Part shown: positions 1 to 64,000 of the stretch, in pieces
Layout: each line of letters opens with the position of its first letter
Numbering within the stretch: position 1 is the first letter of the stretch
Source: Podarcis gaigeae
Taxonomy: Eukaryota
NCBI GenBank assembly: GCA_964106915.2
Contig: OZ066917.1
Direction: 5' to 3' (one strand)
Length of the DNA stretch: 64,000 nucleotides
Notes under the pieces: generated by a model
What the model was told of the DNA's origin: nothing
What the model saw: only the letters and a program-made list of their open reading frames with translations
Databases searched by the model: none
Program-made: the position numbers and the translations under genes

Positions 1-2390
1 ATCACTGGAAGGAGCAAGTGTTGCATCAGACCAGTGGTAGAAATCTCAGCAGAACAATAATACCAGTTTAGAAGACCGGGTCTTTTACTTTCTTCAAGGG
101 AGCAAAGCACCAACTTTCCTGACGTAGGTGTAGTAGGTCCTACAGTAGGTACATAAATCTCTAAGGCCAAAAATTGCCTTTAGGGAACCCTTTTTCTTTT
201 ACATTGACCTGTTTTCTGGGGAACCCTCAGCATACCAGCTGCTACTGAACCATTGTGTCCTGTTCAAAAAACAAACAAACAAAAAAACTTCCAGGAGCTG
301 CAGGGCTTCCTGGAGCACAGTGGAGAGAAAAACTATTCCTCATTTAAGTTGGCTTGGCTAGGGCATAATCTTGGAGACACAACTGACCCTCTTCTGGGGC
401 TGAGATAAATTGAGTAGACACCATTAGGTAATGTTTAGAGGATATCTAGGCTGTGGAGGGTGGGGGGGACCTCCACAAAACCTTTTCTTGAGATGCGGCT
501 CCAGGAGGATTAGTTGAAAGGACAGAATTTATTCTCTAAGAGGTAGACGTTTGCTTTAAATAAATCTGCCTCTAGCTTGAAAGTACAATGTATGAAGTCT
601 AAGGAAATGGTTTGTCCAACATGTGGCCACCACATGTCTCTATTTCTGGAACTTGTTTTAAAGCTCGTCTGTCTACTGTATGTTTTTATGGTTTGCTTTT
701 CTGCCAGGGCAGGAAAGATGTCTGCCTGGGTTAGATTTCCTGAATTTGCATAAAGAGCCTCCCCCCCCCCCCAAAAAAAACCTCCTTCTCAAAGCATGGG
801 TCTAATCACTGGGGTATGGTTTTATACAGAAGGGACAAACGGGGGGAGGGGGAACAGGGATAATGAGCTTTCAGGCTCATCTTGTGTAGCCTAAAGGAGT
901 AGAATTAACTCTAATATTTATAGGCAAGTAGTCTCCCCCCCCCCCAAAGCATCTCAACAGTATGGCAAGGATTGGGTAGAGAACTATGATCATATATTTA
1001 AAATAACATCTGAAAGACAAAGCCCATAACTCAATCAAGTGATTCATTCATATTGTAAAACCTGGGTGGGCCTTTTCTGGAGTGCTTTTTATAGCTGTGT
1101 TGCTATGGTCTTGGCTTAGCTTTTAAACATCTGCATAAGGGATATATTTAAGTCTTAGGTGAGTATTGCTCTTTCACTGTGTGTGAAGGTGGGGGGGGAG
1201 TGTTTCAAGGGGCCCTCAATCATAGTTTGAAATGTGGCCAGTCGATGTATAAACATTTGTTGCCTGGGTAATGAACTGGCAGAAAAATTAAGAGAAACTG
1301 CAGGCATTGTGATCTACAACTTGCATTAATCTTGGGAAATCTGGATTTGATGCCTGCATCGGGCAAATGCTCGTCCGCTGATATTTGGCAGATAGTATCC
1401 ATTTCAGTTCTCTGTCTCTAAAATAGAAGTCATTGTTATCTACCTCTAGATTAGTTATGTGGACCAAAAAGAAACTCTACAGCATGTCAGAATAATGGCG
1501 TGTGCTGTGAGAGACCCCTTCAGACCTTGCTAAGCAGTTGTGCAAGTCACTTGCTGTTCCTATAATCCGCTATACTTCCTAGTTCAAAGGGTGATTTAAG
1601 AGTTGACGATACATGTAAACATTCAAACTGCAGTATTAAAAGCTGAATTACTATTTAATGCCAACGACGCATAAATGTTTACACCTTTTAAAGAATGAGT
1701 TTCTTTCTTTAGAGAATGCATTTTCATTTTGATTTGCAAGAACGTCTGTGCATAAGATTCCAGAGGATGCTCTTAGACTGTGTGCACATTCAGTTCCTAT
1801 GGTGCATCAGCTGGGTCTGTGGAATCTCTCAGTCATCCGTGTCAGGGATGCCATCTCGACCTCAGTATTGTGGGTGCCCACACGTTTTGGGAGGGGGGGT
1901 CCTCCAGGAGCGCAACGTGGCTCCCCAATTAGAATGATATTCGATGTGTTGTTCTAAAACGTCACAGGGCATACTTGTTAATTAAAATGCTTTTTATCTT
2001 GGGTTTTTTGTTTCTTTTTCAAATGTAAGTAATACCCGGCCATATCAATTTCCAAAATGCTGCCCCTTTCCCTGCTACTGGTCACAGGTTGCTCTGCTCT
2101 GCCCTCTGGTGCCACATTTTAATTCCTCCTCCCTCCATCTGTATCCTTTGTTATCAGAGCTGAACACCTCCCCTCAAATACCATTGTGGGGGGAGGCCCT
2201 GGGAGTTTGAATGCAGTAAAACACACACACGCTATATAGGGACATATGAGCAGTGTTTCACCAATATAGCAGCATAAAACAATTAAAAATTAAGCAAGCA
2301 ATCAAAAAGACACGGTATTAACGCATTATGAATGTAAAAAGTAGGACGTCATGTGTCAATCTACATTATCAAAACCATTCTTTAACCCAC

Positions 2391-2730
2391 CGACGCTGTG
2401 GGTTAAACTACAGAGCTTAGGACTTGCTGATCAGGAGGTTAGTGGTTTGAATCCCTGCGACAGGGTGAGCTCCTGTTGCTTGGTCCCAGCTCCTGCCAAC
2501 CTAGCAGTTCGAAAACACATCAAAGTGCAACAGATAAATAGGTACCGCTCTGGCGGGAAGGTAAACGGCATTTCTGTGTGCTGCTCTGGTTCACCAGAAG
2601 CGGCTTAGTTATGCTGGCCACATGACCTGGAAGCTGTATGCCGGCTCCCTCGGCCAATAAAGCAAGATGAGCGCCGCAACCCCAGAGTCGGTCACAACTG
2701 GACCTAATGGTCAGGGGTCCCTTTACCTTT
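2391..2730 (+). mobile_element. Sauria SINE, near full length
   Basis: tRNA-like head (GCTGTGGGTTAAAC ... GGTTTGAATCC), core CTGCCAACCTAGCAGTTCGAAA and (ACCTTT) tail. Confidence 0.92.
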
Positions 2731-4152
2731 TTAATGTTAAAAATCATGAGCGTATATCCGCCCTGTGTTTTGGAAGTGGACATTTTTTCCGCTACTCCCC
2801 AGTTTGGGGCAGGAGGTGGGGAGGAGCGTAGGAGCCCTAAAATAATGAGCAAAGGAGTGCTCACATCAAATCCCTAATGCAGGGGAACAGTATTGCATTA
2901 AACACTATCCAACACATATTGAAGTGTCCTTAAAACCATTGAAATCAGTGACCTGGAGCATTGGATTGTGGCCAAGCTCCTGACTTCTCTCTGTTCCCTC
3001 AAACGGTGAATACCTTTGAGAGAGATGTTAACCTTGACTCCCAAATATCCCTAATGTCTAACTCCGTGCAAGAACTTTAATTCATGTCAGCCATCAAGTA
3101 CTGAAATAGGTCATTTAATCCATACTAATCCTTCATGCAGGAATTCCTGAAATGCTCAGGAAGATGTATATTTTTAGCAAGAGAGTAATGATGGCGATTG
3201 TTTAGCTGAAAATAGATCATTGTGTTAGTGTTTTCTTGTAAGCTTTATTTAGAAATTAAGCAGTCCACCTTTTCTTAATGCATTTAAATGCATTCCACAC
3301 CCATATTCTTTGGTGAAATGCCCCCTTTTATGAGTGATAGCTATATATAAAGAAAACTTCATCTCTGGATCAGAGAAAAATATAACTTGACAAGTATGGC
3401 ATTTTCAGGAAGGATCACACTGAGATTCGCTGGGCCAAGAGCAGGAATACTTCTGAATGCATTGGTTTTGCATAAAAAAGAAAAGTGTGTGTTAGAGTTG
3501 AATTTATAGATGATTGAGTGTTTTGTGTGCTTGCGTGCCTTTTGATCTTCTGAGTTATGTCTTGCCATGGTTGCAAGCTATAATTTGTTTCAGAACCATT
3601 ACTACTCTCCTGCTTCTGTCTCCTTGAACTATGACCTAAAGCTTTCATGAGTTTTGTAAGGTACTGATGTTTTCCTTCATAGTTCAAGAGTGAACAGATG
3701 TCAGATAATGTTTTCCATACTTGATAGTATTGTCAGCACTTCATAATGAACCTCACTGCCTCCTCTAACACGGTTTCTCTGTCAAAACTTTCACTGTTCT
3801 TTCTGCTGCCACAGCCTCACCTTCTAGTACTGCCTCTTTAAATCTTTTAACAAATACATTTGAGTTCAGCATTCCTGGCTAAGGCAGAGAGAAGGAAAAC
3901 CCATACTTAAATTTGCTTTAAAAATGGCTTGCGTACCTGCACAGATGGTTTAGAACAGAGGAGTGCTTATCTCCTTAAGGACATTAGTAAAAAGCAGAAC
4001 TGCTTGTATCATGCAATGTTGTTTGAAGTTCTGTGAAATATTCAGCGAAGTTGGAAAGTACACTGGAAGAGAAAATAATAATCTGTAACTTGCATTGTGT
4101 ATATCTAAATTGATGGCTCATTCTCTGGACCTTACAGCTTCCCTACATAATA

Positions 4153-4394
4153 TAGTGGTACCTCGGGTTACAGATGCTTCAGGTTACATACGCTTCAGGT
4201 TACAGACTCCGCTAACCCAGAAATATTACCTCGGTTTAAGAACTTTGCTTCAGGATGAGAACAGAAATCGTGCAGTGGCGGCGCAGCAGCAGCAGGAGGC
4301 CCCATTAGTTAAAGTGGTGCTTCAGGTTAAGAACAGTTTCAGGTTAAGTACAGACCTCCAGAACGAATTAAGTACTTAACCCGAGGTACCACTG
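4153..4394. mobile_element. Tc1/mariner (Tigger-like) MITE
   Basis: TIRs AGTGGTACCTCGGGTTA / TAACCCGAGGTACCACTG flanked by TA; internal GCTTCAGGTTA repeats. Confidence 0.9.
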
Positions 4395-4579
4395 TATGTA
4401 TGAAAGTACTATAAATAAATCTAAAAGAAGCAAATCATAAAATAGTCATATGGGTAGAATATCAAATGTGCAAATGAAAACGTGCTATTGCAGGCCCAGG
4501 AGAAACACCCTGCTGATGTTCTTTGGTTCTCTGATTATCAACGGTTCTGTGTGATTTGAACTTTATTTAACACACTGAT

Positions 4580-4823
4580 TGTTAGGTTGTGGGTTGACAT
4601 AGCAGACGACACAGCAATTTCTCCAAAGCAGCTCTTTATTTTGTAAGCTGGAACAGAACTGAGGAGTTCAGTCAGCCTGCTTATATAGAGCTACAGAACA
4701 GTTGTAACTGTTGCAACGTTCTAAAACTATCCAATCACTGAATGTCACTTTTCGATCCTTCATTTGCATAACTATCTACAGTATCCCCCTGCTGGCCCAG
4801 GGTGAGAACTTCAGTACATAACA
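4580..4823 (-). mobile_element. Solo LTR
   Basis: TGTTA...TAACA termini and a perfect 5-bp TSD CTGAT (4575-4579, 4824-4828). On the minus strand a TATA (ctatataagc) precedes AATAAA. Confidence 0.85.
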
Positions 4824-5877
4824 CTGATGTTAATATTTTGGTTAGCTAGATCTGCACCTTGCCATGCTTGCAGAACTTTAGAGCAGAAGTAGGAATTTCA
4901 AGAAAGAAGTTTGCTGCCAAAAATAGCAATCCCACAATGTCATTATGGCAGTAGTAGCCAATCATGAAGAGCAGGGACAAGAGAGCATTCAGAATAATGA
5001 CTTTGGGACACAAACACATTGCTGAAGGCCTGTGCGAATTGGGACATCAATTAAGGACATCTTTATTTCAGGTCCACAGTGAGAGTGGGAATGGAAATGT
5101 TCAAAAACATGGTTAATGACTCAAAATTGATAAAATGGGGTATGTAATATGCTGGCATCTGTGCAAAATACTTAGCAGTGGGAAGGTTGCACTCTGCCAG
5201 GAAAATGTTAGTACCTTCTCTGAGATCAAGGAGAAACAGCACAGAGTTCTTCACATTTTAATCCATATTAACTCTAGTGCCCATTTCTAGTTTCCATTTC
5301 TTCACCTAACAATTAAAAAGCCTACAGTTTTGTGTATCCTTTACTCCTTTTGACATATCGCTCCTAATTCTGCTTCCCAGTGAATTTAACTAGTTTAAAT
5401 GGCTTAACAGTTTGCATATCTTCATCATAATCCTATGCATGTCTGTTTGGAAGTAGATCCTATTGACTTCAACTGGGCTCATTCCTGGGTAAGTGTCATG
5501 GTAGCAGCATCATGGTAAACTACATACAAGTATTTGTGTGCTGCCTTTGATCAATTATTTCACTGCAGATTATGAAAACCAGAAGAAGTGAAACAATAAA
5601 AACTAAGGACTACATTTCATGCTGCAGTTCCCCTGGTACAGTGGACTTCCATGTGTTCAGTTGAACTTCCTCTCCTGTTCTCTTGAGTCCCCATAAACTC
5701 TTGAAATCAGCTCTAGAGGATTGGGGGACTTTCTGGAGCAGGTATTGGGAATACACGGGAGGGAGGAAAGGAAACCGAAGTCCTGTTTCAGAACCATGGG
5801 CATGGAACATTGGATACAGCCCAAATCAAACTTACAGTAAAAGCACAATTCAGAAGTGGGTGCATATTAGCATATCT

Positions 5878-6228
5878 GTATACCTGAAGGAGCGTCTCCA
5901 CCCCTATTGTTCTGCCTGGACACTGAGGTCCAGCTCCAAGGGCCTTCTCGCGGTTCCCTCCCTGCGAGAAGTGAGGTTACAGGGAACCAGGCAGAGGGCC
6001 TTCTTGGTAGTGACAGCCGCCCTGTGGAATGCCCTCCCATCAGATGTCAAGGAAATAAGCAACTACCTGACTTTTAGGAGACATCTGAAGGCAGCCCTGT
6101 TTAGGGACGTTTTTAATGTTTGATGTTTTATCATGTTTTTAATATCCTGTTGGGAGCTGCCCAGAGTGGCTGGGGATGCCCGGCCAGATGGGCGGTGTAT
6201 AAGTAATAAATTGTTGTTGTTGTTGTTG
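5878..6228 (+). mobile_element. L2-clade LINE 3' fragment
   Basis: YLKERLHPY..TLRSS..LLAVP..RAF..ALWNALP..TFRRHLKAALF is an L2 ORF2 C-terminus; short (TTG)n tail. Confidence 0.9.
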
Positions 6229-7150
6229 CAATAGCAGAAATTTTGAGTAGCACCTAAGACAGCATGTTAAAGACTGCTGTCCAGTGCAAAGATATTAGGG
6301 ACTAGTAGACTTTAAATTGCCTCTTAGTTACTTGAAGCCTCAGACAACATGAACTTCATTTATTGAGTTTTGAATTCTTACAATGTCGGCATGTATATTG
6401 CAAAAGAAGACACTCACACTTACAGTGGTTTTCAAGCTTTAAAATCTACAGCATAACCATTTTTTAAAAAAGTTTAGTTTAAATTCTGAATATGGAACTC
6501 CTATTTTAAGTAATCCATGAATCTGAGAATGGGGTGGGTTATAGTGTAGAGGTAATGCTCTGTCTTTGCATAAATCTCAGGGCTTTAAGGTTTTCTCTTG
6601 TGAAAACGGCAGCATTCTTTTAAAGTAAGCGTAACTCTGCCTCTGGCTAGCTGACAGTCTTTTCTGTCATGTTTACTACACTTAAAAAAAACATGATTCA
6701 CTACAGTCAGAGGTTGCTTGATCTTTCATAGCGTCTCGGCAGCGGTGATCAAAATTTTATATTTGAGACCTAGCCAAATTACCTCCCCCAACCCAAATTA
6801 TTTTCAGAACCTAAATAACCAATGCACGTCTGTTTTTCAGGATGTTTGAAACCTACCCCCCCCCCCAATATGCTATTGTTGTCCTTTGAATATAGGAAAC
6901 AACTTGACCTTAAGATATGGGAAGTTTTTCTGTTTGGCTTCCACAGGCTTCTGCCCATCTTTCTGTATAGCAGACTGGGTTCTCATATTTTACACCCATA
7001 GGGTGAAAGGCTTTAACACTATAACACTTTTCAGATTCTTGCACCTATTCAATGTGCATTCTTCAGGGTGGTGCAGAATTATGGCAGTGAGCCCTACTCT
7101 TTGCTGTCTGTTTTGCATGTGGCAGTCGTTGAAAGTTGCTGGGATGCAAC

Positions 7151-7633
7151 CATGGGTGTAGCCAGGCCTTTTGTTTGGGGAGGGGCAGAACCTCAGTTAG
7201 CTATGTATTTTTATTTATTTTTATTGATTGGGGGGAGCTTCCCTGCCCCCTTGGTTTGTTGTTGTTGTTGTTTAGTCATTTAGTTGTGTCCGACTGTTTG
7301 TGACCCCATGGCCCAGAGCACGCCACGCACTTCTGTTTTCCACTGCCTTCTGCAGTTTGGTCAAACTCATGCTGGTAGCTTCGAGAACACTATCCAACCA
7401 TCTCGTCCTCTGTTGTCCCCTTCTCCTTGTGCCCTCCATCTTTCCCAACACCAGGGTCTTTTCCAGGGAGTCTTCTCTTCTCATGAGGTGGCCAAAGTCT
7501 TGGAGCCTCAGCTTCAGGATCTGTCCTTCCAGTGAGCACTCAGGGCTGATTTCCTTAAGAATGGAGAGGTTTGATCTTCTTGCAGTCCATGGGACTCTCA
7601 AGAGTCTCCTCCAGCACCTTGGTTATGCCCATG
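7151..7633. mobile_element. Small hAT MITE split by the Bov-B insertion
   Basis: Imperfect TIRs CATGGGTGTAGCCAGG / CCTTGGTTATGCCCATG. 8-bp TSD GAT(G/T)CAAC at 7143-7150 and 7634-7641. Confidence 0.75.
7257..7616 (-). mobile_element. Bov-B (RTE clade) LINE 3' fragment
   Basis: ORF 7272-7601 RVPWTARRSNLSILKEISPECSLEGQILKLRLQDFGHLMRREDSLEKTL... is the Bov-B ORF C-terminus. (CAA)n tail; 8-bp TSD CCTTGGTT at 7249-7256 and 7617-7624. Confidence 0.95.
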
Positions 7634-7905
7634 GATTCAACTCTGTTTTGACCTGGAGGCTGATGTGTCTGTATGGGAAAGAACTGATAGAGAGAGAAAC
7701 CTGCAGGCTTCCTAAACTGCCCTTTAAGCCTGCAATGACCAATCTTTGGACTAGAATGATACCCTTGTCAGCATCGCCCTTGAGCCAGTGCCACCAACTG
7801 GACTCATACACTTCAGCCCCGACTGGGCTAGGCAAGCTGGGTAGCACTTCCAGAGACCACCTTCTGCACAGGAACAGGTCAAAGTGCTGTGGACTCACAG
7901 CTTAG

Positions 7906-8282
7906 TGTTGTGAGCACCGGATTCACTCCCACAAGAAGACAGTCGTTGCACAGCAGAGTTTAGCAGAGCATAAATGACTCGGAGAGCAGCTCTGTAGAAT
8001 ATCTTCTTTTATTCTATCTACAACTATAATACACAACTACGTACAGAGCTAAATGAGGTCTAAACGAAAATGCTGAACTGCACTGAGTCTCTGCAGCTGC
8101 TCTTAGCAGCAACCTTATCTATACACATGATCTCTCTCTCTAACACTCAGTCTCTCTCTCTCTCTTTGATGTGAAGCTGGAGTGGAATAAGTAGAGAGAA
8201 GAAACCGCCCCCTCCTCTCTGGAGAATCAGCAGAGAACATCAGCAGATTATTGGATATGGGAGGGGTGAAATCTCCTCAACC
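7906..8282 (-). mobile_element. Probable solo LTR
   Basis: TGTTGTGAG ... CTCCTCAAC(C) termini, 5-bp TSD CTT(A/T)G and a minus-strand AATAAA near 8010. Confidence 0.6.
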
Positions 8283-8621
8283 CTTTGGGTTGTTCACTTC
8301 ATTTCCTATTTCCTTCCTCTTTGTCCTAACCTTGGGAGAGCAGGCATCTTCTCATTCTCTCCTGCTGAGGTGCAAGAGAACCACAACAGTGCCTAAGAAA
8401 GAGGTGGACACAAGACAAACAGCTTACCTAGTTAGAACTTGGATCTCTCCCATCAAGTGTGTATTTCCTGCAACAAACATAGCTTTCTTATTTTTCTAAA
8501 TTCAGAATCTCAGTGTGATTGTATCTGGAGTAAAGTGTGCTTCTCCAACAGAGATTCAGTGTTGAATTCAACTTCTGCTGATCCACTTAAACTCCAAATG
8601 CCACTAGCATTTGGATACTGT

Positions 8622-8625
<4 letters not shown>

Positions 8626-8666
<41 letters not shown>
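8626..8666. repeat. (CT)n microsatellite
   Basis: Read directly. Confidence 0.95.
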
Positions 8667-8669
<3 letters not shown>

Positions 8670-8670
<1 letters not shown>

Positions 8671-9165
8671 GTTACAGTTCTAAATAATTTTTATTCACAT
8701 TCCCCCCCCCCAAAAATCCATTAATACAATAATACAAACATCATAGAAATCATTTCTATCCCAATTTTCCCCCTCCCCCTGGACTTCCCTCAACTCCCAT
8801 TTCTGGTTTATTTCCATATCACCCCAGTTCCTGCTATTTCCCTATCCTATCCTAATTTTGACTTTATAATCTTTTAATTACAATTAATGCTGCTATTTGT
8901 GTTTACTCGAAACCTACTAATGAGTCCAATTCCTTATATTGTTTTTGTAAATAAGCCGCCAATGGTTCCCAGTCTTCCTTAAAGGATTTTTTGTCCTTAT
9001 TTCTTAATCTGTCCGTTAATTTTGCCATTTCGGCGAATTCTGTAAGTTTTCTTTGCCATTCTTCTTTAGTTGGTAATTTATCACTTTTCCATCCTTGCGC
9101 CCATAATACCCTGGCTGCAGTAGTCACGTACGTAAAAAGGCTATGTTTCTTTTTGGGCAAATCTT
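8670..9165 (-). mobile_element. L1-clade LINE 3' fragment
   Basis: ORF 8903-9235 LFTYVTTAARVLWAQGWK..PTKEEWQRKL.EFAEMAKLT..KEDWEP is a squamate-type L1 ORF2 end; pyrimidine-rich tail on the plus strand. Confidence 0.85.
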
Positions 9166-9361
9166 TACCTGTGCTTTTCTCAACCCCTCTTCCCCACCCT
9201 GTGTTAATAGCCCAATGCCACTGGACAACCCTCACCCCACTTCAGTGTATCCTACACTGAGGGATTGGGCACAGAAGCACTGGGGATAATTAAGGTGGCG
9301 ATAACTGCCAGCCCAGCACTTCTGTTTGTGGCTAAGGCAATGCATACTGCTTCTGACCATG

Positions 9362-9525
9362 GAGGTCAGGAGTGGAGCATCTGCTTTGTAGGCACAAAGT
9401 CACAGGTTCAGTCCTCAGCAACTCTACATGGGGATGCAAGAGACCCACGTCTGAAATCCTGGAGAGCCAAGACTGAGCTAGATGGACCAATGGTCTGACT
9501 CAGTATAAGGCCACTTCCTATGTCT
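9362..9525 (+). mobile_element. Older tRNA-derived SINE (Squam2-like)
   Basis: GGAGCATCTGCTTTG...AGGTTCAGTCC head and CTGAGCTAGATGGACCAATGGTCTGACTCAGTATAAGG 3' end. A degenerate relative lies near 23620-23790. Confidence 0.6.
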
Positions 9526-9531
9526 CTGTTC

Positions 9532-9775
9532 AGAGCCAGTGTGGTGTAGTGGTTAAGAGCGGTGGACTCGTAATCTGGTGAACCGGGTTCGCGTCTCCGC
9601 TCCTCCACATGCAGCTGCTGGGTGTCTTTGGGCCAGTCACACTTCTCTGAAGTCTCTCAGCCCCACTCACCTCTCAGAGTGTTTGTTGTGGGGGAGGAAG
9701 GGAAAAGGAGAATGTTAGCCGCTTTGAGACTCCTTCGGGTAGTGATAAAGCGGGATATCAAATCCAAACTCTTCT
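9532..9775 (+). mobile_element. tRNA-derived SINE (Squam3-like)
   Basis: AGAGCCAGTGTGGTGTAGTGGTTAAGAGC (A box), GGTTCGCGTCTCC (B box) and a (CTT) tail. Three similar copies occur in the window. Confidence 0.85.
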
Positions 9776-11804
9776 GTGCAACATTTTCACCTTTAGGATT
9801 GGTTTGGTTTAGTACAGAAAGCAAAACAAAACTCATTGGTCAAACCGCATAAGTTGGATAGCTGGACATTAATGTGAATCTAGCTAGTTGAGTCCATATG
9901 TACCCCATTCCTTTTTGACTTGTTTACCTGGTGCTGAAACACATTGGGCATTAATAAAAAGTGCATTACTTTCCAGCATCTTCAGATTGCTTCTCCTTTC
10001 TTTTTTTGTTTACATATACTGCATGCAAGCAGAATATATTGGAATCAGAGGCTCGTGCAGCATTGAGCGAAACTGATCCTGCCTCAGATTTCCAACAAGA
10101 GTTTGGGCCACTTGAGTCTTTCCAGGCTGCTTTCCAATCTGGCTCAGCTCCAGTTTAGGAACTCCCATCTCTCCGTCCGCCCCACATTCAAACAGCTTGT
10201 GTTCTGTCTCCCGCAGCCACTGGCAGATCACTGGTGTCAAGCGCAGCCCTGATGGTAAGTGCCCATTCAGGAAAACCTGTCTGGTCAGCTCTCACTGAGG
10301 GAGAACACCAGCCAATCAGTTCAAGCAAAGATGGTCACTCAGCAGCCATAACACTATTTTTATGTGGTGTTTATGGACTCAAGACTGAGGTTTTCTGCCA
10401 AGAGGTTCTGTTTTTAATCTTGGATTGCGCTGTCATGAATTTCCACCCACTCTAAACTACTCTTGGGGAGGCCTTCAGAAGTGAGAATAAAGTTCCCTAG
10501 TTGCTTCCTGACTAGCATCTGCCAGAACACTTTAAAAAATGCAATCCCCACAAAGCCTTGAACCATAGTTGACTGGAGACTTATGGTAAGAGCATTCAAG
10601 GATCACTTAAAATGCACTTGAGGATGCACGCAAAATAGAACTGATGATTTATAAAAACATGTCATCTTGTGCAATTTCTTTATAGTGAGCTTTTGGCAGG
10701 AATGGCTTTGCAAGGAAGCGCAGGAAGCAAGTGTTAAATATTGCAGTGATTATTTATAAATAACTTTTTCTTGGACATTGCATTCTTTTAAGGAAAGATC
10801 TGCAAGGCACAGCTAGCTAGTCATATGGTTTGCGTTAAATCCAATTCTGTTTATGCATGTGGTTTCCCCATTTTTAGGAAAGCTTTTCTCTGCTTATCAC
10901 ATCCTCAGTGAATGTGGCTATTGGGCATTTTAACAACCAGGAGTTGCTTAGGCTGAGATTTCTTCTTACTGACTCAATATAGCTGTGCACTAGAAATATG
11001 TATTTGTATCTGCATGGCAATGTGATAAGAAATTCCACTTTGTGCATTTATAATATGTCACCGCTTACTATTTTTTAAATCAAGGTTTTTCAGTGTCGGA
11101 CTTGACTGGCATTTCCACACTACTATAATTTTCTGTGCAAAGAGAACCATATATTTTAGAAAACTCCAGCTTTTAAATTAAGAACAGACAAACCGTGTTA
11201 ACACTGACTTCTTCCTTCCAAGCACACAAATCAACCAGGTTCCTTTTAATTTCCTGTTGAATAAAATTCTGCACATATCAAACGCTGTTGTGTTAGAAGA
11301 ATGCTGCAGAAAACTAGTTTGTGCAGTGGATACACTGGGAAGATGGAGATGTACTCCCATCTGTCAAATGCCGTTCATTGTTAACTATGTGTAAAGTGAT
11401 GCACATCCGGGTAAAACAATAATACCTTCACAGATACACTGATGGGAAATGAGTTGACAGTGTGGGATTGTAAATGACAACACAGTGAAAATTTCAAGCT
11501 CGTTTTTAGTGGTTGTGAAGAAGGCAAAATCCATGCTTAGAGGATCAATAAGAAATAAATTGGAAACAAAATTACCAGTGTAGAACACCTTTATACAAAT
11601 TAGTAGTGAGACCACACTTTGAATACTATGTACAGTTTTGATAGCCCATTACAAAGAGGAACAGCTGGAAAAGCATGCAAATATGGGTAACAATTTTTGG
11701 CGGAGGCAACTAAGGGAGGGTCATGATAGAGGTTTATATCATTATATCGTTCTGCCTGGACACTGAGGTCCAGTGCCGAGGGCCTTCTCACTGCGAGAAG
11801 CCAA

Positions 11805-11902
11805 AAAAAAAAAAAAAAATCCTTCCAGTAGCACCTTAAAGACCAACTAAGTCAGTTCTTGGTATGAGCTTTCGTGTGCATGCACACTTCTTCAGATACA
11901 CT
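11805..11902 (-). mobile_element. Penelope 3'-terminal mini-insertion (hammerhead plus tail) inside an L2 fragment
   Basis: Near-identical reverse complement of about 63155-63246. 13-bp TSD TGCGAGAAGCCAA at 11792-11804 and 11903-11915. Confidence 0.9.
11862..11899 (-). ncRNA. Minimal type I hammerhead ribozyme motif, identical copy on the minus strand
   Basis: Exact reverse complement of 63157-63194 (gtatgagctttcgtgtgcatgcacacttcttcagatac). Confidence 0.85.
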
Positions 11903-12141
11903 TGCGAGAAGCCAAGTTACAGGGAACCAGGCAGAGGGCCTTCTCGGTAGTGACACCCACCCTGTGGAACACCCTCCCACCAGATGTCAAAGAGAAAAAA
12001 AACTACCAGACTTTTAGAAGACATCTGAAGGCAGCCCTGTTTAGGGAAGCTTTTAATGTTTGATGGATTACTATATTTTAATATTTTGTTGGAAGCTGCC
12101 CAGAGTGGCTGGGAAAGCCCAGCCAGATGAGTGGGATATAC

Positions 12142-12174
<33 letters not shown>

Positions 12175-14153
12175 TAATTACTATGCATGGTGTGCAAAAA
12201 ATTGGCAGACATTTCTCCCTTTCCTGTAAGCTGGCATCAGTAAAGTCAAAGGGTGTACATCCACGACAGGCTACATAGTTACCCTGTGGAATTTGCTACC
12301 TCAAGATATGGTCATGACTGCCAACCTGAATTACTTTAGAAGGCGATTGGATGCATGGAAGATAAGACTATCAATGCCTACTAGTCACGGTGGTTGTATG
12401 GTACTGTATGGGATTATGCCTCTGAATACTAGTTTCCGGGGAGTAACTGCAGAATTGCCCTCATATCCTGTGGCATTTCATAGGTATCTGGTTAATCACA
12501 TGGGAAAGAAGATGCTGATAGGCCTTTGGTCTCATCCACCAAGACACTTTATTATGTTGTATTCGGTGACCTTGAGCTGCTCACTACCTCTCAACCCTAA
12601 CCTCTGCCTTGCAAAATTGCTAGGTTAAAGTGGAGAGAAAAGCACAGCACCATACAGTATATAATTCTGGAGCTTTCTCGCATCTGCACCATTTCTCCAG
12701 GTGTTCAAACAAACCTCATGCATACCTTTCTGGCATGGAGCTGGCATTTATCTAAGAATGCAGCAAGATATTGCAGAGCTCCAGATAAGACTGCATAATA
12801 TTGAAGTTTCTTGTAGGTTAGGCAGTGTTCTACAGGGTAACAACCAACACATAGTACTGCGTGATGGAAGAGCCTACCCAGTGGCCTGTTTGCTACGATA
12901 AGCAGTTAAGAACGGGGGTGAGGGTGTGTATATGGCGAGGATGGGACTCTATTGCCTGCCTGAACAATACATTGTGCTCTTACTCCCTAATGTGTCCTAC
13001 TTAATAATCTGTCAGTGCCTTCAGTGGGTGAGTTAAGCCTTGTAAATAAACCCATGGAAATTACTAGCCTTCAAAAAATGTCCGTCTCGCCCAATACATC
13101 CTTCTTGCCTCCTGGGGGCTGGCAGAGGAGGGACTGAGAGCAAAGGCCAACATCAACACCTGGCATTCTTTTGCAGCTGGCAGAACCCACTGCGGATGCC
13201 TTCCTTCCCGCCTCCATTTTTTTCCTGGCCTGGTGCTTTGTGACTCATTCTATCCACCGTTCTAACCCCTTTCCTCTTGAGATCATTGGAAGAACAGAGG
13301 GCCACCACTTTTGGTAGCGACAACACATTGGCGGAAACATGCAGCTGCTCCTCTACCCTGTGGCTCTCTATATATTTAAAGCTAGGAATTTTAATCACTT
13401 TCTTTTGGTTGCAAGACGTTGAGATTCCCCCCCCCCCTCTTGTTGCTTTGTTTGTCTTTGCTATATGATGGTGATATACTATCAAACTAGGAAGTGGGAA
13501 GAAAAAGAGATGCTCAATTACTAAAAGGTTAGCACGTGAAGCAGCTGACCAGAGCCAGGTCATTGTCACTTTACCAGAGTCAAAGTGTTGTTAGGAGGAT
13601 ACATACATTTTTAACAAGGACACATTCAGTTTGTCTTACGCAAGGGAAGGAGCATGGTGCAGCTAGGATTAGACCCGGGGTCTGTGGCATTCATATGTGA
13701 TTCAGATAAACATTTCTCTGTTACGAACAAGTATTTCGCTGTATATTTTTATTGGGGAGGTTTTGTCTGAACTGCTTATATTAAAGAGGACAACAGAACC
13801 CTTTGTAGGCTTGGATTGCATATTAATAAACCAGGCTTTATCTGTTTTTCGGGTGCTGCAGTTTTGCAAATAAACTTTCAGACCATGATTCATTTAAATA
13901 CTAATAGCCAAAAGAAATGGGCAGGAACAAGCTTTTTTATTTTGTTGCAGAGACTCTGAGCTAATCATTTACAAAGTGCTGAATGAATGTGCTCAGATTA
14001 AGGACATTCCAGCATCTCAAAAATAACACTCACTATGGCTTAGCTATTCAGGTAAATATGTATTTTTCCTCTTAAGTAGGCCCAGCAACATCTATCTTGT
14101 TTGTTCATGTCATATTCTTCATGTACCACGCTTTCAAGATTATAGTTATAGTG

Positions 14154-14252
14154 TAAGGGTAAAGGACCCCTGGACGGTTAAGTCCGGTCAGAGGTGACCT
14201 ATGGGGTGCAGCACTCATCTCACTTTTCAGACTGAGGGAGCCAACGTTTGTC
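14154..14252 (-). mobile_element. Sauria SINE 3' fragment
   Basis: aagggtaaaggacccctggacggttaagtccgg is the reverse-complement 3' end seen in the other copies. Confidence 0.8.
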
Positions 14253-14635
14253 TTCCATAAGTTGCTGGGGGTTTTTATCTCCCTTATTTGTGTCTAAAAA
14301 TATCTTTACTGGTAGGCGTTCTTCATGTCACAAGTTAAGCGCAGGGTTGTTCATGTGGCCATGGAATTGATTTCACTTGAATCTGATTTCTGTGTCCCTC
14401 ACTGTCTGACCTCAGTCATAAGCTATCCATTTTCTTCTTTCTGATAGCTTACAGTAAGTTGTCCAAAATCTTCAGAATTCAAAACGTTGTAGGATTCAAA
14501 AGCAGCATTGATATTTCCTTGCAACTAAAAATCCTTCCCCAGAAATCCTGACTGAAGATGATATCTGGGACTAAGAAATCTGCATGCTGATGTAAGTGGA
14601 ACCAGTGTGGTTGGGTCTCTTTGTCTTCACACTTA

Positions 14636-14886
14636 CCGGATTTTTCGCTCTATAAGACGCACCAGACCATAAGACACGCCTAGTTTTTGCAGGAAGAAAA
14701 CAAGAAAAAAAATATTCTGAATCCCAGAAGCCAGAACAGCAAGAGGGATCGCTGCGCAGCAATCCCTCTTGCTGTTCTAGCTTCTGGGATAGCTGTGCTG
14801 CCTGCATTCACTTCCATAAGACGCACACACATTTTCCCTTACTTTTTAAGAGGGAAAAAGTGTGTCTTATAGAGCGAAAAATACGG
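14636..14886. mobile_element. pogo/Tigger-like MITE with an internal palindrome
   Basis: TIRs CCG(G)ATTTTTCGCTCTATAAGAC / GTCTTATAGAGCGAAAAATACGG with a TA TSD; hairpin at 14721-14790. Confidence 0.9.
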
Positions 14887-16132
14887 TAGCTTCTTTTAAA
14901 AGGTTGGTTTAAAGTTCTGCCTCTTCATTTTAAACTACTGATTGTCTCTGCAAGATCATGTACAAATAACAAATTTGACTGAAACCAGAATCAATGTTTT
15001 GGCTATTAAAAAAAAGTTTCCTGTTTAAAAAATGCTAATAGACATGACATTAATGTCTTCTGTTCTAATTTGACTTGATTATTTCAGTTGAATGTAATTG
15101 CCTGGAAGAGAAGCGCTTGGTACAAGGTACGGTCAAGTGATACTTCAGAAAAGAGTAACTTGTTACTGGAATCAGTTAGAATATATATTGAACTGGAACC
15201 TGCTAGAGATTGGGGAATATATTTTCCATTAAAAGCAATTGCAGCTGTTAAATAGCATGTAATATGCAAACACGGTCAAGAGTTTTGTTAATGAGTCACT
15301 TTGCAGAGCGTAAATAAGACCTGTTGCTACTCTTTGCATTTCATATGCTTTTTGTCCCGCTGTTTACAAACATGAGCACACATTCACTCACTAATTATAT
15401 ATCTGTGAAGTGGGGATATGCCCAATATTTCACAAAGTAGGTTCTAGTCTACAAAACCTTGTGTTATGTGTGTGTGTTTAAGTGTTTAAGGTGTTTTAAT
15501 TTGTTGGAAGCTGCCCAAAGTGGCTGGGGCAACTCAGTCAGGTGGGCAGCTTATTATTATTATTATTATTATTAGCCATAGATTCATTAATTGTATTGTA
15601 CATTAACCTAATAGGCCAATACATCTGGGAACCATACAAATCTGTGTGCCAGGTGGGGGTCTCATTTCGTACCACAGAGCTGCTCAATGGCAGTATTCCA
15701 CTAGCTATTGGTTGCTGGAGAGGCAATTGCTTCCCAGCATTATCTGTGGGCTTCCTGAAAGCATGTGAGAATCAGGGTGATGGACTCACTGTATATTTGC
15801 CTTTGGTCTGATCCAGCATCTTTCTTATTACATTCTCCTGGTCCTTGTTGCTTGTAGTACCTTTTCAGATTTAGACTGTTGGCCAGTTTCGACATAAAAA
15901 GGAATTCATGGTTTCCCACTATGAGAACAAGAAGATGCTAGCATTAGGCTATTGTAATATTCCCTCTCTCCTCTCTAACCTCTTCTGCTTCCACAGGTAT
16001 GGGACTGAGAACTTCAGTTTTCAGCTAACCACAGTTCCTCATAACATCTGAATTTGAAGCTTCAGTGAGAGCAAGCCAGTACAAACCATGATTTTGGACC
16101 CTTGCATATTCACTCTACCCATTTGCTTAAAC

Positions 16133-16330
16133 CAGTGGTGTCCAAACTTTTTTCAAAGAGGGCCAGATTTGATGAAGTGAAGGGCCGTGAGGGCCAAAAG
16201 TAAAGTTGTTGACCTTTTTTTATAGGATTGGAGGGATTGATTTTACCCAGGAAATAAACTGCCACAGGGGCTGGATTAAACCGACCTGCGGGCCAGATTA
16301 GGCCCCCGAAACGGACTTTGGACATCCCTG
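16133..16330. mobile_element. hAT MITE
   Basis: TIRs CAGTGGTGTCCAAA / TTTGGACATCCCTG; 8-bp TSD GCTTAAA(C/T). Confidence 0.85.
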
Positions 16331-16567
16331 GCTTAAATGCTCCTGACACAACCTGATGCTTCAGATGGCAACTCCCTTCATCTCTAGCACAGCCAATGGG
16401 CAGAGACGAAATGACCTAAGGTGGGAGTGTAACAGAGAGGTGTTACGAAATTATTCATGGGCAAGGAGCGTGGATAGAGGTTTTTCTCCCCCTTGCATAA
16501 TATTCGAAACTGAGACCATCCACTGCAGCTGAATGTTGGAATATTCAGGAGGGATGAAAAAGGAAGT

Positions 16568-17514
16568 CCGTATTTTTCGCTCCATAAGACGCACTTGACC
16601 ATAAGACGCATCTAGTTTTTAGAGAGGGAATGCAAGGAAAAAAAGATTCTTTACAGGGAGCGCTGAGCAGAGCCTGTATGCATCCTAGGCTCTGCTCAGC
16701 GCTCCCTTTCATGAGCCGCGTGGAGTGTGTGTGTGGCGCTTGCAGGCTTTTCCCTGAGGAGGGAGACGGGCAGCCTCTTTCTCCTTGGGGAAAAGCCCCC
16801 AAGAGTTGTACACATGCTCCATGCGGCTCTTTAAAGGGAGCGCGGCTCTTGGGGGCTTTCCTGAGAGGTGGGGAAAGGGACAAAGCCGTGTGCTCTGTCC
16901 CTTCCCCCACCTCCTGCAAGAGCCGCACACTAAGCCAGAAGCCAGGACAGCAAGCGGGATTGCTGCACAGCGACCGCTCTTGCTGTCCTGGCTTATGGGA
17001 TAGCCGCGCACAGCCTCTCCCGGGCAGTGGGATGAAGGCTCCCCCAAGAGCCGCGCTCCCTTTAAAGAGCGCGCAGAGCGTGTGTGCAGCTCTTTAAAGG
17101 AAGCGCTGAGCAGAGCCTCCCGCCTGCATTCGCTCCATAAGACGCACACACATTTCTCCTTACAGTGGTGCCCCACAAGACGAATGCCTCGCAAGACAAA
17201 AAAACCCGCTAGACGAAAGGGTTTTCCGTTTTTTGAGGCGCTTCGCAAGACAAATTTCCCTATGGACTTGCTTCGCAAGACGAAAACGTCTTGCGAGTCT
17301 TGCGAGTTTTTTCCCTTCCCCCCCTTTTTCTAAGCTGCTAATAGCCGCCTAGCCGCTAAGCCGCTAATAGCGCTAATCCGCTAATAGGGATGCTTCGCAA
17401 AACCAAAAAACTGCTAGACGAAGAGACTCGCGGAACAGATTAATTTCGTCTTGCGAGGCACCACTGTACTTTTTATGAGGGGAAAAGTGCGTCTTATAGA
17501 GTGAAAAAATACGG
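16568..17514. mobile_element. Longer pogo/Tigger-like MITE of the same family, with a nested MITE
   Basis: TIRs CCGTATTTTTCGCTCCATAAGACGCAC / GTGCGTCTTATAGAGTGAAAAAATACGG; GC-rich palindromic interior. Confidence 0.9.
17163..17466. mobile_element. Tigger-like MITE nested in the pogo-like MITE
   Basis: TIRs CAGTGGTGCC(C)C(A)CAAGACGAA / TTCGTCTTGCGAGGCACCACTG with a TA TSD; internal CGCAAGACGA and GCCGCTAA repeats. Confidence 0.92.
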
Positions 17515-17517
17515 TAT

Positions 17518-17672
17518 TTAGAATCGTGGATTGTAGAGTTGGAAGGGACTCCCAGGGTCATCAAGTCCAGTTTCCTGCAATGCAGGAATCTTATCTAAAA
17601 CATCCATGACCATCCAGCCTCTGCTTAAAAACCTCCAGAGAAGGAGAGTCCACCACCTCCAGAGGGAGCCAG
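17518..17672 (-). mobile_element. CR1 3' end
   Basis: tagaatc..tagagttggaagggac...catccagcctctgcttaaaaacctccagagaaggagagtccaccacc. The minus strand encodes VVDSPSLEVFKQRLDGH. Confidence 0.82.
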
Positions 17673-18828
17673 CTCTTTCTGTTTTCTCCACATAGTATTG
17701 CTCCCATAAGCCACCAACTTACATGACTTTTAAAAGGGTTTAGATCATAGAGGTTAAGGCTATCAGTGGCAATTAAACATGATGACTGTGTGCTGTCCCC
17801 AGTGTCAAGAGACAGTATGTCTCCGAATACCTGTTGTTGGGAACCACAGGCAGGGATAGCGCTGCTTATGGGCTTTTCATAGGCGTCTGACTGGCCACTA
17901 TGAAGACAGGATGTTTGCACTAGATAGGCCCTTGGTCTGATCCAGCAGGTTTCTGTTTTTAATGTTCACTCCAACATCTGGAGGACACCAGGTTGCTGAA
18001 GGCTATTTTAAGCAAATTAGTTTCTGAGTTCATACATTACAGGCCGCTGCAGTTAATTTGAAACTGGCTTATTTTCCTCAGAGGCATGCAAGGAAGTACT
18101 ATGAGCTAGTGACTGAGGTGTCAAGAACTTAGAAGGCAGAACTGATACCCAATTCAATTATACTTTCAAATGGCTCAGTATAGGTTTTATCTAGCATTCT
18201 CATTTCATTCACACAACAGGTTTCTGTTTGAACAATGGAATTCCCCTTCCTCTTCTCTCTCTCTTCCCCCCCACCCCAAAGCATATGCTCTAAATCTGCT
18301 CCAGAACAGATTTTGGGAACATGCCGTGGGGAAGAGGAAGAAGTCAGTTGCGCAAGTAGAACGCCACTCTCACAGCCCTATATTTCTGAACCTCTCTTAC
18401 GAATATGAATAGTTTTGTTACCCTGGCAGTTGTTAATAATGCTCACTGATTCCAAAAGCGTGCCCCAAAATTAATTAGTCTGTAGGGGACATGGGGTCTA
18501 GAAGAGTTTATAAAGGTGATCTGCTTTGGTTGAAAAAGGTACCTTTGATCATAAGGGAGCTAGGAGCTTCTACCCCGATGAGGTGACCTGCTTTCTATCA
18601 CCACAGACATTGTTTTAATGTTAAAGACTAAGCTTGGGTATAATTGTTAAACCTTGAGCTCCTTATAGCATTTCTGTAGCAGAGGTCTTGATACCACTAT
18701 TGTGATGTCATAACCAAAGTATTAGCGTGCATTTGCCATGCATTGAGCTGGTTCACATGGCACACTAAACCAAACCCAGAATCAACCTTGGCTGTAGCTC
18801 ATGAGGAGAGAGTCAGTTTGCACTAAGC

Positions 18829-19079
18829 CAGGGGTCAGCAAACTTTTTCAGCAGGGGGCCGGTCCACTGTCCCTCAGACTTTGTGGGGGGCCGGACTATA
18901 TTTTGAAAAAAATATATGAACGAATTCCTGTGCCCCACAAATAATCCAGAGATGCATTTTAAATAAAAGCACACATTCTACTCATGTAAAAACACGCTGA
19001 TTCCCAGACCGTCCGCAGGCTGGTTTTAGAAGGTGATTGGGCCGAATCCAGCCCCTGGTCCTTAGTTTGCTTACCCATG
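18829..19079. mobile_element. hAT (Charlie-like) MITE
   Basis: TIRs CAGGGGTCAGCAAACT / AGTTTGCTTACCCATG. Perfect 8-bp TSD CACTAAGC at 18821-18828 and 19080-19087. Confidence 0.88.
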
Positions 19080-20828
19080 CACTAAGCTAAGCCTTGGCTT
19101 CATTCATCATGGTGTGGCATCAAAAAGGACCAGGAAGGAACAAAGATTCTCTCTGAGTGGCTGCACATCAGTGGAACCACTGGAAAAGTCCCTAGCTCTC
19201 ATAGGAGCAAAAATAAGCACATTATTCCATTTTTACAGATGTAATTGAATGGTTGCAGAAATGCAGCTGGACAGATGGATTGCAACATTGGCATGGGCCA
19301 GAAATAGTGATCTATCTATTACTTTTTAGGTAAAAAGAAAGAGGGAAAGGGGGGGGGGGACTTGCTTTCTGGCATGCTAATAGTTCCCAGGAGCATAACA
19401 CAAATAGAGAACCAAGTTGGGTAACACTGTAACACATTGTATTCTTGGCTGTCTCCAGCAAAATGCCCTCTTTTGGAAGTGCTATTTCAAAAGGCAAAAT
19501 GGTCTCATTCATTCATTCATTACAATTTGACCCCCAAGCCAATCCTTTTAAAATTACTTCAGTATGTGCTATATCACAGTTATCCCATATTAGCCATAAT
19601 ATGATGAACGAACGAACTATTAAATGGTCCAAAACTGTTTCCCCAAAAGTCCTGAAAATTCCACAGTTGCAGCATAGTCTAGCTAGGCCTCCTAGCTGCT
19701 AAATAATGTGAGATTAAAAATCCTTTGTCTAAGTGATTTTGTAGTTCTTGAAGTTGTGGTAAGATTTGATTGAAACAGGTGTGTGTGCGCGCGCAAATTA
19801 TTAGGCTACTTATTATTTGAGGGATATTCCTCTGCTTATTTTTAGTAATTGCACAGATTTAATAAATATGTGGTGCTAGTTCAATACTAACCTATTACTG
19901 TACTTATAAACTACTTCTAGAAAAAGGCTGTGGCAATGATTTATCAGTTAAATTCTTCTGTGAAAGAAACGAGTGCTACAAAACAAATCTCTTACTAGGA
20001 AATTTGATGTGCAGGACAAATTCCATGCAAGAACAGCAGAGGTCAGACTGCATTAGCAAATGGTGACTTGTGACAGAATACATTCTCTTATGACATGTGA
20101 AAATAGAACTTTTATTTGTTCGCTGTGTTAACTTTTGTTTTGCTTTGTGGTTAAGGAGCAATGATATAAAACCAAAATAAGCAAACATTTAATATAGGCC
20201 CAAAAAATATGAGAGCTGAACAAAAAAATACATAGCAATGCACCACATACAAAAACATCAGTAATAAGCCAGATAAGCTTGGGAGCAGAGTGGAGGAAAA
20301 TAACACTGAATTTTAGCAATGGCAGCATCAGTGTCAAGTTATCCCAGCTTTGTTTTTAATAGGAAACATTTTTCCCCAATTTGCTTTTTTTGCTAGTGCG
20401 ACAAATCTATTTTTCTCCCTTCCCTTCCTCAAGCATATATTAAGCACGTTAGTAGATACGTAGATATGTGTGCATTGCTGTACCATGGAGGAGGCTTTTA
20501 AACCATATTTAGATTCTTTTTGTATTATTTTTTATGATATTACCATCATGTACTGTAAATATTCTGTTATCAGTCTTATTGACATTTGTTGTACAAAAAC
20601 TTTCACTAGGTATTTTTTTGTTTAGCTCTCATATTTTGTTCTATATGTAATAATAATAAAAGTTCTAAATTTTAATAGTTCTTTCCTTAACCATTTGCCA
20701 TAATTGAAAGTAAGCAATCTTTTTTTTTTATGCCCCTCTTTTTTCTCTTTGGTATTTTTAGGAAATAGGAGTTCATATCCCATATGGTGGTGGTTATAAA
20801 TTTACTTTTCTAAAATGCCAATACATAT

Positions 20829-21089
20829 AAGAAGAAGAAGAGAAGAAGAAGAGTTTGGATTTGATATCCCGCCTTTCACTCCCTTTAAGGAGTCTCAAAG
20901 CGGCTAACATTCTCCTTTCCCTTCCTCCCCCACAACAAACACTCTGTGAGGTGAGTGGGGCTGAGAGACTTCAAAGAAGTGTGACTGGCCCAAGGTCACC
21001 CAGCAGCTGCATGTGGAGGAGCGGGGAAGCAAACCCGGTTTACCAGATTAGGAGACTACCGCTCTTAACCACTACACCACACTGGCTCT
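20829..21089 (-). mobile_element. tRNA-derived SINE (Squam3-like)
   Basis: Reverse complement of the 9532-9775 family, with a (GAA)n tail. Confidence 0.87.
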
Positions 21090-22072
21090 TCTATATATAT
21101 ATAGAAGTAAGAAGCAAAGCTTCACCATACTGTCTTGCAACCCTAAGTGAAATTATTATTGTAAAATATATAACAGTTTTGCTATGCACCAAATTATTGT
21201 AGTGGTGTTGTTGTTGTGGTTAGATTTATGTCTTCATCTGAAGATCGTAGGGTGGCTCACAATATCTTGTTCGCTTATGTTGTGGTCAGTTCAAAAAGCT
21301 GAAATGGAGCAGAGGAGGATTTTCTTGCAAGAAAGAGTGGGAAAGATTATAGACAGCTAAGAGCATCTTGTTTATAGGAAAATCAGCTAGTAATTCTGAC
21401 CACAGAAGCTGTGAAAATAAATACACTTCAGATTCTGAAGTAAAGTGCAGGTATCAAAAACAACTCACAGAAAAACTTCCCCGAATAAACTGACCTCAGA
21501 GAGCTGATCCCTGCTTCACAGAAAAACAACTTTATTTTCGTTTTAATAAAAAGAGTCAGCCTGGAATGTTACCACTTTGAATCCTTGTGGTGCTTTCACC
21601 CAAGTGGCCTAGTGAGCTCCTAGCCATTGTTAAAGAGATTGGGAGCATGCTGTAAACTCACATGGCTTTGTTTCACTCATGCAATTTTCCCACCTCTTCT
21701 CTTGGTATGATTATGGAAGGCTTGTGCAATTGTATATATCATTTCTCACTATATATAAAAAAGCCCTAAAATGATTTACAACCAAGTAAACTAATAAAAT
21801 AAAATGATGAAATCAGAAATGTACTAAAAAAAACATATTTAAATGGTGCAGTGCTAACTAGACCTTGTTGATTCTAGACCGGGTTAATACTAGTTAACAC
21901 GGATCATGTGTGCATCTTCACATTTTAAGACCCTGCAGGTGTTTTTTTTCTGCTGCACAGCTAGCGTACCAACTGTTATCAGTTAAAACTGAAAACTCTA
22001 ACCTGGACACACTTATGAAAGTATTAATAGTGCATAGTACTTTCTTTAAAGCAGAACTAAACTTGGTTGTTA

Positions 22073-22458
22073 GGGACGCGGGTGGCACTGTGGATTAAAC
22101 CACAGAGCACTGTGGATTAAACCACAGATCGGCTTGCCAATCAGAAGGTTGGCGGTTCGAATCCCCGCGACGGGGTGAGGGCCCATTGTTTGGTCCCAGC
22201 TCCTGCCAACCTAGCAGTTCGAAAGCACATCAAGTACAAGTACTGTAGATAAATAGGTACCGCTCTGGCGGGAAGGTAAACGGTGTTTCTGTGCCCTGCT
22301 CTGGTTTGCCAGAAGCGGCTTAGCCATGCTGGCCACATGACCTGGAAGCTGCCTGCAGACAAATGCTGGCTCCCTTGGCCTATAGAGCAAGATGAGCGTG
22401 CAACCCCACCCCAGAGTTGTCCGCAACTGGACCTAACGGTCAGGGGTACCTTTACCTT
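22073..22458 (+). mobile_element. Sauria SINE, full length, with an internal 22-bp tandem duplication
   Basis: GGGACGCGGGTGGC head through TTTACCTT tail. 15-bp TSD TAAACTTGGTTGTTA at 22058-22072 and 22459-22473. Confidence 0.95.
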
Positions 22459-25363
22459 TAAACTTGGTTGTTATTAAAAAACTGATGCCCTAAGCATTTT
22501 AACCCACTTGTTGTTTTTGTTTGTTTGTTTGTTTTAGTTTTCAAAAGAATCAGCCTCTTGAGAAGCCTGAATAAACTGGTGACTCTTTCTTCCTTTTGAA
22601 TATTTCAATTATAATACCTTTTCTTGTGTGAAAATTGCAATAAAAACAAAGCAGGAGTTCTTATAGATTGGGCACTTTAAGGTGAGGAGGAAACCCAGCT
22701 GTTGTCTACTGAGCTGAAATGGAAGGTTATGACAACTGTACATTCTTGGGAGTATTTGCACAATAGTCCCACATCCTGTTATCTTATTGCCTTCAAATCT
22801 AAACCGGAGATAAACAGGTCATAATTAGCAAGTGCCAAATTCCTTCTGAAGTATATCATGATTCCTGTTCTCCTGACTTGTGATATATATGGAACATATG
22901 TGCAATGCAATATATTACTCTTAGATGTTTTATGTGGTGGTCCCATGGAATAAAGTGAAGCCACATCTAAGAGAAGTTAAAGGCTTAAAACAAATATTAA
23001 GACCCAAGTAGAAGGATAAAAGTCTTGTTGCATTACATACATCCCTGCCTCTGAGGCACATTGATGTGGTCTGAACTGGGCATACATACATTTTATTGAT
23101 TCTGTGCTGCAAAGTTGGTACGCATCAGCTTTTGATAGCCTGCTTGAGCAAAAATAATGCATCATTGTATTGGCTGCCACCATTCTTGGGCAGGGCTCCA
23201 AGAGCAGAATAATTAATGTTATCCAAAGATACAAATTTGAACTTACATCTGACTATTTAAAAGCTGACCCTGTACACACTGATGATCCCAAGTGGATTTG
23301 TTACATTTATGATATACATATAGTCATTTATTACAAGCTGCATTGGTTGTTCATTTCTATGTTTTGAGGTCTTTGGGCGGTTGCTGGATTGTGGTTTACC
23401 TGAGGTTCTGGCAGAGCTTGCTTGCTGGAGCCATGTGAACATTTCGTTAAACTTGTTCTGCATGTATTTCCACCGTGGTGCATCTTAGCCACACCTTGTC
23501 ATTGCTAGTGACATATATGGTAATCTCGATGCTGTGGACTAATCAAGTTGGAATGTAAACAGGGTGGAGAATCCCAGCTAGCTGCAGGTGCTGTGGCTGG
23601 ATTAGATTATGGGATGCTTGCCTCAAAGCATGTTGTGTGCTTTGAATACCGAAGGCTTAAGAGGTTTGATCCCTGGTATCTCCTCTGATAAATTTATGAT
23701 AGGTATGCTAAAAGACCTTGCAAGGCTGATGTCAGTCAGAACAGGTAGTGCTGCGCTAGATGGAACAATGGTCTGACTTCTTTGTAGATTAAGCACATTT
23801 TTAGACATTACTCTTTTAAATTTGTTTCATTTTAGGTTGTAATGCAGATATTGTGAATGTCAAATCTCTTCTGTACCCTATCCACTCATAGAACAAATAG
23901 TCTCAGATTGGCTAAAAAGCATATTTATTACAGATGTTTGAGACTGTTCAAACTTTTGCTCATTTTCAGCTGCATCATCAAGCAGTTTCATTTTATTCAC
24001 ATATTCTGTACACAAATGCATAAATCACTTAATTTTTTTCACTGGATGTTCTGGAGCAGGAGCAGGAATAGTGACGTGCAATGAAGTTTGTGAACGGCAA
24101 ACATGTATGAAGGAATCAGTCTATGCCAGTGAGCTTTTATTGGTGCAAAGAACCTCTTGATTAATAATAAATTAATTAATGAACTGGGCTGATCATGGCA
24201 AAATTCTATGTTTTGAATAGGCAAGGTATGGTTCCATGATAAGTGCTTCAGCACAGTTTTGCTTAAAATTGTGTGTATGCAAGCTTTTTGCAAGCCCAGA
24301 GGGACTTCCGCATAGTTGTGCTTAACATTTGAATGATGGACCGCTGCAAATCCTTCTAGAAATGTCCAGCATGTAATGTAATTTTGTCATCATGCCAAAA
24401 AACACCCCTAAACCTTACTTAAATAAATCTGATTAGACTTGATACATAGAAGATTAAATAGGGAATTTTAAGACTTGACCTCCCCTTTCAACATCCCCTC
24501 CCCTTTTTTCATATCTTGCAGTTGAGCCATCAAGTTATTTTGTATGATGTATAGCTTAATGCTAAAGGTATTTCCTAGCTTTAATTTCTTATTCAGGGCA
24601 CAGTGGAAGAGGTGTCTTCAGTTGCTTTACTGGTCTATAAATAAAACTTTTTTGTTTGTTTCAGAAAATAATTGCTATGTTTAAGTAGCAGAGAAGGGCA
24701 TGGTGCCATGGAGTATGTTGCTGAGAAGATGTATTTACATGGAATAGGCTGTTCTTTGTCTGAGTTGCTAGGCAGAACTTCAGACATTCTTAAAGTCTGA
24801 ACATTCCAATATGTAGCTGATCATAGAAACCATTGTGGTCTGCAAATAAAGCTTTAAGCATCTTGTCTAACACACATGAGCAGTCTGGGCTATGGCAAGC
24901 CTTCTAGCATAGTTAATGTCATGCATTTAGAAGAGCATTCCATAAGGGTCAGATCTCCAAAATTATTTCACTGACCACAGAAAAAGTATAAATAGATTAG
25001 AAATGCAAATATTTTCATTTGCTGCTGTCTGCTTTGTAATGTACAGTAGAATAATGCCTCCCATGTTGACTAAAAAGGGAGTGCAAGCTAATGTTGAGTA
25101 AGACCAGGATTCCACCCAATACAAGGCAGCTCTTGTTTGTTAACATTTTGCAGCTTCACTTGTTTGCAGCCAGATTACTTCCTCCATCCATGATTGCTGT
25201 GTGTAGTTTCTGGCAAGTACCACTAAACTTTCAAATTTTCCTTGTGTCTTCTCATCAGGTCCTTGTATTAAGTTTCCTGTCATATGTCTTTGGAGGTTCT
25301 GAGCAATTTTTGTGTAGGGGAGGCAAAAGGATTTCTTTATCAGCAGACAATGTTAAGTGTAGC

Positions 25364-25497
25364 ACATGTGTGGGAACTTTTGGCCCTCCAGATGTTTCTC
25401 GAACTACAACTCCTGTCAGGCCCATCAAGCTTGGCCAGTGGCCAGGGATGATGGGAATTGTAGTAACATCAGGTGAGCCAAAGTTTATCCCCAAGTG
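25364..25497. mobile_element. Short palindromic hAT-like MITE (relatives near 38370-38485, 41890-41985 and 45475-45600)
   Basis: GGCCCTCCAGATGTT..ACTACAACTCC ... GGGAATTGTAGT..ACATC pattern recurs in degenerate form across the window. Confidence 0.65.
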
Positions 25498-26269
25498 GTA
25501 GAAATCCCCTAGATACTCTGATAGGACTTGCATGGCTCAGTTGCTCAGGATATTCTAATCTCTAAATTGATGGTTTAAAGACTCTGGTAACTCCAGTGCT
25601 GATTCTGATTTTCTATTCTGTTTGCCCATCTTTTTAGCAGTGCCAAAGTTGCAGTTCTCCAATATGCCCAGCTCTGTTCCATCTGAACTGAGAGAGGTGT
25701 TTGAAGAGCTAGGCCCATACTTAGAGATGGTGATGGGTTCAGTATGGGCCAGTGAATTGAGACTGGATCCAGAAAATATAGAGGCGTTATTGTCGGGGAT
25801 GGACCTTGGTTAATATGCCACCCTGTGCAAGGCCATTTGACGCCCTCCACTCCAGCCCTCGTGGCGCCAGTTTAAGCCAGGCTTTGAGAAGGAGGTGTGA
25901 GGGCTCTAGCAGGGTCCTTCCCAACTCCTGGTAAATGCTTGTCTGGCTTCGGAAGGAGAAAGAAGGACTCTAGGATCCTGTCAAAGCCCTCACGCATCCT
26001 TCCCAAGACCTGGTGAAGCCACACTGCAACAATGAAGTCAATGAACATTCAATGAACATTGAAGCCAAACTGCCCATTCATTGTTGCAAGTTCTTGAATC
26101 CAAGAGCTGGTGAGATGATCTGTTTTGAATGGGTTTTCAGTGCCTAGTGGTGCAGCAATAGAGCCACTAGCATATTTGCAATGCTAAGCAGAGTCCGGTA
26201 TTGTTTCAAATTGGATGGGGGACCACGTGTTGAGATTCCTGCACTGCAGGGGGTTGGATTGTATCTCTT

Positions 26270-26610
26270 GGAAGGAGCAGGTCTGTAGCTTGAGGGTATT
26301 CCTGGATCCAACATTGTCCTTGAAGGTTCAGGTGGCCTCAGGGACTAGGAGTACTTATTCCCAGCTCTCACTGGTTTGACTCATTTTAAATAGAGGTGAC
26401 TTGGTGACTGTATTCAGTCTTTTGGTAATCTCCCGGTTTGATTGCTGCAGTGCGCTGTGTGTGGGACTATCCTTGAAGACTGCTCAGAAACTCCAGCTGA
26501 TCAAAAATGCAGTGGCCAGATTACTAGCTGAGAGTCCATTTGGAACTCACATAACCCTTGTTCCAAAGCACTAGCACTGGGTGCCAGTTTGTTTCTGGAC
26601 CACTATGTCC
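26270..26610 (+). mobile_element. Degenerate L2 ORF2 fragment
   Basis: Frames read EQVCSLRVFLDPTLSL and LVISRFDCCSALCVGLSLKTAQKLQLIKNAVARLL. A similar antisense relic lies near 36340-36760. Confidence 0.75.
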
Positions 26611-28511
26611 AAACTGCAGTTATCAAGCATCTGACTCAATGAGCTGCTGTGGTCATTCATTGGCTCTTCCCCTGAATGCATGCTTAGCTAAACTTCATTT
26701 GTTTCCACCTAAATATTTCCTATTTAATCTCCTTATACCATTCTTCATCAAGGTCCCTTGCATGATGGTCCTCTAATTAACTCGCAGATGGATGGAAGCA
26801 CCCATAGCTCCTAATTGCTTATCCTGATTGCTTACACCCTTGCCTGCAGCTCCCTGCATTTCTCTACTGGACCCTGAACCTCTTTCTCATCCTACTGTTG
26901 TATCCTGATAAATGCTTTTAGGTCTTTCTCTTTTGCACAAGATATCCAGCTGTCGTAAAACCCTTGACACTGACTCCAGGTTTGGCACCTTGGCTCTTTA
27001 TGATGATTATTATTTTCCAAGAGTCTCATGCTGTACCAGGGTTTGCCTTCAGCTGAGGACCAAAATAGCCATGCTTTCACTACATGAACATGCTGTTGAT
27101 GTTTTACAAACAATTTCCCCTTCTCCCCCCCACCCCCCACCTTATTCAGAGGAGACAAGTGCAGGGAGTTTCTTACATAGACAGATATACAAAGCAGAAC
27201 TTTCCTTGGTTAGCTTTAGAAATCAGTCCCTTCAACTCTGTAGGAGGCTTTATACATAATAATAGCTCTTGCCTGCTTTTGGCTTGTTAATCTGTAGTTG
27301 GTATGTGGGTAATGTACATAGCAACTCGCAGGGTGGTAATTTGATCTTTTGTTCTGGGAGACACACCCTAATAAGAGAGAAGGATTCTGTCAAACTTGTT
27401 TAGCTCATCTCAGCCATGTTCTAGTGAGGTGAAACAGCTCCAGAACTTTCCTGCTGTGTTACCCTCATGCAAGGGAGACGAGATGCAAGTTAGAGCCAGG
27501 TTGACTTGGGTAGAATAAAACTTGCAATCTGAGGCTTAAGCTGTCACGCAGGAAAATGACTGACCAAATGGCAAAGTACTTAATGGCAATGGTAATAGAA
27601 TGAGATGTCTAAGGGAGATTAGCTCAGGCTAGAAAGTGCAGATGTATTGCTAAAGAAAATGGTGAGTTTGTTCACTGCTTATTTGTAGCAATTTTTCACA
27701 GCAAAATTGCTATCGCTTTTGCAGTATATATTTGTTAATGGATTTGTTGGTGTCATAGAGAACACAATTGAGCTTCCTTCAAATCAGTGAAAGGGTCCAG
27801 ATTCCCTTCTTCCATCGGATTTTATGTTGATTTATGCCCGTCCTCCCTCTGCTGACTGTAATTACTTGAACATATCTGCCAGAGGCAGTTTCTCTCATCC
27901 CTTGCCAGTGAACAAGCCTGGCATTGGCTCTGAACCTGTGGTAATATTGCACCGTGCCTCTTTCATTAGGCTATGCTGGGCAATGTTGGCCATGCTCCCT
28001 TTGCCATGTACTTTACAAAACATCTCTGTAATGGGAACGAGTTGAAGCCTGATCCATGGGAAGTGTTGATAACAAAGCTGCATTTTATGGAGGGTACCCT
28101 GGCTGAAAATGTGTGAAATGAGCAATATTGTAGAATAGTAGTGGGAGTGAAGAACACCAAACACATCTTTTTTTCTTGCTCTGGGGAAAAGAAATGACAT
28201 GGTACTGTTTTGGGTTCCCATTTCTTCATTTTCACTTCTAATTTCAAATCTGTTCTTTCTCTTGGATTCCAGGAAAATAACTGCCTAGCTTCATTAGACT
28301 GGTACAGTTCTCAAACTTTTGTCACATCTACATATGGCTGAGCAGGAAAGAAATCGTTATCTGACACATAGCCCAGAATGCATTTTTGCTGATCAATTCA
28401 TCAGCACTGTGTATGCCAGGTATAGCTCAAAATGTGTCTACCTATTTATGACCTGCAACATATAAATTAAACACAGCAGCAAATCTACTTAGAATCCTTG
28501 TACCTACCTTA

Positions 28512-29080
28512 AAAGGTAAAGGTAAAGGACCCCTGACAGTTAAGTCCAGTCGCAAACGACTCTGGGGTTGTGGAGCTCATCTCGCTATACTAGTCAAGGG
28601 AACCGACGTTTATCCGCAGACAGCTTTCCAGGTCATGTGGCCAGCATGACTAAGCCACTTCTGGCGAAACCAGAGCAGCGCACAGTACCTATTTATCTAC
28701 TTGCACTCTGACATGCTTTCGAACTGCTAGGTTGGCAGGAGCAGGGACCAAGCAACAGGAGGAGGAGGAGGAGAAGAGTTTGTATTTGATATCCCGCTTT
28801 ATCACTACCCAAAGGAGTCTCAAAGCTGCTAACAATCTCCTTTCCCTTCCTCCCCCACAACAAACACTCAGTGCAGTGAGTAGGGCTGAGAGACTTCAGA
28901 GAAGTGTGACTAGCCCAAGGTCACCCAGTAGCTGCATGTGGAGGAGCGGAGACGTGAACCCGGCTCACCAGATTATGAGACTACCACTCTTAACCACTAC
29001 ACCACACTAGCTCTCCCCATCACGGGGATTCGAACCGCCAACCTTCCAATCTGCAAGCCCTAGGCTCAGTGGTTTAGACC
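28512..29080 (-). mobile_element. Sauria SINE interrupted by a second SINE
   Basis: Tail aaaggtaaaggtaaagg at the left and head remnant at 29015-29080. 10-bp TSD ACCTACCTTA at 28502-28511 and 29081-29090. Confidence 0.92.
28758..29014 (-). mobile_element. tRNA-derived SINE (Squam3-like) nested in a Sauria SINE
   Basis: Same family as 9532-9775, with a (GGA)n/(GAA) tail; it interrupts the Sauria SINE sequence. Confidence 0.87.
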
Positions 29081-29859
29081 ACCTACCTTAGCCACTGTCA
29101 AACCTGGTTTTAAATTTTAAAAGTCTGATACCTTAAAAATAAAATGTTATTCAAGGATGCAGTGTTGTTCCTGAGTGCGCACTGACTGTGAGTGCATGGC
29201 GGGGGAAGATTGCTAGAAAATGTATTCGACATTTTAAGTGTTGTACATTGCTTCCTTCTGTTTTTTAGTCAAATATATGATATAGAGATATCCGGAAGAA
29301 TCTTAAAGAGTGGGAAGCAGGAAAAAGAACAGAATTCTCACATCTAAAACCTGGGCACGAAAAGAAAAACTAGTTAGAAGCTGCTTCCAAACTGCAAAAC
29401 TGCAATAAAGAAGAGAAGGTTGAAAGGCAGTCTGCCTTTTCTTACACTAAGTTGTAAAATATATGCATATAATTGGTTTTTTGAGGGGGGCAGCACTGCT
29501 AAATTCAGGACTTTTCAGAGGAAGGATGAGTTCATTTAGCCTTAAACCTCAAACTTTTTATAAACAGAGTAAGAGGCCTCAATGGCAGTGAAACTATGAA
29601 TACTATTAAAATATATCCAGAAGTACTATTAAGGCTCTGCTTTTGACAGAAAATCACTGCAAACTATAATTTTTGGCTCCAAAAATCTCTTCCAAATTAT
29701 ATGTGGTGACTTAGCATGCTACTTCCTCCTTGCTTTATTCTACTGCTTTCTGGAAAGGGTGGAAGTATCCTACCAAAAGCCTTTAGATAGACCTGCCCTA
29801 TGCACATTAAAATGTGTGTAGGACTGGCTTGCAAGAACCAAATCCCCAATACAGTAATC

Positions 29860-30364
29860 CAGAGGTTTTCAACCTTTTTGAGTCCACGGAAGAGGATCCC
29901 CCCAGCCTTAGTGGCCTAATGGAGAATGGCCAAACATGAGGCCAGCACCATACCTTGGGCGCTGCCAGGCCTGCATGGCAGAAAAGCTCCCCTTCAGCGC
30001 TGGGCACTCAGCTCCCAGTTAAGCCTTGCTCACAGCAAGCACAAGAAAGGCTAGTGCGTTGCCTGCCAGTCCGTTCCCAACAGCAAGGGCTGGCTGGGAG
30101 CTGAGTGCCCTCACCCACTTGCTTGCTTACTCCGAGGCCACCTCTGCTCCTGGCAACCAGCACCCCTTGGCCAGCCCCAGAAGCACCATTCATCTGCAGA
30201 GCTTGTAGCTGGGGCTGCTGCAACAAACAAGCCTTTGGGAGGCAGAGACGGAAGAGGGCATCAGAAGGAAGGGAAGAGGGACAGAGGCCAGTGTTGCCCA
30301 CAGCACCCCTGACCATCATTCAATGCACCCCAGGGTGCCACGGCAATTGGGGTGAAAACCACTG
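29860..30364. mobile_element. hAT MITE, GC-rich
   Basis: TIRs CAGAGGTTTTCAACC / GGGTGAAAACCACTG; 8-bp TSD CAG(T/C)AATC. Confidence 0.82.
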
Positions 30365-31880
30365 CAGCAATCTGCTTCTGTTTGTACACTGTCATGAGGA
30401 AGGCAGTACATGGTTCCACTGTTTGCACCATTCTTCCTTCAGACTAGCTTTTCAGATGTCCATGTTCAACACTGGTGTTGTTCATAACTCAGCCAGCCCA
30501 AGACATACATGGAAGTAAAGACAACAACGAGGGGTGGCTTGCAGTGGACCCTGGGGAAGGCTCCAGAAGACTTGGCAAGTCACTGTCTGATCCAAATTTT
30601 CCTCATCCTGCGCTCAAGTCTCATCAGTCACCACAGTGAGATCCACATGCCCTGCCTCCCTCCCTCTCTAGAACTGCCAGAGGCCAGCACTGAAGCTTCC
30701 TGTCACTCTGTCCATCCAGCCTTTGGAGTCAGATACAGATTCTACCCTTGCCTCTCCAGAGGGGGGGGTGCTGTGCTTGATTCTTCTGCCTCTCAAGTGG
30801 TAGGAACACCTCCCCGGCCACTTAAATCTCAGAAACACCAATGGAGGTGTGAACAAGTGTTCCAGCCTCCCAGGTGACATGTGAGATTGCTTGCTAAGGA
30901 ACCAAACTGCAATTCTGTGCTAAGTTTCTCTCTCTCCCTGCCCCGCTCCGGGCTTCAAGAGGAATGCAAGGGACATGTTGTCAGATCAACGTATTTCACT
31001 AAGCTTCTTGAAAGAATCAGCCTCTGAGTTTGTGTGCTTCGATTGAGGTTGCAGCAGAACAATAGGTTGCCCTTCTATAGATGTTAGAACCATTTTGCAC
31101 AGTTCACACAATGAAGGGCAGAGCTGATCTTCTGTAAAAATTTCCTGCTGCAACATTTCCTCACATTAAAACTCTTGTGCAGTAAACCAGCACAGCAGGA
31201 AGAGATCGGTGCTGAAGGCTTTTCTCTCTGATATGGTAGCTCACAACACCAAGGTGTTCCTCCTCACGACCACCATGGGAAAGTGCTAAAGTGCTAGATG
31301 CCACAATTCTGCCACGTCATACTCTGTAATGTGTAGAATGCTGCTTTGCCCTAAATTCACGAGCAGCAGGAGGATGTGATAAAATGGACTGTATTGGCTG
31401 TAGGCGAGATGCTGCTTTTTGAATAATTCCTCATGTTTAGAAATTTGTTCAAGTAGACCTAGCTGCTTCCCTACCGTGCTAATGAAGTGTAATGGCAGCA
31501 TGTCTGCTGTTTTCTTTCTACTGTAGAGGAATGCTCATGAGCAGTCAAAAGGCTCCTTCATATCTCTGCTTATTAAGTGGAGATACGGTTATCCAAAAAT
31601 CTCCTTGTCACATGGTCAGAAAGATCACAATTGTTTCCAGGCTGACGTTGTTTCGCAGGAGAGACTCAGTCGCATACTGGATAATCTTTACGACCGCACA
31701 GTGAAAGAGAATTAAAGAACTCAGACAGAACTAATGTGCTTCCCTTTGTGCAACATGTGGGATAAAAGTGTGTTAGGTGTGTAAAGTTTGTAAAAGTAAG
31801 AAGGCAGTGAGAATGGTGGGGGGGGGGGAATGAGTTGCAGGGCATGTTTTTCCCTAAGAGAGAGTTCTCCCTCCTTTTTT

Positions 31881-32385
31881 AAAAAAACAAAACATATTTT
31901 TATTAATGATTTCTTGGTTTACAAAAGTATGTGCAATGTCTCTTTTTTCAAGTTACATTTTCTACAAATCAGTTTCATTTGCTGAGACATTAGTGTTACA
32001 TTAGGAGGAAAAGGGGGAAAGAGGTGGAGAGGGGAATGGTGAGTGGGGGTGGTGTCGGGTGGCAATTTTTCTATTCTACTTAATGTTGTGTGGGGTTTTG
32101 TGTCAGCATCGCTTGTGCGGGTTCTCTTAACTATTCACTTGTGTTCCTTTGGTGGTGAGAGAGGTTGTGGTTGGCCTAGGGTGTGGTTGCTTGTGATTGG
32201 CTGTGGTGAACTTGGTTTTCTTGTGTCAGTGGGGTGGGTGGGTGTTTTGAATCAGGTTAGCCATGTTGATTCGTACGCTGTTGGTGGATTCTTGTCGTTG
32301 TCTTGTTGGGCTGTGTAAGGCGTCTTCTTCTATTTGTCCCCGTGTCGGTTTAAGTTTGTTGGTTAGTTTTTCTGATCAGGCTGTT
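31881..32385 (-). mobile_element. Probable L1/Tx1-type 3' end insertion
   Basis: 16-bp TSD TTCTCCCTCCTTTTTT at 31865-31880 and 32386-32401. The minus strand is strongly A/C-rich with a terminal AATAAA and a short EKLTNKLK-like peptide. Confidence 0.7.
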
Positions 32386-35036
32386 TTCTCCCTCCTTTTT
32401 TCAGCACACGCTGCTCAAGGTCTTATGACACCATTGGCCAAGCCAGCTTTTCATCCTTTTACACACACAGCCCCAAACTCCCTGCTGTGATGGGGAAGGG
32501 GAATAGAATACAAAACATGGTCTTGCGTGAATGGTATTGCTTTACAGAGAACTTTCATTGACACAGAGGAATGCAATCCTTACAAGTCAGGACCTAGTTC
32601 CCAAATCTGTTTTGGTTACCTCATCAAGGAACACTCCATTTAGATATGAAAGGTACCATGTAAAACTTCTGGTAAAGCTATAGATCTTATTACACAACAC
32701 ATTCCTTTAGGCAGCCCAGTAATGAAATGGACTACAACCAGAAATGCAAAATCTATAATCACAGTAAGTGAGTGGTGTCTGTTACAAAATAAATAGGGTG
32801 GTTACTTTGTAATACCAACATTGAATACCAAAGCTGACTGTTTTCATATTGGTCAATTGAATTAGGCAGTTTGAATCAGTCTTCTTATAAGTTCTTCAAC
32901 TTGGTGTTTAACTGTTTCTCTTTATTTAGCTTAATATGCTGAGTGACTCCTGCAGAGTTTGAAAAGCATGGCCACTAGAATTAAATTAGGACAATTACCT
33001 TTATTTGCATTAATTACACATCCTGCGGGAAAAGATATAGCACCGTTGCACTAGACCAAATTTGGGAAACTTGGCTCTCCTAGATGTTGCTGAATTGATT
33101 CTTATTATTATTCCTGGAAGCTTCAAGTTATTGTTTATTTTCCAGCAGTAACTAAATATTTAAATTACAATGTGGTGTATGTATCCCACAGCAATAGCAA
33201 CCTTGGCAATGCCTCTTCATGTCACAAACCAGTGTGCATTAAGGTATGTTGGTGGCTCCACCGCTGGAACACTGTACCCAGACAGAATCTCCTAATGCAG
33301 CAATTTTGCATTGTGTTTACATTTTGCTGCTTATTAGTTCTGAGATGAAAATAGATGGCAATCAACTCAAATGATAACTTTTATTAGCCACTGTTTTCTA
33401 GGGTCTAGATAACCTCTTAAAGTCTTACAAGGGTACCATTGACAGGATATAACTTCTAGTTTCTCTGATCCTATTAATTTTAATTGATCTTTATATATGT
33501 GGATGTGTATTGCACACCACTTAGAAACCACAAATTTAAGTGATGTATAAATTATTCTAAATAAATAAAAATGATTACTTAGCAAGTAGCAGCAAGGACC
33601 CCTGTGTTATATCCTGTTCACCAGACAAGGTATAACTGGATGGACATATTGGCTGCCCATGTCCTAAGTATGATCCTTATCTGCTTTTAGTTCTCCGGTA
33701 GTCTTTGGGTGAATTCTATATGTTACCGGTTAGTAATGCCTGGTTAATGTGAGTGTTTCACTCCACATAAATATTTAAATCCTTAATCTTTTTTGCCACA
33801 CGGAAAAAGACGTCAACAAGACTAACCTAGAACTACAATATGGATATCACAAAGATAATTGAGAATCTACTTCAGTAAACTTTGACAGTAGCAAGCAAGT
33901 AATTACACAGGAATTTCAGAAATGTTGTTTAAATAATTAGTTCTTTATGCACTGTGAAAGCAAAGCAGGCTCATACTTGGGTGTAGGCACTGGAGTAAAG
34001 GAAGTCGAATGCTCTGAAACTGATAGCCTCGTTTCTTCTGGAATGTGATTTGTCAAATGAGGTGCATGCGACGCACACTGGATTTCTTTTTCTTTTTCTT
34101 TAATTGATGTGGATTAAAGAAATGCACCACACCTCTGGATTAACCAGTTGGTGAATGGTGTGTGTGATCGAAGTATGAATCATAATGCTTTAAAAGCTAA
34201 CGATTTTTCACCACAGTGATATGATATATTAATGGCTTAAGGGGACGAGTAGTAAAAGAGATCTTGGCTTTTAAACAGCAGTCATACAACAGTTGCCAAA
34301 TGCCATTTTTAAAGCAGTCTTTTTCTTTATTATGAGCCAGAACAGTAGAGTGGGCAGGGTTGTATTTAGCTTGGGGAGAACTGAACAATGCTATCTTTGC
34401 TGAGTGTTCATTTAAATATAATGTCATGCTGGCTACCAAAGCGATATGAGCAGGAAATCCACAGCTACTAGACATCTCTAATGTCAAAAACATATCAAAG
34501 GCAGGTAAGAGGCTCTTATCAAACCTTTTTATGAATAGCAATGTCCTATCTAATACATGATATCATTACCAAGGCTGTAGGGCAAAGGTAGCAGACACAG
34601 GGATGTGGGGATTAGTTAACATAGTTTGTGTCAACTTGGCCAGTGGAGAATGCTGTGCATTGCCTGCTGGGAAAAACCTCTGTTCTGTAATTCCTTCTGT
34701 ATGCAGTTTCTAGTGAGATTAGACATTGTGATGCAAAGTATGCGCTGATCTCAGTATGCAGAATGAGCTATTTAATGATGCCCAGCATGTTTCAGCTTGA
34801 TGAGGTATTCCTCTAGGAATTTAAAAAAAGAGAGTACAACCTACTCTTTCTTCAGTATATTGAGATTGATTCTCTCTTTTTTTGGTCTATTCCAGTTGAT
34901 GCATCCCATTTTTTGTGTGTGTGTTGAAAGTACAAGTTGTCAGCTAATTGCATTTCTTAAATGTTGTACTTACTAAAGTACCTTAGAAATAAAACTGTTA
35001 GCCACCAGTGATATTTATTTATTAAGGACATTTTTA

Positions 35037-36127
35037 TTTTTATGTTTTTCAAAAATTATATTGATTTTCCAAAGAATTTTTTAAACAAACAAACAAACAA
35101 ACAAACAAACAAACAAACAAACATCTCAACCATATTTAAACCAAACTTAATAACATTGTTAAGTGACTTTCTCGTATCCCCCTTGTTGAACTTCAGTGTA
35201 TATCATTTTAACGGTTTTCCAAAACCACTATTCTTATAAAGTTAATTACTTAACATCATTATATTTTCCTTTCCAAATCAGTATTAAACATATTAATTCA
35301 TCTCATTACCTAGTTATGTCCTAAGCCTGTTATTTGCAAGCTTTTCCAATCAATTTAACTTAGCATATTTAACTAAATAGTCTTTAATTTTCATCCATTC
35401 TTCCTGATAGTCCTCCTCCTTCTGGTCACGGACTCTTCCAGTCAGGTCGGCTAGCTCCGAAAAGTCCATCATCTTCATGTGCCAGTCTTCCACTGTTGAT
35501 ACTTCTTGTGTTTTCCAATTCTTAACTAATAAAATTTGAGCAGCAGTTGTGTCATACAAAAATAATTTAACATCTTTCTTGGGCAATTCCAAACCTGTTA
35601 TTCCAAGAAGAAAGGCCTCTGGTTTCTATACTAGTAGTATAAATATACTAATTGTATATTTCAACATTTTTTTCAGTTCATTATAAATCTTCTCCCAGGA
35701 GTCTTTCACCTTGGGGCAGGTCCACCACATGTGATAAAAAGTACCTTCTTTATCTTTACATTTCCAACATAAGTTATCACTGTTATGGTAAATCTTTGCT
35801 AATTTTACAGAAGTCAAATACCATCTATACATCATTTTCATTATATTTTCCTTTAACACTGTACATGCAGTGAACTTGACCCCTTTCTTCCACAGTCTTT
35901 CCCAGTCTTCAAACATTATGTTATATCCCACATCTCTTGCCCAATCTACCATCACTGATTTAACTTGTTCATCCTTTGTATGCCACTCCAACAATAAATT
36001 ATACATTTTAGACAAATTTTTAACTTTAGAATCCAACAACTCTGTTTCCAACTTAGATTTTTCTGAGGCAAAACCATTTTTCTTATCTAATTTGTACAGT
36101 TCATTAATCTGATGATATTGTAGCCAA
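35037..36127 (-). mobile_element. L1-clade LINE, 5'-truncated, frameshifted ORF2 C-terminus
   Basis: ORFs 35626-36051 (CWKC...FYHMWWTC Cys-rich knuckle) and 35350-35592. 17-bp TSD TATTAAGGACATTTTTA at 35020-35036 and 36128-36144. Confidence 0.93.
35083..35121. repeat. (AAAC)n microsatellite within the L1 3' end
   Basis: Read directly. Confidence 0.9.
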
Positions 36128-36245
36128 TATTAAGGACATTTTTAAACCTCGCTTCATCAATTAATCCCAGAGTGGACTAAAACAGCAATAAAAGCAACAA
36201 CTCTAACAGCATATGAGCAGGCCATGATGGGAGGGGTATAAATAA

Positions 36246-36246
<1 letters not shown>

Positions 36247-36294
<48 letters not shown>
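36247..36294. repeat. (ATT)n microsatellite, probably an L2 tail
   Basis: Read directly; preceded by gatgggaggggtataaataa. Confidence 0.9.
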
Positions 36295-36295
<1 letters not shown>

Positions 36296-36946
36296 AAATA
36301 AAATACATAATAAACATTCCAGCATACCAATTGCAGCAGCAGACTGATGTTCCACAAATCTCTGGGCAAACAGATTTTAACCTGGCATGCCAGGCTTACT
36401 TCCAGGGAGAAGGTAGGTCATAGCTGGGGTGCTACCACCAAGAAGGCCTTATCTTGTGTCATCACCCTAGTGCTGGAACAATGAAAAAGCCTCCCCTTGA
36501 TCTAAACACCCAGGCAGGCTGCCAAGGTGAAGTGGAATTTCACATACCTGGTCCCTCAAGAGATTTCAGAGGGCTTTATAAGACAGTCATCTTAAATTTA
36601 CCCTGGAAATGATTAGGTCATCCAGTGAGGACCTTTCAGGATCAGTGTTCAGGATCCTTGATGTCTGTCTCCATTATCTTGCTTTGGCATACTGTACTAA
36701 CTGTAATTTCCAGATTGTCTTTAAAGGCAGCCCCATGTAGAGGGCAATATCCAAATGATCAAATAATACAGGCACTAGTATAACTGTTTAAAAAGATGAA
36801 TGGCATTAGAAAAGAATGGTTCAGAAGAATGGTAATTTATGAAGGGGGTGGGAAGACATTTGAGGGTTTAGCAGCTATTTGTTTTTCTGGCTTGAATGTC
36901 GTTATGAATGCATTACTTATATGCTAAGGCATAGCAGCCTAGCAGT

Positions 36947-37205
36947 TCCTGCCAACCTAGCAGTTCGAAAGCACGTCAAAGTGCAAGTAGATAAATAGGT
37001 ACCACTCCGGCGGGAAGGTAAAGGGCATTTCTGTGCGCTGCTCTGGTTTCGCCAGAAGCGGCTTAGTCATGCTGGCCACATGACCCGGAAAAACTGTCTA
37101 CGGACAAAATGCCGGCTCCCTCGACTAGTAAAGCGAGAGGAGTGCCGCAACCCTAGAGTCATTCATGGCTGGACTTAACAGTCACGGGTCCCTTTACCCT
37201 TTAAC
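36947..37205 (+). mobile_element. Sauria SINE, 5'-truncated
   Basis: Runs from the core CTGCCAACCTAGCAGTTCGAAAGCACG to the CCCTTTACC tail. Confidence 0.9.
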
Positions 37206-37861
37206 CCTGTATGTTTAATGAAAGTTGAATGAATTGCAATGGGAACCTGCAGATTATGAAGCTGGGGTGTGTGCCCTGTCCCTGATTCTAATAAAATAAA
37301 AGTGCAAATAGAGACACAGTATGGTAGACATAGTTTTGAACAAATTTTCAGGCCCTTGAGGTAAAACACCTTAAGAATGCAGCAAATTTGTTATTGGGGC
37401 CATTTCCCTGATAGAATGTCTCCTGTGCCCTCATTAAAAGATAGCACAGTCTTGCATTCATAACATGAACAATCATTAGGGATACAGATAGTCAACTCAA
37501 AACATGTGGTTGCCCCTGGCATTACTACAAACCTACAAAAATCAGTGTGAGGTTGGGGTAAATGTCTCTTCCTAGGTGAACTAGGGAAGGGTAGAGATCA
37601 TACTTGCAGCTCCTGTGTGTTTCTGAGGCCTACTGAGCACAACAGCGTGGATCCTATTCTGCCCCTTCTCTATGTCCAAACTTGGGAGGGAGATTGGAAC
37701 TTGTCACACTCACCAGGATTAGGGGCGGGGGGAGGTTTTTCACCATGCTGAGTAAAAATTGCAGACTTGAGAAATGACATCCTATGTATACATCTAAAAA
37801 GGCTTCATTTTCTTGTTTCCCATTTTCTGAAAAGACAGCTTATGATATGTTTTCTTTCTAG

Positions 37862-37932
37862 GCAGCTACTGGGAAAAGTTTTGGAAAGAACGACTTCCGT
37901 GCTGCTTTGGAAAATGGAGTCCTCCTGTGTGA
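37862..37932 (+). CDS. LMO7: LMO7 internal coding exon, calponin-homology domain part 1 (71 nt, phase 0 to phase 2)
   Basis: Acceptor ttttctttctag (AG 37860-37861) and donor GA|gtaagt. Translates AATGKSFGKNDFRAALENGVLLC(D), matching the LMO7 CH-domain segment (human AVTEKNFETKDFRASLENGVLLCD, recalled). Confidence 0.95.
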
Positions 37933-39972
37933 GTAAGTATTTTTGACAAGAAAAGGCTAGCATTTATCTGTAAAGCTTTTTAAAACTGTTGATCATCTAT
38001 TGATGAGTGCAACAGCAGAAGCAGTTCTGCTCTTCTCAGGTTTACAAGACTTCTTAGTATTTTGCTTTGTCTTCCAGGATGCCTTGTGCACCCCATGGCT
38101 GAAATGCAAAATATTTAATTGAAAGTGAAAATATAATTCTGTGCGCTCTTGGGTGTTTTATTTGATGCATTTTGTCTTCTAAACTTTGTTTGATGCATAT
38201 AAAACTAAACATTAACCACCTTCAACAGAGGCAATTTTGGCATAAATCTACCCATTTCTATTATCCCCATGCATAATGTGACACAGTCCTCCTCTTCAGC
38301 CAAGTGATGCCAAAAAAATCTGCAGAGAAGGTGGGTTGCATTAACACCAATTCTGAGGATCGTTTAGTTCAGAGGTTGGGAACCTGTGGCCATCCAGATG
38401 TTGATGGACTGCAGCTCCCAGAATCCCTGGCCATGGGTCATATTGGCTGGGGCTGATGGGCATCCAACAACATCTGGAAGGTGTGGTTGTGTTTTTCAAT
38501 ATGTATCACATGATATATATCACATGCAGCATGTATCATGTGTTTCCCCATACGTCCATACTTCCCCGATTCCCACATAAGTTGTGACTTGGTAAGAGAA
38601 AGAAATACACATGAGCATTTGTTTGTATTTTTTCTCAAAATATGCATTTTAAATATATATATTTTTAAAAACTGAGAATTGTTTTGGAACATTTGGGAAG
38701 TGTGTTCGTCAGTGGAGAACCCCAAGTTCTTACCTGTACCTTACCTGGGAGGTGTGAATCAGGGCAGTTTCTGAAGAGAAGGAGCTTTCTCTTCCTGGCT
38801 TCTCTTACATATTATCTAGCAAAAGGATGCCCAAAAAGTGTCAGTATTTGAGAGTGTTTTGGTACCATTCTCCCAGTGCCCCAACCTTTTTAAACATCAG
38901 CATGTTGCTTCTCCCTCTCTTCCTCTGCCACATGTTTAATAAGTAGTTGTGGTTTTTCGAAATGTTTAAAACTCCTACCAGATACCCTTTCCAAATATAT
39001 ATTTTCCTAGTGCTTTTGTCATATTTGGCAATAGAAATGTGAAAATATCTGGCATTTGGCAGATGGGACTGCCCCCGTTTTTGAAGCTTCCCTTCATTCA
39101 TACTAATGAGCACCCACTTGCAATCGAGAGAGATCTTGGAGGATAGCCTTTAGAAATGAAATTCTTTCTGAGAATGCAAAGCTGCACTGCTGCAACTTGT
39201 TTAATTCTATGGTTAGGGTTTATAGATCATTCACATTATGTTCTCCCCTCCACTTATTCTCAAGTATTTGTGAGCAAACTGAGAAAAAATGCTTTTACCT
39301 GTTGGCATGCTGTTGTATATAAATGGAAGACCTTCAATTATGGCAATCTAGGCTACCAGGCTTGTGGGAGACTGAGCTGTTACTGTTTCTGAAGTTTTAT
39401 TTTGCTTCAGATACTGTATTTATAGGCAATTTTCCAACTTTGTCATAATGAATCTTCCTAAATTAAGACCTTTGGAGTCCATGCCTCATTCTTGGTGGGG
39501 CTAGTTCATCCATATAGCTCACCACCTGACAACCATCACATCAAGTGATGACATGCATGTGTGATTTATCTTAACGCCTTTCAGTAGAGTTAGTCCACAA
39601 AACCTTGGCAAGTAAGCAGTTGTGAGCTACTTGCCTGTGTGAACCACTCTGTTAGGACTGTCAAAACTGGAGGCAGGATATTGATTGAGTTCTGCCTTGT
39701 TAAAAATCTGCTTTGGGGAGACTTGGGTGCTGCCTGTCCACATAACACTGTGTAACTGTATCTGCTGCCAGCTGGACTAAGCCCAGCATTCAATTCAGCT
39801 CCAGTTTTGTATGCTGAACTGGTCAGTGCTCTAGTTGGACCTGCTTTTTAAGTGTATGAGGAATCTCCTGGTTGTGTAAATTGACCATGATGCATATGCT
39901 ACATATGTCTTTGTCCCAAGTCACATTTGTTTGTTCTTCTCTGTAGTAATGATGGGGGTGATGACTAATACT

Positions 39973-40551
39973 CATAGCTGTCAACTTGCAGATTTGAAAA
40001 TAAGGGACCAGCAGCCTTGAAAATAAGGGACCTGCAGCCTCACCTGTTCCAGGCACTCCAGTCTTCCTGTCCTCCTGTAGTCTGGTCAAACCCATGCTGG
40101 TAGCTTCAAGAACACTGTCCAACCAATTTTGTAACCAGAGGTTCAACTGAATAGAATCTGAATCACATGCACCACAAGGCCTATGCAGCCTCAACTTAAG
40201 ATGGCTCCCTGGCCTGGCTTTGCACTGCAAAGTTTGCAGCAGCACGTGCAACAAAATGGCGTCCAGCATTCAAAAACCCTCTCAGCTTGCATTAACTAGC
40301 CACACACAAGGCATGCAAGCTCCACCCCCCAGTCGTTCTTAGACTTCTTATTGGGGGAGCAACACAGCCAAGCAACACAGTTAAAGCCTCCCTCCTCCCT
40401 GGCCGGCAGGGAGGGAGGGAGGGAGAGGAGCTACTTCCTTTGAAATTTAAGGGACATCATTTAAGGGACATCCATCAATAAGGGACAGCAGCAGGACATG
40501 GTGCTGGAATAAGGGACTGTCCCTTCAAATAAGGGACACTTGACAGCTATG
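39973..40551. mobile_element. hAT MITE with subterminal TAAGGGAC repeats, containing a Bov-B fragment
   Basis: TIRs CATAGCTGTCAA / TTGACAGCTATG. Perfect 8-bp TSD CTAATACT at 39965-39972 and 40552-40559. Seven TAAGGGAC motifs lie near the ends. Confidence 0.9.
40048..40125 (-). mobile_element. Bov-B fragment
   Basis: Encodes WLDSVLEATSMGLTRLQE, homologous to about 7320-7400. Confidence 0.8.
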
Positions 40552-40999
40552 CTAATACTCCCCCCCCCCTTCTTTGTAGCAAAGTGTAGTCTTATCTTAC
40601 ATGGGTGGTGTTTACTTTTGTTCTGTCTGGGTAAGGGAACTGGTCCTTGCTTGGTCTGTACAACTTTTCTAAATGAGGAGCACAAGAGTTCCCCAGAAGC
40701 TTATTAGAGGCTATTCCCAATGAATTGGAATTCATGAATTCCCAAAATTGAAAATGGTGCATAAGCCTCTCTAAAAGACAACCCTGTCCGTCCCTTTCAC
40801 TAGTCTCTTCTTACAACGTGATGGTTGCATTCTCTGTGCAGTTGAAGCTGTGGTGAGGCCAGAAAAAGGTCTGGCCAGCAGTTCTTGTGAACCATGAGCT
40901 CTAAGACACTCCCAAATTCTCGCAATGCACAGGTGGGATTCCTTGGCAGGTAAGTCCAAGGATTCCCCGAAGGTAGAAAGTTGGAAATAACTTTTTTTA

Positions 41000-41362
41000 A
41001 AAAAAGTAAAGGTACCCCTGACCATCAGGTCCAGTCGTGACCTGATGGTGACCTAGGGTTGCGCGCTCATCTCGCTCTATAGGCCGGGAGCTGGCGTTTG
41101 TCCGCAGACAGCTTCCGGGTCACGTGGCCAGCGTGACTAAGCCGCATCTGGCGAGCCAGAGCAGCACACGGAAACGCCGTTTACCTTCCTGCCGGGTAGC
41201 GGTCCCTATTTATCTACTTGCACTTTGATGTGCTTTTGAACTGCTAGGTTGACAGGAGCTGGGACTGAACAACGGGAGCTCACCCCGTCGCGGGGATTCG
41301 AACCGCCGACCTACCGATCGGCAAGTCCTAGGCTCTGTGGTTTTACCCACAGCGCCACCCGC
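41000..41362 (-). mobile_element. Sauria SINE, near full length
   Basis: Reverse complement of the family pattern, from aaagtaaaggtacccctgacc to cacagcgccacccgc; CpG-rich. Confidence 0.93.
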
Positions 41363-41707
41363 ACAATACAAAACAGAAATAAATATTGTCTATGTATGCA
41401 ACTTCATGGTACAAACATTTTTGTGTAATTTTGTGTAATTACATTCTACTTTTTTGGCACTTATTTTCCCATGCTTAAAGATTTTTGTTTCTTTGTTTTA
41501 CATTTCCCAGTCTTTTGATACTTACGTGTACACATGCATAAGTTATATTTTTTATCAGTAGAAAAGCTGAGGCAAAGGCAGTTGTCATCTGTTTAATTGA
41601 TTCGTGTAATTTAAATGAGAGAAGCAGTACTTTGTAATTTTAATGCTTATGTTTAGCCCTAGAGTAAAATTGCATTATAAAACCTGGTAACTCTCATTCT
41701 TTTCTAG

Positions 41708-41777
41708 TCTAATTAACAAGATCAAACCTGGCATCATTAGAAAGATTAATCGTCTGTCAACACCAATAGCTGGGCTG
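41708..41777 (+). CDS. LMO7: LMO7 internal coding exon, CH domain part 2 (70 nt, phase 2 to phase 0)
   Basis: Acceptor ctctcattcttttctag and donor CTG|gtaagt. Completes the Asp codon GA|T, then reads LINKIKPGIIRKINRLSTPIAGL. RLSTPIAGL fits LMO7; the paralogue LIMCH1 has RLPTPIAGL. Confidence 0.96.
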
Positions 41778-44700
41778 GTAAGTCATAAAGTATATTTTTG
41801 TATTGTCAGTTTTGCTTTCTGGATTCTGTTTATTCGAATTAGCATTGGCAAATTGGATTTTTAGAGGTGATATTAATATAAGGTTTGGGTGCAGTACTCC
41901 CATCATTGTGTGCCCTCCCATCAGCCCCAGTATGGCAGGAGGTCAGGGATGATGGGAATTGTAGTCCAACAACATCTGGCTCCCCCTCTTGTTGTTTGCA
42001 TGTTACGGTATAGATTTACTAGATGTTCACAACATGTTCTTAATGTATTGATATTGGTAAAGCTATGCCAAGCCTAGTAATGTACAGCAATATTTTCCTT
42101 GAATTGGGTTTCATCTTATTCTTCATACCAACACAATTACTAAGCATTACTAATGTTGCCTTTAAAAGGATAGTCTTTTCTCTCTCTTTACTTCCTGCCT
42201 CCATATGCAACATCTGGGTCAAGTTTTAAAGTAACTTATCCAGTGTTTTATGCACTCCCACCATGATCCCCTATCTTTCCTCCAATGATGGTATTCATTT
42301 AAATGTAACAAACTCTCCTGCCATTGCTAAGCAAATAAATTATATTTTGAAACAGCAGATTAGTTTGTCACATTGCACCATTTGAAACAGAAAATGTATT
42401 TTTAATAGGGATAAGCAACTTCAGGTCTAGGGGCTCTTAACACTTCCTATGTTGGGCACATTATCTATTTCACCCCTGGGGGATACAGGAAAATATCTTT
42501 TTACACCACATTCCCTTGCGCAGTGAGTCAACATTTAGCCCTTCCATAGCAGGAAAAGTGACACTTGAACCAAAATAGACATTTTATGGCAGATTACCAC
42601 TGAAGAAAGGGTAAAATTGCTCCTCATCCAATCTGTGTAGCTGTTATCCAAATGCTCATTCCCTATGGCTGCTGCTTACCAAAGAAAATCATGTTGGGGC
42701 AGATCCATCATGGATGCCTCTGCAGCATCTAACGTGGTCCTCAGAAGATGAGGAGAACTAGAGAGCAGCTTTGTTGCTGATGGCATAAGTGCAGTGCAGG
42801 GTGGAATCAGAAGCCTTGGTATCTTAAGGCGAGCATCCGTGTTGTATGATGAGAGGGGCTGTACTAAGACACAGCTCTTCACCTACTGGAAGATGTTTGG
42901 GAGAGGGGAGGTATTGATAGCCAGCCTTTTTAGTTGTGTTAAAAATATCTCACGAGTTGGGAACGTGAGTTTCTGACCAAAATGTTTATAGGTAATAAAT
43001 TATTTTTAAAACAGAACAAAGAAGAGGTGAGTTCCCTCAGGTGAAGTAGTATTTTAATGCATTGGGCATGGTAGCTGGGATTATTTTTAGACCAGAACCC
43101 ATAGCATTCTTCACAGTACTGTTCGTCCCTAAGCACATTTGAATGTTATTTCTCTTGAAAATGTTTGGGGAGCGATTGAACGTTTTGAATCGGGCATTGT
43201 GTACTGCAGGAAGGGCAGCATTCCAATTAGCAAATTCCATCTGTGTGATGCTCTTTACACAAAAAAAGCATGCGGTGAAAGCTGGGCTTCTTAAGCTGCA
43301 AATAAGATGTGAAGCAAGCATTTCCACAGGAAAACTAAGAGTGTGTTGCTGGGGTGGGGTGGGGGTCGGGGAAGCTAAACTAAAAGACAGATAATATGTT
43401 CTGAAGTATGCATATCTAGGGTAAAGTAAAGGCCCCTCACAGGTAGTCCTTGCCATTTTAAAAAACCCACAATAATGCATGAGGGCATGGAACCAAACTT
43501 CTGCAGCAAAACATGCATTGTGATTGTGTTAGTTAGCTACACAAGTACGCCCAGTCCCAGTTGGTTGCAGAGATAGTCTGCTGTGACTTGGCATTGTATA
43601 GAATTGACAAGAAGAGGAAAAAAGTAAGCATATGTCCGTATACATCAGGAGTGAGGGCAATGCAAGGGCCACACTTCCTCTGGGCAAACTTTCAAGAGCC
43701 CCATGAGCAGGCAAAAATGAACACAGCAATGAATTACCTCTGTATCATTGTGTGTCTAGTTTCTGCACACATCTCTGTATCCACCGTCCCAACAAGAGGC
43801 ATTATCAAAATTCAAAGACACAATCCAACCAGCTGAAAGGTGGGTGGGTGGGTTGCCAGTGAGGGAAGTATTATGGGCTGGCTGTGTGTGATGGGGGAAT
43901 GTCCTGAAGATCAAATGGGGCCATATTTCGCTCCTGCAACTGAGATGTCTCCCTCCATCCCCTGCTGTACATATTTTCTTTTCTCCATACTGTATGTGCT
44001 GAAGCTTGTATCTCTGAGTGTTTTGTTAGTGCAATATATGTTCCATGCAGCCCACAAACAAATTTATAAATGGCAGCAAGGTCCTTTACAACAGGAAGGG
44101 TTTTCTGTCCCTGTGCTAGACAGTTGAATACTTTTCATGCACTTTCCTCTGTAGTGCTATTGTGCACACTTGCTGAATGTGGGTGTGTCCTGAGCTGTTG
44201 GGGATAATGTTCGCAGTGGAAGCACAAACAAGTCAACAAATGGTATTTGTGGATGATTAAACACAGCAGCGGAGCTAAGGCGTTCAAAGGTCATTGATGC
44301 CATAAAGGGTAAGCATACTTTTGCCTGCCCTGTTAAGAGATTGTTCTGTATTGTGTTTCCTCCTTACCACTGGAATTGCAGCTGGAACCACGGCAGGTCT
44401 GAACCACAAACCAGTTAAGCCAGAGCAAATAGTTTCTAGTGGGTGTAGCATTTTTGAGCATCAGGGCCCTGCAATGTTTTCAAGCTGAATTCTTAGTAAA
44501 TGTACTCCTGGCTAAAGTGTAGGCGGCAGTGCGTTGGCAACCCTGGCAATGGGCGGGTGAGGAATGTGCAACATTTGCCCTGCCCTTTACACTTCCTGGG
44601 CAGCTGTCTAGATTCAGGCAACTTTCAGCCTGTATTTCTTCTCCAACTCTGGTTTGACAAGTGAGTGTTTGTGTGATTTGCCACCACTGCTGTTTGTCAA

Positions 44701-45146
44701 CGTTCCCCTCTGTTAACAAAACTACCAAGTGTCAACAGAAGCACATACTCCAGAAGACTGTGCCGTTCTACAGAGTGATGTGTGTTCTGAGGTTTATAGC
44801 AATAAAAGCAATTATCAACTGTAGCAGCCTGTTCGCAGGAAGCAAATGCAGGAAATGTTTAATGGACTGAAAGAAACCTCCAAGCTTCGAATGAATCTCT
44901 GCACCTGTTATGTTTTCAGATAATATGATACCTTGAGAGTTAAACTGCTCTACTTCAATTCACATTGAAATCCTTTACCTTGCACCTGAGACACTCTAAA
45001 GAAATTAAGGGAATCATAGGTGGTAGCCTTGTATATATTCAGGCATTCTTAGTTGCCAATATCTCTCTAAAGTTGTCTTCTCCTATTCTGGCATTCTTAG
45101 GTCATATTACAAACTTTTGTTATTACAAAACGAAGGTCCACTAAAG

Positions 45147-45274
45147 GGAGTGGTGTGGGTGGTGCTGTGGTCTAAACCACAGAGCCGGCTCCCTCAGCCA
45201 GTAAAGCGAGATGAGCGCCGCAACCCCAGAGTCATCCATGACTGGACCTAATGGTCAGGGGTCCCTTTACCTTT
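45147..45274 (+). mobile_element. Sauria SINE with a large internal deletion
   Basis: Head ...GCTGTGGTCTAAACCACAGAG joins directly to CCGGCTCCCTC...CCTTTACCTTT. 14-bp TSD AAGG(T/C)CCACTAAAG at 45133-45146 and 45275-45288. Confidence 0.88.
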
Positions 45275-46217
45275 AAGGCCCACTAAAGTACTGATCTTAG
45301 CTCATCCCTTATTCCAAAACACTTTTATCAGTACCCTTATGTGAGACTTTCTTGGGCTCTTTCTGCTTGTATCCCAAGAGGAAGTAGGTTCTAGGGGAGG
45401 GAAAGGAGCCAGAAAAGGCACCACCAGAAGACTGTTAAACTGAAGACATAAAGATATTTTAAAAAAAATCAACCAGCCTTCCTGATCCCGGTATGTTCCA
45501 GGTGTTTTGAGCTACAACTCCCATCAGCTGTAGTCAGCATGGGGAATGGTCAGGGATGATTGTAACCCAAAATATGTTTGGTTCACCATGTTGGGAGTAG
45601 TTGTGTTACACAGCACTAATGTCTAAATGTCAGTAACCCATCGGAAGAGTTGGATAAGTCTTTTGAGGCCCTCTAGTTCAACCTCCTGCCTCAGTTTCAA
45701 GAAATTCCATGCTGAAATATCTCCAACAGATAGCTGCACATCCTCTGCTTGAAAATCTTGAGTGAGATAGAGTCCACCACCCCTTCTAGGTAACTGGTTC
45801 CATTGTCACACTGCTGTTGCTGTCAATAAATTTAGAATCAGGGAATTGTAAAGTCAGAAGGACCCAGAGTGTCATCTACTCCAATACCCTGCAGTGCAGG
45901 AAAACCTTCAGCCCACACCTATAATCTTTTAACTGAAGCCCATTCATTCTAGTCCTATATGTTTCTATAACCGTTGAAATTAAGCAAGATCCATCTAACT
46001 ACTGCATATTCCTCTCTTCCCCTGCCCCCCATGGCAACATTTTGTAAATTTATTCATTATTCACTCAGTTCCAATACAGATCACTTTTCACCACAGGAGG
46101 TCACATCACAAAATGGTTTGCATTTTTTATGTTTTGTCATCTCTGTCACTGTCTTAACTATTCTAAACCCTGGTTTTAAAAGGGTAATAAGCACAGACAT
46201 TTTGTATCTTTAGTAAA

Positions 46218-46514
46218 GGTAAAGGGACCCCTGACTGTTAGGTCCAGTCGGGAACGACTCTGGGGTTGTGGCGCTCATCTCACTTTATTGGCTGAGGGAG
46301 CCGGCGTACAGCTTCCGGGTCATGTGGCCAGCCTGACTAAGCCGCTTCTGGTGAACCAGAGCAGCACACAGAAACGCCATTTACCTTCCCACCAGAGCGG
46401 TACCTATTTATCTACTTGCACTTTGACGTGCTTTCGAACTGCTAGGTTGGCAGGAGCAGGGACCGAGCAACGGGCGCTCACCCCATCACGGGGATTCGAA
46501 CCACCAGCCTTCTG
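46218..46514 (-). mobile_element. Sauria SINE, 5'-truncated, inserted at the tail of the next copy
   Basis: 12-bp TSD ATCTTTAGTAAA at 46206-46217 and 46515-46526. Confidence 0.92.
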
Positions 46515-46526
46515 ATCTTTAGTAAA

Positions 46527-46864
46527 AGGTAAAGGTAAAGATACCCCTGCCCGTACGGGCCAGTCGTGTCCGACTCTATGGTTGCGCGCTCATCTCGCTT
46601 AAGAGGCCGGGAGCCAGCGCTGTCCAGAGACACTTCTGGGTCACGTGTCCAGCGTGACGAAGCTGCTCTAGCGAGCCAGCACCAGCGCAGCACACGGAAA
46701 CGCCGTTTACCTTCCCGCACTTAGGGGTGCTTTCGAACTGCTAGGTGGGCAGGAGCTGGGACCGAACGACGGGAGCTCACCTCGCCGTGGGGATTCAAAC
46801 CACCGACCTTGCGATCAGCAAGTCCTAGGCACTGAGGCTTTACCCACAGCGCCACCCGCGTCCC
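46527..46864 (-). mobile_element. Sauria SINE, full length, variant subfamily
   Basis: Ends ...cacagcgccacccgcgtccc. It lacks the tagataaataggtacc block and has a different 3' segment (ccgtacgggccagtcgtgtccgac). Confidence 0.9.
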
Positions 46865-48135
46865 TACTTTTCCCTAAATCAGACTGGGAGGGAACTTTCA
46901 TCTTGGCACAGTGGTACCTAAGGTTTGCAGGTCTTTCCCCCAAATCCTTCCGTCTGATGGAAGGGGGTGTCTCTGTTTCCTGCAGTTTGTTCACTTAGCC
47001 CAGGGATCAGTCTTTCTGTATTTGTCAGCTGTGCACCCCTGTAACTGAGAGAGGCAGCTGAAGCCAGATCAAAAGCAGGTTTGCCAAGGGTCATTAGGAA
47101 ATAGTAAGTACCGTAAGTGGCTGAACTGGTGAAAGAAGCATGCGACTCCCTTTGGCCGATGCGTAGAGCTGATTGCCCTGATATGTAACTTAATATGAAA
47201 TGCTTTGCATCCCTCTTCACTATATAAAATGTATGTGCCCAGTTCAGCACCAAGTAAAGGAGGAATTATGTGTCTTTTATATGCTTTGTATAATTCTCCA
47301 TTTTTAATCATGTGGATGGGCAAAGAGTTATGCTTAGTGTGAAAGTGTGCCCCAGACATGTTGGCTTTGTGATGTTGTCATCGTGAGCTACTTTTTAAAG
47401 ACAGTGTAAAGATTTAAATGTACTGTCTGGACTTTGAGATTTACTCCCTATTTTATATTGGTTTGAAGTGTTGGACTTTGCCTTCACATGAGGTTTACCA
47501 TCCCAAATACTATAACTGTGTCTACAGTAGGAGAAATGTGATTTGTGTGTGTGCAAGAGAAAGAGAGGGAGATTTTGAGTTTATAAATTATACCCTTGCA
47601 ATATCTCTGCTGGCTTTAGATGCAACAGATTAGGGGAAACTGGCCGCAAAAGAAGGCAGAAAATGTGGGAGGAGAGTTACAGTATAGTTGCACACTCTAC
47701 ACACAGGCTCCCCTGGCCTCTCCTTTGCTCAGGTAAAAAATTATGTGCACTGCTAAACTTGCTACCACACAGTGGTCTAGTTAGGCCTTCTCTATCAAAG
47801 TTGCATCAATCTTTAGTGCAGCCTGGAGAAAAGCAACTTTGGTTCTTCTCCTTTTTACATAGATGGAATGTCACAGTCAGCTGAGATTAGTGTCTGGGAA
47901 TTCTGGGCTTCCCACTCATGTGACCATCCGCCTGTTTCTCTCCATGCGCCATAAAGATAATTAGTAATTCTAATGCATGTGTGATGAATACTTAGTCACA
48001 AAGCCTTTTTGCCCTCTGAATGCAAAAACCAAAGCCAGCTATTTGTTGTGCTGTTTCTAATAAATGGAGTGTGAGTACCAATGTGCAGCTCTGACTCAGT
48101 TAACTACATGCACCTCCAAGCATGGAACTAAATTA

Positions 48136-48357
48136 CAGTGGTACCTCATCTAGCGTCCGCCTCGTCGAGCATCCATTCCGTCGAACGTCCACAGCAAACC
48201 CGGAAGTACTGGAATGGGTTACTTCTGGGTTTGCTGCATGCACAGAAGTGCAAACCGCTCCTCGCATGTGCGCAGACACGGCACTTTGCCCAGCGTCTTT
48301 TTCGGCCAGCGACCAGGGCTCCGGAACGGATCCTGGTTGCAAAACAAGGTCCCACTG
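48136..48357. mobile_element. Tigger-like MITE
   Basis: TA-CAGTGGTACCT ... AGGTCCCACTG-TA; internal palindrome GCAAACCCGGAAGTA / TACTTCTGGGTTTGC. Confidence 0.8.
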
Positions 48358-50769
48358 TAATTGTAGAATGCATAAGCTTTTATGGTCCAACATAATAAAT
48401 TCCCTATGTATGAAAAAGCTCATTTTATAACTCTGCAGATCTTGAGATTGTAGTCTGGAAGTATCCCTCACAATTTTGATTATTTATGATCCATAGGAGT
48501 TGAAGGGAGGTAAAGAAACACACACACACAAAATACAAAAGTGGCAGAAGTTCAGGTAATTCCAAATCATGAGAAATTTTTATTTTCTTCCTTGGTCTTA
48601 ACATTTATTATGTGCTCCAGTGTTTGAAAATGATCGTTATGTTTTAGTCCACATCTGCTGTAAAATTTGGGGCATGGCCATTGTGAAAAGTTGAGTTATG
48701 CTGCCACAGAAATATTAGTTAATGTTTGAAACATATAAACTGCCCTAATCCCTGTTTTCTGCAGGTGGATTTTTTTGGTCCAGGAAATTCTCCTTTGTTT
48801 CTAATGCCCTTTCTGAGACTCGCCTCTTGACTGAACATACTTTCTAATGAATGAAGATTGGTTTATTTAAAAAAAATTAAGCAGCAATTTCAAAAAGGAA
48901 ACACTGTTAAGACTTAGTCTTCCCCTGCATTTTTTTTTAACCACTGAAAGTTTTTGGTATACAAGGTGTGCTTTTAAAGGCCAGCCCCTCACTCTCAGCC
49001 TGAACTTCCTCACAGAGCTGTTATGAGGATAACATGGGAAGGAGGAGATTCTGTATTTAAACCACCATGAGCCCCTTGCAGAAAAGGTGGGGTGTTAGTA
49101 GCCACTGCTGCTACTATACACTTCCTAGTTGGATCTGTATGTGTCCTGGTTGTACTCTACTACAGCACTGCACCAGTGGCCCTTCTTTATAATTAGGGCA
49201 ATTGCTTCACTTTCTGATTCCAGCCAATTGGGACCATGCCAGTATGGAGCCAATCATGTGTAGCTGTATACGAAAGTCACAGCTCTTGAAGGGGGAGAGG
49301 AATGAATATTGGCCTCTTGCCGACAAAGCAACTGGGCAGAAACATTTGTCTTCGCATGGTGTGCTGGCAGAAAACTGCTCACCAGAACAGCATAGAAAGG
49401 CAAGAATACCAATCTGATTACGACCTGTAAAAAGAGCAAAAAGTGGACAGTGTCCTTTTTGGGGAACACTGATTTATGTGAAATCCGCACACACCAGTTT
49501 TGGCTCATCGGTAATAAGAACAGGTAGGGAAAGTATATACTAGGGGTGGGGGGTGGGGAATGTTAACTCTTGCATATAAGCATTATTTTGAAAGCAAATT
49601 AATAGGAACTGTACACTTGATTGAAGATAATGATATACCAGTGTAACAACTCGGAAAAGCATAAAACTAGTTTTTGTACTGTTGGGTATGCAAAAAACAC
49701 TTTGGAGATCTTGCAGGAAAGTGAATTGCAAAGAGAGTTGTGATAAGAAGTTGGGAGAGTTTCTGTTTCTAGAACTGCATTTTATGAAATTAGTAACAGC
49801 ACCCTCGTTTGCACATCGCATTGAAACATAGTTAGAAACAAACCTTGGTTTAACTTGAGTGAGCAGCATGATAGGCAGAACTTACTGCTGTGTGCCTTTT
49901 CCCACTCCTGTTCCCACATCATTGGGGAAACAAGCCAGTGGTTTACTCTCTCCCTTCCCACTGCAGTCATTTGTGGCAGGAGAAAAATGAACAAGCCCCT
50001 CCCACCCTCCCCATGCCCCCTTCTTCTGCCTTGACTGGCGTAAGCTGGCAGGGTTTTCGAACTGGTGGTTTTGCCTCAAAGGAATTCTTCCCCCTTCTCA
50101 GCTTCCATAGGATTGCTCTGTAAATATTCCAGTGCAAATACTTTTGGCTATTGGAATCTGAGATCAGCTTTGAGATCTTATGCAGTATGTAAAATTAACC
50201 GGGCGCACTGTAGATTACTTAATTAATATGTCAGACATGGTAAATCAGATTCCCAGTTACTTTACGGCACCATAACATTTACCAATTCATTTACCCCCAG
50301 AACATATTCATAGGGAGAAGACTGTCAGTGCCATTTTTAAGTAAAAACTGCTGTTGTAAACTGTCTGTACACGTGTGTGTGTGTGGGGGGGAATAGTCTG
50401 ATTTTCCTTCTAGATTGAGCATGGTCTTGCGAATGGCACAGCTGGGGTGGCTGCCCATATTCTAGTCCAGCTGATCTCTATCAAAGGCTTCCACAAGAAA
50501 TCTTACAGATTGTTAGAGTCCCCAGCTTCAGGTTGAGCTGGGATTTTTAAAATTCACATGGGACACTAAAATATGCTTTGGTTCCTCAGTCCTCTTGTAC
50601 AGCTAGAAGCAGGGACATTGGTAGAGTTAATCTTGCTTTCCATGAAACCTGCCTTGTTATACAAAAACCAAACATTGTGTTGTAAATTAATTCTGGCCAG
50701 TTACTTAACAAGCCAACTTCAAATCATAGGTTATGAAGCTAGCTTGTTAAACTAAGCAGATTTAAACAC

Positions 50770-50800
<31 letters not shown>
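50770..50800. repeat. (CAGA)n microsatellite
   Basis: Read directly. Confidence 0.9.
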
Positions 50801-50803
<3 letters not shown>

Positions 50804-52504
50804 TAGAGAACCTGGTTTAACTGTAGTGCTAATCTGGGTATCCTTAAACTCTGCCAAAGGCGTCCTTGTGACAATGAAGGAGAGGGGAGGTAGCTCTTTC
50901 CTGCTTTTCTTTGCAATGTTAAACCATGGTTTAGCATCATGTGTGAATGCAGCCGTTTAAGCACCCTTTTTTGCTTTATCTTTATGAATCTCCAGTCTTA
51001 ACATAAATATTGCTAGACCCTTCTGATTTGGTATTAAAGCTCATGTTTAGGTCCTTAGACCAAGAGTAGAAAAAGATGTGTGTGTTGTGTTATGTGGGTG
51101 AAATGTTTTAAAAGGAAGGGATGCCAAAATTCTGGGGCGGTGGGGGATTCTACATAACTGTGGACAACAGTTCATAACTTAGAAAACTTTGAGGCACATG
51201 ACTTTGATTTTTTTTTTAAAATGAAAAGTTGAGAGTGTTAATGTAATTATAAATTATGGTTTTTAGAATTTGTCTTAGAAGGTGGAGTGGTCTTTGCTGT
51301 TTCACATTCCCTGGTAAATATGGACTCTGTTACTAAATATTTGAATTGGCATATTCGCTTCTAATACTGATGGGTATAGTAATACAATGTTCTTACAATG
51401 TCATGATTCATTAGATTCTACTTACGTAGCTCTTGGTATGCCCAATCCCTTACGTTCCCTTGCTGTTTAAGTTTTGTGAGGTATTAAAGGAATTAAACAA
51501 AAATCTTTCTAATGCAACTTAAGGTGGTCAAAATAAAGTCATTGAGTAAGGATGTGTGTATATTTAACAGCAACCTTTGGACTCGTAGACTCTGTGCATA
51601 TATTTCATGCTAATTAATTCATACTCATTAAGTCTAGTTCTGGTTTTGCTTGCATAACACTGGTTTAAATAGTACATAAACCGGAGTGGCAGGCATGTAA
51701 ATAATGGTAGAAAACAATCCAAAATATGTGATGGAAGATTGAATCTTCCTATGGCCTGGAGAAACTCCTGTAGTTTTTGCACCATAAACTAAGTGTTCTA
51801 ATTTAGTTTAGGCTTCCTCTTCAAACCTAACCTCCCACCCACCCCGCCTTTCTGGTTGAATGTTAAAGATGTGCCATAACTTGTATTTCTGATACTACGT
51901 AAAAGCTGTTTGTCCTAGCCGAATAATGCAATGTTGGTACTTTGGGGTGTGCATGCTGGAATTTATATTTGTTACGTAAGGAGAACGTATGACTCCCCTC
52001 ATAAGTATTTGTTTAAACAATAAAGAAAGCAAATATACTGAAAAGCTGGGAGGGTTCTGCCCAGATAGAATTAACAGGAAGCCAAGGGTTTTAAACTTTG
52101 TTTCCTACATAATAGATCTACACTCTCTTGAGGATTTAAGTTGGTTTTAATGTAACCAGTGTATACTTGGATAGAATCAAAACAAGTTGTCCCATAATTT
52201 GAAGGATGACTTTTCTCTTAAAATCACATGGAGCCTATCATGGGTAAATCTGGCTGCTGGAATAATCCCCCTTCATCCGCTTGTGCCCTTCTTTTCTGGA
52301 CTCGCAATTCAATAATTGGAATGGGTGGAGAAATACAGCTTTTGGCACTCATATATGCAATTATACAAGCACACAAGAGCGAAATTGTAGGTCTTGGTAA
52401 ATAATAATTCTGTGTGTCGGGGAGTCAGCATTAACAATGTAGCAAAACCATGGAGGGATATCTCAAAATATTGTGGGGAAGAGGTGACAGTAGTAGCTCT
52501 GTGT

Positions 52505-52815
52505 GCACAGAATCCTAGAGTTGGGAGGGACCCCGAAGGACATCTAGTCCAACCCCCTGCAATGAAGGAATCTCAACTAGATTATACATGAGAAGGCCAT
52601 CCAACCTCTGCTTAAAAACCTCCAAGGAAGGAGAATCTGCCACCTTTTGTGGAAGTGTGTTCCACTGTCAAACAGCTCTTACTGTCAGAAAGTTCTTCCT
52701 GTTGTTTAGTCAGAATCTCCCTTCTTGCAACTTGAATCCATCGGTTTGGGTCCTGGCCTGTGGAACAGATGAAAACAAGCTTGAAGAGGGCTATAATATC
52801 TCCTCTCAGTCTCCT
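52505..52815 (-). mobile_element. CR1 3' fragment
   Basis: Same CR1 end motif (cagaatcctagagttgggagggacc...ccaacctctgcttaaaaacctccaaggaaggaga). Related degenerate pieces lie at about 45640-45955. Confidence 0.85.
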
Positions 52816-52876
52816 CTTTACCAGCAGGATTTTATGGGCTTAGTAGACTGCATGCGGATCAGCCCCTTCACCCAAT

Positions 52877-52877
<1 letters not shown>

Positions 52878-52936
<59 letters not shown>

Positions 52937-53410
52937 TTTATTTATACCCCGCCCTCCCCGGCCAGAGCCAGGCTCAGGGCAGCTAACACCAATAAAATCA
53001 CAGTAAAAACATAATAGGGGAAAAAGAGAGGGGGGGAGGGAAACACAATTTAAAATACAGCCTCATTTTAAAGTAGCCGATAAATCAAGACCATAAGGGG
53101 AGCGAAACATAAGAGTCAGACCGAGTCCAAACCAAAGGCCTGGTGGAACAGCTCTCTCTTGCAGGTCCTGCGGAAAAATATCAAATCCCGCAGGGCCCTA
53201 GTCTCTTTTGACAGAGCGTTCCAGCAAGTCGGGGCCAGTACTGAAAAGGCCCTGGTCCTAGTTGAGAGCAATCTAACCACTTTGCAACCTGGGACCTCCA
53301 AAATGTTGTCATTTGTGGACCTTAAGGTCCTCCATGGGGCATACCAGGAGAGGTGGTCCCATAAGTATGTGGGTCCTAGGCCGCATAGGGCTTTAAAGGT
53401 GAAAACCAGA
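52878..53410 (-). mobile_element. L2-clade LINE 3' fragment with a (TTA)n tail
   Basis: ORF 53116-53421 VFTFKALCGLGPTYLWDHL..TLRS..RAFSVLAPTCWNAL..FRRTCKRELF. Confidence 0.9.
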
Positions 53411-54548
53411 AGAGAGCACAATTTTGCATAGGTTTTGCATTATATGCAAATATATGTCGTCTTTCACAGGGCCTCAAAGATAAACCTCTCACAAGCAATA
53501 AGAATGTGAACAGGTGAGGCTTTTCTCAATTATAGTTTCATAGTACAAAATACTTTAACCCATTCTATTTCCGCCTACCACCTGGCTGTTAGAGCTAGAA
53601 GAGCACTGTTCTCCCCAAGTGCCAACTCTAAGCCGTTCAAAGAACTCAAGTTTCATGAGTTGCAAACCAGGTAGGTTACACTAAGTCAGGGGTAGTGAGC
53701 CTTTTGGGCTCCACACGCCAGATCATTATGAGATCCTAGCTTTGTAGGTCAAACTTGACATGTGGGCAGGGTCTGGCATCACTCTGATTGAGGGCTTGAG
53801 GCCTTTTTTGGTGCTTTAAAGTGACTTGCTCATGCAGCAGATCCAGCTGGCTTGGCTCTACTGCCCATCAGCTGATGGGTGGTAATGCTGAAGTCTACTT
53901 TCTGCAGGCACTGGCTGCACAAGTGAGTTCCTGCAAGGAACTTGCCAGCACATCCAGTTTAGCTGATGGGTGATAAGCCAAAGACATACTTTTCAGGCTC
54001 CTGATTGTATTCTGGCAGCTGTACCTCCCCCTGCCCCACACATGATCAAGTTTGAGGCAGGTGGGCATGGAAAACAGCCAGAGATTCTGCACCCTTACCG
54101 TATCTCTTTCCTCAGTTTGATCTTAGACTGGCAATACCACACTCAGTGGAAGATCAGACCCAGTATTTCACATCGTGGTTGGGGCTGAGTCAGTGCGGCA
54201 AGAGATCAAAAAGCATTTAATATTTATAGCAAGATTCAGATGCCCATACTTGGATAAATTCAAGAGTAAACTGTTAAGAAGTAAGCAGTATAATTGAAAA
54301 GCATTGTTGTGGTTATTCATCCTCTTCCTGATAACTACAACAGTGTTATCTGCACAGGTCAGACAACTGCTCATTCCCCAACCCCTTCTTTTTTGTTAAC
54401 AAAAGGGACTTGAGTCTTTGACATGAATGCCCCTTTTTGTGTTTATAGGATCAGGAACAGCCCACTGCAAGAATACATCCATTCTCCTCCCCCCCATGGG
54501 AGGAAATAAGTTAATCACATGCTGCATTTGTAGCTGCATTTCCCAACG

Positions 54549-54591
54549 AAAGAAAAAAGAAAAAAGAAAAAAGAAAAAAGAAAAAAGAAAA

Positions 54592-54627
<36 letters not shown>
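54549..54627. repeat. Compound (AAAAAAG)n/(AAAG)n purine repeat
   Basis: Read directly. Confidence 0.9.
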
Positions 54628-54899
54628 GGGAGGGAGAGGGAAGTCCCAATATGCCAAGAGACTTGATGGCAACATCGGTCTGCACTGCAGGGTTGTCATA
54701 TACGTTTAGGGCCCCACCCTGGGCCGGCAAAACATTAGTATAGCAACACTGAGCTACTTTGCACGACTGATGTAACCCATGATTTACCCACCACAGCCAT
54801 TTCTCCCTCCCCCCCAAAGTATGGTATTATAATGATGGTTTTTATTTGCATTTTATTTGATTTTATAAGTTCAAAGCAGAGTAATTTGGTGTGTGTGTG

Positions 54900-55240
54900 T
54901 GTGACATTAACATATGAGAGTGCTGGAGGTGAATTAGTTAAACAGGTTACCCAATCAGAACCCAGGGGGGTGGAGTCAGAGAGACTATAAAACCAGCTCT
55001 GAGAGGGGCGAAGGGAGGAGTTCATTGGGAGGTCGGTTGGAGTGGGAGTGAATTGGGATAGAGTTTGTGGGGAGGTTGAGTTAGTGTAGCCAAATAAGTT
55101 GAGTCAGGAACAGTTAGGAGCTAGGAAGACAAGTAAATATCTGAGAGGTGGTTTAGTGAGGGAGAGCAGGTAGCGGAAGTTGCTTGGAGAAACAAGATTC
55201 CTAGATCATTTAAAGTTATCTGTAGCATTTATCACTCACA
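54900..55240 (+). promoter_or_regulatory. LTR-like segment with a CCAAT / GT-box / TATA arrangement
   Basis: CCAATCAG at 54951, GGGGTGGAG near 54967 and TATAAAA at 54986-54992. TGTGA...TCACA are possible termini, but there is no TSD. Confidence 0.45.
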
Positions 55241-56993
55241 GCTCTGACATTGCTTTTTGGCCAAAAGAAGTTGGTTTTATAAGGGTTAAAAACCCATGAA
55301 GTCGGGTTGTGGTTCCCCAGTCAGTACAAGGTTCTAGCGGATTATAGAATAGATTGGTGCAAAGTAAAAGAATTCAGGGTTGTTGATCAAGGCGCTCAGT
55401 TAACTTCCCAGTTGCCACTTAGTAATCGGGCAAATGATGCAAATATATCTGAAGAATACACTGCTCCAATGAGGCGAAATGAATGTGAAATCAAATATCT
55501 AGTGCTGCTAAGTAAAATTCTGAGTATCTAGTATTATTTGTGTTAAATCATTAAACCCAGAGTTATTAACACCTAAGGGTCTAGCCCAGAGTTTGCCAAC
55601 TCAGAGCCCCAGATTTTGAACTATTTTTTAAAGCCAATCTGTAACTTTACCTATTTATTAAACCTAGTGGAGGAAATCAGAGCTGCAAATTGTGAGACAT
55701 TTGGACACCAAGGCTATAGGAATCCCTGTGGCCCCCAAGAGCTGCTGTTTTCGCATCCCTTCTTGTGCACCTTTCCTGCATCTGTCTCATTTCCTAGGCA
55801 GAAATTCAACAGGTTAAACCTTTCCTCATATGTATATAAAATTATGGAAAAAATTCACTGCTATTGTACTTTTTCTAATTTTGTGTTATGCCGTGCCACC
55901 CATGGCAGATGTTTTGTGAGTGGTGCCCCCAGCGCTGCCTCAAAATCCAAAAAGATTGGTGACTCTTGATGTTGCCCCTACACAGCAATTCCATATTTAA
56001 CCAGGGCGATGGTGGATGAAACAAGAGTATGTGCCACGTTTCGTAGGAAGGGTTGACACTGTTGATATATTTCACTGGAAGTTCTCCCTTGCTATTGCCT
56101 TCAGATATCTCTTTCCTCCCATTATGCTATTCTTGAAGCACCTAGCCGAAGAGCAGGCACTTTAAAAGCTTTGGATTGCTTATGTCACAATCATAGACAT
56201 GTATATTTGCATTCTGTTTCCCTTCCTGGGTGCTATTTTTACTAGGTATCTTTTGGAATGTACGGGCAGAAATTCTTTGGCCACTTTGGATGACGGGGTT
56301 TGACGTGGACCAGCCAGACGCTGTCATAAGTACACATGTAATTTAAACAAAAAAGTGAGGACACGAACTGCAAAGTCTCCCTGTAGCTTTCGGTGCATGA
56401 CTCAAGCAGCTGGCCGAGAGCAGGTGTAGTTAAGTCAGTGCTAAACCACACCTATGTTTTCCAGCTTGCCCAATGAAAACCACACATTTGTGCTGTGCCT
56501 TTTTGCTCTTGCCTTTCATTTGCTTTTCCTCGTATTAGCTTGCTCGGTAACCAAAGCCAGATTCCAGGTGCATTATTCTATGATCAATCTGTAATCATAG
56601 AAACAGAGTTCCTTCTCTTAATTCCTCCGTTGCCAACCATTTCTGGGTGGGTGAATGTCAGTAGCTGTAGTTATTTTTAAATGTGAGAGGTGAGGCTTGT
56701 CATGCAAAGCTGAAAAGAGGGCGTTTGTTTGCAGAGCTGACATCAAAGTGTAGATTGCTGCTTACTGGCTGAGCATTTTTGCTTTTGTACCTGCTAATCT
56801 TTAACGTGGTCTGTCAGTCACAGAGACCATTGCTTAACCAGCGGATTCATATGAAATATTGCTAGCATTTATGATCCAGAAGATTGGCATTCTGTTTCTC
56901 CGCATACTGGACTTTGAAACTTCGGCTAAGCAGCTTGCAATCCTTTGCTTCACGTTGCTCAACTAAGCAATTGCTTTCCACTTCTCTTCACAG

Positions 56994-57100
56994 GATAATA
57001 TAAATGTGTTTTTGAAAGCTTGTGAAAATCTTGGATTAAAGGAAGCTCAGCTTTTTCATCCTGGTGACCTTCAAGATCTATCTAATCGAGTTACTGTCAA
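56994..57100 (+). CDS. LMO7: LMO7 internal coding exon, CH domain part 3 (107 nt, phase 0 to phase 2)
   Basis: Acceptor ctttccacttctcttcacag and donor AA|gtaagt. Translates [35 protein letters not shown](K), nearly identical to LMO7 and in frame with the two previous exons. Confidence 0.97.
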
Positions 57101-59098
57101 GTAAGTATCCTGTGTTTTTATCAGTTGACTTTTAAGAATATTCAAATGTGACTTCTGTGGTGCTGCTGTTCATGTATATAGGGATTTTATATAATGTTTC
57201 CTTTGTCTGTTCAGTGTGGAAGCTGTAAGACTTCTTTAGATCTTCAAGCCTGTAAAAGCTGGGATTTGATTTGCGTCCATTTTTCTGGAGCAACTACCTT
57301 GGTACATTTTGTTTTTAAGTATTTGCTGACATTTAAAATGTGCCAAGCTGCTTTACTAATTAATGGCTGCATCGCTTGAAGATGCAAAGTTGAATGTTCA
57401 ACAGTTGTTAAATGTGAAAGTAAAAATGGAAGCCTTCACTATAAGCTTGTAATTACCAGAAGGGTACTCTCTCTGTGTGTTTGCTATGCATGCATGTACC
57501 CACCTTTGGTCTCGCATTCAGATCTTGAAATCTCCTAACTGGAGAACTGAACCCAAGGGACATACTGTGTTGCCTGTGGATATTCTGCTAAAATGTTGTG
57601 TGATACATTACTAACAGAGGTAATATTGTGTAGTGCAGAGTTGGGCAGACTGCAGGCTTGTCATATATCTACTTTGCTTGTTTTTAACTAAACAATACCC
57701 CACCCCCAAGATTTAACAACCAGGTGCAAAGGACATAGATTTAGAATAAAGGAACTGGGTGCTTCTGAGCATATGCGGAGCCTAGGAACTTTTCAGCACC
57801 TGAACTGAACTTGTAGTCCTTTCATGAAAAAACTCCACTGTTACCCCAAGCTTTCTTCTCTTCAGCTACCTAATTCAAGATGAGGAAGAAGCATTTTTTT
57901 TTAAAAAAATGACATTGTTAAACAATTGTTCACAGAAATCCCTGGTGAGCCACTGCAGGTTACCCAGAGATCTACCAGAAGGTTCTGATCTGCCCAGCCT
58001 TGTTAAAGTGACTAAGATTATGTGTTGTGAACTTAGAAGTCCTTGATTCCATTTTTCCTAAGCAGTTCATTGATCAAAGGTTGTGTTAAGCTACTAAATC
58101 TTGGCCACAGTGACCCATCTGTAATATCAGGTTGATAACAGTGCCCTGCCATAAAAGCTGATGTATGAATTACTGAAAACAATATATATGAAGCATTTGA
58201 GAGTGTTGAGAGTACCATATAATAATGACAATAATAAAGAATAATTTCATTATTCCTGAGGGCAGTCTTTCTCACTATTAGAATAGGTTTGAGAAGTCTT
58301 AGTGTGTGCAGTATCAGAGAGAAACTATTCTCATGAAAAGGAAAGCTAAGTACAGTGTGTTCAGGCTATGTATAATTGCTATTATTATAGTCTGTTTCAT
58401 GAGATAATATAAATGTTAGGTCTTGAACAAATTATTCATTGCTTTCTATAATCTTGGAACTGCCAGAGCTTGCTTTACTATACGGCCAGGAGTTTCACTG
58501 AAGACAAAGTCCTTAAAACGTTGCCAAGAATTTTGTCGTTAACAAGTGTTACTAAGGTAAATACAGCATACAGGAAGTGTTTCCTGGGCTGTTAACCTGT
58601 GCTAGTGGTTACAGGTTGTGGAGAAGTAGGTAGGGCAGTAATCAACAAGGCAAGAATGCAAGGATTCAGAGAAACCTTTACCCTTGGTCTTTCAGGCCAT
58701 TTGAGAAGGGCAATATGCGTGTAAATGCAGTTGCCAAGAATGTTAGTTTAAGAATGGTAAACACTGTTGTGAAATCAGCATTACTAAGCCTGCAGCAACC
58801 TGAATACGAATCAAAACTAGCGCTGCAAAAAACCATTTTGTTGATCGATCGGATGATATGTGTAAGAGGTAATCTCCAGGTGGCCAACCAAGAGAGACTA
58901 TTGTGCAGGTTCCTGTTCTGAAGGTTGGCTCTCTCTGCTGTAAAGGCAAAGCAACGATTCTGCAGACAAACTCCCTGACTCCTCTGGAGGCAGTGAATGG
59001 GACTGTTCCCTCCATCAGCCTTCCTGGGTCTTGGAGTGGCCCATTCTGAAAAGCATCCTGGTAGTGGTGGAAGATGCATTGTGTTCATTCCTCTTTAG

Positions 59099-59577
59099 CA
59101 AAGGGTTTCCCAAACCTCGTGAGTTCATTGACCCCTTGATAAGCTTATAAAGCTGTCATCGACACTAACCCAAATGTAAATGAAATTAAGTCAAGAAATA
59201 ACCTCCATTCCTCACTGGCAATGAAGGTGTACTCTATACATGTCCATGCCCTTTCTTTCCGAGGCTCATAGTTCCCAGTTATTATTATTTTTTGAACTGT
59301 GTCCTGTAATTACGACTCACCCATTAAAGCGGTGGGCGGGGTTTGCGACCTGGCGCGGGCTTCCTGAGCCTGGGTGACACCCCCCTTTTTGCTTGCTGGC
59401 CATCGCTACGCCCCCTCCCTGGCTAGCCAATCAGCTGCTGGCCTGGGGGCGGAGCAAGGGCCAGGTAGGGAAGGCTCCAGCCGACCACTTCTCCCTTTCA
59501 GTCTCTGGGTCTTTATTCACCCCTTCACAGACCCATTGACACTAGGGGGTCAATATCAACCACTTTAGGAAGCCCTG
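59099..59577. mobile_element. Degenerate hAT MITE
   Basis: Ends CAAAGGGTTTCCCAAA / TTTAGGAAGCCCTG with subterminal TTGACCCC / GGGGTCAA. The TSD is only partly preserved (CTCT....). Confidence 0.55.
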
Positions 59578-62299
59578 CTCTAACAGGAGCAGACTAGGAA
59601 AAGGCACATCCTTCTAACTCTGCCGCAAATGCTGTAGAACTGTCCCTTGTGTTTTCTGTTGTCCCACATCCCAAAGAGGGATGAGTTCTGTTACCTCAGC
59701 TGTGATTGTCTGGCTGGCTGATTTATCTCTTCCCCCACCTTCTGTGTGTGTGTAGGCAGGAGAGTGAGGGGAAACCAAGCTTGGTCTCTGTCATGATATA
59801 GATGCTGCCCTTGGGTCCAGAGTCTCTGTCTCCCCACCTGGAGCTTTAAGTATGGAGAATAGAAAGGAAGCAGCTACCATTGATGCCAGCCCATAGCTTG
59901 GCAGTAATGGCAATTGCCCCTCCTTCCTGCTGTGTCATGTCTTCTAGGACTTGAAGAGAAATGGAGATCTTCAGGAGTAGGGGGTGGAGGGGAGACTCAG
60001 ATGAATGGATTGGGGGTGGATGATTGACTTTCGCCTGATTATTTGCAAGGTTTCCCTGGATTCCTTTAAATAAAGTTATAGGAGTTTTCCCTTGTCAAGA
60101 AATGTTATGATACCCCTTCCACTACCACACAAACATTGTATATCGTCATGAATCCTGTGGCCAACATTGTGGCACTTGTCACAGTGGCCTAATGGAACTT
60201 CTAATGGATTCTGTTCATTAATAGTAAAGCTGAGTTCAGTTAATAAACATTTTGTGATTTACTGTTTGTGTACCCGGTTCCTTTTAGGTTTGCAAAGGTA
60301 TTGATTAGCTTCCTAAAAACAAAAATATACTGCAGGAAAGCAACAATAAACCACACCACCCCTACAGTCTACAGTGGTTGTTTTCCTGCTGGAAGGTGAC
60401 ATGAGCTCATCTTCAGCTATAGTCACTAGGATATGTAATAAACTGAAACTGAGATCAGATAGCTTAAAAGGAAACAGTTGTGCAAGATATTCCTTAAAAC
60501 TATAAGCATGAACTCTAGTCCAAAATGAGCAACAGGGATATGTAGTAATTGGCAGTGAAATTAATGGTGGAATGGTAGCTCAATTTGAGAACTGCTGTTA
60601 TCATTTTGGTATCTCTTACAGTTCTTGGAGTAAGAACTAACAGACATTATGATGAGCTCGACATCAGACTCACAAATAAATATTATTTTCTTCATTAGTT
60701 AAGCTGATTTATAATTACAGCAAACAATGTCTAGTAGCTGCTATCAAATGCAAAACAACAACAACAATGCACTACAATTAACAATTAATGATTTGTGCAA
60801 AGATTGTTTGCACAACCCGGACAAAGGCAAATAAATATATAATCAGCAGTGGACTAGTCCCAACAGGAGACAATTACCTTCAGTTATTGACAGATCATAC
60901 TATCAATGAAAGCATCATCACCCAAGGGACACTACCTCCTGAGAAGATTCTTTGTCCTGGTCCAAGAGAAACAAAAGCACTATCACAGCTCCCATTAACT
61001 TAATTAGAATTTGCCCAGCATCATGATGTATGTATGAGAAGTCGTGTAAGAAAATGACATGTCTGTTTCTCTTAATTGGAGCTTTCAAGCATGTCACAAA
61101 CCTGTCTGGTGTTCAGCTTTAAATCATGATTTAAATTGGAGGGAGGGACAATTACATACAAAATACCCATTTTAGAGTAACACCACATCCAAACCATACT
61201 TTTAAACATTCTTATACACCTCTAACAGTTATGGCTACCCCCAATTAATCCTATGAACTGTAGTTTGTAAAGGGTGCTGAGAGTTTTTAGGAGAGTGTTA
61301 ACCAATATCAGTTCACAGTACTTTACACAGTACACTTTTCATAAGTGCGTTTAAGCATATAAAGGAACATTAGACTTAGGAATTTAAGTTGAACGTTTCT
61401 TATGAGACAAACATTGTTTTCTTAAACTAGTGTTTGCAAGTATATTTGTAGCGGGTTGTTCATAATGGTGTTCAGAACCAGTTATTTTCGGCTTCAAAGA
61501 ATCTTCAGTGCAGCTGTGAGTTTCAGCGTAGAGGCTAAAGGCAGGACTCCTTTCTAAATGCTACCTAAGCAGGTAGTTATGTTTGGAGAGTTGGGTGGCA
61601 AACAGCTAATGTATATTCTCAACCCCTGAAGAGGAGATTGAGAACTTCTACACCAATTGCTGCCTTTTCCAGCATTAGGATTGGAACTATATAAACACTG
61701 AAATTCAGTAAGTATGTGTTTAGTCATTTGGGAGAATGCCTAGATTTTGAACTACTGAAAATAGTGTATAATTATTTTATTGGGACATGTTTTCTGCACG
61801 GTGGGTGGGTGGGGGTTGAGTATGGATCTCAGCTTCTGTAGGAAGTAAATGTGCTTTAAGGTCAGCCGAGAATATTATAGGGTGCAATGTGAAACTCTTG
61901 CTAAAAATACTTGCAGTAGCATGGGTAGAGCTAAACAGTACATTTCAGACTCTTTAATTCTTCCTGTGACGCACAGTTTGGAAGTTTCAATACCTTGTTA
62001 TGTTTTAAAATTGAGACTTGTATAAATATCGAAACCATAGATTTGGAAACACTGGTATTGTATAGTTCTGGAAAGAAAACTCACAGCAGAAATTCTTACA
62101 TAAATCTGCTTTGTAGAAATTCTCTTTTTTTATAGATTGAAAAATGGATCTATCTATGGACTGTAAAAATGGAAATAGATATTATACCCTTGCTTAGGTA
62201 TATTTATTTACACGCAATAGTATTTAATGCCTACAAACTTTGCACCCCAGTCTGGTTCAGGCACAAGGGTCATTTAACCCTGTGCGTTGTTCCCATAGT

Positions 62300-62520
62300 T
62301 ACCACCCAGATGCTTATGGAAAATCAGCAAGCAGAACATAAGTACAACAGCAACTTCCCCTCTTGAGAGTCCCAGCAACCAGCATACGGAGGCATATGCT
62401 TCTGACAGTGAAGGGTAGCACACAATCATCATGACCACAAGCTATTGATAACCTCACCCTCCCTGAATACGTCTAATCCCTTTTTAAAGCTATCCAAGTT
62501 TCTGGCAATCAGTACCTCTT
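62300..62520 (-). mobile_element. Old CR1 3' fragment
   Basis: gctattgata..ctc..cc.tgaat..gtctaatccctttttaaagctatccaagtt is the reverse of the CR1 end near 17710-17780. Confidence 0.65.
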
Positions 62521-62782
62521 GAATTTTATTCAGAGTAGACCCATTAAAATTAATGGACCTAACCAGTGCTTTTCCCCAGGGGGTACTCAAGGGTATGCAG
62601 TACTGGCCCCTTTTTTGTTGTTGTTAAAAAGTGTAGCACTCTAGTGATGGAAAGCATTGGGCACATAAGAGTTATATTATAATGCACCTTTCATATATCA
62701 AATGTGGAATCATGCGGTATGATAGGTTATCTTCTGGAATTTAAGTATTGTGTGTGTGTTTAATCTGTTATGATATATTAGG

Positions 62783-63246
62783 AGAAACCAGTAGGAGAAC
62801 ACTTCAATATCCCAGGACATTCTATACAAGATCTCAAAGTAGCTGTTCTACTACAAAGGAATTTCAGAAATAGACTGGAAAGAGAAGCTGCTGAATTGCA
62901 ACTTATTACCAAACTTAAAACCATGGAGAGACCTGGTCTGAACAAAGACATTGGATTCTTATCTCATTATACATGACAAAGCCATTTTTCACCTTCTCAC
63001 CCCTTGCTTTTTCCTGTAAGACCTATTGCAGTCATTAAGAGTCGTCAACAGGCTCATCACAGCTATCTGCCAATCACCCATTCCCACCACCCTTCTGAGT
63101 AATACCCCTCCCCACCTTCTCACTATATAGAAGGGTCTGGAAACTTCTGTTTCAGTGTATCTGAAGAAGTGTGCATGCACACGAAAGCTCATACCAAAAA
63201 CTAACTTAGTTGGTCTTTAAGGTGCTACTGGAAGGAATTTTTTTTA
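62783..63246 (+). mobile_element. Penelope-like retroelement, 5'-truncated (GIY-YIG endonuclease C-terminus, 3' region with hammerhead, T-rich end)
   Basis: The frame 62782-62976 reads EKPVGEHFNIPGHSIQDLKVAVLLQRNFRNRLEREAAELQLITKLKTMERPGLNKDIGFLSHYT*, carrying the HF..PGH, RE..E and GLN motifs of Penelope GIY-YIG domains. 13-bp TSD ATGATATATTAGG at 62770-62782 and 63247-63259. Confidence 0.92.
63157..63194 (+). ncRNA. Minimal type I hammerhead ribozyme motif in a Penelope 3' region
   Basis: GTAT-CTGAAGA-A-GTGTGCATGCACAC-GAAA-GC-TC-ATAC. It has the CUGANGA core, a palindromic stem II, GAAA, a self-complementary AGCU in place of stem III, a UC cleavage site (after 63190) and stem I GTAT/ATAC. 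Confidence 0.85.
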
Positions 63247-64000
63247 ATGATATATTAGGCTTTTTGTTGATGTTAATTATAGCATAATGCTAATTTTTTT
63301 AAAAATACAGACAATAACCTATAAATCTCATTAAGTAACCCAGCTAACAGAGTTGTACGGTGAAGAATAATCTAGTTGCCTGTATGCTGCTAAACCAAAA
63401 CAGAATTAGAACTTCATTTTTGAGAGCAAACACAGTTAAGATCCTACCTAAGCTTATTCAAATGGAAAAGGACAGCAGGCTTGTAAGGCTTCTAGCATTC
63501 GCAGGACCCAGGAGGACTGGATTCATTCTGTCCAAATTTCAGGAACATTTCTTACTGCTTACCTCATTTCTGTTTGTGGCATCTCTGTGTCTCTGAACCA
63601 AGCAAGATTATTGAGTTAGTGGTTGTTGGTTATACTATGTGTTGTTCACTGAGAAGCGTCAGCGTGTATTGCAAAATATTAAGTATTTGTATGTACTAAA
63701 AGGCTAAATGCTGATAAGCGGGTTCACGTGCCAACAGAGATGCTTTATTTGTCACATTGTTATAACTATCTATAGAAAGCAAAACAAATCAGACTTGTAT
63801 CTTTTAAAAATAATAATATTGTACTTATTGGCATCACTGGTCTGAAATGCACATGTTCACCAGCAGACCTGTAACAGATAAGTTTCCAGCAAAAGAAAGA
63901 AGAATAAAGACCTCCCCTAAAAGTCTAGAAATAAATTTGTAAAAAAACAAAAACCCACCCACCCAAAAAAGTGTGGCACTCACTGTAACAACTTCATGGT

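Follow-up and report, generated by a model that had tools for sequence, protein, structure and literature searches.

A young Penelope-like element copy with a minimal hammerhead motif in an LMO7 intron of Podarcis gaigeae, likely inert in the host gene and from a family whose RNA is likely copied uncut

The window analysed here is a stretch of 64,000 nucleotides of Podarcis gaigeae DNA (contig OZ066917.1). A minimal hammerhead motif stands near the end of an element insertion (62783-63246), which lies within a retrocopy that in turn sits in an intron of LMO7. The first-pass annotation had described the motif and its host gene, while retroelement copy and retrocopy were both absent from it. The features of the window are as follows.

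11805..11902, - strand: second copy of the element family, 98 nt, with an identical hammerhead at 11862-11899; it starts at the equivalent of 63154 and has its own 13-bp target duplication
56994..57100, + strand: LMO7 exon, CH-domain part, upstream of the motif; gene identity from DUF4757 and PDZ exons
62626..62641, + strand: left one of the 16-nt direct repeats that flank the retrocopy (its partner, 63966-63981, differs at one position)
62643..63965, + strand: processed retrocopy of the cyclin D1 3'-UTR end, sense to LMO7, 95% identical to C1:58869655-58870344
62770..62782, + strand: left target-site duplication of the element, 13 bp; the parent locus has a single copy
62782..62976, + strand: ORF end, last 64 codons and stop, GIY-YIG C-terminus (same frame in L027: GIY-YIG, E=3.8e-6)
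62783..63246, + strand: 5'-truncated Penelope-like element copy, 464 nt, 97.2% identical over 463 nt to the intact element L238
63124..63131, + strand: TATA-like box of the pLTR, putative promoter element by its sequence, present in both pLTRs of L238
63154..63157, + strand: position where transcription of the element likely begins, with a cap (TCAGT resembling an initiator, 5'-end pile-up, extra G)
63157..63194, + strand: minimal type I hammerhead motif, from sequence, fold and descriptor search, with 9,021 exact genomic copies
63157-63160 and 63191-63194, + strand: stem I, GUAU/AUAC, 4 bp
63161-63167, + strand: core, CUGAAGA
63168, + strand: bulged, unpaired A
63169-63182, + strand: stem II, GUGUG/CACAC with a CAUG loop
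63183-63186, + strand: GAAA
63186-63189, + strand: AGCU in place of helix III
63190, + strand: C17
63190..63191, + strand: predicted scissile bond, at which copy ends show no clear pile-up
63247..63259, + strand: right target-site duplication, 13 bp, a perfect repeat of the left copy

The motif is intronic and in sense orientation to LMO7, as had been annotated: + strand exons flank it, and the PDZ exon of the gene matches PDB 2EAQ, 'LIM domain only protein 7' (E=1e-9). Upstream, exon 56994-57100 matches Pfam CH only weakly (E=0.069), and a further + strand exon lies at about 41.7 kb. The next recognised exon, again on the + strand, is found near window-equivalent 79.5 kb, beyond the window; DUF4757 exons follow downstream of it, from C8:10621856 onward, and a LIM-like exon is also present downstream of the window. 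Some of the LMO7 exons were located by means of short motifs that we presumed to mark them. A second DUF4757 gene, probably an LMO7 paralogue, is found at G000:C19:22847547-22877658 (L113, L114 and L116), and may be LIMCH1. A literature search returned no paper joining LMO7 and a hammerhead.

The retrocopy derives from C1:58869655-58870344, upstream of which exons match cyclin D1 best. It differs from this parent at 26 of 705 positions, its 5' part (62643-62707) is inverted, and its end is A-rich. The parent has the 13-bp target only once and no hammerhead, which makes it an empty site, and the element therefore arrived after the retrocopy. Being nested in this way, the element insertion is young. 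The retrocopy in turn splits a short high-copy repeat (62560-62641 and 63966-64000, continuing in L061), so that three insertions are nested here: the repeat, then the retrocopy, then the Penelope-like element. It also adds AATAAA signals, at 63903 and 63930, to the LMO7 intron.

Reads of relatives, from two RNA runs and two probable DNA runs, were mapped on 61500-64000. The unique-looking ones belong to the cyclin D1 parent and not to the LMO7 locus; variants of the parent locus that are common with a relative's reads are a 6-nt insertion at 63564, a 2-nt gap at 62749 and TTTT changed to AAAA at 63297-300. A novel LMO7 exon, considered on account of a relative's + strand RNA over 62600-63935, was rejected because the reads are those of the cyclin D1 parent. 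A depth-24 contig was likewise rejected as the relative's empty orthologous site, since the cyclin D1 3' UTR parent carries the same variants.

The letters of 63157-63194 read as the first-pass annotation had them, with the core, the 4-bp stem I, the palindromic stem II and AGCU all present. They agree with the definition of the minimal hammerhead, CUGANGA ... GAAA ... UH with helices I and II and with helix III absent, and also with its details, namely an unpaired base 5' of helix II (A63168), the G10.1-C11.1 pair (G63169-C63182) and a palindromic 15.2-16.2 (AGCU, 63186-63189). The stem II 14-mer is a perfect palindrome, folding into 5 bp and a 4-nt loop. A helix-constrained descriptor has two matches in the 64-kb window, 63157-63194 on the + strand and the identical 11862-11899 on the - strand; a loose pattern without helix constraints gives 66 overlapping matches and is uninformative. 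Genome-wide, the exact 38-mer occurs 9,021 times (4,512 forward and 4,509 reverse, ca 6 per Mb), against 0 copies of the reversed 38-mer used as a control. The descriptor matches and these counts mean that the motif is more than a product of chance.

A covariance search, the check suggested with the original annotation, gave nine Rfam matches at E≤10 over 60000-64000, with no hammerhead family among them. The predicted fold, at -6.8 kcal/mol, is no more stable than shuffles (z -0.44). No covariation is seen: among 48 copies changed at 63172, in stem II, one carries a compensatory change, in a family too young for covariation to have built up. The label 'hammerhead' is thus taken from the published minimal descriptor and the element context, and self-cleavage is a prediction. 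The main decay site is the CpG at 63182-63183 (C11.1/G12), with 11 changes in 85 copies, eight of them G63183A and three C63182T; loss of G12 would inactivate a copy, and such copies would form a natural control class. With CpG decay set aside, lineage-diagnostic sites amount to 0 of 38 in the motif and 6 of 51 in the flanks (p=0.03). Its conservation between source lineages suggests that the motif matters to the element.

The element copy in the intron consists of the endonuclease tail, the 3' UTR, the pLTR with the hammerhead and a T-run, with no 'tail' extension, and is up to 99% identical to sister copies. The 64-aa ORF remnant alone has no Pfam match, and its identity was taken from longer sister copies. 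A 23-nt block downstream of the hammerhead has 18,076 genomic copies, whereas an exact 34-mer of the early ORF has only 40, as compared to the ca 18,000 element ends. The family includes an intact member:

G000:C17:77538500-77546000, - strand: L238, an intact element of the form pLTR-ORF-pLTR whose 910-aa frame is open

This frame contains RVT_1 (E=9.5e-12) and GIY-YIG (E=7.8e-6) domains, with the linker CNKPRCQLC (CX4CxxC) between RT and EN, and identical hammerheads are found in both pLTRs around it, at positions 1670 and 4680. The family has what distinguishes EN+ Penelope-like elements: a single ORF with RT and C-terminal GIY-YIG (L238), pLTRs, inverted 5' copies, an optional tail and a target duplication. 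Neptune elements are defined by a zinc-finger-like CX2-5CxxC linker between RT and EN (PMC8557442), and the linker of L238 is of this form, which is common to Nematis as well. From its sequence, the element is an EN+ Penelope-like one, probably of Neptune type, set apart from Nematis here by the linker and the vertebrate host. The element context and the descriptor of PMC4209133 bear out what had been annotated from the letters, a minimal type I hammerhead of Penelope-like origin, a kind for which a dimer is presumed necessary.

The ends of the copies were examined in a set of 103, made up of the first 100 downstream-block copies listed on C1 and three on C8; the set is anchored on the downstream block, with the hammerhead ignored, and inverted pairs count with both arms. 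The 5' junctions fall upstream of 63151 in 26 copies, at 63151-63160 in 38, at 63161-63189 in 28, at 63190-63192 in one and at 63193-63212 in 10. The TATA box is situated 30-33 nt upstream of the pile-up. The 3' ends fall into two main classes, the T-run in 49 of the 103 copies and ORF positions of about +29 to +39 in another 47.

The templated letter before 63157 is T. Genome-wide, 2,701 copies have another letter at this position, which is G in 1,765 of them (65%). The first 100 matches listed have 68 G, 15 A and 17 C, to be compared with G before 5 of 38 at the control position 63193 (Fisher p=7e-9 against those 100). None of 19 inspected G-class loci has longer upstream element sequence, and none of 38 long copies lacks T63156; a source variant without this T was therefore rejected as the origin of the extra G. 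Four of the 19 loci end in TTCAG, which fits either fold-back or five upstream bases. A splice acceptor, TTCAG/63156, was rejected as the cause of the pile-up, the upstream letters varying between copies. For L1 insertions, an extra 5' G is described as a mark of cap copying (PMC11702581). Given the TATA box and the extra G, the simplest reading is a capped start at 63154-63157, and judging from the copy ends the element RNA likely begins, capped, at the first bases of the hammerhead. Alternatively, the extra G could be an untemplated addition by the enzyme at any RNA end. A search of openly accessible paper texts did not turn up the cap signature for Penelope-like elements; copy and read ends are the subject of Fig. 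S2 of PMC11167929, which could be relevant to how new the 5'-end result is.

The relatives' reads provide a further view of these ends. In one relative, loose ends with mixed flanks appear at 63157-63158 in DNA and RNA alike, so that the junction peak recurs in another organism, and the element ORF is read mainly in sense (first-mate-minus depth 39-73 vs 3-15). In the genome itself, 30 loci were selected by the ORF start, and in 24 of them the sequence rejoins where the hammerhead begins, which yields short tandem units. Such units, 183 and 190 nt long, are present at L125 (G000:C1:45258421-45261459) and L130 (G000:C1:104232749-104235787), with one junction repeated, from hammerhead start into ORF start. 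The pattern points to an enzyme that jumped repeatedly on a single RNA, or to a circular template formed elsewhere than at the cleavage site. Ribozyme-made circles were rejected as the source of the units, whose junctions are at the motif start and not at the cut site.

At the predicted cleavage site itself, 89 copies have two foreign letters before 63191, compared to 43 for the control at 63188 and 38 for that at 63193. The excess is approximately twofold (p=2.5e-7) and disfavours a clean 'never cut' reading. Of the 89 starts, 32 follow AG and 16 follow GT, and the other 41 equal the controls; dropping the 48 is a post hoc step, and an AG class had no way of appearing in the control patterns. 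Thirty of the loci were inspected, six being plain stem I fold-backs and four long copies with substitutions, and some of the AG junctions resemble those at the start site. When letters excluded by the search pattern are allowed for, the ceiling for starts at 63191 is about 160 of 18,000 copies, i.e. less than 1%, vs roughly a third at the start site. It is possible that a trace of cut templates is present here.

Among the distinct copies that hold stem II, 187 of 196 continue past 63215 and none stops at 63190, in a set biased by being picked mostly on the whole motif or the downstream sequence. All long copies, that in the LMO7 intron included, span the cleavage site intact. The relatives' two RNA runs have no molecule-end pile-up listed at 63190/63191, a weak test with fragmented libraries and other species. 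It is important to note that copies bound the share of cut templates and not the total of cut RNA, which might go uncopied. The copy ends indicate that the element RNA is likely copied uncut and that the hammerhead is likely not a processing site of the copied templates. This agrees with in vitro work on the anole Poseidon, where cutting by the hammerhead requires the element protein, reverse transcription uses mainly uncut RNA, and no RNA-seq ends are reported at the cleavage site (PMC11167929).

The behaviour of the motif as RNA was estimated with nearest-neighbour energies, models that leave Mg2+, tertiary contacts and protein help outside. Two monomers are predicted at -13.6 kcal/mol, and the active dimer, a double hammerhead, is less stable, at -11.1 kcal/mol. 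The inactive duplex of the 14-nt palindrome, in which helix III is unformed, has -28 to -30.6 kcal/mol. With 30-200 nt of intron flank, the probability of stem I is 0.00 (two decimals), and for RNAs beginning at 63157 it is 0.69, 0.01, 0.49 and 0.21 at 60, 100, 140 and 200 nt, respectively. A conserved downstream block, 63215-63230, is predicted to pair with 63154-63167, i.e. with stem I and core, in an alternative inactive fold. In these models the intronic motif is misfolded in the LMO7 pre-mRNA context.

In our best explanation, which we consider very probable, a young Penelope-like copy brought the motif along as its hammerhead; the motif is likely inert in LMO7, and the element RNA is capped at the motif and copied uncut. 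Read from the sequence, the boundaries of the copies and their counts, promoter, cap, copying mechanism and inertness would fit together as follows. RNA polymerase II would start about 30 nt past the TATA box of the pLTR, at most 3 nt from the first base of the hammerhead, which would then be the 5'-terminal structure of a capped element RNA. The reverse transcriptase would prime at a nicked AT-rich target and begin either at the U-run or inside the ORF, some 33 nt from its first base. From a start in the upstream repeat, the enzyme would run off the capped end after 90-130 nt, copying the cap as an extra G, and joining, fold-back or a template jump would then yield most copies. A start in the downstream repeat would give 5'-truncated copies such as the one in the LMO7 intron. 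In both routes the template would pass through the hammerhead uncut. In the LMO7 pre-mRNA, the flanks are predicted to pair with the motif core, and the motif would be removed with the intron.

A second reading, unlikely in our view and yet to be taken seriously, is that the element's RNA is cut by its own hammerhead, but at a late stage or in few molecules, the intronic copy still being inert. The cut would remove the capped first 34-37 nt, with decapping, translation shut-off or post-copying release as the outcome. As far as the LMO7 locus is concerned, this reading and the best explanation can both hold. It would account for the twofold start excess at 63191, enriched in AG as at the start site, and for the conservation of the motif across source lineages; stem I is also predicted to form, to the varying extents given above, on RNAs from 63157 and not with upstream flank, and cleavage in the anole Poseidon is assisted by protein (PMC11167929). 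However, starts at the site make up less than 1% of the ca 18,000 copies, stem I fold-back explains part of the excess and 4 of 30 loci are the long copies with substitutions, and insertion in vitro is described as unaffected by core mutants (PMC11167929).

The pile-up at 63151-63160 might instead mark a site of reverse-transcription stalling or fold-back rather than a capped start, which we regard as improbable. Many junctions are indeed fold-backs with short homology, some folds have the core paired with the TTCAG that precedes it, and the Penelope promoter of D. virilis is internal and TATA-less (PMC2377424). A stall would, on the other hand, leave the sharp position, the spacing from the TATA box and the 65% of extra G to be explained, together with the occurrence of the same junction beside unrelated flanks and in tandem units, and of loose ends at 63157 in a relative's DNA and RNA. 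TATA and initiator-like sequences are moreover described for rotifer pLTRs (PMC3846280).

It would be surprising if the element protein switched thousands of sense intronic copies, that of LMO7 included, into host cleavage sites, with the hammerhead of the element RNA serving as a self-decapping switch. If true, for example with germ-line expression, the twofold excess at the scissile bond would be a trace of self-decapping.

Highly improbable, too, is cleavage at the LMO7 copy itself to an extent that matters for LMO7. The first-pass annotation had proposed a latent cleavage site that would link element expression to intron processing, and the analysis does not support it. The intronic copy would have to pair with element RNA, or be folded by protein, and cut the LMO7 pre-mRNA at 63190, affecting LMO7. 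The core is intact and sense to LMO7, and partners could exist, the element ORF being read mainly in sense in a relative's RNA. As for activity, a single minimal hammerhead did not cut in vitro while dimers and trimers cut weakly (PMC4209133), and the anole Poseidon hammerhead is activated by its own protein (PMC11167929). However, the active dimer is predicted to be less stable than two monomers and far less so than the inactive duplex of about -30 kcal/mol, and stem I is predicted to be unformed in the intron. The copy ends at the T-run, without the ORF start that is the presumed binding place of the Poseidon protein (PMC11167929), if the analogy holds. It is a recent insertion, one among 9,021 identical copies, and the family seems to copy its own RNA in uncut form; the relative's RNA runs list no ends at 63190/63191, within the limits given above. 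With ca 3 sense-strand exact copies per Mb, it is fairly likely that a gene as large as LMO7 contains one. A flank-skew proxy for the host strand gave no sign of sense-copy depletion, with 39 of 85 single-orientation loci positive and a mean T-A skew of -0.006 +/- 0.008, although this is a weak test. Regulation of LMO7 by cleavage at this copy is unsupported.

That the motif is a conserved intronic hammerhead, domesticated to serve the host, is extremely improbable: conserved amniote intronic hammerheads exist (PMC7761336), but this one was inserted after a retrocopy only 26 of 705 positions from its parent, is identical to thousands of mobile copies and has no helix III.

The motif can be compared with several known systems. 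Like the metazoan Penelope minimal hammerheads (Cervera and De la Pena 2014, PMC4209133), it has a 4-bp helix I, an unpaired base between 9 and 10.1, the G10.1-C11.1 pair, a palindromic 15.2-16.2 and no helix III, occurs in both pLTRs and is dispersed in thousands of single copies, as there in turtles and snakes. It differs in that helix II here has 5 bp and a 4-nt loop with the whole 14-mer palindromic, and in its 9,021 identical copies, the families there being more variable. A position of the motif at the inferred RNA start, as here, is not stated in the excerpted text of that paper. The element resembles the Neptune-type EN+ elements (Craig et al. 2021, PMC8557442) in its single ORF, with RT followed by C-terminal GIY-YIG and a CX4CxxC linker, and in having pLTRs in partial tandem, inverted 5' copies and an optional tail of 30-40 nt, to which the 47 of 103 copies ending at about +29 to +39 of the ORF correspond.

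With Poseidon PAc of Anolis carolinensis (Frangieh et al. 2024, PMC11167929), the family has in common two internal reverse-transcription start zones that define the tail, an AT-rich target, an uncut RNA template and the absence of ends at the cleavage site. PAc belongs to another clade, however, and its ORF begins in stem II, whereas here the ATG follows the first base of the hammerhead by 97 nt; the present evidence comes from a genome and not from biochemistry. Non-LTR retrozymes (bioRxiv 10.64898/2026.07.22.740005; PMC7761336) also have a type I hammerhead from PLE pLTRs, and short tandem units occur in the present family too (L125 and L130). Retrozymes are tandem non-coding units each with a hammerhead, whereas the LMO7 copy is a single ORF-bearing fragment, and the tandem units here join at the hammerhead start and lack a seamless join at the cleavage site, which makes them unlike circles produced by a ribozyme. 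The conserved amniote intronic hammerheads (PMC7761336) are likewise intronic and on the sense strand, but they are old, few and conserved, while the present one is young, minimal and high-copy, and its insertion postdates the retrocopy.

For LMO7, the hammerhead is most likely of no consequence. For the element family, the implications are wider. The role of the Penelope hammerhead is described as unknown (PMC8557442, PMC7761336), the usual proposal being that it cuts the element RNA out of a precursor. Where the copied RNA began and ended is preserved in ca 18,000 young copies, and these point to a capped start at the hammerhead and to uncut templates. An in vitro result from one Poseidon element would in this way be extended to a Neptune-type family in a genome, and the intact L238, with the exact coordinates given here, allows a direct test.
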